From assembly GCA_963842525.1 (NCBI GenBank), contig CAWJGT010000003.1, positions 1,728,001-1,792,000 on the forward strand: a stretch of 64,000 nt of DNA, read 5' to 3'. The notes beneath the pieces are model-generated. The model was not told the origin of the DNA, did not search any database, and worked only from the letters and a program-made list of their open reading frames with translations. Shown here in pieces: positions 1 through 64,000 of this stretch (the first letter of the stretch is position 1; each line of letters starts with the position of its first letter). Source of the DNA: an uncultured Holophagales bacterium. Its GTDB lineage: Bacteria; Acidobacteriota; Thermoanaerobaculia; Multivoradales; UBA5704. The position numbers and the translations under genes were made by a program.

Positions 1-400
1 GGAGGTGTACTTCCTGCCGTCCAAGTCGCTGCAGAACCACCACGGCGGCCTGGTCCTGCTCGGCGACCACATCTACGGCGGCCACGGGCACAACCGGGGC
101 TATCCCATCTGCGTCGAGATGGCGACCGGCAAGGTTGCCTGGGGCGGGGAAGGGGTCGAGACCAAGCACGGCGGCACCGGCTCGGCCGCGGTCACGGCCG
201 CCGACGGCCATCTGTATTTCCGCTATCAGAACGGCCGCATGGCCCTGATCGAAGCCACGCCACAGGGGTACAAGGAGAAGGGCGCGTTCAGCATCCCGGA
301 GGTCAGCCATCCGAGCTGGTCGCATCCGGTGGTGGCCGGGGGCAAGCTCTACCTGCGGGAGCAGGACACGCTGTACGTGTACAACCTGCGGCGCGGCTGA
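1..400 (+). CDS. PQQ-binding-like beta-propeller (BamB-like) protein, 5'-truncated by the window edge
   Basis: Propeller blades such as CVEMATGKVAW and ADGHLYF; C-terminus WSHPVVAGGKLYLR is typical of this family. Confidence 0.75.
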   Translation, partial: EVYFLPSKSLQNHHGGLVLLGDHIYGGHGHNRGYPICVEMATGKVAWGGEGVETKHGGTGSAAVTAADGHLYFRYQNGRMALIEATPQGYKEKGAFSIPEVSHPSWSHPVVAGGKLYLREQDTLYVYNLRRG

Positions 401-403
401 GAT

Positions 404-1027
404 CTACCTCTCGATTCTGGAGCCCGTCGACTCGGCGGGCTCCGACGTGCTCATGAGGCTTGCGGAGGTCACGCCGGTCCGCACGTCCAGAGGCTCAGTC
501 TGCTTGATGGCTCCCTCTTGAATCTGGAAGGGAGAGTAGGAGGCGCTCAGCCAGACGGGCTCGCAACCGCTCTGGCCGCAGGGCTCCGACTGCATGATCT
601 GGGCGAATCCGACGATCTTCGCGGTGCCGGATTTGATGGCCGGGATCGCGATCTCTTCGGTCCAGGCATGCTCACCGTTGGGCGGCAGGTCGAAGGGCTC
701 CTCGCAGGAAGGCTGGTCCGCGTGCTGCTGCGCGAGCGTGTATCCGTATTCGCGGTCGAGCCCCCAGAGATGGACGACGCGCCCTTCGGACAGGCACGTG
801 TGGATCGTCTGGTCTCCGGTGTTGCGGATCGTGAACCGCAGGGGCAGGCGCATACCGCCGGGAGACGTCGCCACGGCGGGCCGGATCTCGAGCTGCAGCG
901 CGCTGTCGGAGGAAGCCACATGATCCGGTGCGAGCACAGGGCTTTTCGCGGCCGAACCACAGGCGAAAGACGAAAACGATAGGGTCAACAGGAGAGCCGT
1001 CCTGATTGTTTTCACGGTCATGGTCAA
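404..1027 (-). CDS. Hypothetical lipoprotein with a probable Ig-like fold
   Basis: Hydrophobic signal peptide ending in lipobox-like SFAC; preceded by a sigma-54 promoter motif. Confidence 0.6.
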   Translation of the reverse strand: MTMTVKTIRTALLLTLSFSSFACGSAAKSPVLAPDHVASSDSALQLEIRPAVATSPGGMRLPLRFTIRNTGDQTIHTCLSEGRVVHLWGLDREYGYTLAQQHADQPSCEEPFDLPPNGEHAWTEEIAIPAIKSGTAKIVGFAQIMQSEPCGQSGCEPVWLSASYSPFQIQEGAIKQTEPLDVRTGVTSASLMSTSEPAESTGSRIER

Positions 1028-1077
1028 AGCACCTCGTCGAGCTTCCGTCGCCGTGAAGCAGCGACAACCTGCCCGTC

Positions 1078-1093
1078 AGCAAGGGACGTGCCA
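1078..1093 (-). promoter_or_regulatory. Sigma-54 (-24/-12) promoter of the lipoprotein gene
   Basis: Minus strand reads TGGCACG-TCCC-TTGCT, matching the TGGCACG-N4-TTGC consensus about 50 nt upstream of the start. Confidence 0.8.
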
Positions 1094-1096
1094 GGA

Positions 1097-1229
1097 GCCC
1101 TCACCCCCTGACCCCCTCCCATCCGCACTCCCTTCCCCCGGGAGAGGGGGAACCGAGAGGGAAGGGTGGTGGCGCCCCTCTCCCGGGTGGGCGTGAGTGC
1201 GGATGGGAGAGGGGGACGGGGGTGAGGGC
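1097..1229. repeat. REP-like palindromic element
   Basis: GCCCTCACCCC...GGGGTGAGGGC long imperfect inverted repeat; related copies near 8133, 11221, 46845 and 51805. Confidence 0.75.
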
Positions 1230-1231
1230 TT

Positions 1232-2875
<1,644 letters not shown>

Positions 2876-2929
2876 TGGTAGATCAGTGTAGCGGGCGAGC
2901 TTGCCGTAGGGCAAGAACAGTGCCATGCA

Positions 2930-3839
2930 TCAATCCTCTTTGGGGCGCAGGCAATAGGACTGAAGGGCGATCCCGAAACGGTTCTTCGCGCTGTAGTGGA
3001 CGGCGACGACCGCATCCCTCTCGGTCTGGAAGCTCGATCCAGCCGGACGGTCTGCCCAGGCCGAGGTCGGTCACCGTGACCACCTGGAGAGGCAGGAGGC
3101 GGAGCGGCACGCCGGCGATCTCCTGACCCGACTCGTCATGGGCCCGGACGTCGGCGCGGGCCGTGTAGGCATCGCTCGCGGCGCTCCTGGAGGGCTTGCC
3201 TTCGACGTCGGACCAGACGACCACCCGGGTGCCGCCGTCGAAGTTGCCGCGGGTGAGGAAGCGGAGGGCGTGCCGGCCGCAGAGGCCCGGGCAGGCGGCG
3301 GCCGGGTCGATGTTGACCAGCGTGTCGCCCTCGCCGAGGGTGCGGCTGCCGTCGAGCAGGAAGTAGTCGCCCCAGAGGGCCGCCGGCGCCGGGTCGCCCA
3401 ACGCCTTGATCCGCACCGAGCCGACGGCGAGGAAGGGGGCCACGGGCGTCGCATAGTAAAGGTTGTCGCGGGGGGAGACCTGGCCCAGCAAGGCCGCCTG
3501 GAGGTGCTTCTGCTCGGTCCGGTTGATCTTGCGGCCCGGCATGGTGCCGGAGATCCAGCTCCGCAGGTCGAAGCTCCGCACCTGGCCCGGAGCGAGGGTG
3601 AGCTGGCATCGCGAGATCGGAACGCCCCAGTTGGTGGAGACGGTGACGGCGATGTCGACGGGGACGTCCGCGTCGTTGCCAACCGCGAACAGGGTGTTGA
3701 TGCCGTTCTGCCGCAGGTCCACCTCGAAGTAGGGGAGAAGGACCTCGGCGGAGGGCCTCTGCTGCGCCGCGGCCGGCCGGCCAGGCAGCGCGGCAAGGGC
3801 CATCACCAGGCAGCTCAGGAGGCTCGCGGGTCTCGTCAT
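2930..3839 (-). CDS. Secreted protein paralogous to the N-terminal domain of the upstream repeat protein; +1 frameshift near 3032
   Basis: Signal peptide, SAEVLLPYFEVDL and ALWGDYF shared with 3916..7893; removing one base after GWIE restores FQTERDAVVAVHYSAKNRFGIALQSYCLRPKED-stop, collinear with the paralogue. Confidence 0.8.
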
Positions 3840-3862
3840 GGATTCTTCCTCTCCAGGATTAG

Positions 3863-3889
3863 AAAAACCCGGCGGCCGGAGCCGCCGGG
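3863..3889 (-). terminator. Intrinsic terminator after the large repeat-protein gene
   Basis: Minus strand CCCGGCGGC-TCCG-GCCGCCGGG-TTTTT. Confidence 0.7.
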
Positions 3890-3915
3890 GGTTTATGGGG
3901 AGAGGGGAGACCGGA

Positions 3916-6900
3916 TCAATCGATGGGGCAACCCAGGTTGTTGTCGCGGTCCAGATCCTCGGCCAGGTCGAGGATGCGGTTCCGGTCACGGCTTGCGAGG
4001 GCCGCATTCACGTCGCTGAGCACGCTCGCCACGCTGCGCGTGTAGGTGACCTCCGGGTGCGAGGCGTTGAGAAGGGCCGCGACGGCTTGCTTCAGCAGGT
4101 TGCCGGCCGCGCCGTTGAGGTCCGAGCCGCCGTTCGAGTAGAGCGCCTCGTGCAGGGTGTCCCAGGCGTGCTCCGAATATCCGGAGGCCGCGGAGAACAC
4201 GTCCTTCACCTTCTGGCTGGTCCGGTAGCCGGTGGACCCCCAGTCACTGGTGTGGTTCTTCCAGAAGCCATGCGAGCAGCCGTCGCAGGTCGGCTGGGGG
4301 GGCTTCTTGCCGTAGTAGTAGCTGGAGTCGTCGTCGCGGACCTGCGAGCCGCAGGGCGGATTCGCGGTGACCGTGGCGGTGTTCTTGTACTGCCCCTCCT
4401 TGGCGGTGCCGGTGAGGGTGCAGGTCATGGTCGCGCCGGGGGCCAGGCTGGTCGCCGGGCAGGTCACGACGCCTTCCTTGTCGTCGACCACCTTGATGCC
4501 GGAGAGGGCCACGTCGCCCTTGTTGGTGACGACGTAGGTCCAGGTCACCGGGGAGCCGACCGGGATCTCGGGGCCCGGGGCGCTGTGGGGCCGCACACCG
4601 TTGGTCCACTTGTCGATGTCGATGTCCGCACGGCTCTCGCCGAAGTAGAAGCTCATGTCGCTCGCGGTGACCGACTGGCCGCCGGGGGAGGTCGCGGTGA
4701 CCGTGCCCTTGTTGCTGTACTGGCAGGCGACGGCGACGCCGGTGCGCGAGCAGGTCATGGACTCGCCGGGCTGGAGGCTGGTCTTGGGGCAGCTCACCAG
4801 GCCTTCCTTGTCGTCGGTGACCACGATGCTGTCGAGGCGGACGTTGCCGGTGTTGGTGACCGCGTACCGCCAGGTCACCGGGCTGCCGACCTTGATGTTG
4901 CGGCCCGGGGCCCTGTCGCACCAGTTGTCGTTGGTGGTCTTGACGATCTTGATCTTCGGGTCTTCGGGCTTGTAGCCGAAGTAGTGGCTGGGGTCCTCGT
5001 CGCGCACCGTGGTGCCCTGGTAGGTGCCGGAGACCTTGCCGATGTTCTTGTACTGCCCTTCCTTGGCCGAGCCGTTGCCGGTGCAGCGCATGCTCTCGCC
5101 GGGCTGGAGGCTGGTCTTCGGGCAGCTCACGGACACGCCCTGGTCGTCGGTGACGCGGACGTCGGAGAGGGCGACGTCGCCGGTGTTGGTGACGAAGTAC
5201 TCCCAGAGGACCGGCTTGCCGACCTCGATGCGGGGACCGGTCGGGGCGTCGGCGTCGTCGCCGTTGGTGTGCTTCTCGATGTCGATCGCGACGTTGTTCC
5301 GGAAGCCGAAGTAGTGGCTGGGGTCCTCGTCGCGGACGGTCTGACCCCTGGGCGAGGTGCCCACGGCGGTGCCGACGTTGCGGTACTGCCCTTCCTTGGC
5401 CGAGCCGTTGCCGGTGCAGCGCATCTGCTCGTCGGGCTGGAGGCTGGTCTTCGGGCAGCTCACGGCCACGCCCTGGTCGTCGGTGACGCGGACATTGGAG
5501 AGGGCCGACTTGCCGGTGTTGGTGACGATGTACTCCCAGAGGACCGGCTTGCCGACCTCGATCCGCGGGCCGGTCGGGACGTTGGCGTCGTCGCCGTTGG
5601 TGAGCTTCTTGATGCTGATCTCCGGGCAGTCGCAGGTCTCGTCCTTGCCGAAGTAGTTGCTGGGGTCGGAGTCACGGACCGTCTTGCCCTTGGGCGAGGC
5701 GCCGGTGGCGGAGCCGATGTTGGTGTACTGGCCCTTGATCGCGGTGCCGTTGCCGGTGCAGCGTATCGTCTCGCCGATCTTGAGGGAGGTCTTGGGGCAG
5801 CTCACGGCCACGCCCTTGTCGTCGGTCACCCTGACGTTCGAAAGGTCGGTGTTGCCGGTGTTGGTGACGAAGTACTCCCAGAGGACCGGGCTGCCGACCA
5901 GGAGCTCGGGCCCCTTGGCCACGTCGGCGTCCTCGCCGTTGGTGTGCTTCTCGATGTCGATCGCCGGGCACTCAGGATCCGACCCGCCGAAGTAATTGCT
6001 GGGGTCCTGATCGCGGACGACCTCACCCTTGGGCGAGGTGCCGGTGACGGAGCCGAGGTTGGTGTACTGGCCTTCCCGGGCCGTGCCGCGGCCGGTGCAG
6101 GTCATGGACTCCTGGATCGCGAGGGTGGTCTTCGGGCAGGTCACGGCCACGCCCTTGTCGTCGGTCACCTTGATGCTTGCGAGGCTCGTATCGCCGATGT
6201 TCTTGACGATGTACTCCCAGAGGACCGGGCTGCCGACCAGGAGCCTGGGGCCGGGGGCGGCGTCGGCGTCCTCGCCGTTGGTGAGCTTCTCGATGTCGAT
6301 TCCCGGATGGTCCGGAGGCGGCGCGCCGGTGTAGTAGGCGGGATCGGTGTCCTTGACCTCGTTGCCGCAGGAGGTGGCGGCGCTGGCGGTGCCGACGTTC
6401 TTGTAGGCGCCGGAGATGGCCTTGCTCTGGGCGGTGCAGGTCATCGTCTCGCCGGGCCGCAGGGAGCCCCTGGGGCAGGTCACGGTGAGCGTCTTGTCGT
6501 CGTCGGTGACCTTGATGTTGTTGAGGGCCACGTCGCCCGTGTTGGTCACGAAGTAGGCCCAGTCGACCGTGTCGCCCAGCCTGACCTCGAGGCCCGGGGC
6601 GGTGTCGGCGTCGGCGCCGTTGACGAGCTTCTCGATGTCGAGCTCCGCGTTCTGGCCGCCGAAGTAGTGGCTCACGTCCTCGGCCTCGACGTCCAGGCCG
6701 TTCGGGGTCTTGCCGAACACGGTGCCGAGGTTCTTGTACTGGCAGGTCTGGGCGACGCCGCGGCCGGTGCAGGTCATGGACTCGCCGGGCTCGAGGGCGT
6801 CCTTCGGGCAGAGCACGTTCACGCCCTGGTCGTCCTCGACCTCGATCTCGGAGATCCGCACGCCGCCGTCGTTGGTCACGATGTAGTCCCACTGCACGGA

Positions 6901-7893
6901 GTCGCCGACCGGGATGGCCGGGCCGGGCGGGAAGTTGGCGTCCTCGCCGTTGGTCAGCTTCTTGAGCTTGAGGCCCGCGCCCGGGGTGATGGTGAACGGC
7001 AGGCAGTAGGACTGCAGAGCGATGCCGAAGCGGCTCTTCGAGCTGTGGTGGACGGCGATGGCGGAGAGCGCCTCGGTCTGGAAATCGAGCCATCCGGCCG
7101 GCTGCGTCAGGCCGAGGCTGGACACCGCCACGACCTGCATGGGCAGGAGCCGGAGCTGGTTGCTGCCGATCGCCTGACCGGCCTCGTTGTAGGCCTTCGC
7201 GCTGGCCGGGAGGACGGCCGTCCCGCCGGAGGTCTTCGAGGGCGTGCCCGCCAGGTCGGACCACACCACCACCTGGGTGCCGCCGTCAAAGGCGCCGCTC
7301 TGGAGGAACCGCAGGGCGTGCCGGTTGCACAGCCCGGGGCAGCCGACGTTCTGGTCGAGGTTGATCAGGGTGTCGCCCTCGCCGAAAGTCTTGGTGCCAT
7401 TGAGGATGAAGTAGTCGCCCCACAGCGCGGCGGGCGCAGGATCGCCCTGCGCCTTGATGCGGACATAGCCGACCGCGAGGTTGGGAGAAACCTGGGTCGA
7501 ATAGTAGAGCTTGTCCTTGGGCGAGGGCTGGCCTATCAGGACGGCCTTGAAGTGGTTTGCCTCGGCCTTGCTCAGCTTCCTGTCGGGGAGGGTGCCGGCC
7601 AGCCAGGGCCGCAGGTCGAACGAGCGGATCTGGTTGGGGGCCAGCGTCACGGTGCTCGTCGAGATGGCGATGCCCCAGTTGGTGTAGACCGTCACCGTTG
7701 CCTTGACGGGTGTGGTCTGGGCGTTGCCGATCGCGAACATGGTGGTGACGCCGGTGGTCGTCTGAAGGTCGACCTCGAAGTACGGCAGGAGCACTTCCGA
7801 GGAGGGCTTCTGCTGCGCTGCTGCCGGCTGCTGTCCAAGCAGCGCGGCAAACACCAGCGCCAGACAGATCTGCGTGTTCTTCCTTGTAGACAT
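3916..7893 (-). CDS. Large secreted surface protein: N-terminal LLPYFEVDL domain, 8 tandem ~115-aa DUF11/DUF7507-like Ig repeats, C-terminal GCSHGFWKNH domain
   Basis: Signal peptide; 8 repeats of IDIEK..NG.DA...GP...G.PV.W.Y.VTNTG...L..V.VTDD....V.CPKT.L.PGE.M.CT......GQY.N.G. Confidence 0.85.
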   Translation of the reverse strand: MSTRKNTQICLALVFAALLGQQPAAAQQKPSSEVLLPYFEVDLQTTTGVTTMFAIGNAQTTPVKATVTVYTNWGIAISTSTVTLAPNQIRSFDLRPWLAGTLPDRKLSKAEANHFKAVLIGQPSPKDKLYYSTQVSPNLAVGYVRIKAQGDPAPAALWGDYFILNGTKTFGEGDTLINLDQNVGCPGLCNRHALRFLQSGAFDGGTQVVVWSDLAGTPSKTSGGTAVLPASAKAYNEAGQAIGSNQLRLLPMQVVAVSSLGLTQPAGWLDFQTEALSAIAVHHSSKSRFGIALQSYCLPFTITPGAGLKLKKLTNGEDANFPPGPAIPVGDSVQWDYIVTNDGGVRISEIEVEDDQGVNVLCPKDALEPGESMTCTGRGVAQTCQYKNLGTVFGKTPNGLDVEAEDVSHYFGGQNAELDIEKLVNGADADTAPGLEVRLGDTVDWAYFVTNTGDVALNNIKVTDDDKTLTVTCPRGSLRPGETMTCTAQSKAISGAYKNVGTASAATSCGNEVKDTDPAYYTGAPPPDHPGIDIEKLTNGEDADAAPGPRLLVGSPVLWEYIVKNIGDTSLASIKVTDDKGVAVTCPKTTLAIQESMTCTGRGTAREGQYTNLGSVTGTSPKGEVVRDQDPSNYFGGSDPECPAIDIEKHTNGEDADVAKGPELLVGSPVLWEYFVTNTGNTDLSNVRVTDDKGVAVSCPKTSLKIGETIRCTGNGTAIKGQYTNIGSATGASPKGKTVRDSDPSNYFGKDETCDCPEISIKKLTNGDDANVPTGPRIEVGKPVLWEYIVTNTGKSALSNVRVTDDQGVAVSCPKTSLQPDEQMRCTGNGSAKEGQYRNVGTAVGTSPRGQTVRDEDPSHYFGFRNNVAIDIEKHTNGDDADAPTGPRIEVGKPVLWEYFVTNTGDVALSDVRVTDDQGVSVSCPKTSLQPGESMRCTGNGSAKEGQYKNIGKVSGTYQGTTVRDEDPSHYFGYKPEDPKIKIVKTTNDNWCDRAPGRNIKVGSPVTWRYAVTNTGNVRLDSIVVTDDKEGLVSCPKTSLQPGESMTCSRTGVAVACQYSNKGTVTATSPGGQSVTASDMSFYFGESRADIDIDKWTNGVRPHSAPGPEIPVGSPVTWTYVVTNKGDVALSGIKVVDDKEGVVTCPATSLAPGATMTCTLTGTAKEGQYKNTATVTANPPCGSQVRDDDSSYYYGKKPPQPTCDGCSHGFWKNHTSDWGSTGYRTSQKVKDVFSAASGYSEHAWDTLHEALYSNGGSDLNGAAGNLLKQAVAALLNASHPEVTYTRSVASVLSDVNAALASRDRNRILDLAEDLDRDNNLGCPID

Positions 7894-7962
7894 CGCCTTC
7901 TCCTTTTTGAACGGTTCCGAAGACCGTTGGGCTTTCTTGTCTCGGTATCGCCCCGGAGAAGG

Positions 7963-7978
7963 GCAAGCCGCGTACCAA
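7963..7978 (-). promoter_or_regulatory. Sigma-54 (-24/-12) promoter of the repeat-protein operon
   Basis: Minus strand TTGGTACG-CGGC-TTGC with correct GG-N10-GC spacing, about 70 nt upstream of the ATG. Confidence 0.7.
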
Positions 7979-7996
7979 CGGACGGATCTTCGTAAC

Positions 7997-8091
7997 TGTC
8001 AGAAAGGAAAGGCTTTGTGGTCTGACACGGCTTTCGTGGAAAGCCGTGTCAGAGAGGTGTCGGCTGTGTCAGGGTCTGTCAGGCGTGTCTG
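7997..8091. promoter_or_regulatory. Candidate upstream activator sequence: 15-bp palindrome plus phased TGTC boxes
   Basis: TCTGACACGGCTTTC-GTG-GAAAGCCGTGTCAGA at 8021-8053; TGTC at 7997, 8047, 8058, 8067, 8077 and 8086. Confidence 0.55.
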
Positions 8092-8132
8092 GCCGGCCCA
8101 GGTGCGCTCTTGCCACGACGGCCGAGCTGCGT

Positions 8133-8186
8133 TCCCCCTCTCCCGGTTGGGGGGAGTGCGATGGGAGAGGGGGACAGGGGGTGAGG
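8133..8186. repeat. REP-like element (partial)
   Basis: CCCCCTCTCCC...GATGGGAGAGGGGGACAGGGGGTGAGG, same family as 1097-1229. Confidence 0.7.
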
Positions 8187-10712
8187 CTACGGCGCCATCA
8201 ACGGCTCGGTCTCGTTGCGCACGTAGAGCTCCATCAGCTTGAAGACCCGCCGGTATTCGTCGAGCCAGCTCGTGGGCTCCTGGAAGCCGTGGGGCTCGAC
8301 CGGGTAGACGGCGGTCTCGAAGTTCTGTTTCTTCAGCTCGATCAGGCGCTGCACCAGGAGGACGGTGTCCTCGAAATGGACGTTGTCGTCCACCATGCCG
8401 TGGCAGAGCAGCAGCGGCTTGGTCAGGCCCGCCGCGTACTCGATGGGCGAGCTGCGGTGGTAGGCCTCGGGGTCGTCTTCCGGCGTGTTCAGGATGTTCG
8501 CCGTGTATTCGTGGTTGTAGTGCGACCAGTCGGTCACCGGCCGCAGGGCGGCGCCGGCGGCGAACAGGTCCGGCTGGCGGAACAGGGCCATGAGGGCCAT
8601 GAAGCCGCCATAGGAGCCGCCGTAGACGCCGATCCGCTTCGGGTCGACATGGCGGTTCTGGATCAGCCAGGCGACGCCGTCCTCCATGTCCTCCAGCTCC
8701 GGGATGCCCATCTGGCGGTAGATCGCGGTGCGCCAGTCGCGGCCGTAGCCGGCGGAGGCGCGGAAGTCCATGTCGATCACCACATAGCCGTGCTGTGTCA
8801 GGTAGGTGTGGAACAGGAACTCGCGGAAGTAGTGGGACCAGCCGAAGTGGACGTTCTGGAGATAGCCGGCGCCATGCACGAACATCACGGCCGGGTACTT
8901 CTCCCCGCGGGCCGGATCAAAGCCCTCCGGCACATAGATCCGGGACCAGATCGCCGGCACGCCATGGGTGGACGGGACCGGCACGATCTCGGGCATGCTC
9001 CACTCCTGGGCCTGGAACTCGGCGGTCACGGTCTGCGTCAGCCGCCGCGCCTCGGCGCCGGGCCGGTTGTCCTGGACGAACAGCTCGAACGGCCGGGTGA
9101 TCTGCGAGTTGAGGAGCAGGAGGCGGCTCTCGCGGGGAGAGAGCTGGTACTCGGTCAGGCCGCCCAGGCGGGTGAGCTGCTCCTTGCGGCCGGTGGCGAC
9201 CTCGACCCGCCAGACGTCGTACCGGCCCGGGTGCTCGGCGTTCGCCGTGTAATAGAGGAAGCGGCCGTCGTGGTCGAGCACGGGGGCCGAGACCTCGAAC
9301 TTGCCGCTGGTGAGGGCCCGGGCGGGGCGGCCGTCCAGGCCCACCAGGTGGAGCTGGGACCAGCCGCTCTCCTCGGAGAGGAGCCAGAGCGTCGCGTTGT
9401 CCTCGAGCCAGCCCATGTCGTTGTAGTCCCAGTTGATCCAGGCCGGATCGGTCAGCCGGTGGCGGTTGACCAGAGTGCGGTTACCTTCCGGGTCTGCCGG
9501 GGCAGCCGGGTCGAGCGTGGCGAGCCAGCGGTCCTTGTTGTCGTAGGCCCGGAGCTGCAGGGCGAGGTGGCGGCCGTCCCGGCTCCAGGTGACCTGGGTC
9601 AACTGGACCGCACGCTCGGAGCCGCACTTCTTGTCGCACTCGTCCTCGCAGTCCCCCTTGCAGTCCGCGCTTTTCTCGTCCGTCTTATCCTTCTCACCCT
9701 TCCCGGCCGTGCCGTCTGTTTTGTCCTTTTCCTCTTTTGCTTCCTGCTTCTCCCGGATCGCTTTCAGAGGATCGTCCATGATCCCGGGCAGGCCCGCGAG
9801 GTCGATCTCGTGCTTCTGATGAGAATCGAGGTCGAGGAGCCAGATCGTGGGGCTGACCGGCTTGCCGGTCCCCACCTTGGAGCGGACCTCCTTGGGGTTG
9901 ACGTAGCCGCTCTCGGTGATCCACTCCGGCATGACCGTCTTCTTGCCCTCGTCCACCTCCTTGGGCAGGGTGGCGACCAGCATGTGCCGTCCGGTGGGGG
10001 AGAGCGACGTGTGCTCGATCTGCACGTCGTCGCCCAGGTGCCAGGGGAGGGGGGCGCGGGTGGGATCGGCGGCCCGCGCGGCGCGGTCGGCCTCCCGCTC
10101 TTCCTCCTCCTTCCTCTTCTTGTCGCGCAGGATGTCGAAGAGGCGGGACTGCTGCTTGTGCAGGAAATCGTCGTCGTCCTTGTCGGCCGGGTCGTCCTCC
10201 AGCAGGAGCTCGGCGGGCTGCGAGGTCAGGCCCGAGGCGATGTCGTAGACGAAGATCGCGTCGCCCCGCTGGTACCAGATGCGCTTGTCGCCAAAGAGGA
10301 AGGTGGGGTCGGTCTCTTCCGCGTTGGTGCGGGTGATCTGGCGCACCGTGCCGCTCTGCAAGTCCTTGAGGAAGAGGTCCCCCTCGCGCGACCAGATCTT
10401 CCACCGCCGGTCGCGGCTGACCTGGCCGGGGGCGTCGGCCACGCCGCGCTGGGCGAGCGGGACGAGCGTGGGCTCGCCGCCGTCCACGTCCACGCGCCAG
10501 AGGTCGAGCTGCTCCTTGCCCAACTGCTTGCGCTGGTAGTAGGCGGCGCGGTCGTCGTCACCCCAGTAGGGGTCCTCCGGCGGCCGGCTGATCCAATCAG
10601 GGTGGGCCATGATTTGCTCCAGGGTGACCGGAGGAGCGGCGAAGGAGGCGGTGGCAAAGGCGGTCAGGAGGAGAAGGAAGACGACAAGGGTGAGAGGACG
10701 CTGGGTTTGCAT
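8187..10712 (-). CDS. Secreted S9 family (DPP-IV/prolyl oligopeptidase-like) peptidase
   Basis: Signal peptide, beta-propeller region, GGSYGG nucleophile, HGMVDDNV (Asp), EPHGF (His). Confidence 0.93.
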   Translation of the reverse strand: MQTQRPLTLVVFLLLLTAFATASFAAPPVTLEQIMAHPDWISRPPEDPYWGDDDRAAYYQRKQLGKEQLDLWRVDVDGGEPTLVPLAQRGVADAPGQVSRDRRWKIWSREGDLFLKDLQSGTVRQITRTNAEETDPTFLFGDKRIWYQRGDAIFVYDIASGLTSQPAELLLEDDPADKDDDDFLHKQQSRLFDILRDKKRKEEEEREADRAARAADPTRAPLPWHLGDDVQIEHTSLSPTGRHMLVATLPKEVDEGKKTVMPEWITESGYVNPKEVRSKVGTGKPVSPTIWLLDLDSHQKHEIDLAGLPGIMDDPLKAIREKQEAKEEKDKTDGTAGKGEKDKTDEKSADCKGDCEDECDKKCGSERAVQLTQVTWSRDGRHLALQLRAYDNKDRWLATLDPAAPADPEGNRTLVNRHRLTDPAWINWDYNDMGWLEDNATLWLLSEESGWSQLHLVGLDGRPARALTSGKFEVSAPVLDHDGRFLYYTANAEHPGRYDVWRVEVATGRKEQLTRLGGLTEYQLSPRESRLLLLNSQITRPFELFVQDNRPGAEARRLTQTVTAEFQAQEWSMPEIVPVPSTHGVPAIWSRIYVPEGFDPARGEKYPAVMFVHGAGYLQNVHFGWSHYFREFLFHTYLTQHGYVVIDMDFRASAGYGRDWRTAIYRQMGIPELEDMEDGVAWLIQNRHVDPKRIGVYGGSYGGFMALMALFRQPDLFAAGAALRPVTDWSHYNHEYTANILNTPEDDPEAYHRSSPIEYAAGLTKPLLLCHGMVDDNVHFEDTVLLVQRLIELKKQNFETAVYPVEPHGFQEPTSWLDEYRRVFKLMELYVRNETEPLMAP

Positions 10713-10788
10713 GTCGCGAAGGATAACAAGGCCTGGGGGAGGGAATGACTACCCACCGGGTCTCAAGTGTGTGTAAGATCCTGCGGTC

Positions 10789-11220
10789 ATGGAACCTCTG
10801 GCCTCCATCCCTGACGATGAGAGCGAGGACCACCTGCGCATCCTGGTGGTGGAAGACGACCCCGAGAGCCTCCAGATGATGGGCGCGCTCCTTGCGCTCT
10901 GGGGGCACGAGCCCAACCTGGTCTCCTCCGGGCCTCCTGCTCTGCTGGCCTTCGATCACGAGCTGCCCGACGTGGTCCTGCTGGACCTGGGGCTCCCCGG
11001 CATGGACGGCTTCGAGGTGGCGCGCAAGATCCGCAGCCGTCCGCGCGGCGGCAGCTCGGTCCTGATCGTCGCGGTCACTGCCTACCGCGGCGAAGAGCAC
11101 CAGCGCCAGGCGCGCGAGGCCGGCTTCGACAAATACCTCATGAAGCCGGTCGACATCGACACCCTGCGCCAGGTTCTCGCCCAAGCCCCCCGCCGCCCCT
11201 CCGGCCCCCAGCCGGTGTGA
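10789..11220 (+). CDS. Single-domain response regulator (receiver)
   Basis: ILVVEDD, VVLLDLGLPGMDG, AVTA, YLMKP. Confidence 0.92.
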   Translation: MEPLASIPDDESEDHLRILVVEDDPESLQMMGALLALWGHEPNLVSSGPPALLAFDHELPDVVLLDLGLPGMDGFEVARKIRSRPRGGSSVLIVAVTAYRGEEHQRQAREAGFDKYLMKPVDIDTLRQVLAQAPRRPSGPQPV

Positions 11221-11286
11221 CCTCACCCCCTGTCCCCCTCTCCCGGGGGAAGGGAGGGCGATGGGAGAGGGGGACAGGGGGTGAGG
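11221..11286. repeat. REP-like palindromic element
   Basis: CCTCACCCCCTGTCCCCCTCTCCC...GGGAGAGGGGGACAGGGGGTGAGG directly after a stop codon. Confidence 0.8.
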
Positions 11287-11360
11287 TTCCCTGCACGCCC
11301 TTTGCACAGTCTTCTATGATCGCGGTGCAACGCGGGGTGCCAGGAAGGGGGAAAGGCCGG

Positions 11361-12239
11361 ATGCCGACCGACGAGGGAGACAAGAGCGAGCGCGACCTCC
11401 TGGACGAGAGCCTCGGGCTCTTCGTCGAGCTCCGCCCGGGCAAACACCTGGGCGACATCGAGACGCCGGCTTCGGCTGTCGAAGAGGCGGACTATCCCCG
11501 GTTCCGGCGCCTGACCTTCTTCGGGGTGCTCGGCGGGCTCTGTCCGCTCATCCCGGTGCCCATCCTGGACGATTGGGCCCGGGAGAGGATCTACCGGCGG
11601 ATGGTGCACGACCTGGGGGAGAGCCGGGACCTCGCATTCACCGGGAACGAGGTGCGCATCCTGGCCGGCGCCGGCGAAAAGAGGCTGTGGCCCGGCTTCC
11701 TCAAGGCGGGCGCCCGGGTGGCCCGCGACGCGATGGGCAAGATCGTCCGCAAGCTCTTCAAGACCGCCTTCTACGTCCTGCTCGTCCGGGAAGGGGTCCA
11801 CCGCGCTGTCGAGACCTTCATCGAAGGATACCTCCTCCTGTACGCCGCCAGTCTGCCGCAGGGGCTGCGGCCGGCCGGCCGCACCGAGGAACGCGTCCGC
11901 CGGGTGCGGGCCGCGGTGGTCGCCACCATGCAGGAGGCGGACGTGACGCCGATCCGCAATGCCATCGGGCGGGCCTTCCGCCGCAGCTTCAGCCTGCTGG
12001 GCGAGGCCGCGCTCGTCCTCGGCCGTCAGCTCGGCCGGCTCCGCTCGGCCCCGGCGGCGAGCCAGGACCAGGAGATGGCCGGGGCCTCTCTGGAGGATGA
12101 AGAGGAGATCCTCGGCGGCTTCGTCGACCGCCTCGCCGCCTCGCTCTGGGGAAATCACGAGTACTTCGAGGGCCTGGAAAAGGCCTTCGAGGAGCGGCTC
12201 GCCCGCATGGAAAACCGCGTGGAGGAGAGACGCGCCTGA
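11361..12239 (+). CDS. Hypothetical protein
   Basis: Long ORF with host-like codon usage; hydrophobic GLCPLIPVPILDD segment; function not recognised. Confidence 0.6.
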   Translation: MPTDEGDKSERDLLDESLGLFVELRPGKHLGDIETPASAVEEADYPRFRRLTFFGVLGGLCPLIPVPILDDWARERIYRRMVHDLGESRDLAFTGNEVRILAGAGEKRLWPGFLKAGARVARDAMGKIVRKLFKTAFYVLLVREGVHRAVETFIEGYLLLYAASLPQGLRPAGRTEERVRRVRAAVVATMQEADVTPIRNAIGRAFRRSFSLLGEAALVLGRQLGRLRSAPAASQDQEMAGASLEDEEEILGGFVDRLAASLWGNHEYFEGLEKAFEERLARMENRVEERRA

Positions 12240-12630
12240 ACGCATCCAGAGTCACCTGGAATCGATTCAGGGTCACGCGGAATCGATTCAGAAAATTTGG
12301 AACCGATCCAGAAAATTTGGAACGCATCCCGAGTCACCCGGAATCGATCCAGAAAATTTGGAACGCGTCCCGAGTTTTCTGGAATCGATTCAGGGTCACG
12401 TGGAACCGATTCAGAAAATTTGGAATCGATCCAGAAAATTTGGAACGCGTCCCGGGTTTTCTGGAATCGATTCAGCCCAACCACAAAAAAAAAAGAGCGT
12501 CCCGAATTTTGGAATCGATTCAGGGTCACGCGGAACCGATTCAGAAAATTTGGAATCGATCCAGAAAATTTGGAACGCGTCGCGAGTTTCTTGAAATCGA
12601 TACAGCGTCATGCTGAATCGATTCAGAGTC
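12238..12630. repeat. Satellite-like tandem array of 20/21-bp monomers (GGAATCGATTCAGAAAATTT type)
   Basis: GGAA(T/C)CGAT or GGAACGC monomers starting at 12258, 12279, 12299, 12319, 12340, 12360, 12381, 12402 and onward. Confidence 0.9.
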
Positions 12631-12682
12631 GTCTGAAGCCAACACAGGATCACGGGCGCAGGTTCCCGGATAGAATCCGCCC

Positions 12683-13267
12683 ATGCCTCCCCTTCCCGAC
12701 GACCTCCAGCGCATTCTGGACGACCTCGACGTCAATCTGCAACGGGCCGAGGCGGTGGTGCAGGACCTTGACGACGAGCGTCTCAACTGGCGGCCGGCTC
12801 CCACGTCCTGGAGCATCGCGCAGTGCCTGGACCACCTCAATGTGGCGAACCGGACCTATCTGGCGCCCATGCGCGAGGCGATCGAGAAGGCCCGGCGGCA
12901 GGGGAAGAGCCGGCGGGGCTCGATCCGGCAGGGCTTCGTCGAGCGCTGGTTCACCGAGAGCCTCGAGCCGCCGCCGCGCTTCAGGCTCCCGGCGCCGCGG
13001 AAGATCGTCCCCGCCGCCGTCCGCCTCGGCAAGGACGACATCGTGTCCGAATTCCGCCGCCTCCAAGCCGAGGCCGCGGCACTCCTGCGCGACTCGGCCG
13101 GGCTCGACCTCGGCGTCCGCTTCCCGAACCCGTTCATCCCCCTGATCGCCTTCACCGCCGGCACCGGCTTCCTGGTCATCGCCAGCCACGAGCGGCGGCA
13201 CCTCTGGCAGGCCAAGCAGGTGCGGAGGAACCCCGGGTTTCCGGGAGCGAGCGGCGGGCATTCGTGA
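12683..13267 (+). CDS. DinB_2 family protein
   Basis: WSIAQCLDHL and HERRHLWQA metal-binding His pattern. Confidence 0.88.
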   Translation: MPPLPDDLQRILDDLDVNLQRAEAVVQDLDDERLNWRPAPTSWSIAQCLDHLNVANRTYLAPMREAIEKARRQGKSRRGSIRQGFVERWFTESLEPPPRFRLPAPRKIVPAAVRLGKDDIVSEFRRLQAEAAALLRDSAGLDLGVRFPNPFIPLIAFTAGTGFLVIASHERRHLWQAKQVRRNPGFPGASGGHS

Positions 13268-13273
13268 CCTCAC

Positions 13274-13766
13274 GCAGCTCCAGTGTCCCGGTACGTTGCT
13301 TCATTGCCCCGGGGCAACGTGCCAGCGCCCCGGAGCAATGAGCCAGCGCAACTTCCGCGGCCCCAGTGCCCCGGTACGCCGCTCCATTGCCCCGGGGCAA
13401 TGATCCAGCGCCCCGGGACAACGTGCCAGCGCAATTTCCGCAGCTCCAGCGTCCTGGTACAGTGTTCCATTGCCCTGGGGCAGTGTTCCGGCGCCCCGGG
13501 ACAACGTGCCAGCGCAACTTCCGCAGCTCCAGCGTCCCGGTACGCTGCTCCATTGCCCCGGGGCAACGTGCCAGCGTCCCGGGGCAACGTGTCAGTGCAA
13601 CTTCCGCAGCCCCAGCGCCCCGGTACACTGCTCCATTGCCCCGGGGCAATGTTCCAGCGCCCCAGGGCAACGTGCCAGCGCAACTTCCGCAGCCCCAGTG
13701 CCCCGGTACACTGCTCCATTGCCCCGGGGCAACGTGCCAGCGCAACTTCCGCAGCTCCAGCGTCCC
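13274..13766. repeat. Tandem array with an 83-bp higher-order unit (21+21+21+20)
   Basis: GC(A/G)GC(T/C)CCAG unit starts at 13274, 13357, 13440, 13523, 13606, 13689, then 13751 (last spacing 62). Confidence 0.9.
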
Positions 13767-13790
13767 GCCCAGGTGTTTGCCGGCATCGAG

Positions 13791-17385
<3,595 letters not shown>

Positions 17386-17394
17386 CTCCACGAT

Positions 17395-17685
17395 TCAGAC
17401 GAGCAGGGGCTCGTCGAGGTCCGGCACGGCCTTCGTTCCATAGTGTTCGATCTTACCCTTCCAGCTCGATCCGAGATAGTAGACCCGCAGGCTGTCTTCC
17501 TTGTCGTTGATGATCCCCAGCAGGAGCAGCCGGAGCTGCGTCCATTGGGTTGGATCGACGATGCATTCGAAGACCGAGTTCTGGACGCGCTGGCCGAAAT
17601 CCAGGCAGGTCTTGGCGACCCGGCGCAGGCGCTTGCGCCCAGCCGGGGTCTTGGTGGAGACGTCGTAGCTGACGAGGACCATCAT
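17395..17685 (-). CDS. cas2: CRISPR-associated endoribonuclease Cas2
   Basis: [33 protein letters not shown]. Confidence 0.97.
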
Positions 17686-17712
17686 GAGAGCTGGCGCGAA
17701 GCTGCCGGAGGT

Positions 17713-18744
17713 TCATTTCCAGAAGAACGGCGGATAACCATCGAGATCTCCACGTAGGTGACGGGCAAGGAGGCATGCCTGGAGCCAGGGGATGAGGCCG
17801 ACTGTGGTTTTCTCGCCAAGGAACGGATGGACGATCTCTTCCTGCTTCCTCTTTTGATATGCCACGAGCACGGTCTTGCGGGTGTCCTTGTCCATGACCA
17901 CGCCGCCTGATTCTTCCTGCGAGAAGCCCGCCGCCCGGACCTGTTGCAGGTTGATGAGCGAGAGAGCGAGCCGGTCGGCAAGGAAGGTACGTAGGTCTTC
18001 CATGAGGTCGAGGGCGAGGCTTGCGCGCCCGGGCCGGTCGCGGTGCAGGAATCCGACGGCAGGGTCCAGGCCCACGGACTCCAGGGCTGCCTCGAGATCG
18101 TGGCGGAGAAGGGTATAGAGAAATCCAAGGAGGGAATTGACGTTGTCGAGGGGCGGCCTGCGGCTGCGCTCGCGAAAGAAAAAGCCCTCCTTCTGTTGCG
18201 TGATGAGATGGTCGAAAACCCCGAAGTAGGCACGGGCGGCAGCGCCTTCGATCCCGCGCAGAGCATCCAAGGGGACGCCTTCCTGGAGGCTGGAGAGGTG
18301 CTGGGAGAGAGCCACCGAGGCGGCTCGCAATGCCTCGCTTCCGGCGGATTCGGGCCGGTCCCGCAGAGCGCGCAGGATCACCGTCCGGCTATTGGCGATC
18401 TTCGCGGTAATGACGGTCCGGGCGAAGGCGGCAGAGGCGATGTCGTCGTCTGCCCGGCGGTACTGTTCGCGTCGCAGCAGGACGTTGCCCGAGACCGGGC
18501 CTTCGACCCGTGCCAGGAAACGGCCGTTCTCTGTGAGGAAGGAGACTGCGACGCCGCGTTCACCGCAGAAGCCCAGGAGGAATGGGCTGGCGCTGACCTG
18601 GCCGAAGCAGACGATGCTCCCGAGGGTATGGATGGGGACATGGAGCCGCGTTTCTTTTTCGATCCGCACGGCGACGGCCTCGCCGTCCTTGGCGAGGTAG
18701 GCGCCCTGGGTGGTGACATATAAAGTGTTCTGATGGCGTCTCAT
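17713..18744 (-). CDS. cas1: Type I-C Cas1
   Basis: NTLYVTTQG, GNVLLRREQY, LRGIEG, RRPPLDNVN, SLALDLMED, YPPFFWK. Confidence 0.97.
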   Translation of the reverse strand: MRRHQNTLYVTTQGAYLAKDGEAVAVRIEKETRLHVPIHTLGSIVCFGQVSASPFLLGFCGERGVAVSFLTENGRFLARVEGPVSGNVLLRREQYRRADDDIASAAFARTVITAKIANSRTVILRALRDRPESAGSEALRAASVALSQHLSSLQEGVPLDALRGIEGAAARAYFGVFDHLITQQKEGFFFRERSRRPPLDNVNSLLGFLYTLLRHDLEAALESVGLDPAVGFLHRDRPGRASLALDLMEDLRTFLADRLALSLINLQQVRAAGFSQEESGGVVMDKDTRKTVLVAYQKRKQEEIVHPFLGEKTTVGLIPWLQACLLARHLRGDLDGYPPFFWK

Positions 18745-19427
18745 GACGTTCCGTCTGCCTCCGATTGGAGAGCCATCTGCAGGGCTCGATCGAAATAGCG
18801 CAGCGCCGAGCCCTTGGGAGCGCCCGGCATGCAGACTTCGAGAAGGGAGCAGCGGTCGCACTTGGGCTCGCGAACGGGCTTGGGAGTCATGCCGGAGGCG
18901 ATCATTTGATGCAGGCGCACCGCCGTCTCTTCGGTCAGGCGCCGCAGCTCGGCGTCAAAGGTGATGTCTGTCCGGTGGCGGGTCTGTCCGTAGAAGAGGG
19001 CACCTGCCGGCACAGCGCTGCCGAGCATCTCCTCCAGGCAGAGACCCTGGGCACAGAGCTGGACTTCGTCGGCGCGGTGGCTCTTGGGCTTGCCCCGTTT
19101 GTATTCCACGGGAAAAGGTTGCCACGAGCCGGCCACGCCCGGCAGGGAAGCTCCCGGCGCGCCATCCGGCACGCGATGGAATTCGACCACGTCCGCCCGG
19201 CCGGAAAGCCCGAGGCGCAAACTGCGCAGTGGCAACCCGCGGGCGATCCGCAAATCACCGCGGGACTCCCTGAATCCGCTGTCCGCCTGCTCATGAAGAT
19301 GCCGGCCTTCGACCGTCAAAGGGTTTTCCACCCAGATCTGCTCCAGATGGATCAGCGCACACTGCCGTTCACAGAACAGCAGGTGTTGCAGCGCGGAGAC
19401 CGGGAGGAGGTCGTCTTCGGGGAACAT
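18741..19427 (-). CDS. cas4: Cas4 exonuclease
   Basis: FCERQ, G.ADVVE, PVEYKRG, VQLCAQ..CLEEM, C-terminal CDRCSLLEVC Fe-S cysteines. Confidence 0.97.
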   Translation of the reverse strand: MFPEDDLLPVSALQHLLFCERQCALIHLEQIWVENPLTVEGRHLHEQADSGFRESRGDLRIARGLPLRSLRLGLSGRADVVEFHRVPDGAPGASLPGVAGSWQPFPVEYKRGKPKSHRADEVQLCAQGLCLEEMLGSAVPAGALFYGQTRHRTDITFDAELRRLTEETAVRLHQMIASGMTPKPVREPKCDRCSLLEVCMPGAPKGSALRYFDRALQMALQSEADGTS

Positions 19428-19437
19428 GGGGTTATCC

Positions 19438-20361
19438 CTACAACTTTTCGTGCAGGGTCACTCCTGGCGGCAGTCCTTCCCGGTTGATCTGCACGTCGTA
19501 ATCGTCATAGACCCGTGCGGGCCTGGAGGAATCCTTCCTCGTGGCCGTGATGCGAGAGAAGAGTGCGTGGGCTGGCGCATTGCCCAGGAGGCTCTGGTGC
19601 TCGAACACGATCAGTTTGCGGGTTGCCATCTCGCCGCGGGTGGCGGAACGGTCGTGCTCGAACATGTTGAGGAGGGCCTGCCAGACGAGCTCGAGGTCTT
19701 CTTCCGTGAAGCCTGTATCGGCGGCGAGATGGGGTGATACGAATCCGTGGCCGCGGTAGAGCGCATAGGGTACGATCTCCTTCCGGCCCATGGTGCCGAC
19801 AACCTGGCCACTCTTTTCGATCTGGCTGTCCGCCTCACGCTGGGTTGCGACAGCCTTGCGAGTGATCGACTGCTCGAGAGTGGCGATGGGATCGACCGAG
19901 CGTGAAAAGGTGACCTGGACCGGCCCGCGGACCTGGCCGCAGTTGATGTCGAGAGTGAGAACTGCGCCGAAGGTGCGGATGTCAAAGTAGGTCTGGCACA
20001 TCCAGGCGCGGGCCTTCTCGACGTTGGACTGCCGCGTTTCCTTGGATTTTTCGTCGACGACGAGACCTTGGACCTCATAGGCCTGACGGTGGAGCTGTTC
20101 CAGGACGCCGTGCTGCTTGACGTAGATGTCGTAGCCAGGTGCTGGAGCACTGCCCTGGAGATCGGATTTCGCCAAGGTGATGAAGTTGCGGATCTTGCGC
20201 TTCAAGGAAACGTCGCTGATCAGCCCATGGCCGGTTTCTGGGTCGACGCGAGGCGCGTTGCCGGCATCGGGGTCGCCGTTGGGGTTGCCATTGGTCACGT
20301 CGAAGAGCAGGACGAAATCGTAACGATGGGCAATGGTAGGGATGGCGGTCGCGGTCGTCAT
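19438..20361 (-). CDS. cas7: Type I-C Cas7 (Csd2)
   Basis: NGNPNGDPDAGNAPR, DVSLKRKIRN, FDIRTFGAV, GQVRGPVQ, MFEHDRSATRG. Confidence 0.97.
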   Translation of the reverse strand: MTTATAIPTIAHRYDFVLLFDVTNGNPNGDPDAGNAPRVDPETGHGLISDVSLKRKIRNFITLAKSDLQGSAPAPGYDIYVKQHGVLEQLHRQAYEVQGLVVDEKSKETRQSNVEKARAWMCQTYFDIRTFGAVLTLDINCGQVRGPVQVTFSRSVDPIATLEQSITRKAVATQREADSQIEKSGQVVGTMGRKEIVPYALYRGHGFVSPHLAADTGFTEEDLELVWQALLNMFEHDRSATRGEMATRKLIVFEHQSLLGNAPAHALFSRITATRKDSSRPARVYDDYDVQINREGLPPGVTLHEKL

Positions 20362-20762
20362 TGCGCGTTCTCCTGTTCGGCGCTCTGGGCGCGCCGAGCG
20401 CGTTCTTCATGGGGCAAAAAGAGCTCGTGACGCTGATGGTGGTACCCGAGCACAAAAAGGCCCTGCTGTTCGAGCGGCAGGAACGGTGGGAACGAGGTGA
20501 TCGCTTCCAGAATGGAATCGGCATCTCGTTCGAGGTCATGGGCACGCCGTGGCCTCTCGCCGTCCTTGGCCTTGCGGGCATGATGGCGAAAATTCTTGAG
20601 AAGCCTGGGGAAGACTGCCGCAGGAGTGGCGGACGCCGAGCTGAAAAAGCGATCCACGACGTTCGCATTGATGTCTTTGCCCAGGGCTTCTTCCTGCATG
20701 CGTTCGAGGACGGCCATGAGCCGGCCGAGGCGATAGCCGGTTTCGGTGTTGTTCGGATCCAT
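20358..20762 (-). CDS. cas11: Cas11c small subunit from an internal in-frame start in cas8c
   Basis: GGAGGT SD-like sequence 10 nt before an in-frame ATG (MDPNNTETGYRLGRL); internal Cas11 translation is established for type I-C. Confidence 0.7.
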   Translation of the reverse strand: MDPNNTETGYRLGRLMAVLERMQEEALGKDINANVVDRFFSSASATPAAVFPRLLKNFRHHARKAKDGERPRRAHDLERDADSILEAITSFPPFLPLEQQGLFVLGYHHQRHELFLPHEERARRAQSAEQENAQ

Positions 20763-22214
20763 GGCTTCGGTGACCTCCGGGTAAAGGGCTGCGGCCTGGC
20801 GGCTGCGGCGGCGGTTGAGGACGGCCTTGATCAAGGCGGCGCGAGCGTCGTTGCGTTCCCGGTCGCTCCACTCGGTGCGGCCGATCTCAGCGCGGGAACG
20901 CTCGAGGGCACGCTGAAGAACGGCGAAAGGATATGGCGTGCCGCCGAGCGCGGCAGCCACCACCTGCCCGGCCAGGGCGGCAGGCACTCCTTTATCGTCT
21001 CCCCTCGGTGCGAGAGAGCGCATCAGGACCCGGAAAGGAAGGGCCGGAGGAGGCTCCTTTCCTTTTACAGCCGGTGTGTTGCGGACGATGGCGAGGTCTT
21101 TGAAGTGCTTTGCGAGATGGTTTGCCACCCGTTGAACCGTCGACTCGAACCAATCGCGAAGGATGGCGCGGCCTTGAGAGCCAGAAAGGGTAAGAGCATA
21201 GAAAAGCGATGCGTCTTCAATTTCGAAAGGCTTGCCTCGCCACAGGGAACGATAGAGCTCACGCACCTGCTCAGGATTGGCTTCCAGAAGGCCGGCGAGC
21301 TGCGAGGCCAGGCCGTCGCCGGCGGGATTGGAAGCCCAGAAACAGACGGCGGTGTCCGCGCTCAAGCGCAGGAAACGCTGCGGTAAAGTCTGGCCCGGCT
21401 GGCGGGGATCCGGGAATGCGGGATGCAGCAGGCGGTTCAAGGCGGTCGAGCAGGCCTCGGCCGCCTCCCGTGAGATCGGCGCATTCTCGTTTCCGGACCA
21501 GCCGTAGGACTCGAAGGCGCTGCTGTTGAAGGAGACCAGGGCCACTCCGCTGGTGCTTCCTCCAGGCACGTTCTTGACACCTGGAAGCTTGTCGACCGGC
21601 AGGGCCGGACGCCCTGAAACGAGGCAGATCTGCCGTTCGCCTTCAGCCTCTTCCGCCGCCGCGCGCTGGCGGCGCCAGTATTCCCGGACTCTCGGGCGGG
21701 ACGTCACCAGGCAGTCGAGATCCTTGTGGTAGACAAATCCGAAAAGATCGTTGCTCACACAACCCTGCGGCAGGGCAACGACGATCTCTCCTTGCTGGAG
21801 CCTGGCCAGAAGGGCACAGACAGCGCCGGTGCCTTCGTCGCCGGTCGCGGCGAAACAGTCCTCGGCGCGGTCACGGAAGAGGGCGAGACGGGAGGCCAGC
21901 TTCTCGGCTGGCCGCTGCTTGGCGGGATCGGGTTCCGGATCGATGCCGAGGGCGTATTCGGCTTTGTCGTAAAGAAAGAAGGCACGGTCGCCACTCGTGC
22001 GCCCCGGCTCGCGGGGGACTGCGAAGCTCTTCGGACGGGGCTTCGGCTTCTTTTTCTTTTCCTCGGAGGTATCAATCGTGTGAGTGCCTTGGATGCCGAG
22101 CAGCGCACCACCGTCCCCTACGGTGATCAGCCAGGCCAGCGGCTTCCACTCATAGTCGGGATCTTCGACGAGGTGCTCGGTTTGAGCGAGTTCGTAGAGC
22201 GCCTGGAGGATCAA
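20358..22214 (-). CDS. cas8c: Type I-C Cas8c (Csd1), TTG start overlapping the cas5 stop
   Basis: LILQAL.EL, LYDKAEY.LG, CLVSG, LVSFN.SAFESYG, GYRLGRL.AVLE, EQQGLFVLGYHHQ. Confidence 0.95.
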   Translation of the reverse strand: MILQALYELAQTEHLVEDPDYEWKPLAWLITVGDGGALLGIQGTHTIDTSEEKKKKPKPRPKSFAVPREPGRTSGDRAFFLYDKAEYALGIDPEPDPAKQRPAEKLASRLALFRDRAEDCFAATGDEGTGAVCALLARLQQGEIVVALPQGCVSNDLFGFVYHKDLDCLVTSRPRVREYWRRQRAAAEEAEGERQICLVSGRPALPVDKLPGVKNVPGGSTSGVALVSFNSSAFESYGWSGNENAPISREAAEACSTALNRLLHPAFPDPRQPGQTLPQRFLRLSADTAVCFWASNPAGDGLASQLAGLLEANPEQVRELYRSLWRGKPFEIEDASLFYALTLSGSQGRAILRDWFESTVQRVANHLAKHFKDLAIVRNTPAVKGKEPPPALPFRVLMRSLAPRGDDKGVPAALAGQVVAAALGGTPYPFAVLQRALERSRAEIGRTEWSDRERNDARAALIKAVLNRRRSRQAAALYPEVTEAMDPNNTETGYRLGRLMAVLERMQEEALGKDINANVVDRFFSSASATPAAVFPRLLKNFRHHARKAKDGERPRRAHDLERDADSILEAITSFPPFLPLEQQGLFVLGYHHQRHELFLPHEERARRAQSAEQENAQ

Positions 22215-22891
22215 GGGGCACCTCCGGCTGCGGCAGACTCCGTCTCGGGATGTTCCGGGATGTGAAGAGCGCCCCGCTCGAGCCGCGCGTTGAAAAAGAG
22301 AGGCCGATTGCGGCCGGAGTTGTACTCGATGTCCCACAACATCCACCCGAGATCGCGGCTGTCGTCGAAGGGCTGTGGAGCGTCGGCGGCCGGCAGGATG
22401 TCGGCAACGAATTCGCGGCAGCCGAAATAGGGCTGATGGAAGCTCTGTCCTTTCTCGACCCGGCGTGTGAAGATCTCCACGAACTTCGTCAGGTTGTCGA
22501 GAGGGCCGGCCCGGTCGGTCATCTCGCAACAGGCCTCCACTATATAGTCCACGTCCCGCAGAGCGAGGGTGTTGCGCTGGGCGCGGTCGCCGTCGGCGAA
22601 AAAGGGGACGACGATGCCACCGTCGCGGACGACGGCGGCTGCGGGTGCTACGGCTTTCGAGCTCACCTCATTGCGGCGAAAAGCGATGAAGCGGATCTCG
22701 CTGAGGACGAGGATACGTTCGACCCGCCAGCGGATCGCAGGTTTCCAAAGAACGGCCTCGAGAAGGCCGCGGGCGGCGGAAGGAGTCATCACCGGGTAGG
22801 AGACGCGCTCGACCTTGAGCTCCGGCCGGGTGAAACAGGCCAGCGGGCCGCGGGCGCGCAGGCGGAGAGTCGGGCTTCGAGATGCAGTCAT
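22211..22891 (-). CDS. cas5: Type I-C Cas5 (Cas5d, crRNA-processing)
   Basis: ACFTRPELKVERVSYPVMTPSAARG, PYFGCREF; AGGAGG SD upstream. Confidence 0.96.
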   Translation of the reverse strand: MTASRSPTLRLRARGPLACFTRPELKVERVSYPVMTPSAARGLLEAVLWKPAIRWRVERILVLSEIRFIAFRRNEVSSKAVAPAAAVVRDGGIVVPFFADGDRAQRNTLALRDVDYIVEACCEMTDRAGPLDNLTKFVEIFTRRVEKGQSFHQPYFGCREFVADILPAADAPQPFDDSRDLGWMLWDIEYNSGRNRPLFFNARLERGALHIPEHPETESAAAGGAP

Positions 22892-22922
22892 CACGTCCTC
22901 CTGGGACATTGAAGGAGACCGC

Positions 22923-25128
22923 TCAGACGACCAGGCGCGCAGGATCAGGCTGCGGGTCATCGTCGGCCACCAGACCGAAGTCGAGGTCGTACAGACCATG
23001 GAAAGCCGCAGAGAGGACCAGGACACCGTCGGCGACCTCTTCGAGCGCGTCTGCCTCTTTCAGGTTTGACACGTCCTTCGGGAAAATGTTGACCACAAAC
23101 GGCTGCAAAGCGCGCAGCCGCAGACGGTCGGGTCCGAGGCGGCGGAGAGACGCCAACCGCTCCTCGGCCTCGCCATAGGGAACGACGACCGGCACCGAGG
23201 CGTCCTCGATGAGACGCAGCTTGCGGGCGACAGAGGCGAAGCTCAGGCCCTGGCGAAGGGGCTGGATCCCCTTGGGGTCGAGATCGCAAAGGAGATAGAG
23301 ACGCCGGAAAAAAGCCTCATAAGTGCCGAGATCGTCGAGATCGATGTCACCCTCCAGGAGCATCGACTCGACGACCGCGAGGCCCTTTTCCGGGATCCCA
23401 GGAGGTGGCGGCGTCTCCGCCCGGAAGAAGACGACCTTTCCCACAGCCAACCGGCCTTCGCGATTGCACCGGCCGGCTGCCTGAACCAGGCTGTCGATAC
23501 CCCCCAGGCAGCGATAGACCACGGGAAAATCGACGTCGACACCGGCCTCGATGAGCTGCGTCGAGACCAGCCGGCACGGGAAGCTCCGCATGGAGACGCG
23601 CCCTGATGTTGGCCAGCTTCGCCGAACGATGGGCCGGACACATGAGAGCCGACAAGTGAAACCGGTCTTCCGCAGGCAGAGCCTGGGCCAGCGCGCGCGC
23701 GTCACGGCGCCGGTGGACGATCGCCAGGACACGCTCGTGGCGACCGAGCTCCTCCGCCAACCTGGCATACGGAAGGACGGCTGGAGCAGCGTCCGGCCAC
23801 GTGAAGTGGACCCGCTTGAGATCCTGGACCAGCGATTTAGGATCGGGGGCGATCTCATGGACTGCTTCGAGCCCTTGGGGAAGGCTCTCCCTCCTGGTGA
23901 GCGCCGGTTGGGTCGCCGTCGTGAGCACGACCGTACAACCATAGTAATCGACCAGCTCTTTGAGGATCTCGAGAACCACGAGGAGGTAGTCCTCGGGCAA
24001 GGTCTGAGCCTCGTCGAGAAGGATGACGCTACGCGTGATGTTGTGCAGCTTGCGACAGCGCGACGGCGAGGCCGCAAACAGGGATTCGAAGAGCTGGACG
24101 TTGGTAGTGACGATGACCGGTGCGTCCCAGTTTTCCGCGGCCAACCGGCGGCGGATCTCGGCCTCGCGGTTCCGCTCCTCGGCGGCGAGCGGATCGAGCC
24201 CCGAATGGTGCTCGATCACGTTGGCCTCGCCCAGAGCGCGGCGGTAGACGGCTGCATTCTGCTCGATGATGCTGGTGAACGGGATGGCGACGATCACCCG
24301 CCGGAGCCCGTGCCGCTCGGCGTGACGCAGGGCGAAGGACATGGCCGCGAGGGTCTTGCCGCCGCCGGTAGGCACGGTGAGGCTGAGCACACCCGGCGAG
24401 AGCTCGGCCTTCTCGCGACAGGCCGCAAGCACCTCGGCACGGCGAACGTTGATGGGCGAAGACCGCAGCTCCTCGGGCACGCCTGCCGCAAGGCTGTCCA
24501 CATGATCGTCCAGGCGTAGCCGCAGCGTTGGGAGATCAGCCCATCCGGCGACGGCGGCCTGGCGCAAACCTGGCGAGTAGAAGTCCTCCGTCGCCAGGTA
24601 GTCTGCGTCGACCAGGCTGGAGAAGAGGAAGCGGATCCAGACCTCGAAGCTCCCCAGGCCGGCTCGCTGAAGGCGCTCCGGGAGACGGGGGAGGCTCGGA
24701 GAGGTGAGCTGCTCGGGAAGCGCGGGGCGAAGAGAATCAAGGATCGGACGGTTGACCTTGAGCCGTTCCTGGAGAGGAGAAGGGCCGCCCTCTTCGGAGG
24801 CCGTCAGGTTTGCCAGTCCGGCATGGTGGCCGGCGATGGCAAAGGCGAGCGGAAGACCGGCGATCCTGTCCTTGGCGTAAGCCAGTGCCGCTCCGGCACC
24901 GGAGTGCTCCACGGATTCACCGCTTCCACGCAAGCGACGCTGGAATTCGGGCAGGTACTTCCCCAGGTCATGCCACAGCCCAGCAAGCCGGCCCCACTCA
25001 GCGGCCTCGAAGGCGGCAGCGAAGTCTTCCGCGAGGCGGGAGACCTTCAGCAGATGGGCCTCGAGCTCTTCCCATTCCGAATCGGGGCGGCCTGCAAGGG
25101 TGTGGGCGAAGAGCTTGGAGTTGCTCAT
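22923..25128 (-). CDS. cas3: Cas3 HD nuclease-helicase; +1 frameshift near 23582
   Basis: HDLGK, GHH, LVDAD, VPTGGGKT and DEAQ in one frame; VSTQLIEAGVDVDFP and QAAGRCNR in the shifted frame. Confidence 0.93.
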
Positions 25129-25151
25129 GGCACCGGTCCAGCCGGTTGTGC

Positions 25152-25769
25152 TCAACGCCAGTCTTGGGGACGCTCCAGAATGATCCCGTTCGGCTTGATC
25201 ACGTGGTCAGGCATCTGGCTTGCCGCCAGTTTACGACGGCCAATCGTGAAGTACGCGTGGGCGGCTTGTTGCAGGAGCCGAGAGCTTCGTCGCGGAGGAA
25301 ACGCTACGATGATTCGTTTACCGGGAATACCCCTGAGCTTGAGGAGAGCCGGCGCTAGGTCTCCATCCCCCGATACAAGAATTGCTTCGTCGAAGGTGTT
25401 TTGAAAGCCGTCTACCAGGATCTCTGTTGCAATATTTACGTCGGTCATTTTCTCATTTGGCACAAGGCACTCAAACCCACACTTCGAACACCGCCGAAGC
25501 TCATCCTGATACTGACCAAAATGCAGCGAGCAACGGTCGCCACCCTCTATAGCCTCCAGGAATACCTTCTGTTGAAGCCACTTGGAGCCGGGCCCCGAAA
25601 GGCGGGCAGTGAAGTACTTGACACCAACCAGCACCTGCCCATCTCTCAGAAGATTCTTGAGCAGAAGAACGGGGTCCAGCCAAAGAAACCGATCCCAGCC
25701 TCGTGTGCGAAGCCCAAAGTAGAAGTTGAAACCGTCGAGATAGCCCATGACCCTTTCAGCCACACTCAT
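25152..25769 (-). CDS. NYN (LabA/DUF88, PIN-like) domain ribonuclease
   Basis: YLDGFN, YFTA, EKMTDVNIA, ILVSGDGDL acidic motifs; visibly AT-richer than flanks; ends 23 nt before the cas3 start. Confidence 0.9.
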   Translation of the reverse strand: MSVAERVMGYLDGFNFYFGLRTRGWDRFLWLDPVLLLKNLLRDGQVLVGVKYFTARLSGPGSKWLQQKVFLEAIEGGDRCSLHFGQYQDELRRCSKCGFECLVPNEKMTDVNIATEILVDGFQNTFDEAILVSGDGDLAPALLKLRGIPGKRIIVAFPPRRSSRLLQQAAHAYFTIGRRKLAASQMPDHVIKPNGIILERPQDWR

Positions 25770-25781
25770 TCCTTTCGCCGC

Positions 25782-25882
25782 TTGACGAAGGCGGCTCTCG
25801 TGGGGTATAAGTTCGCTTGAACACCCCCGGCGGTAGCACCGCCGGACCGACAGCCCCTGGAAACGGGGGCTGTTTCTTTTTC
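25782..25882 (+). ncRNA. Candidate ~65-nt two-hairpin sRNA with its own promoter and terminator, antisense to the NYN/cas leader
   Basis: TTGACG(25782)-N18-TATAAG(25806); hairpin CCGGCGGT-AGC-ACCGCCGG (25827-25845); terminator ACAGCCCC...GGGGCTGT-TTCTTTTT (25850-25881). Confidence 0.55.
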
Positions 25883-25952
25883 TGCCCTCCAGAGATTCAG
25901 TGTAGCGCTTTTCTGGTCCCGTGCACCCTCCATGGAGGCCTCTTCTAGTTCT

Positions 25953-26007
25953 AGCACTTCTACCACGAAGTGTAGAATACTACCATGGTGCGCCAGGATG
26001 GTCTCAA
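25953..26007 (-). promoter_or_regulatory. Predicted NYN/cas operon promoter overlapping a TTC-PAM-flanked partial protospacer
   Basis: Extended -10 TGGTAGTAT (25985-25977), TTGAGA at 26007-26002; TTC (25969-25967) followed by GTGGTAGAAGTGCT. Confidence 0.55.
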
Positions 26008-26099
26008 TGCCCCATTAGGGCAGGTCAAGTCAAGCGACGGGTGAGCTGAGCTCGCTCACCGCCGGCTTGTGTAATCCTACCCACCCTGGGCGCCGGTTT

Positions 26100-26196
26100 G
26101 TTCGCTTCTGTCTCGTACAGGGCGTGGGTTGAAACGTGGTTGACGTACTCCGCAAGAGGGGAAGGAGGAGCGGTTCGCCCGCTCCTCCTGGTTTCT
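26100..26196 (+). ncRNA. Candidate crRNA-like regulatory RNA (degenerate I-C repeat, spacer, hairpin)
   Basis: GTTCGCTTCTGTCTCGTACAGGGCGTGGGTTGAAAC (last 16 nt match the array repeat 15/16), spacer GTGGTTGACGTACTCC..., 11-bp stem at 26163-26189. Confidence 0.7.
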
Positions 26197-26302
26197 GCTG
26201 CGGCTCGCGGGCTCGGCGCTACCGCCCGCTGATCTACCAGGCCGCAGGGTAAGTTTCCTGCCGAGGGGCGCAAGCTCAGAAGGACGTGGAGGAAGGTGCC
26301 GC

Positions 26303-26388
26303 CGCCCCGCTGGGGCTTGGGGTCGATTGGGGGCCGCAGACCCAGGGCTGACGCCCTGGGCTACACGCCGTGGCCCCCTCCGGGGGCT
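26303..26388. repeat. REP/REPIN-like palindromic element (second family)
   Basis: Nested palindromes GCCCCGCTGGGGC, CCCAGGGC-TGAC-GCCCTGGG and GCCCCCTCCGGGGGC. Confidence 0.5.
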
Positions 26389-26420
26389 CAAAGCATTTCT
26401 CACTCGCTCCGTCCTCCAGC

Positions 26421-27107
26421 TCAACAATCCGTATACGACAGGCTGCCGGGCCTCCTGGGGTCCTCTTCGATCAGGACCAGCTCGTAATCATCTGTGGCCG
26501 ACGCGGGGTTGCGCCAGGCGGCGAACCAGCGGCCGTAGAGGTCGAAGACCTGGAAGTCGACCTCTTCGGGCGCGAGGGCTGGAGTGACCTCCGGTGGATC
26601 GGTGAGGGGCAGGAGGGTCCTGGGCCCGAGCAGGTCGCGCGCGGCCAGCTCCTGAATGCGCGCGGGGTCCATGCGGATCCACGTCTGCTGGCCGGCCGGC
26701 TCGAGGCCGGAAAGGGCCGGCAGGAGGAGGTCGGTCAGCACGTGCTGGATCGGGGCCGGATCGATGCCGGAGCCGTCTTCGACCGCGGCAAGGGCCTGCT
26801 CGAGGTCGGTGCGGACGTCGGCGAGAGTTTGCAGCGCGCCGGAGAGCACTGAGCCGGCCTGGAGGGGGACCGGCGTATGGGCCGGCGGGTCGAGGGTGAC
26901 GAGAAAGGCGCTGAGGTCGCGGATCGCCGGGTAGACGTGGTCGCCGAGGAGGCATTGCAGCCGCGCGTGGCGGTCGTGGAAGGCCGCCGGGTCCTCGGGG
27001 CTCAAAAGAGCCGCGAGCTGGTCCGCGAAGGACCGCAGGCGGTCGAGTGCGCGCAGCGTATGCGTCCGCAAGGCCGGCGGGTGGTGGGCAGATGACGTGA
27101 GCGGCAT
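26421..27107 (-). CDS. Hypothetical protein downstream of an XRE regulator
   Basis: Helical-looking ORF with host-like codon usage; start uncertain (27107 or 27194). Confidence 0.6.
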   Translation of the reverse strand: MPLTSSAHHPPALRTHTLRALDRLRSFADQLAALLSPEDPAAFHDRHARLQCLLGDHVYPAIRDLSAFLVTLDPPAHTPVPLQAGSVLSGALQTLADVRTDLEQALAAVEDGSGIDPAPIQHVLTDLLLPALSGLEPAGQQTWIRMDPARIQELAARDLLGPRTLLPLTDPPEVTPALAPEEVDFQVFDLYGRWFAAWRNPASATDDYELVLIEEDPRRPGSLSYTDC

Positions 27108-27138
27108 GAGGATCTCCCTAGAAAAGAAGCGGTCGAAA

Positions 27139-27486
27139 TCAATCCCGGCCCCCGCGGAGGCGAGCGAGGAGGCGTTCCAGGAAGGCGACGTCATCGGCCG
27201 AGACCTGCCCTGCCGCGGCAGAGGCGGGGAGAGGACGGGAGGCGGCGCCGAAGACGAGGTGCTCGAGATCGGTCTCGAAGGTGTTGCGCAACGCGACCAG
27301 CTCGTCGAGCGTGGGGATGCGCCTGCCGTTCTCGATGCGGGAGAGGCGATGAGCCGGCAACCCGGCGCGGCGGGCGAGCTCCCTCTGTTTCCAGCCCTTG
27401 AGACCTCTCAGTTGCACGATGCGGGAACCGAGGGCCCGGCGATCGAGGACAGGAGCAACGCGGAGGTCGGGCTCGTTCGGGCTCAC
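27139..27486 (-). CDS. XRE-family HTH transcriptional regulator
   Basis: LGSRIVQLRGLKGWKQRELARRAGLPAHRLSRIENGRRIPTLDEL. Confidence 0.9.
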   Translation of the reverse strand: MSPNEPDLRVAPVLDRRALGSRIVQLRGLKGWKQRELARRAGLPAHRLSRIENGRRIPTLDELVALRNTFETDLEHLVFGAASRPLPASAAAGQVSADDVAFLERLLARLRGGRD

Positions 27487-27838
27487 GCGCAGAAGAATCT
27501 TCCGCGACGGAGAGGATTGTCAAGACGTTTCAGGGGATCTTGCGAAATCAATCCCCGAATTGCCGGATCGTTCCGCAAGCCGGCCGAAACCGTCGCGCTC
27601 CCTCGACGGTGCGCGCAACCTTTGCGCGTTCCGGGGAAATGATCCTAGTCTGCGAGAACCCGGTGACGTCTCCGCCGGGGGCGGAGCCGCCTTTGCGACC
27701 GGATTGCGGCCCGCTCGAGTTGTCCGGATCGTCGCGAAAGTGCGACGCGCGGAGCAAGTCACGGCAGACTACGCGGACAGGCGCGGCGACTTGGGTCAAT
27801 TTCGGCCCGGTTCGAGTCCGCGCGAGGAGGTTCGAACC

Positions 27839-28192
27839 ATGTACCGGAAGGAGGGAATTCGCTGGACGACCGCCCTGCTGCTGGTCCTGCTGCTCGCCAC
27901 GCCGGCGCTGGCCGGAGAGCGGCGGCCGGGCCGGGTGGGCTCTACCTGGCTGGAGCACGTGGTGCAGTGGCTGGTCGAGCTCCTCGAAGCCACCGAGTGC
28001 GATAAAGGCATCTCAATTGACCCTGACGGCCGCTGCGTCGCCGCGGCCGGAACGGCCGCCGCCACGCAGTGCGACGCGGGCTCCTCTATCGATCCTGATG
28101 GCCGCTGCGTCGCCGCGACCGGAACGGCCGCTGCCACGCAGTGCGACAAGGGCAGCTCGATCGACCCGAACGGCGGGTGTGCCGGCGAGTGA
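27839..28192 (+). CDS. Secreted 117-aa precursor-like peptide with three C-D-x-G-x-S-I-D-P-x-G-x-C repeats
   Basis: GAGGAGG SD, signal peptide ending PALA, amphipathic WLEHVVQWL segment, 24-aa (72-bp) repeats with Ala/Thr linkers. Confidence 0.8.
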   Translation: MYRKEGIRWTTALLLVLLLATPALAGERRPGRVGSTWLEHVVQWLVELLEATECDKGISIDPDGRCVAAAGTAAATQCDAGSSIDPDGRCVAATGTAAATQCDKGSSIDPNGGCAGE

Positions 28193-28270
28193 TGTGCGAC
28201 AATATGGTGAGCCTCCGGATATGCGAGAATCCTCTGGGCGACACTTCGCTGCACGAGGGGGGAACAGACC

Positions 28271-29605
28271 GTGGATCACGTGACGGATGGAGAGGTCGGC
28301 GATCTGTTCGAGGGCCGGCTGGATGCGGCGTCGCGCAAGCGGGTCGTGCGCCACCTGCTGAGCACCTGTGGCCCCTGCCGGCTGAAGATGGCGACCTTCG
28401 GAAGGTCCGTCTTCCTCAAGGCGGCGCCGGAGGAGAGCGAGTACGACGGGCCGATCGACCGGGCGGTGGTTTCGGTCCTGGAAGGCCGGAGCACGTTCTG
28501 GCGCGCCGAGGAGGAGCGGAGCAGGCGGCTGGCTGCTGCCCTGCCCGCGCGGTGCGAGGACCTTCTCCTCCCTTCGCCGGACCTCGACGAGCGGGACTTC
28601 CAGGGATGGGCCTGGGTGGAAGCGCTTCTCGCGCGCAGCCAGGAGGAACGCTTCCGGGAGCCTGCGCGCATGCTCGACTGGGCCTTTCTCGCGCTGGCCG
28701 CCGCGCAGAACATCGACTGGCAGACCTGTGGGGCGGCCCTTGCCGCGGACCTCCAGGCGCGCGCCTGGGCGGAGCTGGCGAACGCGTTCCGGGTGAGCGA
28801 GGATTTCGAGGCGGCGGAAGACGCCCTGGCGCGGGGGTGCGACGCCTACGAGCGCGGCACGGGCGATGTCCGGCTCCTCGCCCGCCTCCACGACGTCGAG
28901 GCCTCCCTGCGGACCGATCAGCGACGGCTGGGCGAAGCGCTGAAGCTCCTGGACCAGCTCCACCGACTCTATGTACGCCTCGGCGACACGCATCTGGCCG
29001 GACGCGCCCTGATCAAGAAAGGCATCAACTCCCACTACAACGGACAGCCCGAGGAGGCCGTGAGGCTCCTGCGGGCAGGTCTCGAACAGGTGGATACCCA
29101 AAGAGATCTGAAGCTGGCATCGGTCGGCCAGCAGGCGCTCCTGGACGCGCTGGCGGCGTGCGGACGGTTTCGCGAGGCGAGCAAGCTGCTTCTTGCCAGC
29201 GGTTTGCGGGAGGCCTTCGCTGGGGAGCCGCTCAATCTGGCCAAGCTGCGATGGCTCGAAGGCAAGATTTTCGCCGGCCTCGGCAAGCTCGCCAGGGCCG
29301 AGCAGGTGTATCACGAGGTCCGGACGAGCTTTCTGCGAGTCGGACGCAATTACGAGAGCGCGCTCGCTGGCCTCGACCTCGCGGGCGTGTGGCTGCGGCA
29401 GGAGAAGTCGGCCCAGGTGCGGGAGCTTGCGGAAGAGCTGGTCCGGGCCTTCGAGGAGGTCGGGGTGCGGAGCGAAGCGCTCAAGGCGGTGCGCTTCTTC
29501 CGCGAGGCGTGCCGCCGCGAGCGGGCCACGCCGGCGCTGGTAGAGACTGTCGCGGTCTTCCTGCAACGCCTCGAATGGCAGCCGCAGCTTCAGTTTGCGC
29601 CCTGA
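28271..29605 (+). CDS. TPR-repeat protein with an N-terminal zf-HC2-like (anti-sigma-type) Zn motif
   Basis: MDH.....L..G.L....RKRVVRHLLSTCGPC followed by TPR-like helices (ARAWAELANAFRV, LGEALKLL, AGLGKLARAEQVY). Confidence 0.75.
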   Translation: MDHVTDGEVGDLFEGRLDAASRKRVVRHLLSTCGPCRLKMATFGRSVFLKAAPEESEYDGPIDRAVVSVLEGRSTFWRAEEERSRRLAAALPARCEDLLLPSPDLDERDFQGWAWVEALLARSQEERFREPARMLDWAFLALAAAQNIDWQTCGAALAADLQARAWAELANAFRVSEDFEAAEDALARGCDAYERGTGDVRLLARLHDVEASLRTDQRRLGEALKLLDQLHRLYVRLGDTHLAGRALIKKGINSHYNGQPEEAVRLLRAGLEQVDTQRDLKLASVGQQALLDALAACGRFREASKLLLASGLREAFAGEPLNLAKLRWLEGKIFAGLGKLARAEQVYHEVRTSFLRVGRNYESALAGLDLAGVWLRQEKSAQVRELAEELVRAFEEVGVRSEALKAVRFFREACRRERATPALVETVAVFLQRLEWQPQLQFAP

Positions 29606-29661
29606 GGCCTCACCTCGGAAAAACCCGCCGTAGATCGGAGGATCGTTCTATACTGCGTGCC

Positions 29662-30106
29662 ATGTCCGCTCCTGGCCCCGAGAACCTCGGCGGTGAGCCG
29701 CCCTCTGGTCCGGACGAGCGGGAGGCCCGCCGCCTTGCCGAGCGGCTGGCTCTCCTGATCCGGGCGTCGGGCCGTTCCCTGCGGTCGCTCGAGCAGGAGG
29801 CTCGGCCTGTCGAGCTCCATGCTGAGCAAGACCCTCAACGGGACCATGAGGCTCCAGGTGACCCATGTCTTCATGATCCTGCGGGTCCTCGGTGTCGGCC
29901 CCGGCGTCTTCTTCCGCTGGGCCTTCCCCGCCGAGTCACGGACGAGCACCTTGATCGAAAAGGTCCGGGCTTCGGAAGGGAGCCTGCAGCACAGGCCGCC
30001 GGACGACGATCCCGAATTCGAGGCGCGGGTGGAGAAGGTCGTCCGGCGCGTCGTGCGCGAGCTGATGTCCGAAGGCCCCGGCGCAGCCACCCACGTCGAC
30101 GGTTAG
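29662..30106 (+). CDS. XRE-like HTH protein; +1 frameshift near 29800
   Basis: LIRASGRSLRSLEQE joins LGLSSSMLSKTLNGTMRLQVTHVFMILRVLGV after removing one G; TATACT 7 nt before the ATG. Confidence 0.75.
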
Positions 30107-30172
30107 AGGGGGCCCGGATCAAGGTTTTGCGGTTATACTCGGCTGGCTAACCATTTCCTCGGGGAGGAATCT

Positions 30173-31027
30173 ATGCAAGCCATCAGGGGTTCGTTTCGCT
30201 CTCTCCTGGCCCTCGGGTTGCTGGCCGTCGGGCTCGTCGCCTCTGGTGTCCCGGCCGTGGCGGCCGGCTTCGAAGGGACCTACACGATCGCCCCGAAGAC
30301 GTTGACCGTGCAGGTGGGGGTCGCGGCGACCGGGAGAAACGCGACGAGGAGCTTCAGGCGGTCCATCACGCTCGTCAAGGAACGGCTTCCGGCGGGGGTC
30401 TTCGAGGCCGAGAAGGCGTTCTGGCGGACCAAGATCGCTTCCTGGGACTTCCTGTCGTCGCGGCAGAAGCAGGAGGCGACCCTTGCCATGGAGCGCCATT
30501 ACAACGACCTCCAGGCGCAGATCAACCGGTACCTGCGCGGCTTCCCCGACCAGGTCACGGTCCGGGGGACCGGCCCCTCTTCGGCCGGTTTCGTCTTTGA
30601 AGACAAAGACTTCGGGAAGAAGCAGAGCGCAATGGTGCTCTACAACTCCCAGCAGGGGACCTTTACGATGTTCAGGCTCCCGCTGTTCCGGGGGGAGCTG
30701 GGGAGCAAGGGGTTGATGCTCCGGTTCGGCTCGTGGGGCTTCCAGGGCTCCCTGCCCGGCCGGACGGCCACTTGGGCGACGAACGCCTCCCTCCTCGGCT
30801 CGATCCCCAACGTGGGCGCCATCGCGGCGAGCCTCAACCTCCAGGGGCAGGTCGGCCTTGGAGCCGGCCGCGGGCAAGTAAGACGGGGCTGGGGAGAAAA
30901 AAAGCGGGGACGACCGGAGGATGGTGGGTCGTCCCCGTTGTCCGGGTTGAAAAGAGGTTGTGTGGCCTCTCTTCTATCTAGTTGCCGCAGCCCGGTTTTT
31001 TTTGACACTCCCAGCCAACTTTTTTAA
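30173..31027 (+). CDS. Hypothetical secreted protein (true stop may be near 30881 if frameshifted)
   Basis: GGAGG SD, signal peptide; the C-terminal ~50 codons run through hairpins and T-tracts and look non-coding. Confidence 0.6.
   Translation: MQAIRGSFRSLLALGLLAVGLVASGVPAVAAGFEGTYTIAPKTLTVQVGVAATGRNATRSFRRSITLVKERLPAGVFEAEKAFWRTKIASWDFLSSRQKQEATLAMERHYNDLQAQINRYLRGFPDQVTVRGTGPSSAGFVFEDKDFGKKQSAMVLYNSQQGTFTMFRLPLFRGELGSKGLMLRFGSWGFQGSLPGRTATWATNASLLGSIPNVGAIAASLNLQGQVGLGAGRGQVRRGWGEKKRGRPEDGGSSPLSGLKRGCVASLLSSCRSPVFFDTPSQLF
30897..30975 (-). ncRNA. Candidate sRNA or structured 3' element: small hairpin plus intrinsic terminator
   Basis: Minus strand AGAGG-CCACACAA-CCTCT, then CGGGGACGACC-CACCATCCTCC-GGTCGTCCCCG-C-TTTTTTT. 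Confidence 0.45.
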
Positions 31028-31068
31028 AAAAACTTCGCCGAGGGGGTCCTCACCCCCCCAGATGGCCC

Positions 31069-32238
31069 TCAGACGTGGTGGTCGAAGGCGGCCAGGGCCG
31101 CCTCGGGGTCGACCGCAGCGCCGGATTCACGCAGTGCTTCCGCAATGGCTTGGACGGTCCGCCGGAGCATGTCCGGCCGCGAGGCCGCGTATCCCATGTG
31201 GCCGACCCGGAAGCTGGTCGTGCGGACCGCCGGGTGGAGGCCCCCTGCCACGATGACTCCGCGGGCGGCGACGCGGGGGATCAGGCTGGCGTCGACCCCC
31301 TCTGGGAAGTAGAGGGCGCTCAGGGTGTTCGCCGCCTGGCCGTCACGCGGGACCTGGCGGAGGCCCAGCGCCTCCCAGGCTTTGCGCAGGGCCGCGGCGG
31401 CGCGGGCGTGGGCCTCCCAGCGGGCCTCGACGCCGGTTGCGAGGATCTCTCCCAGGCCGGCCTCCAGAGCCAGGACCAGGGTGGTCGCCGGGGTGGCGAA
31501 GTAGCTCGCCCGGCGTTCTTCATAGGCGCGGTGGATCGGCAGCCAGGAGTCCCAGTCGAGGAAGAGGGGCGGCGGGGGGCTCCGGCGGGTGGCGCGGACG
31601 GCCAGGGCCCGCTCGCTCGCCACCAGGAGCGCGAGGCCGGGCGGTACGCCGATGGCCTTCTGGGAGGCGCTGAAATAGACGTCCGCCCCCCAGGCCTCCA
31701 TCTCGAAGCGCTCGCCGGCGGTGGCACAGACGCCGTCGACGACCGAGAGGATGCCGGCCTCGCGGGCCAGGCGGCAGAGGGGCTCGGGGTCGACCCGCAC
31801 GCCGGTTGAGGTATCCACATGAGTGGCAAAGAGGGCCTTGCAGGGACCCTGGCGGTCGAGGGCGTCGCGGACCTCTTCAAGGGCCGGCGCCTCGCCCACC
31901 GGCGCCTTCACCTCCACGACCTCCGCTCCCCAGCGGCTCAGGATCTGGGCCATGCGGTCGGAGAAAAAGCCGCTGTTCACGACCAGCATCCGCTCCCCGG
32001 GCTCGACCAGGTTGGCCGCCGCAACTTCCATGGCCAGGGTGCCGCTGCCTGCGAGGAGGAACGGCTGGCTGCCTTCACCGGACTGCCAGACCTCGCGCAT
32101 CCCTTCGAGGCAGGTGCCGAAGGCCTCGAGGATCCGGGGCGACGTGTGCCCCGGCGGCCGGCTGGCCGCGGCGGCAGCCACGGCCGGCGAGATCTCGACG
32201 GGGCCGGGGATCATGAGGAGCGGTGACGGGTCGGGCAT
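31069..32238 (-). CDS. Class V PLP-dependent aminotransferase (alanine-glyoxylate/serine-pyruvate type)
   Basis: MIPGP, GSGTLAME, HVDTSTGV, VVDGV, ASQKA (PLP Lys), FRVGHMG. Confidence 0.93.
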   Translation of the reverse strand: MPDPSPLLMIPGPVEISPAVAAAAASRPPGHTSPRILEAFGTCLEGMREVWQSGEGSQPFLLAGSGTLAMEVAAANLVEPGERMLVVNSGFFSDRMAQILSRWGAEVVEVKAPVGEAPALEEVRDALDRQGPCKALFATHVDTSTGVRVDPEPLCRLAREAGILSVVDGVCATAGERFEMEAWGADVYFSASQKAIGVPPGLALLVASERALAVRATRRSPPPPLFLDWDSWLPIHRAYEERRASYFATPATTLVLALEAGLGEILATGVEARWEAHARAAAALRKAWEALGLRQVPRDGQAANTLSALYFPEGVDASLIPRVAARGVIVAGGLHPAVRTTSFRVGHMGYAASRPDMLRRTVQAIAEALRESGAAVDPEAALAAFDHHV

Positions 32239-32341
32239 GGGGTGGTCTCCCTGAGGGATGAGATGGCAGTCTTGTTTGAAGGAAGTTTAGAGGGTATCAT
32301 GACCATGATGACCCACTTCGCAGTTGGGGAAGAAGGAACTT

Positions 32342-32599
32342 ATGATCTCTTTGAACGTGGCCGAAGCGAAGAAACAATTCTCCGATCTCCTTGGCAGGGT
32401 TGCCTATGGCGGTGAGACCATTGTGATTACGCGCCGCGGCAAGCCGATGGCGAAGCTGGTTCCTCCCGATGCCCCAGAGCACGAGTTGCACGAGAGAAAG
32501 ACTGTCAGCGTAGTTGAGACGAGTTGGGGTACCTTGCGGCTTGATGCAGAGCAGGTCCGTGAGATCCTGAGGGAGGGGGATGACCTCCTCGACGCTTGA
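32342..32599 (+). CDS. Phd/YefM-family antitoxin
   Basis: LNVAEAKKQFSDLLGRV..GETIVITRRGKPMAKLVP. Confidence 0.9.
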   Translation: MISLNVAEAKKQFSDLLGRVAYGGETIVITRRGKPMAKLVPPDAPEHELHERKTVSVVETSWGTLRLDAEQVREILREGDDLLDA

Positions 32600-33086
32600 G
32601 AGGATCCGGTCCGGAGCCCGCATCTTTATCGATGCCCCCATCTTCATCTATCACTTTACAGGTGCCTCAACCGAATGTAGAGACTTCCTGCAACGTTGTG
32701 AGGCGTGCGAGGTGCAAGGGGTGACGTCCACCGTGACGCTCGCCGAGGTGACCCATCGGTTGATGATGATCGAAGCAGTCATGAAAGGGCTCGTCTCGCC
32801 GGGTAATGTTGTTCAAAAGCTCCGTAAAAGGCCAGAAGTAGTCTGTGAGCTGAGCCTGTATCAGGAACAGGTGGATAAGATAGCTCAGATGGAGATCGAC
32901 ATCCTGCCGCTTGACCTCACGGTTCTTGCCGGCTCAGGGGCGATCAGAAAGAGCTATGGGCTATTGACGAACGACTCCTTGATTGTGTCGACAGCCCGTG
33001 AGCTGAAGATCTCGGCAATTGCGTCTGCCGATCAGGATTTTGATCGGTTGGAGGAGATTGCCCTCTTCTGCCCAGGCGATATCTGA
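32580..33086 (+). CDS. PIN-domain (VapC-like) toxin
   Basis: IFIDAPIFIY, TLAEV, LLTNDSLI, IASADQDF; overlaps the antitoxin gene. Confidence 0.9.
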   Translation: MTSSTLERIRSGARIFIDAPIFIYHFTGASTECRDFLQRCEACEVQGVTSTVTLAEVTHRLMMIEAVMKGLVSPGNVVQKLRKRPEVVCELSLYQEQVDKIAQMEIDILPLDLTVLAGSGAIRKSYGLLTNDSLIVSTARELKISAIASADQDFDRLEEIALFCPGDI

Positions 33087-35038
33087 CCCAGCCGCGCCAC
33101 GAGCGACCAGACCTCGCCGAAAACCGGATGCAGATCCGCGGCGAGACCCAACTCCAGACGCTCGCGGGCCGGCTTCAGGGGATCGTCGCCGGCCGGGGAA
33201 AGCTCCGGCCAGCGCAGCTCCAGACGGTTGAGGCCGGGCCGCAGCGGCTCGCGAGGAACGCGAACGACGGTCCGCGTCCAGCGCTCGCCGGCCGGGGCGC
33301 GGCCGACCGCCCTGCCGTTGACGAAGACTTCCACCTCGCCGTGGCGGTCCGCCAGCCGGACCGTCAGCTCCAGCTCGACCTCGGCGGCCCCGTCACAGAT
33401 CAGGCAGAAGGTGGACACCGGCCACGGGGACCGGTAGGTGGCCCGGCGGGGCGTGTCCTCGTGGTCCATGACCTCGGGGTAGAAGCGCTCCAGCGGCTCC
33501 CAGAGGTATGGCGGACGGGCAAGATCAGTCCCCTCCTGGCGGATCGCGTGGTGCTCCAGGAGCTTCCGGGTGATGGTGTCGCGGACCGGCCGGCTGCGGC
33601 GCTCCAGGACGTTGCAGATCGCCTCGATCAGGTCCGCGTCGAGGTGGTCCCACCGCCAGCCGTGCTGGAGCGAGAGGCGGTAGGGCGAAGCGAGATTGCG
33701 CTGCTGGGCTTCCGTGAGGACGGCGGGGCATGGGGCGGCGCGGGCCTCGATCAGGTCGAGCATCGCCGCTTCGATCCCGGGGGAGGCGTCGAGCGCCGCT
33801 TCGCACCAGTGCTCCAGGATTGGTGCCTTGGGTCCCACGGTGAGCAGCCGGTGGGCGCAGTGGATGGCTGCTCCCAGCTTGGCCGTGGCGTCCGCCTCGG
33901 GAGAGAGGCTCGGGACAGGATGGGCCAGCAGGGTCCGCCAGTCCGGCGCGTTGTCCACCATCCCCGACAGGTCCAGGACCCGGGCGGCCACGGCGGCCAT
34001 GGCCACGTGCATCCCTTCGACGGTCAGGTGGCAGTAGTCGAGGAAAAGGCGGCGGTCCGGCAGCGTCGAGCCCGTGTGCTCCGCGAACCCCCCGGGGAGG
34101 TCCACCAGGAAGGACCCATGCCGGCAGGCCGCTTGGCGCAGGATCTCCTGAGCCTCGGTCGTTGCCTGGGGCGCGCTCAGGAAAGCGAGATTGGCATAGC
34201 GGGCGCTGTCCACCTCGACCCGGCAAGCCTCGGCGGTGCCGAGGAGATCCCCAAGGCCCTGGCGCGCCCGGGCGAGCAGGCGCCAGGTGGAGGGGCAGGC
34301 TCCGCGGTCGAGGTCCAGCATCTTCCGTGCAACGGCGGCAGCCCCTTCCCAATCCTCTCGGGCCAGCCGCTCGACGGCATCCATATAGAAGGAATGCCAG
34401 CGGGCCGTCCGGTCTCCCGGGAGCCAGGCGACCGGCTGGCGGGTCTCCCAGTCCGCTAGGTTGACCTCCGGGAGCACGACCACGACGGGGATGCCGACTG
34501 TCCGCGCGAGCAGTGCGATCTCGTCGAGGGTCGCCTCGGCCGTGGCGCGGAGCTGCTCACGGGCGAGCCGGATAGGGCCTTCGATTCCTTCGCGGAGAGC
34601 CAGGGCATAGCGCTGCCGGGCCTGGACCGAGGGGACGTACGGGGAGACCTCCGGCGTCTCGAGCAGGTTCCAGTTGTTGCCCACGAAGAGGACCAGGACG
34701 TCCGGGTTGATCTGCAGCGACGCCCGGACAGTAGCGCGAAGGCCGGCGAGCGTCTCGTTGGTGCGGGCGAGGTCGATCACCTCGAAATTGCCCTCCCCAC
34801 CGGCGGCCCGGAGCTGCGCTTCGAGCACCTGCGCCGGGGTCAGAGTGGGGGCGTAGAGGTATCCGGCGGCGACCGACTCGCCGAAGAATGCGACCCGCAG
34901 CGGCAGCTCGGATTTCTTGGGACGGAGGACCTCCCGCGTTGCGTAGTGGTCCCCGAACGGCCCGGGGTCCGGACGGACGAAGGCGAGCTCTCCGTCGATC
35001 TGCTGCGGCTGCCAGATGCTGATGGGGTGAGGGCTCAT
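33032..35038 (-). CDS. Hypothetical SGNH-hydrolase-like protein with a TPR-like insert, coupled to the carbamoyltransferase
   Basis: VAFFGESVAAG (block I-like), VGNN, FLDYCHL (DxxH); start overlaps the upstream stop. Confidence 0.6.
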   Translation of the reverse strand: MSPHPISIWQPQQIDGELAFVRPDPGPFGDHYATREVLRPKKSELPLRVAFFGESVAAGYLYAPTLTPAQVLEAQLRAAGGEGNFEVIDLARTNETLAGLRATVRASLQINPDVLVLFVGNNWNLLETPEVSPYVPSVQARQRYALALREGIEGPIRLAREQLRATAEATLDEIALLARTVGIPVVVVLPEVNLADWETRQPVAWLPGDRTARWHSFYMDAVERLAREDWEGAAAVARKMLDLDRGACPSTWRLLARARQGLGDLLGTAEACRVEVDSARYANLAFLSAPQATTEAQEILRQAACRHGSFLVDLPGGFAEHTGSTLPDRRLFLDYCHLTVEGMHVAMAAVAARVLDLSGMVDNAPDWRTLLAHPVPSLSPEADATAKLGAAIHCAHRLLTVGPKAPILEHWCEAALDASPGIEAAMLDLIEARAAPCPAVLTEAQQRNLASPYRLSLQHGWRWDHLDADLIEAICNVLERRSRPVRDTITRKLLEHHAIRQEGTDLARPPYLWEPLERFYPEVMDHEDTPRRATYRSPWPVSTFCLICDGAAEVELELTVRLADRHGEVEVFVNGRAVGRAPAGERWTRTVVRVPREPLRPGLNRLELRWPELSPAGDDPLKPARERLELGLAADLHPVFGEVWSLVARLGQISPGQKRAISSNRSKS

Positions 35039-36775
35039 ACGAACGTATACAGGTCCTCGCTGATCGCCCGCCCGCTCGCGAGCGGCCTCTGGCGCCAGGC
35101 ATCGAGCAATTCGGGCCAGCTCGGCGGCAGGATCGCGCGATCGATCACGAAGTCCTCAAGGACCAGGCAGTCGATCCCGGACGTGCCGAGGCTGAAGAGG
35201 GCATCCACCGGGGTGCAGACGATCGGCTCGCCGGCCACATTGAAGGAGGTGTTGACCAGGAGCGGGCAGCCCGTCCGCCGGTGGAAGGCTTGAAGAAGAG
35301 CGGCGTAGCGGGGGGAATTCGCGGGATCGACCGTCTGCGGGCGCGCCGAGCCGTCCACGTGGGTGATGGCCGGCAGGTCGAGCGGCGAGATGACGGCGCA
35401 GGTCTCCAGCATGAACGGCGAGGGGTGATCGAGGTCGAAATGCTCCCCCGCATGGCTCGCCAGGACGCTGGGGGCGAAGGGACGGAAGGCCTCCCGCTTC
35501 TTGACCAGGCGGTTGAGCCGGTCGCGCATGCCGGGGTCGCGCGGGTCGGCGAGCAGGCTGCGCGCGCCGAGAGCCCGGGGGCCGAGCTCCATGGCGCCGT
35601 GGAACCAGCCGACGACCTGCCCCTGGACGAGTCGGTCTACCACGGCTTCGAGAAGGTCCGATCTCCCGGCCGCGGAAGTCCAGCGCGGGAAGACCGGTGG
35701 CGGCGAGGAGGCCGGCGATCTCGTCCGCCTGCCAGCGGGGACCCAGATAGACCTGCTGCTGCGGTCCGGTCGCGGGCCGCTCGCCGGTCCGTTCGATCCA
35801 GGCGAGAGCGGCGGCGCCGAGGCAGCCGCCCGAGTCGCCGGCCGCCGGCTGCACGAAGAGCCGCTCGAAAGGCCCCTCCCGCAGGATCCGCCCATTGGCC
35901 ACCACATTGAGGGCCACTCCGCCGGCCATGCAGAGATCGGAGAGCCCGGTCCGGCCGTGCAGCCAGCGGACCTTCTCCAGGAGGATCTCCTCCAGGACCA
36001 CCTGGAGGCTGCGGGCGACGTCCTTGTGGTGTTGTCCGATCTCGGCTCCACGCGGCCGTGGCGGGGCGCCGAACAGGTCGCACAGCTCCGGCGAGAACAT
36101 CCGCCGGCCGCGCACGAAATCGAAGAAGGAGAGATCGAGCTCGTACTGTCCCTCCGGACCCGACCAGACCAGGGTCCGCACCGCGTCCACGAACCGCGGC
36201 TCGCCATAGGGGGCGAGCCCCATCACCTTGTACTCGCCGTCGTTGACCGCGAAGCCGAGGTAGGAGGTGATCGTGGAATAGAGAAGCCCCAGCGAATGGG
36301 GGAAATCCACCTCCTCGAACCTCTCCAGCGCCGTCCCCCGTCCTGTCCCGTAGGTCGTGGTTGCCCATTCGCCCACGCCGTCGACGGTCAGCACGGCGGC
36401 CGCGTCGAATCCCGAGAAGAAGAAGGCGCTCGCGGCGTGGGAGGCGTGATGGTCGAAGAACCGGATCGGCCCCTCATAGCCGAGCCCTTCGCGGATCATC
36501 CGTTCGGGCAGCCCGGGATCGCCGCATTCCGGCGTCCCGGCCCAGAGCTGGCGGGAGAGCTTGCGGACCGGATCCTCGTAGTAGGCGAGGACGTCGATGT
36601 CGACGATCCCGATCCCGCCTGACTCCAGGCAGAACCGGAACGCGGAGACGGGGAGCCGCGGGTCGTGCTTGACCCGCGAAAACCGTTCCTCCTCCGCAGC
36701 CGCCACCAGCCGCCCGTCCTGGATCAGGCAGCAGGCCGATTCGTGGAAGAAGGCCGAGAGGCCGACGATGTTCAC
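35035..36775 (-). CDS. CmcH/NodU-family carbamoyltransferase; +1 frameshift near 35662
   Basis: EEERFSRVKH, HHASHAASAF, DGVGE, GEYKVMGLAPYG, AGGVALN, then GPRALGARS, KKREAFRPFAP, HVDGSARPQ, NTSFN. Confidence 0.92.
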
Positions 36776-36826
36776 GGTGCGGATGCTACAACGCCCGTCG
36801 CAGCATCCTGCCACCAGGCAGCAGGG

Positions 36827-39800
36827 TCACCGCCCCGCCGGCTGAGCCTGCGCTGTCCTGCCCAGCGCCTCCAGGCGCCGGCGGGCCAGGGCGTGGGTCG
36901 AGGTGGCCCCGTTTTCCCGCGGGCCCGGTGCCTGGACCTTGTCATAGCAGCGGCGGGCCACGTCCGGCAGGCCATAGTGCTCGGCGAGACGGCCGAGGAC
37001 ATACCAGTCGGACGAGCCGGGCTCTTCGTCGGCCTGGGTTTCGAGGGCCTGGAGGAGGATGCGGTAGGCCTCCGCCGTCCGCCCGGTCTCGGCGTAGAGG
37101 GAGGCCAAGGTGTGCAGGCTGCCATAGTCGGTGTACTGGGAGAGCGTCGCGGCCCGCTGGGCCCTCTCGATGGCCTGGTCGTCCACCCGGCCCTGCACCA
37201 GGGCCAGCCAGGCCAGGCTGTTGTAGTCCGTGGCGGTGGCCCGGCCCGCGTCCACCAGGTGGACGAGCTTCTGCTCGGCGCTCTCGAAGTCCCGCTTGCG
37301 CTCGTCCATATCGGACAGGATGCGCAGGGCCAGGGCATCATCCGGATCTCGCTGCCGGCGCTCCTCGGCCAGGCGGCCGGCTTCGTCCCAGTGGTCGGCC
37401 ATGACCAGACCCGCGGTGGCGAGTGTGAAGGCGTGCTGCGAGGTGGGGGCGGAGGAGAGGAGCTGTTGCGCCAGGGCGGACAGATCGTCGAGCCTGCCGA
37501 GGCCGCGCAGGGCATGGGCGAGCGCCACGTCCAGAGCCGTCCTCTGTGCCTCTCCCGCCTTCTCCCGGCAGGCGCGCAGCAGGTCGGCGGTGGCAGGGAC
37601 CGCCGAGTCCTCGGCCATCAGGCTGGCGGCGGCGCAGCGGACCTCGTCGGCTCCGGTCTGCGCGCCGCGCTTCCAGAGCGCCAGAAAGGGCACCACCGGG
37701 AGGGGATCGTCGTCCGATTTCTTGCCGGACAGCAGCTCGTGCGCCCAATCCAGCCACTGCCGGGCTCCGGGCAGGAGGCCGGCGTCGAGCAGGCGCAGAG
37801 CCTCATGGCCGAGGCGCCCCGGGTTGGTCTGAAAGGCGGTGATCCGGTACTGCCCGTCCTCCCGGATGACGAAGATCACCATCTCCGCAGGGCCCTGCCC
37901 GAACGAGTTGACGAGCCGGACCCGATAGCCGATCGTGTCGTCTCCGCTCACGTTGTCGCGGAAGGCGGCGACGCCGAGATCCGTGGCAACGTCCAACGGC
38001 ACGTCGTTCACGTTGAGCTGCCGGCGTTTGGCGCCGATCTCCTGCGCGATCAGGCCGGACACCTGGTCCGGATGCGCCTGGATTTCCTTGGCGAGGTCGC
38101 GGGCGAGAAGGGGGGCGAGGCTCCCGGCATCGAGGCTGCCCGAGGCACCCACGATCATCAGCCGTTTGACCACGCTCGCCGGCTGCGATGCAGGGAGATC
38201 GAGCTCCTCGTGCTTCTTCACCCGGTGCAGCAGCTCGACGCGCGCGAGCAGGGCGGCGGCGTTGGTAGAAAGCCGGCTCGCCCGGTCGAGCAGGGCGGCA
38301 GCCTCCGGATAACGGCGGACCATGAGGAGGTTCTGCGCCGCGTCGGAGAGGGCCTGCATCCGCTGCTCGCCGTCCTGGAGGCTGCGCTCGGCGTCGCGCA
38401 CCGCGCTGTCCGGGCCGTCGAGCACGGCCGTGGCCGCCAGCCGCAGCATGCGCCGGGTGTCCGTCTCCTCGATCTCGGCGAGGAGCTCGCGCAGCTCCGC
38501 GAAACGGCCCGCCCGCAGGAGAGCCGCTGCCAGATTGTCGTCCATGAAGTCGGCCTCGAGGTCCTGCCGCAGCTTCTTGTACTCGTCGATGGCGGCGGCG
38601 AGGTCGGACGTAGGGCTGTAGCGGCGGCCCTGGGCGTCGTACTCCAGGAGGATGGCCAGATCGGCGCGGGAGACGTCGTCGTTCGGGTCGAGCTCGACGG
38701 CCTTGCGGAAGGCGGCGAGGGAGGCGCTTGCGGTCCCAGCCCTTGCCGAAACGCCGCCCGAGGGCGTCGTGCTGCAGGATCCAGCCGAGGCTGTGATGCG
38801 CGGAGGCCGAGCCGGGCTCCCGCCGCACCGCCTCGCGGGCCTCGCGAAGCGCCTCCTCGCCGAGGCCGCCGACGAGCAGGGCGCGCATGATGCGGTTGCG
38901 TGGCAGCGCCTCGCCGGGAGCCGCCGCGGCGAGGCGCTGGAACTCCTGGAGCGCCTCCCGCACCCGGCCGGCCGCGAGATGGCTCTCGCCCACCTGGTCG
39001 AAGAAGAGGAGGACCGCCTTCTCGCCCAGGACCTCCTGCACGCCGGTGCGCAGGGAGTAGAACTCCTGCGGCGACAGGCGCGGCCGGGCCACCGCGAGTT
39101 GGACCGCAGCGTTGACCACCCCTGAATCCTCCGCCGAGTAAGCCTCGCTCAGCGTGACCGGGCCCCAGGTGCGCTGGCGGAAAGCCGGCATCGGCTGCCG
39201 CGGCACGAATCCGGCCGGCGGCACCACGCGGTAGCGCATCTCGGCCTGGAAGGGGCGGGTGAAGACGTAGTCGGACCGGCGGGGCGCCGGCTCTTCGTCG
39301 TCCTCCTCGTCTCCGGTCTCCGTGAAGACCTCGGGCAGGCGGTCGAGCAGGTCGGAAGGGAAGACGGCCACCACGGCGTCAGTGACCTCGGTCTGGCCGC
39401 GCTGGATCCCGGTCGCCTCCAGGCGCAGCTCCAGGGGCATCGAGAGGTCCCCGAGGTCCGAATGTTGCAGCTCGGCGAGGTCCTTGGCGCCGTATTCGGA
39501 CTTCACGTAGTCGGCGAGGCTGCTGCGCAGCGCCTCCGGCTCCTCGGCCGCGTACCAGGACCGCAGGTCGCGCTCGGTCGCTCCCTGATAGGACGTCGTC
39601 TCGACCACGCGGGCGGGGCCGAGCTCGGCGAGGAAGACCTCCCGCGTCTCGACCTCGCGGTTGTCGGCCGCGGTGGCCTCGGGGGTGCGCACCAGCCCCG
39701 TCGCGGTGGGGCTGGCCACGAGGGCCAGCCGGCCCTGGTCCTCGACCGGCAGGACGCCGGCCCGCGCATAGGGATCGGTGGGGTCGATCCAGACCGCGGG

Positions 39801-41000
39801 ATTGCCCGGCACGACCACGATGGCATGGTTGAAGGCGCCCAGGCCGGGGAGGGAGTCCTCGACGTCCTGCTGGTCCTCGCCCGCCGAGAGGAGAGCCACA
39901 TAGGCGGGGATGTCCGAGGCGCGCAGCATGGCCACCAGCAGCACCGCCTTGTCCTTGCAGTCGCCGAACTTGCGCCGCAGGACCTCGGCCGGGGTGCGCG
40001 GGACGAGCCCCCCTTCGCCCAGCTCGACGCCGGTATAGCGGACCTCGTCGGCGAGCTTGCGCAGGTAGAGGTCCATGGTCTCGAGCTGCGACCCGGCGGG
40101 ACCGCCGGTGGCGCGGAGGAAGGCCTGCAGGTCCGAGCCCTGGATCGCGCGGTCGACGATCTCGGCATAGCGCCGCGCGATCTCGGCCCACGACGAGCCG
40201 GTGGAGAAGGCGATGTAGGGCGACCGGGGCGTATCGGCCGGCAGGCCGGGCTCGGGGGCCGTGACGGGCGCGAGCTCGCGCGCCTCGAAGGTGAGGCGCC
40301 GCCGGCCGCCGGCCGTCTCCTCGCGGGGCGTCGCTGCGGGCGGGAGGCGGGAGACCCAACGCAGCGGCGTGCCGGCGGGCGCTTCCAGGACGAGGCGGGC
40401 GAGCCGCACCGGCAGCGACATGGGCAGGGTGTGGTAACGCACGGTCCCGCGGTCGAAGAACGGCGCCGTCTCGCGGACCACGACCTCCTGCTCGACGATG
40501 GACCCGGCGCGGATCGCCGGCAGCGGCGCGCGCAGGACGCGGCCGTCCTCGAACATGTCGGGCGCCTCGGCGGCCTCGGCGTTCTCCGTGATGGTCGACG
40601 GATCGAGCGCGTGCTCGGCTCCGTCGGGGGTGATCACGCGCGCCCGCATCCGCGGCCTCTCCTGGTGCCAGGGAGACCAGCGCTCCTCGACCGCCGACCA
40701 GCTCTCGTGCGCCGAGGTGCTGGCGACGCGGTAGACCAGCCGGTAAGTGTAGGTCTCGCGGCCCGCCTCGTCGTATTCGTAGCGCGCCTCGGAGAGCAGA
40801 ACGGCCACCCCTCCTTCGCTCGCCGGCACGCCCGCGGCGGCCTGGGCCATGGCGGCCGGGGAGGCGCTGAAGACTGGGCCATCCCAGGGCTCGCCGGCCG
40901 GAGCCGCGCGGCCTTCCCCGGGGAGCGCAATGGCGACCAGGACTGCGGCGAGGACGGCGCAGGGGAGCCTACGGCAGGCGGCGCGAACGGGGCACGGCAT
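36827..41000 (-). CDS. Secreted DUF3857 / transglutaminase-like / TPR protein; +1 frameshift near 38726
   Basis: Signal peptide, GDCKDKA..FNHAI..WIDPT catalytic triad, many TPRs continuing in the shifted frame (AAFRKAVELDP). Confidence 0.85.
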
Positions 41001-41219
41001 GGTCTCTCCTTCGAATAGGGCTTTAGGAAGCAGGCGGAGGGTCATGAGAATCGTACCACGCGAGGCGGAGCGGGCCGGCGGATGGTGTACACTCTTCGGG
41101 CTTCTCTGAGCTGACAGGAAGTGACGAACAGCAGATCCGACCTTGTCTTCATACCCGCCCCTGTCCACCCCCGGCCCCGGCAACAGTTCCGCAAGAACGG
41201 TCCCTACGGGAGAGATGTC

Positions 41220-43139
41220 ATGAGTGTTCGAAGCATTTCGCGGCGGGCCCTGCTCGCCACCCTCCTCGCCCTCCTATCCCTCGCGCCTCTCCAGGCCACC
41301 AGCTATGTCATGGTCTCCGACGAGGCCCTGGTCGATCAATCGGACTACGCCGTGGTGGCGCGGGTGATCGGGGTCGACGACTCGACCGTTACCGCGGGCG
41401 GGCTGTATACGGAATACGAGCTGGAGATCGAAGAGTCGCTCAAGGGCGACCTCCCCGGACGCACCGTCAAGGTGCGCGTCCCCGGCGGCGTGCTTCCGGA
41501 CCAGGGGATCGCGCTCAAGATCTACGGCGCGCCGAGGTTCGGCCAGGGAGAGCGGACGCTGCTCTTCCTCGAGCCGGATGGCCGCGGCGCCTACCGGCCG
41601 CAGCATTTCCTGCTCGGCGCCTTCCACGAGGTGCCGGCCGGTGATCGCCGGCTGGCGGTGCGGAGCCTGGCCGAGGCGCAGGAGCTCCGGCGCACGCCGG
41701 CCGGCGTCGAGGCGGTGCCGGCGGGCAGCGACCGGCTGCGCGATTTCGACTCCTTCGCCCGCTGGGTCGCGGCGCGCGCCGCGCATGGCGTGGCCGAGGC
41801 CGACTATCTGGTGAACGACCCGGACGGCCGGCTGCGCCAGATCGCCGGCAAGTTCACGGTGTTCACGGACCCGGAGCCCCCCCTCGGCGACGGTCTCGGG
41901 ATCCGCTGGTTCCAGTTCGACACCGCCGGCAACATCCCATGGCGGGCCTACAACCAGGGCCAGACAGGGCTCGACGGCGGCGGGTACCTGGCGTTCCAGA
42001 ACGCCCTCAAGGCCTGGAACAATGAGACCGGGACGCCGATCGACTACCGCTATCAGGGCAAAACCGCCGACCGCAGCGGCCTCGAGGAGCCGGACGACCT
42101 CAACACGATCGTCTTCAACGACCCCAACAACGAGCTGCCGAGCTTCAGTTGCAGCGCCGGGGGTGTCCTTGCGTATGGCGGCCCCTGGTATTTCGTCAGG
42201 ACCGAGAACTTCCGCGGCGTGCCCCACCATCCGATCGCGAGCGCGGACATCGTCATCAACAACGGCATCGGCTGTTTCTTCGCCGCGAGCCCCGACGCGG
42301 GCCTGGCGGCGCAGGAGCTCTTCGGCCACGAGCTCGGACACACCCTGGCCCTCGGCCATTCCTGCGGCGACTTCGACGGTCCCGATCCCGACTGCGAGAG
42401 CGTGCTCTTCGACGAGTCCCTGATGCGCGCCTTCGTCCACGACGACGGGCGCGGCGCCCTCCTCAACAGCGACGACCAGGCCGGCGTGCGGTCGCTCTAC
42501 AGCCAGGTACCTCCGGCTCCGACGGGGCTCACGGCCATTGCGCTCTCTACCACCTCGGTCCGGCTCAACTGGACGGACACCGCGACTGGCGAGATCGAGT
42601 ACCAGATCGAGGTCAAGCCCCTGGGTGGGAGCTTCACCCACGTCCTCACAGTCCCGGCGAACAGCACCACGGCCGATGTCCCAGGGCTGACCCCTGCGAC
42701 GAGCTACACCTTCCGCGTGCGTTCGCGCAACGCCAACGGGTTCTCGGCCTACTCCAACGAAGCGACCGTGGCCACGCTCGGGCCGGTCACTCCGTGCGTC
42801 GCCGACGCCAACACCCTCTGCCTGAACAACGGCCGCTTCAAGGTCCAGGTGGCCTGGAAGACCGGGACCGGGAACGGGGCAGGCTCGGTGGTGACCAGCG
42901 CCGCCGACTCGGGCCTCCTCTGGTTCTTCGACGTGAGCAACTGGGAGCTCCTCGTCAAGGTCCTCAACGGCTGCACGATCAACAACCGCTATTGGGTGTT
43001 CCTGGCGGCGACGACCGACGTCGAATACACGCTGACCGTGACCGACTCGCAGAATGGAGCGGTCAAGGTCTACTTCCATCCGCAGGGGCAGCCCGCGCAG
43101 TCCATTACGGACACCAGCGCGTTCGCGACCTGCCCATGA
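41220..43139 (+). CDS. Secreted M10/matrixin-like zinc metallopeptidase with FN3 and a Cys-flanked C-terminal domain
   Basis: HELGHTLALGH plus SLM Met-turn; FN3 (PPAPTGL...GLTPATSYTFRV); C-terminal LCLNNGRF...WFF...VKVLNGC..N..YWVF...AFATCP. Confidence 0.88.
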   Translation: MSVRSISRRALLATLLALLSLAPLQATSYVMVSDEALVDQSDYAVVARVIGVDDSTVTAGGLYTEYELEIEESLKGDLPGRTVKVRVPGGVLPDQGIALKIYGAPRFGQGERTLLFLEPDGRGAYRPQHFLLGAFHEVPAGDRRLAVRSLAEAQELRRTPAGVEAVPAGSDRLRDFDSFARWVAARAAHGVAEADYLVNDPDGRLRQIAGKFTVFTDPEPPLGDGLGIRWFQFDTAGNIPWRAYNQGQTGLDGGGYLAFQNALKAWNNETGTPIDYRYQGKTADRSGLEEPDDLNTIVFNDPNNELPSFSCSAGGVLAYGGPWYFVRTENFRGVPHHPIASADIVINNGIGCFFAASPDAGLAAQELFGHELGHTLALGHSCGDFDGPDPDCESVLFDESLMRAFVHDDGRGALLNSDDQAGVRSLYSQVPPAPTGLTAIALSTTSVRLNWTDTATGEIEYQIEVKPLGGSFTHVLTVPANSTTADVPGLTPATSYTFRVRSRNANGFSAYSNEATVATLGPVTPCVADANTLCLNNGRFKVQVAWKTGTGNGAGSVVTSAADSGLLWFFDVSNWELLVKVLNGCTINNRYWVFLAATTDVEYTLTVTDSQNGAVKVYFHPQGQPAQSITDTSAFATCP

Positions 43140-43356
43140 TGCGCGAGACCGGCGGGCCGTCCTTTGTCCTTCCGCGAGAGGCGGCCCGCCCGTTTGCCGG
43201 ATGCTTGAGCATCTGCTACTCTTTCAGCCACTTGATTCCAAGGCACGCCCTGTCCGTTGCGAGGCGGGTCGAGCTGCTGCCTTTCGGGGGAATCGTTGCA
43301 CCGACGCCCGGTGCTGGACAGAACACGGCCGCAGTGCGGCCAGGAGCGACAGGTAG

Positions 43357-43905
43357 ATGGGTAGAAGGCTTTTTGTCGGAAATTTGAATTTCAAGACCAC
43401 CAGCGAGGACCTCAAAGAGTTGTTCGGCGCGGCGGGAACCTGCGAATGGGCGACCGTCATGATGGACCGCGCCACAGGGAAGTCGCGCGGCTTCGGCTTC
43501 GTCGAGATGGGCACGGACGAAGAAGCCGTCAAGGCGATCGAGGAGATGAACAACCGGGAGTACCAGGGGCGCAACCTCAACGTGAACGAGGCGCGCGAAC
43601 GGACACCGGGCGGCGGCGGTGGCGGCGCCCCGCGCCCCGCGGGTGGCGGCTACGGTGGCGCCGGACGGAGCGAAGGCGGCGGCGGCAGCAACTACCGCGG
43701 CGGCGATTCGCGCCCGAGCTTCGGCGATATGGGCGGCGGTGGTGGCGATTGGGGCGGCGGTTTCGGGGGTGGAGGTGGTTTCGGAGGCGGCGGTGGATTC
43801 GGGGGCGGAGGAGGTGGCCGCTTCGGAGGTGGTGGTGGAGGTACCAAGCCCCGCAAGGAAGGCGGCAGCCGTCGTGGGCTGCGCGCCAAGAAACGCAGCC
43901 TGTAG
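43357..43905 (+). CDS. RRM RNA-binding protein with a Gly-rich tail
   Basis: RNP2 LFVGNL, RNP1 RGFGFVEM, VNEAR. Confidence 0.95.
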   Translation: MGRRLFVGNLNFKTTSEDLKELFGAAGTCEWATVMMDRATGKSRGFGFVEMGTDEEAVKAIEEMNNREYQGRNLNVNEARERTPGGGGGGAPRPAGGGYGGAGRSEGGGGSNYRGGDSRPSFGDMGGGGGDWGGGFGGGGGFGGGGGFGGGGGGRFGGGGGGTKPRKEGGSRRGLRAKKRSL

Positions 43906-43970
43906 TCCAACCGCAGGGTAGACCGGGATTGCGGATCTGGCATCCGATCCGGCGGGCGTGTACCCCGTCC

Positions 43971-45152
43971 TCAGAACAGATCGAACAGCAAGATACGCCC
44001 TTCGAGCGGGCCGTTCAGGACCGGGATGCGCCGGCGCGGGCGGAGGCCGATGTGCTTGCCGCGGTCCGCGCCGCCGGCCAGGATCACGGCCTGCCATCCC
44101 TTGAACCGCTGCTTGAGGAGGTCGCCCAGGGCGCGCCATCCCTCGACGCCCTTGGCTCCGGTGCCGATCCGCTCGCCGTGGGGTGGGTTGACCACCACCA
44201 GGCCGGGCCTCGCGGGGGGCTCGAAACGGAAAGCGTCTCCCTGCGTCAGGGTGGCCCGGTCGAGCACGCCCGCCTGCCTGAGGTTGGCGCGCGCGGCCCG
44301 CAGCGCCTCGGCCGAGCCGTCGTTGCCGAACAGGCGGATGTCCGGACCCGCTGCCCGGATCGGCTCCCGCCGGATCGCGGCGAAGGCGCCGGCGTCGTAG
44401 CCGGGCAGGCGCTGGAAGGCCCAGCTCTCGCGCAGATGGCCCGGCGCCAGCCCGAGGGCGATCCAGGCCGCTTCGACGAGGAGAGTCCCCGAGCCGCACA
44501 TGGGATCGACGACCGGTCCCCTCCCATCCCAGCCCGAGGCCAGGACGCAGGCCGCGGCAAGCTGCTCGCGGACCGGCGCCGTCGTGGTCACCGCGCGGTA
44601 GCCGCGCCGGTCGAGCGGCTCCCCCGAGGTGTCGAGCAGCAGGGTGGCCCGGTCCTGGACCAGGCGGACGCGCAGGTGCAGGTCCGGGTCCTCGCGGTCC
44701 ACCGAGGCCCGCCGGCCCCAGCGGTCGCGCTGGCCGTCGACCAGGCCGTCCTTGACCGACAGGGCGGCCCAACGGGTGTCGCGGATCTCCGAAGCCGTGC
44801 TGGTCGCCTGGATAGAGAAGCTGCGGTCCGGATGGAGCAGGATCCCCAGGTCGAGCCCGGGAGCGGCCTCGGGGGCCCGTCCCACGGCCAACCGCCGGCC
44901 GGTGATCATCTCCCGCGCCCCGGCCGCCAGCTCGCCGCCGTCCCGGCCGTCCCATGAACCCAGCTCCAAGAGCACCCGATTGGCGGTGCGCAGGCGCCAG
45001 TTGGCACGCCAGCAGTCCTCCCAGGTGCCGGCGAACGAGACCGCTCCCTTCTGAATATCTGGATCGGCGGCATCCAGGGCGCGCAGCTCGGAGGCGAGAA
45101 TCTCTTCGAGTCCCAGGACGCACGTGGCGACGAGGCGAAGCGAGGTAGTCAT
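43971..45152 (-). CDS. THUMP-domain SAM-dependent RNA methyltransferase (RlmL-like)
   Basis: GLEEILASEL, LRTANRV, DTSGEPLDRRGYR, DPMCGSGTL, VVNPPHGER. Confidence 0.9.
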   Translation of the reverse strand: MTTSLRLVATCVLGLEEILASELRALDAADPDIQKGAVSFAGTWEDCWRANWRLRTANRVLLELGSWDGRDGGELAAGAREMITGRRLAVGRAPEAAPGLDLGILLHPDRSFSIQATSTASEIRDTRWAALSVKDGLVDGQRDRWGRRASVDREDPDLHLRVRLVQDRATLLLDTSGEPLDRRGYRAVTTTAPVREQLAAACVLASGWDGRGPVVDPMCGSGTLLVEAAWIALGLAPGHLRESWAFQRLPGYDAGAFAAIRREPIRAAGPDIRLFGNDGSAEALRAARANLRQAGVLDRATLTQGDAFRFEPPARPGLVVVNPPHGERIGTGAKGVEGWRALGDLLKQRFKGWQAVILAGGADRGKHIGLRPRRRIPVLNGPLEGRILLFDLF

Positions 45153-45154
45153 CC

Positions 45155-46075
45155 TCAGGGGCCCTGGCTCTGGAGGAATTTGACGACGATCTTCAGGAGC
45201 TCCTCGGGCTGTTCTTCCATCGGGATGTGCCCGCTCTTCTCCAGCACCGCGAAGGTGCCCCCGGGAAGCCTCTCCGCCGCGCGCCGTCCCCCCGCCAGCG
45301 GGATGATCTGGTCGTGGCGGCCCCAGACGACCAGCGCCGGCGTCTGGATCTCCTCCAGCCGCACCGGGTCCGCGGGCGTGCTGGAGGGAGCCGTCAGACC
45401 GTAGTAGGCGTCGGCCACACCCTCGATCCGCAGCCGCTCGTAATAGGCCTGGACCAGCTCGGGGGTGACCAGGGAGTCGTCGTAGAGGGACCGGAGGAGC
45501 GACTTCCGGACGGAGGACCGACGCAGCACGTAGGAGCGCAGGAACCACGACGTGAGCGGCCGGAGGGCGGCAAGCCGCGAGCGGCGGTCGTTGGCGTAGG
45601 TGGGCGCGGAGCTGTCGACCAGCACCATGGACCGGATCCTCTCCGGGTGGTAGCGGGCGAGCCAGAGGGTGATGCCGCCGCCGTAGGAGTGCCCGACCAG
45701 ATGGGCCCTCTCCATCCCCAGCGCATCCATCACCCGCAGCACCAGCGTGCCCTGCGCCTCCCGGCTGTAGCTCTCCGGCAGCCGCGGCCGTTCCGTGTAG
45801 CCGAAGCCGCTCAGGTCGACGGCGACGACCCGGAACGACTCCGCCAGCCCGGGGAGCACCTTGCGCCAAGAGTACGTCGATCCGCCGAAGCCATGGATCA
45901 GCACGACCGGCGTGCTGTCTCCGCCCGCCTGCTCGATGTGCACGAGCTGATCGCCGATCCGCAGGAACCGGTCCTCCGGCACCTCCCGGCGGATTTCCTC
46001 GAACGTTCGCAGCGAGGCGCAGCCGGCAAGGGACAGGGCGAAGACGAGGAGCGGGGAGGGGGGCCGGCGGCGCAT
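45155..46075 (-). CDS. Alpha/beta hydrolase, probable lipoprotein
   Basis: LAGC lipobox, LIHGFGG, GHSYGG, WGRHD, SGH. Confidence 0.9.
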   Translation of the reverse strand: MRRRPPSPLLVFALSLAGCASLRTFEEIRREVPEDRFLRIGDQLVHIEQAGGDSTPVVLIHGFGGSTYSWRKVLPGLAESFRVVAVDLSGFGYTERPRLPESYSREAQGTLVLRVMDALGMERAHLVGHSYGGGITLWLARYHPERIRSMVLVDSSAPTYANDRRSRLAALRPLTSWFLRSYVLRRSSVRKSLLRSLYDDSLVTPELVQAYYERLRIEGVADAYYGLTAPSSTPADPVRLEEIQTPALVVWGRHDQIIPLAGGRRAAERLPGGTFAVLEKSGHIPMEEQPEELLKIVVKFLQSQGP

Positions 46076-46230
46076 GCGGGGGAGTGTATGTTGATTGGAG
46101 CGTTGGAGCGGCACTCGGCCCGCTGTTGCGGATTGCAGAAACTCGCGTTACGATGGCGGACGACGCGGGGTGCGGATTGACGGCCCCCTCCGGGACCGGT
46201 AATCTCGATTTCGGCTTGTAGGAGGTCACG

Positions 46231-46842
46231 ATGGCCGAACCGGCATACCCCCTGGCTCTCCCCGAGGACGGAAGGAGTTGGCCTGCTCCGGGCGAGTGGA
46301 CCTATGAGGACTACCTGCGCCTGCCGGAGGACGGCCGGCGCTACGAGGTGATCCGGGGATCTCTGTACGTGGCGGCCGCTCCCAGTCTCCTCCACCAGTT
46401 CGTGGCCGGGGAGCTGTTCTCCTCGGTCCGCGACTTCGTCAAGAAGCATGCGCTAGGATTCGTCCTGAACCCGATCGAGATCCATCTGCCTGGGGGGATC
46501 ACCAGCCCTGTCCAACCGGACCTCGTGTTCCTGAGCCGGAACAAGCGGTTCAGATGGAGTGACACAAGCTTCCACGGGGTGCCCGACCTCGTGGCCGAGG
46601 TTCTCTCCCCGAGAACCCGCCGCTTCGATCAGAAGACCAAGCTTGCTGCCTATCGAGATGCCGGCGTCCCGGAGTACTGGCTGATCGATCCCCTGGCCGA
46701 GACGTTCCTGGTGTACGTCCTGAGCGAGGATCGCCGGCAGTACCTGGAGCTGTGTCGCGGCGGGCTGGAGGACACCCTGCGCTCGGCTGTATTGGCCGGA
46801 TTTCGCCTGAAGCTCGGAGACTTGTTCCCGCCGGAAGACTAG
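46231..46842 (+). CDS. Uma2-family PD-(D/E)xK endonuclease
   Basis: WTYEDY..LPEDGRRYE, QPDLVF, PDLVAEVLSP, AGVPEYWLIDP. Confidence 0.93.
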   Translation: MAEPAYPLALPEDGRSWPAPGEWTYEDYLRLPEDGRRYEVIRGSLYVAAAPSLLHQFVAGELFSSVRDFVKKHALGFVLNPIEIHLPGGITSPVQPDLVFLSRNKRFRWSDTSFHGVPDLVAEVLSPRTRRFDQKTKLAAYRDAGVPEYWLIDPLAETFLVYVLSEDRRQYLELCRGGLEDTLRSAVLAGFRLKLGDLFPPED

Positions 46843-47032
46843 CCCCCGGGAAAAGCCCTCTCCCCCTCGGGATGGGCGGGTGGTGGACGCGCGGGGGAGG
46901 GGTCGGGGGAGGGGTCCGGTTCCAAAACCCGCCGATTTTGTCACCGCCTTTCGACTGACTCTGTCACCTCCGCTCCCTAGTCTCGGCTCTTCGGTCCCGG
47001 CTGCTGCGGGTCCCAGGAGGGCGGTGTTTCTC

Positions 47033-47485
47033 ATGTCGATCGTCGTCGAGGAGCTGACCAAGCGTTACGGCGGACACCCGGTGGGCAACAACGTCTCCCT
47101 GGAGGTGGCGGACGGGGAGTTCTTCGTCCTCCTCGGCTCGTCGGGCAGCGGCAAGAGCACGCTCCTGCGGATGATCGCCGGCCTCACGGATATCGACGCC
47201 GGACGCATCCTCCTCCATGGCCGGGAAGTCACCGATCTGCCTCCGGCGCGGCGGGAGGTGGGCTTCGTCTTCCAGAGCTACGCCCTGTTCCAGGGGACGT
47301 CGGTCGCCGAGAACGTCGAGTTCGCCCTGTCGATCCGCGGCGTGCCGAAGCCGGTGCGGCGCGGCCGGCGGGACGAGCTGCTCGCGCTGGTCGGCCTTGC
47401 CGGGCTCGGCGGACGGATGCCCGTTGCGAAGGAGAAATCTGGTGGTGTTACGGAATCTAGGGCTCGAGTGCTGAGCGAGCTTTAG
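47033..47485 (+). pseudogene. cysA: 5' fragment of a sulfate-type ABC ATPase (CysA-like)
   Basis: Walker A GSSGSGKS and VGFVFQSYALF; homology stops at GGRMP, before the LSGGQ signature and Walker B. Confidence 0.7.
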
Positions 47486-47509
47486 AAGTGCCCGATAGGA
47501 CGGCTGCCC

Positions 47510-47881
47510 TCAGGCAGCATGGGCTAGCAGTCTGCGCATCGTATCGGGCTCGCGTTCGATTGCCTGCAGCAACGCACGCGCCGGCGCATCCGGCGAGGTC
47601 CGACGCTGTTCCCAATCCCGCAGGGTGCTGATTGGCAGTCTAAAAGCTTCGGCGAACTCGACCTGCGTCATTCCGAGCCGCTGCCGCAGAGCCTTCACGG
47701 GAGAGACTCGGCGCATCCTCTTCAGCTCCTCCTCGCCGAGCGGCTGAGCGTCGGGATCGGAAAGGGCCGCGGCCTGAACGTCCTCGTCTGTCATTGCCTT
47801 CACCCGTGCCCAATCGGTGTCGCCGCGAGGCGGCGCCTCACCAGGCTTCACGGTCACCCGCGTAGTATCGTTCTTCCTCAT
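47510..47881 (-). CDS. Antitoxin with a BrnA-like N-terminus and an XRE HTH
   Basis: TDWARVKAMTDEDV..AA.SDPDAQP, then LRQRLGMTQVEFA..F.LPISTLRDWEQ. Confidence 0.85.
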   Translation of the reverse strand: MRKNDTTRVTVKPGEAPPRGDTDWARVKAMTDEDVQAAALSDPDAQPLGEEELKRMRRVSPVKALRQRLGMTQVEFAEAFRLPISTLRDWEQRRTSPDAPARALLQAIEREPDTMRRLLAHAA

Positions 47882-48125
47882 GTCGCGTGGCCCTCCGAGC
47901 AGAGATGATGCGGCAAGTGTCGTCACCGCGCGTGGTCGTGATCACGAGTAGGACATTGCCCGCCGCTATGCCGATAACCCGTGTCCGATCCTCCTGGTAC
48001 TCAAAGCGGATATCCATCTCTTCAAGGCGGTTGGGATCTTGGATCGCTGCGATGGCGTCCACGAAATCGATGCCGTGCTTGCGGCGGTTCTCGGCAGCCT
48101 TGTCGGTGTCCCATTCATAGTTCAC
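47838..48125 (-). CDS. brnT: BrnT-family toxin
   Basis: YEWD..KA.EN.RKHGIDF, EDR...[13 protein letters not shown]. Confidence 0.88.
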
Positions 48126-48469
48126 CACTGTCAGACTACTGGTTACCAGTACTTTTGTCAATCCCAGATGTGCGTTCCCCGCGGGGGCTCGAAGCGGTCC
48201 GCAGGACCGCCAGGGTGCCCCGTGGGACCATGTGCGTTCCCTGCGGGGAAGACTCCGCAGGACCACTTCTAGTTCCCGCGGGGACTGGATCAGCGGTGAC
48301 GGGGGTCAGCAACGCATGCCGCGGGGACACGCGGACATGCAGGAGTCGTGTCCCTCGCCACCCGCGCAAGGTACCCGGACTCTCAGACCTTCGGCTCATC
48401 GCGGTCTCAGGGTACGGTCAAGAGTCGGATCCGGCGGATCCGGCGGCGCGAGGTGCCAGGCGATTCTCG

Positions 48470-48984
48470 GCGGTGCCCACGGCGTGCTGGGACCCTGGCT
48501 CGCGGAGCACGACATCAAAATCATCTTCGCCGTGCCGGGAATCGTCCTGGCCACCCTGTTCGTGACCTCGCCGCTGGTGGCGCGGGAGCTGATCCCGCTC
48601 CTGCAGTCCCAGGGCAACGACGAGGAAGAAGCGGCCCTCACTCTGGGCGCCTCGGGCTGGCAGATGTTCTGGCGGGTCAGCCTGCCCAAGATCCGCTGGG
48701 GTCTGCTCTACGGCGTAGTGCTCTGCAACGCCCGAGCAATGGGAGAGTTTGGCGCCGTCTCCGTGGTCTCAGGGCACATCCGGGGGGAGACGACGACGCT
48801 GCCCCTCCACGTCGAGATCCTCTACAACGAATACCAGTTCTCGGCCGCCTTCGCCGTGGCGTCGCTGCTGACGCTGCTCGCGCTCGCCACCCTGGGACTC
48901 AAGAGCCTGATCGCGTGGAGGACGAGGTTAGACCTCACCCCCTGGCCTGCCGTGGCGCCCCTCTTGCTCAAGACCGTGAGTTAG
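48470..48984 (+). pseudogene. cysW: 3' fragment of sulfate ABC permease CysW
   Basis: [57 protein letters not shown]; N-terminal half missing. Confidence 0.8.
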
Positions 48985-49010
48985 CCTCTTGCTCGGCGAC
49001 TGGCACGCGG

Positions 49011-49759
49011 TCACTCGCGCTCGACATTTTGCTTGTTGATAACAGCGTTTGATTTGAGAAAACGGATCAACAGCGTCTCTACTTTTTCTCTGAGACTCTT
49101 GTCCTCAATCTTGACGTAAGCGGCGGTATGAACGATCGGTTGCTTGAACCAGAACTTGTCGCGTGAGAGCGAATGCGGGCCCGAATGTCCGCACCTTGGC
49201 CGACGTAGATAGGTCGCTCGCTGATGTCGTAGAGAACATAGATCCCAGCGACTGCTGGCAGATCGTTGTCAGAGTGAGGGTCAAAGTCGATAAGTTCACC
49301 CACACCCTCGATCTTGGCCTCTTCCCGAATCTCTTCCTTCGCTTCCTTTGGGATTTCCTTCCCGAGAGCGCGCTCTAAGCGGCGAATAGTCTCCTGGCGA
49401 GGATTCAGAATTCGCCCTGATTCGATGCTGTATACAGCTTGCGCGGACACTCCGGCGGCGCTGGCCAACTCAGCTACGGAGATATTCTTTTCGAGTCGCG
49501 TCTTCGTCAGCCATCCACTTAATGGAGTGGGGCCAACCGATGCCTCAGGTCCCGTCCTGCTCAAAGAAGGGTCCAGCGAAAATCCTCCGAGCACTCTCTT
49601 GAGTTCGGCCTTCTGATCTTTGGAAGGGACAACCTTCCCGATCTCCCAGTTGGAAATCGTGGCCTGCGCCACCCCAATCTTCTCGCCAAGATCTCCCTGG
49701 GTCATCGCGTTACGAACACGAGCCCGTCTCAGCTGTTCTCCGAAAGGGATGTTCGCCAT
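49011..49759 (-). CDS. Two XRE HTH domains fused to a GIY-YIG nuclease; -1 frameshift near 49161
   Basis: MTQGDLGEKIGVAQATISNWE; SVAELASAAGVSAQAVYSIESG; GIYVLY...IYVGQ..IRAR..H; the shifted frame gives DKFWFK...REKVETLLI...VINKQNVERE-stop. Confidence 0.8.
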
Positions 49760-50183
49760 GTTTTATATTCTCACTATCTGGAATAATTAGGAAACCTATT
49801 ATCGGACCGACTCCCGACGCCTTATACTCACCTCGCCGGCCGGGTAAGCTTCTCGTCGGCTCGTTGAGAGTTGCTGAGTTCAGTTCCAAGTCTTTCTGCA
49901 TCTGCAGTTAGGAAAGCATACTCCCAGCGGCAGGAAGGCGTCAAACGCGGCCGTGCGGGTCGTGTAATCCCCTCGCTGGAGTCTTCTATGCCACTTCGAG
50001 AGAACAGCGCATCTCTCTGACTCTCTGGGGTTGGGCCGGAGGCTCACATCCCGGGCTGGGTAATCCTCTCCAGCGTGGCGCGGAAGCGCCTCGCCGGGCA
50101 CTCGCCCGAGTCTCGCTGCCTACAGGCGCAAAGTGCCGATTCGTTAACCAGTGACGAGCTTCTCGTTCCCGGCGATTTCGGGC

Positions 50184-50213
50184 TTGACAGGCGGGTGCGA
50201 GCATTCCTAGAAT
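50184..50213 (+). promoter_or_regulatory. Sigma-70-type promoter
   Basis: TTGACA-N18-TAGAAT about 175 nt upstream of the 50390 start. Confidence 0.65.
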
Positions 50214-50389
50214 GGAGGCGGTATCGAGGCAGTAACTCGGGAAAGGAGGTGACCGGGCAAGACCGAAGGAAGCGCACAGTCGTTCCGTAGCGTTCTCGCC
50301 GGCCGCGTGGTCTCGCGGTCAATCCACAAGCGGCCCGGAAGTGAGGTGGCACTCACCCCCGGACCTGACCCAACAGGGAGGTAGACTCC

Positions 50390-50932
50390 ATGAAGGGCTC
50401 TGAGAAGGATAGCATCCCGTCTGTCCCCGAAGTTTCGTCTTCGCAGTACATTCCCAATCCCCCGAACGCGTTCACCTCGGAGTTTCTGAAGCGGGTGGGC
50501 GAGCGCGATGAGCCTTTCATGGCGGGTGAGGCCGATATGGCCGGGCCGTGGCAGCTCGAGGAGATCCCCGGCTCCGGCTGGGGTCTGTTCCGCCTCGGCG
50601 AGGATTCGGCCCGGCGGTTCCGGCCGTTCGCGGTGTTCCGGCGGAGGTCGGTGGCTCTGCTCGCCGCGGCGATTCTGCCTGGCACAGGCCGCGACCCGGC
50701 ATTCCGGCTGCAGCTCGATCCGGAGCTGGCCGGCTACGCGGTGGTGGGCAGCGGCGAGCTCGTCGGTCATCTGGCCCTCTATGACGACCGGGTGATCGAA
50801 GCGCTGCACGTCGCCGAGATGCTGGTGCGGTCTCCCGAGTCGCTGGCCCGGCTGCTGGAGGCTGCGGGGGCGATCGCTCTGGAACGGACCGGAGCGATCC
50901 TCGATCGGCAACTCGCCGGACAGGAAGCCTGA
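50390..50932 (+). CDS. Hypothetical protein (NAF...ERDEP..AGEAD.AGPW)
   Basis: GGAGG SD, promoter upstream, host-like codon usage; function not recognised. Confidence 0.7.
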   Translation: MKGSEKDSIPSVPEVSSSQYIPNPPNAFTSEFLKRVGERDEPFMAGEADMAGPWQLEEIPGSGWGLFRLGEDSARRFRPFAVFRRRSVALLAAAILPGTGRDPAFRLQLDPELAGYAVVGSGELVGHLALYDDRVIEALHVAEMLVRSPESLARLLEAAGAIALERTGAILDRQLAGQEA

Positions 50933-50944
50933 CCTCAGTTTCGG

Positions 50945-51268
50945 TCCCGAGACGCTGCTCCAGCGTGAGCTGACACTGGTTTTGCGGAGCGCGCGCTGGT
51001 CCAGTGTCCCGGGACGCTGGTCCAGCGTGAGCAGACGCTGGTTTTGCGGAGCGCGCGCTGGTCCAGTGTCTCGGGACGCTGGTCCAGCGCGAGCAGACGC
51101 TGGTTTTGCGGAGCGCACGCTGGTCCAGTGTCCCGGGACGCTGCTCCAGCGTGAGCAGACGCTGGTTTTGCGGAGCGCACGCTGGTCCAGTGTCCCGGGA
51201 CGCTGCTCCAGCGTGAGCAGACGCTGGCTTTGCGGAGCGTACGCTGGTCCAGTGTCCCGGGACGCTGG
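50945..51268. repeat. Tandem array with a 62-bp unit (21+21+20), about 5 copies
   Basis: CTGG(T/C)TTTGCGGAGCG recurs at 50976, 51038, 51100, 51162 and 51224. Confidence 0.92.
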
Positions 51269-51328
51269 GTCGGGCCTTCAGCTCATCGCACCTTGGCCCT
51301 TCCCCCCAGACGTCCAGTGAGGCTGGCT

Positions 51329-51562
51329 TCACACCTTTTGTGCCACCTCTGCGATTGACTTTTTTGTGATGCTTTGTATCTCAGCTCGCACGGCACGGTC
51401 AGGGAGTGCCTCCGCGATCTCGTGGATCCCCAACAAAAGCGACATCTGGTGAAGCGGGTTGTTTGGATCCACGATCTCTTCCCAGTTGGGGACGAAGTGG
51501 GTAATGAAATGATAGTAGGAAGAGAACAGGCTCGGGGTAAGCTTCTTTTTGATTGCTGCCAT
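51329..51562 (-). CDS. Small hypothetical protein (77 aa)
   Basis: AAGGAG SD 6 nt before the ATG; AT-richer ORF MAAIKKKLTP... Confidence 0.6.
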   Translation of the reverse strand: MAAIKKKLTPSLFSSYYHFITHFVPNWEEIVDPNNPLHQMSLLLGIHEIAEALPDRAVRAEIQSITKKSIAEVAQKV

Positions 51563-51641
51563 GTTGGTCTCCTTAGCCACTGTGTGTGAAAATGCCTAAC
51601 GGCGCTTGGCATTCAGATGCGGGAGCAGCGACGATCCCGCG

Positions 51642-51687
51642 ATCTGTATTGATATGGGCGGCCCATCTGTATTGATATGGGCGGCCC
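51642..51687. repeat. Perfect 23-bp tandem duplication
   Basis: ATCTGTATTGATATGGGCGGCCC x2. Confidence 0.9.
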
Positions 51688-51859
51688 AGGCCGGCTGAAC
51701 GTTACATACTGCCCGGGTCCGCCATCCTCCTCCGAGGCCGCCGGGTGCCGCCGGCAGCTTCCTCGGGATGGAGGTATGCCACGACGGCCACGGCAGCGTT
51801 ACACCTCCCGGTCGGTGGGAGGGCGATGGGAGAGGGGGGCCCGGAAGTTGGCGTGCAGC

Positions 51860-54800
51860 TCATCGTTCTACGAGCTCCTCGGCCTTGAGCAGGTCGGGGT
51901 GACCGGCTGCTTCTTCGACCTTCGCCGGACCTCGCTCGGCCCGCGCGATGCACGTTCCCAGGATCTCGGCGAGGGTTTCCACGTGGGGCGCTTCGATGAT
52001 CGTCTGGTGGTTGCCGGGGATGGTGTGGACCTCCACGCCGCCCGCTGCGACGGCACCCCAGCCGAGGGTGGGGTCCTCGAAAATCTGCCGCCGTTGCGGG
52101 GGCAATTCCCGGAGGGCGGCCGGATCGACGCTGCTCGCCCGCAACAGGGTGATCCTTCCAGGATAGGTGGAAACCCTGTAGCGTTCGCCGGCCGTCGCTC
52201 TGGAGCTCCACCCCAGGGCCAGACCGCGCAGCAGCGGGATGTCGAAACCCGGTCCGAGCGCCTCCATGCTTCCGAGGATCTCCAGGCCCCGCGCGAGCTG
52301 GGCTTCGAGGGGAAGACCGCGCAGCTCGTCTGCATGGAGCACCGGCGCAGGCTCCTGGCCGCCGGTGTGGTGCCGCACCATGTCGGCGATGACGGCCGCG
52401 GTGTCGACTACCGCAGCTTCGTCGCCCGAAGGAACCCCCTCATCCAGGAGGGCGAGCAGCGCCACCTCCTCTCCGGCGCTGGTGAGCTGTCGCGCCATCT
52501 CGAACGCGACGATCCCGCCGAAAGAGTACCCGGCCAGGAGGTAGGGGCCGGCGGGCTGAAGGCTCCGCACGGCATCGAGGTACTCGGCCGCCATCTCTTC
52601 GCTCGTGACCTGCGGCGCTTCGGCCTGCCCGTCCAGAGGGCGTGCCTGGAGGCCGTAGACCGGCTGGTCTGTGCCGAGCTCGCGGGCGAGGCGGTAATAG
52701 TAGAGGACCTCTCCCCCCAGCGCATGGACGCAGAAGAGCGGCGTCCGCGTCCCGAGGGGCTGGATCGGCACCAGCGGCGACCAGGGGGTGCCACCCTCCT
52801 CCTCGAGCCGCGGGGCTGTCAAAACCTCCTTGCTTTCCCGGCCGTGCTGGATCAGTTGCCGCAACGCGCCGGCATAGGCTGCGGCCAGTCGCTCCGCGGT
52901 CTCCCGGCGATGCGTCCGCGAGCCGTAGGTCAAAGTGATCCGGAGCCGGCCCTCGGCCACCATGCCGACGATCTCCAACGGGTGGGTGCGGTGGGCGCGC
53001 GGGCTCCGGCTGGGGCCGGCGGAGGCTGTGGAAGCCTGGAAAAGAGAGCTCTCCTCGGAGGTGGCGTCGACCTGGCCCAGATAGTTGAAGAGGATCTCGG
53101 CTGCCGGAGCCGCTTCCAAATGATGGCGCAACAGACGGTAGCCGATCCCGCGCCCGGGCACGGCGCGCAAGCGCTCCCTGGCGCTCACCAGGGTGTCGCC
53201 GGGACCGGCGTCGCCCGCCTCCAGGACAACCGGGTACAGGGAGGTGAACCAGCCCACGGTGCGCGAGACGTCGAGGTCGTCGACGTCGCCAAAAACCGGC
53301 TCGCGGCCGTGCCCTTCCAGGTCGACCCGCAGGCGCGGGGAGCCGGTCCAGTCCGCCAGAGCCCGGACCAGGGCGCTGAGCAGCGCATCGTCGATGCGAT
53401 TGTGGTAGACCGACGGCAGGGTCTGGAGCAGGTCCGCGGTCTCTTCGGCGCTGAGCTCGAAGGCAACCGTGGCCTCGTCGCCCACGAGATTGCCGCCGGG
53501 GAAGTCCGCCGGCAGGCGGGGCACGGGAACCAGGGCCGTCTCGCGCCAGTGATCCAGCTCTCGGGCCAACGCCTCCGAGCCGGCATGCCCGGTCAGGCGG
53601 CGAGCCCACTCCTGATACGAGGTGGTTTTGGGCGGCAAGGTAGCTTGACGGTAGGCCCCCTCGAGGTCTTCGAGCAGGATGCGCCAGGAGACTCCGTCCA
53701 CCACCAGGTGGTGGGTGACCCAGAGGAGCCGTGCCGGGTGCGCGGCACCAGCGTGGAACAAGGCGAGGCGGGTGAGGGGGCCGGCCGACAGGTCGAAGCC
53801 TGCCTGGAGAACCGCGGCCGCCCGCTCGAAGGCCTCGCCCTGGCGAGGCGCCGGCAAGCCCGAAAGGTCGATCTGATGGAAGGGCGCCACCGGCTCGGCC
53901 AGCGCATTCTCCTGCCGCCAGCCGTCTGCCTGGACATTGAACCGTATGCGCAAGGCGTCGTGGTGCTCCACGATGGCGGCCATGGCGTGTTCCAGGGCGG
54001 CGGGGGCGAGGGGCACTTGGGACTCCAGCAGGAGGGCCTGGTTGAAGTGGTGGGGGTCCGCAAAGTCCTGCGCGAAGAACCAGCGCTGGATCGGGGTGAG
54101 CGGCACCTCACCCGCCACCGGCCCCTGCTCAACACGGGAGGCACCGGTGCTATCTGTGGCCTTGGCATGGCGGGCGAGCCCGGCCACGGTCTGGTGCTCG
54201 AAAATCTGCCGCATGGTGAAGTGCAGACCGGCCTGACGCGCCCGGGCCACGATCTGGACGGAGAGGATCGAATCGCCGCCGAGCTCGAAAAAGTTGTCGT
54301 TCACCCCCACCCGTGGCAGGCGCAGGACCTGCGCCCAGACAGCCGCCAGGAGCTCCTCCTCGCGAGTACGTGGCGCCACGTACCCGGACGCCGCGCCGGG
54401 CTGCTCCGGAGCCGGCAGGGCTTTCCTGTCCACCTTGCCGTTCGCGGTGAGGGGGAGCGCCGCGAGCCTGACGAAGGCGGCGGGTACCATGGGCTCCGGC
54501 AGCCGCTCCCGCAAGGCCTGGCGCAGCGCGCCGGCCGGGGCGTCACCCACCACGTACGCGACCAGACGCTTCTCGGATCGATCCTCCCGCGGTTGATCCC
54601 CGCGCGCCAGCACGACCGCCTCGCGGACTCCGGGCAGTGCTGTCAGTGCCGCCTCGATCTCGCCCAGCTCGATGCGCACGCCGCGGATCTTGACCTGGTG
54701 GTCCAGGCGGCCGAGGTACTCGATGGCCCCGTCGGTGCGCCGCCGCGCCAAGTCGCCGGTGCGGTAGACGCGCTCGCCGGGCTCCCTTCCCTCGGGGTCC

Positions 54801-57800
54801 GGCAGGAAGCGCTCGGCCGTGAGATCGGGACGCTCGACATAACCGCGCGCCAGGTTGACCCCGGCGATGAACAGCTCGCCCGGCACGCCCACCGGCACCG
54901 GCAGCAGGTTGCGGTCGAGCAGGTGGATGCGGGTGTTGGCGATCGGCCGCCCGATGGGGATGCCGCCGCGGTCGTTCCCCTCGCCGCAGACCCAGGAGGT
55001 GACGTCCACCGCAGCCTCGGTGGGGCCGTAGAGGTTGTGCAGTCGGGCGTGGCCGAGGCGGGCGGCGAACCGCCGGGCCAGCTCGGCGGGCAACGCCTCG
55101 CCGCTGCACACCACGTCGCGCAGGGTGCTGTGCTCCGCGGTCCCAGGCTCCTCCAGGAAGAGCTGCAGCATGGAGGGGACGAAGTGGAGGACCGTGATCC
55201 CCTGCCCGGCGATGAGGCGCGCCAGGTAGGCGTTGTCGCGGTGGCCGCCGGGCGTTGCCACAACCAGACGGGCGCCGGTCATCAGGGGCCAGAACAGCTC
55301 CCAGACCGAAACGTCGAAGCTGAACGGGGTCTTCTGGAGCACCCGGTCGGCTGCGGTAAGGTGCAATGCCTCCTGCATCCAGAGGAGACGGTTGGCGATG
55401 GCGCGGTGGGAGATCACCGCGCCCTTGGGCCGGCCGGTGGAGCCGGAGGTGTAGAGCACGTAGGCGGGGTGCTGGGGATCGACGGGCACCGGGAGCGGGC
55501 CTCCGCCGAGATCACCGAGATCTCCGGCCGCCGATTCGCCGTGCTCCAGGAACAGGAAGCGATCCTCTGCGTCCAGTAGGCGATCGGCCAGGCCGGCGCG
55601 GGTCAGGATCAGCCGCAGGCGGGCATCGCGATCCTGGAAGGCGAGGCGGTCGGCGGGGTGGTCGGGGTCGAGGGGAACATAGGCGGCGCCCGCCTTGAGG
55701 ATGCCGAGGAGGGCGACGAGCAGCTCGCAGGAGCGCTCCAGGAGCACGCCGACGCGGCACTCCGGGCCACAGCCGAGGCCCTGGAGCCGGCGCGCCAGGC
55801 GATGAGCCTGCCGGTCGAGCTCGCCGTAGGTCAGCTCCTCCGTCTCGAAGGTAATGGCCACGGCATCGGGCCAGCGGCCGGCCTGGTCTTCGATCCAGGC
55901 ATGGAGCGGGCGGTCGAGAGAGTAGGCGTTGGCGGTCTCGTTCCAGGCGCGGAGCTGAAGAGCCTCCGCCGCGGTGAGCAGGCTCACCTCGCCGATGCGG
56001 CGCTCCGGCTCTTCCGCCATGACGGCGAGAAACAGCTCGAAGCAGGCGATCAGGCGGTCGACGGTCGCGGTATCGAACAGATCGGTGGCGTACTCGACCG
56101 TACCGAGGAGCCCGCCATCGTGGTCCGAGAGGCTGACCGTGAGATCGAATTTCGCCGTGGTTCCTTCCACGTTCACCGGCCGCAGGCGCAAATCCTCGAT
56201 CTCCAGGCTGGTGACGGGAGCGTTCTGCAGGACGAGCATCACCTGGAACAAGGGGGCATGGGCGAGGCTCCTTTGCGGGGCGAGCTCATCGACCAGCTTT
56301 TCGAAAGGAACGTCCTGGTGTGTGTGGGCAGCGAGAGCGGCCTCGCGGACCCGGCCGAGCAGCTCGCGGAACGTGGGAGTGCCCGCCAGGTCTCCACGCA
56401 GGATCAGGGTGTTGACGAAGAATCCGATCAATCCTTCGGTTTCCACCCGGTTGCGCCCGGCGACGGGTGAGCCCACGGCGAGATCGTCCTGACCGCTGTA
56501 GCGCGCGAGGAGCGCCTGGAAGCCGGCTAGGAGCACCATGAAGAGCGTCGCCCCCTCGCGCCGGCCCAGAGCCTCGGCCTGGCGGACCAGCTCGGCCGGC
56601 AGCCACACCGGCCGGGTGGCGCCCCGGAAGCTCTGCGCCGCGGGCCGCGGTCGGTCGGTGGGCAGCTCCAGGAGGGGCGGCAGGCCCGCGAGCTGGCGCC
56701 GCCACCAGGCGATCTCATTCTCCAGGACCTCGCCGTGCAGCCAGGAGCGCTGCCAGAGCGCGAAATCCGCATACTGCACCGGCAGCTCGGGCAAGGGCGA
56801 CGGCCGGCCGGCGGCGAGAGCCGCGTAGAGCGCGGCGACCTCGCGCACCAGGAGGCCCATGGACCAGCCGTCGCTGACGATGTGATGCAGGGTCAGCACG
56901 GCGACGTGGTCCCTCTCCGCCAGGCGGAGCAGCGAGCAGCGCATGAGTGGACCACGGCCGAGATCGAACGGGCGGCCCGCCTCTTCCCCGGCCAGGGCGA
57001 GAGCATCCGCCTCGCGCCGGCTCTCCGGCAGCCCCGACAGGTCCACCGCGCTCAGCGCGAAGGCTTGAGCCGGTTGGACCACCTGGACCGGGATGCCCTC
57101 TCTGCCCTCCACGGTGGCGAAGACCGTGCGCAGCGCTTCGTGCCGGCGCACGACCTCGCCGAGGCAGAGCGTGAGCACCGCGCCGTCCAACGGCCCTTCG
57201 ACACGCAGCGCCACCGGCATGTTGTAGAGCGGGCTTCCCGGTTCGAGCTGATCGATGAGCCAGAGCCGCTGCTGGGCGAACGACAGGGGCAGCGGACCCT
57301 CCCGCAGTGTTGGAGCCAGGGGGATCAGAGGCGGGATGATCTGTTTCGCACCGGCTCGCAGGGCCTCCTCGACCCGGGTGGCGAGGTCCGCCAGCCTGGG
57401 GGCCGCGAAGAGATCGCGCAGCGGCATCTCGACACCGAAGGCAGCGCGCAGGCGCGACATCACCCGGGTGGCGAGGAGCGAGTGGCCCCCCAGCTCGAAG
57501 AAGTGGTCGGTCGCCCCGGCCCGTTCGAGATCGAGCACTTCGGCCCAAATGCCGGAGAGGACCTCTTCGACCGGCGTGCGCGGCGGCAGGTAAGTCTCCA
57601 GAGCGCTCTCCCGCTCCGGCGCCGGCAGGGCTTTCCTGTCCACCTTGCCATTGGGAGTGAGGGGCAACGCGGAGAGCGCCACGAAGGCGGCAGGCACCAT
57701 GTAGTCCGGCAGCCGCTCGCACAGCGCCTGACGCAGTCCCTCGGTCGCGATGTCACCTACCACATAGGCGACCAGCCGCCGGTCTCCCGAAGCATCCTCC

Positions 57801-60800
57801 CGCGCCAGCACGACCGCCTCGCGGACTCCGGGCAGCCGGCGGAGCACCGCCTCGATCTCCCCGAGCTCGATGCGGAAGCCGCGGATCTTCACCTGGTGGT
57901 CCAGCCGGCCGAGGAATTCAAGCTCTCCCCCGGCGGTCCAGCGCACCCGGTCGCCCGTGCGGTACAGGCGCGCGCCGGGCTCCGGCGCGAACGGATCCGG
58001 GAGGAAGCGCTCGGCCGTGAGATCCGGCCGGTGGAGGTAACCGCGCGCCAGCCCCGCGCCGCCGAGGTACAGCTCTCCCGGTACCCCCACCGGCTGCACC
58101 TCCCCGCCTTGCGCCAGCACGTAGGTCCGGGTGGCCGTGAGGGGACGGCCGATGGCGGGTGCCGCGGAGCCAGCCCGGGGCACCCGGGCAAACGTCGAAT
58201 ACGTCGTGTCCTCGGAAGGGCCGTAGAGGTTCCATACACGCTCCACGGTCCCCGTCGCATAGAGCCGGTCGGCGAGCGCGCGCGGCAACGGCTCGCCGGC
58301 CAGGTTCACCGTGCGGACGCTCAGCTCGCTCAGCTCACTCAGCTCAGCCAGGACCGAGGGGACGGTGTTGATCAACGTCACCCGTCCGGCGGTCGGAAGG
58401 GCAGGCAGCTCGAGGGCGTTCTGCGCCAGGATCACCGTCCCCCCCAGAGAGAGCGGGACGAACAGCTCGAAGACCGAGAGGTCGAAGCTCAACGAGGTGG
58501 CGGCGAGCACGCCGGCCAGCTCTTCCGGGGCGTAGACGGCCGCCGCCCAGCGCACCAGCGCAACGGCGCTGCGGTGGGTGACGGCGACGCCCTTGGGCGT
58601 TCCCGTCGAGCCGGAGGTGTAGAGCACATACGCCAGGTTCTCGGGGTCGACCCTCGCCCGGCTCCCCCTCTCTTCTTCGCCCTCCCCGGCCTGATCCACC
58701 GCCACCACCGGTCCGCTCCAGGGTAACGCCGCCGCCAGCCTGGTATCGCTGATCACCGACGGAGGCCCGCGCGCCGGTGAGCAAGGCGGCACTCCGCAGG
58801 CGCGGCAGTCGCGGATCAACCGGCAGATAGGCGGCGCCGGTCTTGAGGACCGCGAGGAGGGCGGCGACCATCCCGGCCGAGCGCTCCAGGCAGACGCCGA
58901 CCACCACCTCCGGCCCGGCCCCACGACGGCGCAGAGCAGCCGCCAGCCGGCCGGCCGTCTCGTCGAGCTCCTGGTAGAGGATCTCCCGCGTCCCATCGAC
59001 GAGAGCCACGGCATGCGGCGTCCGCCGGACCTGCGCTTCGAACAGCTCGTGCAGGCAGGCCCGGGGCGCCGGCGCCGTCCCGGTGTCGTTCCATTCGACC
59101 AGGATCTGCGCGCGTTCCTCCGGGCTCGAGAGAGGCAGGGCCAGGGCCGCCTCATCGGGCCTGGACACCGCCGCCGCGAGCAGCCGCTCGAAGCCTGCCA
59201 TCAGCCGGTCCACGGTCGTGCCATCGAACAGATCGGTGGCGTGTTCGACCGTACCGCTGAGCCCGCCGTCATGCTGCTCGAGGGTGAGCGTGAGATCGAA
59301 CTTCGCCATCGTCCCCATATCGCCTGCTGGCCGCAAGCGCAGATTCTCGATCTCCAAGCTCTCGACGGGAGCGTTCTGCAGGACGAGCATCACCTGGAAC
59401 AAGGGGGCGTGGGCGAGGCTCCTCTCCGGGGCCAGCTCCTCGACCAGTTTTTCGAACGGCACATCCTGATGCAGATAGCCGGCCAATGCGGTCTCGCGCA
59501 CCCGGCCGAGCAGCTCGCCGAACGTGGGTGTGTCCGTCAGGTCGCCGCGCAGGACCAGGGTGTTGACGAAAAATCCGATCAGTCCTTCCGTCTCCACACG
59601 GTTGCGTCCGGCGGTGGGTGAGCCCACGGCGAGATCGTCCTGGCCGCTGTAGCGCGCGAGAAGGGCCTGGAAGGCGGCCAGGAGCACCATGAAGAGCGTC
59701 GCTCCCTCGCGCCGGCCCAAGGCCTCGGCCTGGCGGACCAGCTCGGCCGGCAGCCGCACCGGCCGGGTGGCGCCGCGGAAGCTCTGCACCGTGGGTCGCG
59801 GCCGGTCGGTGGGCAGCTCCAGGAGCGGCGGCAAGCCGGCAAGCTGGCGGCGCCACCAGTCGATCTCCTGCTCCAGGACCTCGCCATGCAGCCAGGAACG
59901 TTGCCAGACCGCGAAATCCGCGTACTGTACCGGCAGCTCCGGCAGAGGCGACGGCTCACCCTGGGCCAACGCGGCATAGAGCGCGGTCACCTCGTGCACC
60001 AGGATGCCCATGGACCAGCCGTCGCTCGCGACGTGGTGCATGGTGAGCGCGACGGTATGGTCCTTCGCCGCCAGACGCAACAACACGGCGTGCAGCTTGG
60101 GATCACGGGCGAGATCGAACGGCCGGCCGGCCTCTCCCGCGGCCAGGGTGCGAGCCGTCGCCTCACGCGCCGGCTCCGGCAGCCTCGACAGGTCCACCAG
60201 CGGCAGGATGAAGGGGGCCGGCGGCTGGATCACCTGCACCGGCGCGTCTCCTTGCAGGGCGAAGACGGTGCGCAAGGCCTCGTGGCGGCGCACGATCTCT
60301 CCCAGGCAGCGCTGCAGCACCGCGGGTTCGAGCGGCCCTTCGACGCGCAGCGCCAACGGCATGTTGTAGAGCGGGCTTCCCGGCTCGAGCTGGTCGATGA
60401 ACCAGAGCCGTTGCTGGGCGAACGACAGGGGCAGGGACTCCTCGCGCGGCACCGGCAGGAGCTCGGGAACCGTCAGCTCCGCGCCGGTCCGGCGGGCCGC
60501 TTCGACCCGGGCGGCGAGATCCTCCACCGTCGGGGCCTCGAAGAGATCGCGCACGGGCAGCTCGATGCCGAACGCGCTGCGCAGGCGCGAGATCACCTGC
60601 GCCGCCAGCAGCGAGTGCCCGCCGAGGACGAAGAAATGCCCGTCCAGCCCCACCCGCTCCAGGCCGAGGAGCTCGGCCCAGATGCCGGCCACCACCTCCT
60701 CGACCGGCGTGCGCGGCGCGAGGTACGTCTCCGCGGCGCTCCGCGGCTCCGGCGCCGGCAGGGCCTTCCTGTCCATCTTGCCGTTGGGGGTGAGAGGCAG

Positions 60801-63800
60801 GGTTTCGAGGGTCACGAACGCGGCCGGCACCATGTAATCCGGCAGCCGCTCGCGCAGCGCCGCGCGCAGGTCTTCGGCTGCGACCTCGCCGGCCACGTAG
60901 GCGACCAGGCGATCGTCGTGCTTCACCACCGCCGCCTCGCGCACCCCGGGCAGCGCCGCCAGCGCCGCCTCGATCTCGCCGAGCTCGATGCGCTGGCCGC
61001 GGATCTTGACCTGGTGGTCCACTCGGCCGAGGAACTCGATCTCGCCGTCGCGGCGCCAGCGGCAGAGGTCTCCCGTGCGGTAGAGCCGCTCACCCGATCC
61101 CCAGGGGTCGGGCAGGAACCGCTCCGCCGTGCGGCCCGGGTCGCCCAGGTACCCGCGGGCCAGGGCGGGCCCGCCCACGCACAGCTCGCCCGCCACCCCC
61201 GGCGGCATCGGTTGCAGAGACCGGTCCAGCAGATAGACCCGCAGGCCGTCGATGGGCCGGCCGATGGTGGAGGACGCCGCCTTCCCGCCCTCCCGGCACC
61301 GCCGCGGGGGCACCGTGCCGGCGCTGGTCACCACCGACGCCTCCGCCGGACCGTAGAGGTCGGTCAGGGTGAAGCCACACCCCGGCTCAGGTTGGCGGTG
61401 CAGGCGGTCGCCTCCCACCAGCAGCCGGCGCAGGCTGGGGATCTGTGGTCCCCCGGCGGCGAGGAGCGCCTCCGCAAGCGGGGTGGGCAAGAAGGAGACG
61501 GTGACCCCGCGCCCGGCCATCCAGGCGGCCAGCCGCGGCGGGTCCAGCCGCGCCTCCTCCGCAGGCAGATGGAGTGTCGCCCCGGAGGCCAGGCTGGACC
61601 AGATCTCCCAGACCGAAGCATCGAAACCGAGGCTCGCCACCTGGGTGCGGTGGTCTCCCGGACCCGTGCCGTGCGCGCGCAGGTCCCAGCGCACCAGGTT
61701 GAGCAATCCGCGGTGCGCGATCTGCACCCCCTTCGGACGCCCCGTCGAGCCGGAGGTGTAGAGCACGTAAGCGAGATGGTCGGGCTCCACCGCCAGGGCC
61801 GGCAGAGGCTCACAGCGCGCGATCTCCTCCCGGTCGCGATGCAGCGATTCCTGGGTCAGCACTACCTGGGCCGCCGTCTCTTCGAGCATAAAGGCGATGC
61901 GCTCGGCGGGATGGGCGGGATCGAGGGACAGGTAGGCCGCTCCGGCCTTGAGAACGCCCAACTGGCTCACCAGCAGGTCGGCCGAGCGATCCATCAGCAC
62001 GGCCACAATGGAGTCCGGTCCCACGCCCAGGCTTCGCAGGAAGCCGGCCAGCCGGCCGGAGCGCTCGCCGAGCTCGCCCCAGGTCAGCGTGCGGCCCGCC
62101 GCATCCACCACCGCCGGAGCGTCCGGCTGCTCGCGGCACCAGCGCTCGACCAGGAACGTCACGGGTCCCTCCCAGCCCTCCTCCCCTGTGTCGTTCCACT
62201 CCGTGAGCACCTGCTGGCGCTCGCCGGAGGAGAGAAGAGGCAGCTCCGCCACGCGCAGGTCCGGGTCGGCGGCAGTCGCCGCGAGCAGCCGCTCGAAGCC
62301 CGCGATCAGCCGGTCCACGGTCGTGGCATCGAAGAGATCGGTGGCGTGCTCGATCGTTCCGCTGAGCCCGCCGTCGTATTCCGAGAGGTTGAGGGTGAGA
62401 TCGAATTTCGCCGCCGTCGTCTCCGGGTTCACCGGCCGCAGCCGCAGATCCTGGACCTCCACGCTTCCGCCAGGGGTGTTCTGCAGGGCAAACATCACCT
62501 GGATCAGGGGGGCGTGGGCGAGGCTCCTTTCCGAGGCCAGCTCCTCGACCAGCTTTTCGAACGGCACGTCCTGGTGTGCCTGGGCGGCGAGCTCGGTTTC
62601 GCGCACTTGGCCGAGCAGCTCGCGGAAGGTGGGATCCCCCGCCAGGTTGCAGCGCAGTACCAGGGTGTTGACGAAGAACCCGATCAGCCCCTCGATCTCC
62701 ACCCGGTTGCGCCCGGCCACCGGGGTGCCCACCGCCAGATCGTCCTGGCCGCTCGCGCGCGCGAGAAGAGCCTGGAAGCCGGCCAGGAGCACCATGAAAA
62801 GCGTCGCTCCCTCGCGCCGGCCCAGGGCCTCCATCCGCCGGGTGAGCTCGGCCGGCAGCCGCACCGGCCGGGTGGCACCGCGGAAGCTCTGCACCGCGGG
62901 CCGCGGCCGGTCGGTGGGCAGCTCCAGGAGGGGCGGCAGGCCGGCAAGCTGGCGGCGCCACCAGTCGATCTCCTGCTCCAGAACCTCGCCGTGCAGCCAG
63001 GAACGCTGCCAGACCGCGAAATCCGCGTACTGGACCGGGAGCTCGGCCAGAGGCGAGGGCTCGCCCTGCGCGAACGCGGCATAGAGCGCGGCTACCTCGC
63101 GTATCAGGATGCCCATGGACCAGCCGTCGCTTGCGACGTGGTGCATGGTGAGGGCGACGACATGGTCCCCTGCCGCCAGGCGCAGCAGCACGCTGCGCAG
63201 CATCGGATCGCGGGCGAGATCGAACGGCCGGCCGGCCTCCTCCGCAGCCAGGGCGAGAGCCGCTGCTTCGCGCGCGGGCTCCGGCAGCCCCGACAGGTCC
63301 ATCCGCGGCAGGATGAAGGGCGCCGGCGGCTGGATCACCTGCACCGGTGCGTCTCCTTGCAGGGTGAAGACGGTGCGCACGGCTTCGTGGCGGCGCGCGA
63401 TTTCCTCCAGGCAGAGTTCCAGCACCGCGGGTTCGAGAGGCCCTTCGACGCGCAACACCACCGGCAGGTTGTAGAGCGGCGTGTCCGGCTGGAGCTGGTC
63501 GATGAACCAGAGCCGCTGCTGGGCGAACGACAGGGGCATGGCCCCCTCGCGCGGAACCGGAATGAGAGGCGGCACGCCCGCCGTCTCGCCCTGGCCCTGG
63601 AGCTGCTCCACCTCCACCGCCAGGGTGGCCACGGTGGGCGCCTCGAAGAGGGTGCGCAGGGGAAGCTCCACGCCGAGCCCGGCCTGAAGGCGCGAGACGA
63701 GCTGGAGGCCCAGCAGCGAATGGCCGCCCAGCGCGAAGAAGCTGTCGTGGGCCCCCACCCGGTCGATGCCAAGCAGGTCTTCCCAGATCGCGGCAAGCCG

Positions 63801-64000
63801 CCGCTCGAGGCCGGTGCGCGGCTCCTCGTAGGGCGTGTCGATCCCGGGCCGGACGTGGCTCGCGGCAGACGCGGTCTCCGCAGCCGGCCGTGGCTGGAGG
63901 CCGAGAAGCTGATCGAGGGCTTCGGGCGTGGGCGGACCTGGGGGGAGGGCCACCACCCGATAGCCGCGCGACTCCAGCGCGGCGGCCCAGGCCGGGTCCG
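51860..64000 (-). CDS. Non-ribosomal peptide synthetase, 5'-truncated: T-C-A-T-C-A-T-C-A-T-E-TE; +1 frameshift near 58757
   Basis: Three GGHSL T domains and one GGDSI; three HH.(A/V)SDGWS C domains; three YTSGSTG.PKG A domains; E domain [10 protein letters not shown] / EGHGRE / RTVGWFT; TE GYSFGG. Confidence 0.95.

Follow-up and report, generated by a model that had tools for sequence, protein, structure and literature searches.

A candidate creR-type guide with a covarying target site upstream of a type I-C CRISPR-Cas operon that opens with an NYN (HEC-09) gene

The window, a 64,000-nt stretch of one contig from an uncultured Holophagales bacterium, harbours a type I-C CRISPR-Cas locus on its minus strand (Table 1). 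Based on Pfam matches and a count of the repeats, cas3, cas5d, cas8c, cas7, cas4, cas1 and cas2 are present without cas6 and are accompanied by 32-nt repeats ending in ATTGAAAC, which identifies the system as I-C. Cas5, Cas8c and Cas7 each match their families over the full length, and the true start of cas5 probably lies later than that of the listed open reading frame. The frame of cas3 is broken near 23586, which may reflect decay of the locus or, alternatively, an indel in the assembly.

The first gene of the operon encodes an NYN-domain protein whose residues 5-205 align with positions 2-203 of the 203-position PADLOC profile PDLC04163 (HEC-09). It is positioned between the inferred promoter and cas3, with a gap of at most ~24 nt between its stop and the start of cas3. 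Among 12 sequences of the family, the PIN-like acidic residues D110, D135 and D137 are invariant and D12 is nearly so; because these active-site aspartates are conserved, the protein is plausible as an RNase that derepression could release.

Table 1. Features of the I-C locus and its upstream region, in positions of the window
Feature	Position	Strand	Basis or remark
CRISPR array, 55 x 32-nt repeat	13791-17392	-	repeat spacing 60-70 nt
cas4, cas1, cas2	17395-19427	-	Pfam matches
cas7 (Csd2)	19438-20361	-	family match
cas8c (Csd1), ORF as listed	20358-22529	-	family match
cas5 (Cas5d), ORF as listed	22211-23026	-	family match
cas3 (HD + helicase), frame broken	22923-25155	-	sequence/domain matches
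NYN-domain protein, 205 aa, HEC-09, first operon gene	25152-25769	-	Pfam PF01936 E 5.4e-12; PADLOC E 4.2e-72
Promoter-like TTGACG-18-TATAAG reading into the sRNA	25782-25811	+	overlaps NYN ribosome-binding region
64-nt two-hairpin sRNA with intrinsic terminator	25817-25880	+	antisense to and upstream of NYN gene
Target: TTC PAM (25969-25967) and 14-nt partial protospacer (25966-25953)	25953-25969	-	pairing, chance estimate, covarying equivalents in relatives
Extended -10-like box (25985-25977) of the inferred NYN-cas promoter	25970-25985	-	sequence only
psi-R, degenerate solitary I-C repeat	26100-26135	+	15/16 match to array repeat 3' end
psi-S, pseudo-spacer, ~27 nt	26136-26162	+	array spacers longer, ~32-38 nt
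GC hairpin, 11 bp, terminator-like, with T-rich tail	26163-26199	+	sequence/terminator scoring

Upstream of the NYN gene and on the opposite strand, the first-pass annotation had described a solitary I-C repeat followed by a spacer and an 11-bp hairpin, all coordinates and letters of which were verified. In the transcribed orientation the array repeat ends in GGGCGTGGATTGAAAC and the solitary copy in GGGCGTGGGTTGAAAC, with 15 of the 16 positions identical, and the pseudo-spacer that follows begins with GTGGTTGACGTACTCC. The last 11 nt of the solitary repeat would become the 5' handle of a crRNA; 10 of them are retained as in the array, the single change (A to G) being found in none of 12 related copies. 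To delimit this motif genome-wide, the 14-mer GCGTGGRTTGAAAC was searched with up to one mismatch in the 9.95-Mb genome, where it recovered the 55 array repeats and the solitary copy, plus two mini-array repeats on contig C34 and a single-mismatch site on contig C9; its reversed control recovered nothing. The copy upstream of the NYN gene is the sole solitary exact match in the genome; the C9 site (C9:1798630) was rejected as a further handle copy, being a one-mismatch match at chance level, and partial targets looked for with the spacers of the C34 mini-array yielded none that was convincing.

The hairpin (26163-26189), with 8 GC pairs among its 11 bp, is followed by the tail GGTTTCTGCT and was scored as terminator-like. 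It probably defines the 3' end of the predicted small RNA and occupies the place where a second repeat would be. Two details of the earlier description did not hold. The stem of the repeat copy, which had been called foldable, consists of only four Watson-Crick and two G-U pairs, and its fold (-7.2 kcal/mol; z = 0.16) is no stabler than those of shuffled sequences. The proposed remnant of a second repeat at 26173, GTTCGCCCGC, is the loop plus the descending arm of the hairpin, and the equivalent hairpins of 13 of 13 relatives carry the G-run first, a polarity opposite to that of the repeat stem. Rfam models scored only below threshold between 25700 and 26500 (Acido-Lenti-1 at 26341-26388, E 1e-4; sX12 at 25812-25880, E 0.03) and gave no matches at the loci L004 and L007.

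The pseudo-spacer finds a PAM-flanked, seed-proximal and partial complement between the unit and the NYN gene, where the minus strand at 25969-25953 reads TTC followed by GTGGTAGAAGTGCT. Letter by letter, the proposed pairing was reproduced, with matches at positions 1-5, 7, 8, 10, 11, 13 and 14, mismatches at 6, 9 and 12, and nothing past 14. The site had also been placed immediately downstream of an extended -10 box, and TGGTAGTAT indeed ends 7 nt before the TTC, a geometry repeated in all five loci of the Cas3 group to which this locus belongs. In each of these five loci, overlapping TAnnnT boxes of the two strands directly adjoin the target, and TGn precedes the cas-strand box in four. In the window the opposite-strand box, TAGAAT, overlaps TGGTAGTAT and may serve as the -10 element of creR; a strict sigma-70 consensus scan of both strands from 25700 to 26500 returned no promoters.

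A chance origin of the match between spacer and target is unlikely. TTC plus the seed (positions 1-5, 7 and 8) occurs at 51 sites on both strands of the genome, which corresponds to an expectation of ~0.003 for the 651-bp intergenic region. According to the table of these sites, some of which lie in a repeated element, the one at the cas operon is alone in matching four of the five positions 9, 10, 11, 13 and 14, and no other genomic target has extended pairing like it. A search for viral mimics of the guide returned at least 119 matches to the 14-base pattern, at chance level, and a repeat-like handle upstream in none of the 80 loci listed.

To examine whether spacer and target change together in homologous I-C loci, as had been proposed, 28 I-C cas3 loci from 27 of the 92 genomes of the family were surveyed, among which 13 carry a solitary handle motif, one a true array and 14 neither in the flanks examined. 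These 13 loci each feature a solitary handle, a pseudo-spacer of 22-34 nt and then, in 13 of 13, a GC hairpin; the pseudo-spacers differ from one locus to another, and the targets lie beside a -10-like box in their own locus. A full seed match (7 of 7), TTC-flanked and within 700 nt, was observed in 8 of the 13 loci with seven distinct seeds, against 3 of 156 non-cognate spacer/locus pairs (two of them between L101 and L103, which have a common seed) and 74 of 26,000 shuffled spacers (0.28%). Kinship among the loci makes these counts overstate independence, the distinct seeds being seven. A ninth locus matches 6 of 7 seed positions and 7 of 8 in the extension, and the remaining four (L100, L113, L117 and L124) lacked a full seed match within the sequence examined. 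Replacing TTC by other triplets gave one match for GAA, one for TTT and 13 for AAC, the last being the self-match; the TTC specificity thus holds in the relatives. Over the nine pairs, position 6 matches once and position 12 three times, while positions 9, 10 and 11, none of which was used for selection, match in 7, 9 and 7 pairs, respectively. Judged from these alignments, the freedom of positions 6 and 12 to vary is the every-sixth-base signature of Cascade.

For example, a genome of the same genus (G002) has the same NYN-cas3 layout and a repeat identical to that of the window, yet its pair differs from the window's, with the pseudo-spacer AGTGTCTGAGC... opposite TTC-AGTGTATGAGC. When the intergenic region was compared with 40 relatives by DNA similarity, matches were confined to the sRNA element and to a dispersed repeat (26260-26396); neither guide nor target was matched. 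Among 80 metagenome I-C cas3 loci, the handle is solitary in six and a target accompanies it in two of these six (7 of 3,000 for shuffles), the motif being too lineage-specific for such a search.

The covariation supports the first-pass proposal of a CreA/CreR-type guide for I-C Cascade at the NYN-cas3 promoter. We consider it likely that the unit at 26100-26199 (handle-keeping degenerate repeat, short pseudo-spacer and terminator) is a creR-type autoregulator of Cas expression. We infer that the creR RNA is transcribed, processed by Cas5d and loaded into the I-C Cascade (Cas5-Cas8c-Cas7), whereupon its seed would pair with the TTC-flanked site at approximately +1 to +17 of a compact and probably bidirectional promoter, with TGGTAGTAT serving the cas strand and TAGAAT that of creR. 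As 11 of the first 14 bases pair and none beyond, Cascade should bind without licensing Cas3. Such binding would lower the transcription of NYN-cas3-cas5-cas8c-cas7-cas4-cas1-cas2, and probably that of creR itself; if crRNAs titrated Cascade, if it were lost or if an anti-CRISPR inhibited it, the operon would be derepressed.

A dead relic, in which the repeat decayed after a rearrangement of the array and the spacer meets its target by chance, would be in keeping with the weak stem of the repeat copy, the frameshifted cas3 and the report that 34% of I-C loci carry solitary repeat-like sequences, many of them thought spurious (PMC10120712). This is very improbable, however, given the chance expectation above, the cognate TTC-flanked targets that covary in 8 of 13 loci, the neutral positions 6 and 12 that fit pairing in Cascade, and the conserved position of the hairpin. 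Hardly any weight falls, likewise, on a decoy or recombination element, that is, a repeat RNA that soaks up Cas5 or Cascade as viral Racr RNAs do, or a site of recombination, in either case without sequence-specific targeting: single repeat units have been suggested to act in these ways (PMC10120712), but a decoy has no need of a PAM-flanked complementary site and leaves the covariation of pseudo-spacer and target unexplained. A further role, which would add to autoregulation rather than replace it, is that the guide mainly keeps the putative NYN RNase silent in the manner of CreTA or CrePA, so that loss or inhibition of Cascade would free a growth-arresting RNase, resulting in addiction to the CRISPR locus or in abortive infection against anti-CRISPR phages. 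Several features point this way: the NYN gene is the first one downstream of the targeted promoter and closely precedes cas3, its PIN-like aspartates are conserved, its family has been proposed as a defence candidate, and it has an antisense sRNA of its own, as do the toxin genes of RNA-controlled toxin-antitoxin pairs. Furthermore, protein toxins repressed by Cascade are known in I-F, cargo toxin-antitoxin genes lie behind mini-arrays in I-D, and the guide/target pair was kept in both G000 and G002 after the NYN gene had been acquired. Against it, HEC-09 gave no phage defence in a published screen (bioRxiv 10.1101/2024.01.29.577857), the NYN gene adjoins cas3 without an upstream guide in G084, and NYN and cas genes were found together in none of 80 NYN loci elsewhere and none of 80 metagenome I-C loci. 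In addition, three close I-C relatives (L101, L103 and L104) carry the guide/target unit directly on cas3 without NYN, which argues that the guide predates the NYN gene and controls the cas genes by itself. A guard role is somewhat unlikely.

The antisense sRNA is conserved in 72 of 80 homologous HEC-09 loci and is absent from Rfam, and it is a part of the HEC-09 module, not of the CRISPR system. A consensus scan of HEC-09 loci failed to place the promoter in the NYN sense, with candidates upstream of the sRNA terminator in 10 of 68 and in between in 5 of 68. One rather unlikely extension is that the Cascade-gated promoter took up a complete HEC-09 module, consisting of the NYN RNase and the 64-nt antisense sRNA. 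The NYN mRNA from the gated promoter would then read through the sRNA gene, the sRNA would oppose it, and the occupancy by Cascade would set the balance of the two; once an anti-CRISPR or the loss of Cascade lifted repression, the sRNA would be outpaced by the mRNA and the cell brought to a halt by the RNase. If true, the locus would be the I-C counterpart of CreTA/CrePA, combining two layers of RNA with a protein toxin, and HEC-09 a protein-plus-RNA system across many phyla instead of a single gene.

HEC-09 was proposed by Payne et al. (2024; bioRxiv 10.1101/2024.01.29.577857) as Hma-embedded candidate 09. The NYN protein here matches the model in full and, like the founding examples, is embedded in another defence system, which is an I-C CRISPR-Cas operon instead of Hma. 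As the words sRNA, antisense, non-coding, small RNA and intergenic do not occur in the main text of that paper, the associated sRNA was seemingly not noted there. No printed description of the NYN/I-C pairing or of the HEC-09 sRNA was found by limited literature searches together with this word search.

The control of cas operons by such elements is already in print, and the novelty claimed at first pass was overstated: CreR autorepression has been demonstrated for I-B, I-E and V-A, I-C elements have been predicted (Liu et al. 2023; bioRxiv 10.1101/2023.03.10.532045), and mini-arrays that control cargo genes have been described as well. Single-repeat I-C examples may already stand in the supplements of the CreR or mini-array papers. 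The unit resembles the published CreRs in its degenerate repeat with the bases of the 5' handle, its location upstream of cas genes, its short pseudo-spacer with PAM-flanked, seed-proximal and partial complementarity beside a cas promoter (here inferred), and its predicted autorepression, relieved upon titration or inhibition of Cascade. However, the type I CreR and CreA of published accounts are laid out as mini-CRISPRs, the second of their two degenerate repeats supplying a 3' handle. Here, as in all 13 relatives, a single recognizable repeat is present and a terminator-like hairpin follows the pseudo-spacer, an arrangement shared with the V-A CreR, in which the hairpin likewise follows the pseudo-spacer. 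The regulated operon also differs in opening with a non-cas RNase gene and in being known from sequence. With CreTA and CrePA (Li et al. 2021; Shu et al. 2024, bioRxiv 10.1101/2024.01.05.574328), the common trait would be a crRNA-like RNA acting with Cascade at the promoter of a potentially harmful gene; those systems are I-B or I-F and have a separate divergent toxin gene, while the NYN gene is in an I-C locus and is predicted to be co-transcribed with cas3. Shmakov et al. (2023; PMC10120712) describe comparable regulatory mini-arrays and single repeat units, with solitary repeat-like units in type I whose spacers partly complement the promoters of cas or cargo genes, with cargo located between element and cas genes, and with relatives that keep the element without cargo. 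The regulation of cargo is described there mainly for I-D and toxin-antitoxin genes; in the available part of that paper, I-C appears in statistics only, including a mini-array in 7% of loci.

The locus is a well-supported natural candidate for self-regulation by a type I-C CRISPR system, a type for which the published accounts, as far as available, hold only predictions. The related loci constitute a covariation series of seven different seed/target pairs, all with TTC as the PAM, in which positions 6 and 12 may vary; this series could inform reporter assays as well as the design of I-C guides that do not lead to cleavage. Since HEC-09 genes carry a conserved antisense sRNA, any test of HEC-09 function would have to account for it. 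In this Holophagales locus, a defence-candidate RNase of that family would stand under the control of Cascade.

The minus strand of the window carries a complete type I-C locus, consisting of a CRISPR array and the genes cas2, cas1, cas4, cas7, cas8c/Csd1, cas5d and cas3, the last split over two frames. Compared with three close homologues (L101, L103 and L104), cas3 has a 1-nt insertion, with the HD and helicase N-terminal part in one frame and the C-terminal part in another; the break may be a real inactivation (a pseudogene) or an assembly indel. The stop codon of an NYN-domain gene overlaps the cas3 start in the ORFs as listed, and the region upstream of the NYN gene contains a solitary repeat, a pseudo-spacer and a target of the latter.

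Positions of the type I-C locus features and of neighbouring elements in the window
Feature	Position	Strand	Remarks
Tandem-repeat blocks	12238-12640; 13273-13770; 50944-51268		Periods 20-130 nt; some adjoin the leader-distal end of the CRISPR array, others lie elsewhere in the window
CRISPR array	13791-17392	-	55 copies of a 32-nt repeat
cas3 insertion	near 23586 (about 23580-23590)	-	1 nt
NYN-domain gene	25152-25769	-	205 aa; PF01936, E 5.4e-12; directly upstream of cas3
Region upstream of NYN	25770-26420		651 bp
Promoter plus 64-nt element	25782-25885	+
64-nt element, predicted sRNA	25817-25880	+	Two hairpins and T-tract; between target and NYN start
Target	25969-25953	-	TTC-GTGGTAGAAGTGCT
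Solitary repeat copy	26100-26135	+	15/16 match to 3′ end of array repeat
Dispersed repeat	26260-26396		About 130 nt; further copies in own genome and many relatives
Acido-Lenti-1 (Rfam)	26341-26388		Sub-threshold match within dispersed repeat, E 1e-4
Overlapping genes upstream of locus	26421-27486	-	257-aa protein without family match; 115-aa HTH (Xre-type) protein, weakly similar to antitoxin- or repressor-type HTH models

The letters and coordinates that the first-pass annotation had assigned to the repeat copy, spacer and target all proved correct when the sequence was re-read. Behind the solitary repeat come the pseudo-spacer GTGGTTGACGTACTCC... and an 11-bp GC hairpin; with its T-rich tail, the hairpin scores as an intrinsic terminator. 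The TTC-flanked target, 7 nt downstream of TGGTAGTAT, agrees with the pseudo-spacer at positions 1-5, 7, 8, 10, 11, 13 and 14, as had been claimed. Outside the array and the solitary copy, the only matches to GCGTGGRTTGAAAC in the 9.95-Mb genome are a mini-array of two repeats on a different contig and a single site with 1 mismatch, and a reversed control of the handle pattern (the repeat 3′-end bases that form the crRNA 5′ end) gave 0 matches; thus, the solitary copy is not a chance motif. TTC plus the seed (positions 1-5, 7 and 8) occurs 51 times in the genome, therefore ~0.003 sites are expected in the 651-bp intergenic region, and among the 51 the cas-locus target appears to be the only one that matches in addition at 4 of the 5 positions 9, 10, 11, 13 and 14. 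Two other details of the annotation held up less well: the repeat copy, described as keeping a foldable stem, has only a short one whose stability is no better than that of shuffles, and the supposed second repeat remnant was rejected, as it falls inside the terminator-like hairpin. Far from the cas locus, an orphan mini-array (contig C34:745141-745290) consists of two full I-C repeats plus a degenerate third, and a search for partial targets of its two spacers gave none that was convincing.

In a genome of the same genus (G002), the locus is likewise NYN-cas3-cas5-cas8c-cas7-cas4-cas1-cas2-array and the repeat is identical; a solitary handle, oriented divergently as in the window, lies upstream of NYN. 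Its pseudo-spacer (AGTGTCTGAGC...) differs from that of the window, and its upstream region contains TTC-AGTGTATGAGC, which matches its own pseudo-spacer at positions 1-5 and 7-11 and is located 8 nt downstream of TTGACA-17-TAGCAT. A survey of every I-C cas3 homologue in the 92 family genomes then covered 28 loci from 27 genomes: 13 have a solitary handle motif, one has a true array in its flank, and 14 have neither in the ~1.5-kb flanks searched (that of L099 ends after 41 nt, at a contig end). A TTC-flanked match to all seven seed positions was found within 700 nt in 8 of the 13 solitary-handle loci; a ninth, L107, matches at 6 of 7 seed and 7 of 8 extension positions, and no full TTC-flanked seed match was found within 700 nt in the other four (L100, L113, L117 and L124). 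As controls, non-cognate spacer/locus pairs gave 3 matches in 156 (two of them from the related pair L101/L103) and shuffled spacers 74 in 26000. Because the loci are kin, the survey counts are not independent trials. When all 64 triplets were tried as PAM, TTC gave 8 matches, AAC 13 (the self-match at the handle), GAA and TTT 1 each, and the others 0.

Seven different seeds occur among the eight cognate spacer/target pairs. With L107 included (nine pairs), position 6 is matched in one and position 12 in three, positions 9, 10 and 11 (unused in selection) are matched in seven, nine and seven, respectively, and pairing fades beyond ~position 13-17. This profile is the pattern expected if Cascade flips out every sixth guide base and no more than partial pairing is kept. 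Judged from the sequence comparisons, seven distinct co-varying pairs are hard to explain without function even among kin, and the solitary-repeat unit is probably a CreR-type autoregulator. That it is instead a dead relic whose match arose by chance appears very improbable, and a decoy or recombination element equally so, as both leave the PAM-specific covariation unexplained. In a compatible extension of the CreR reading, albeit a rather doubtful one, the guide would also hold a harmful RNase in check, as a CreA-like guard does.

Each of the 13 solitary-handle loci has a strong GC hairpin behind the pseudo-spacer, 22-34 nt past the handle, and in most of them a T-rich tail follows it; a second repeat is recognisable in none. 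Loci of the window's Cas3 group (67-71% identity) have the unit upstream of cas3 (L101, L103 and L104) or NYN-cas3 (the window and G002), in divergent orientation; a more distant Cas3 group (about 40% identity) has it between cas3 and cas5. Throughout the window's group (five loci), TAnnnT hexamers that overlap on the two strands adjoin the target, and in four of the five TGn stands ahead of the cas-strand hexamer; this suggests one compact bidirectional promoter that would serve the cas genes in one direction and creR in the opposite one. A strict consensus scan of 25700-26500 returned 0 promoters on either strand. Six loci (L113, L114, L117, L118, L123 and L124) belong to a second I-C lineage of the family with the unit between cas3 and cas5; in L114, L118 and L123 the target, flanked by TTC, is about 25 nt upstream of a TTGACA-like box that faces cas5, and pairing in L114 extends to 17 of 18 positions.

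The NYN protein is a full-length match to HEC-09 of PADLOC (E 4.2e-72), and its putative active-site aspartates are conserved. HEC-09 is reported as a candidate defence gene embedded in Hma systems, with a MARF1-like NYN fold and inactive against the phages tested (bioRxiv 10.1101/2024.01.29.577857). Homologues are present in 9 of the 92 family genomes and adjoin I-C cas3 in three (G000, G002 and G084); no guide was found upstream of NYN in G084. Cas genes were found within 4 kb in 0 of 80 homologous NYN loci from other phyla, and NYN in 0 of 80 metagenome I-C loci. As the guide/target unit immediately precedes cas3 in close relatives, without NYN between, the simplest history would be that a HEC-09 cassette entered an already CreR-controlled locus between the promoter and cas3, after which G000 and G002 would have kept and co-varied the guide/target pair.

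The 64-nt element of the window, which includes an intrinsic terminator, is preceded by TTGACG-18-TATAAG, and 8 of the 9 family homologues of NYN have the element upstream, each with a near-consensus promoter that lies on the strand opposite NYN. A covariance model derived from these 8 detects it in 72 of 80 HEC-09 loci (L018-L097) from many phyla, always antisense to NYN and about 50-180 nt upstream of its start; L126-L133 carry it as well. In the alignment of 78 distinct sequences, which was fitted to the model and thereby favours structure, pairing holds in 98.9% of cells and covariation is strong, with compensatory changes at 14 of 17 pairs; 0 of 500 shuffles reach the observed pairing values and slid controls pair at ≤52%. 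A G-U pair in 68 of the 78 sequences establishes that the element's strand is opposite to that of NYN. The element was not found in Rfam, and the main text of the HEC-09 paper (bioRxiv 10.1101/2024.01.29.577857) has no word for such an sRNA. The element may regulate the NYN RNase in antisense or serve as its antitoxin; in the window, a transcript from the proposed Cascade-gated promoter must cross the sRNA gene in antisense before reaching NYN.

CreR autorepression has been demonstrated for I-B, I-E and V-A, and CreA-like elements have been reported in I-C from a manual search (bioRxiv 10.1101/2023.03.10.532045). In a systematic survey, 34% of I-C loci had repeat-like sequences and 7% had mini-arrays, and cargo genes behind mini-arrays are described in I-D (PMC10120712). 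Phage mimics aimed at I-C loci have also been reported, as has a Cascade-repressed protein toxin in I-F (bioRxiv 10.1101/2024.01.05.574328). With such regulation already published, and predicted for I-C, the element would belong to a known class. Type I CreA/CreR is described as a two-repeat mini-CRISPR, whereas the unit here has one recognisable repeat and resembles the single repeat plus terminator reported for V-A CreR; similar I-C layouts may already be contained in the supplements of the CreR and mini-array papers. The distinguishing features of the element are one repeat plus a terminator in a I-C setting, HEC-09 as the cargo, and an sRNA belonging to that cargo.
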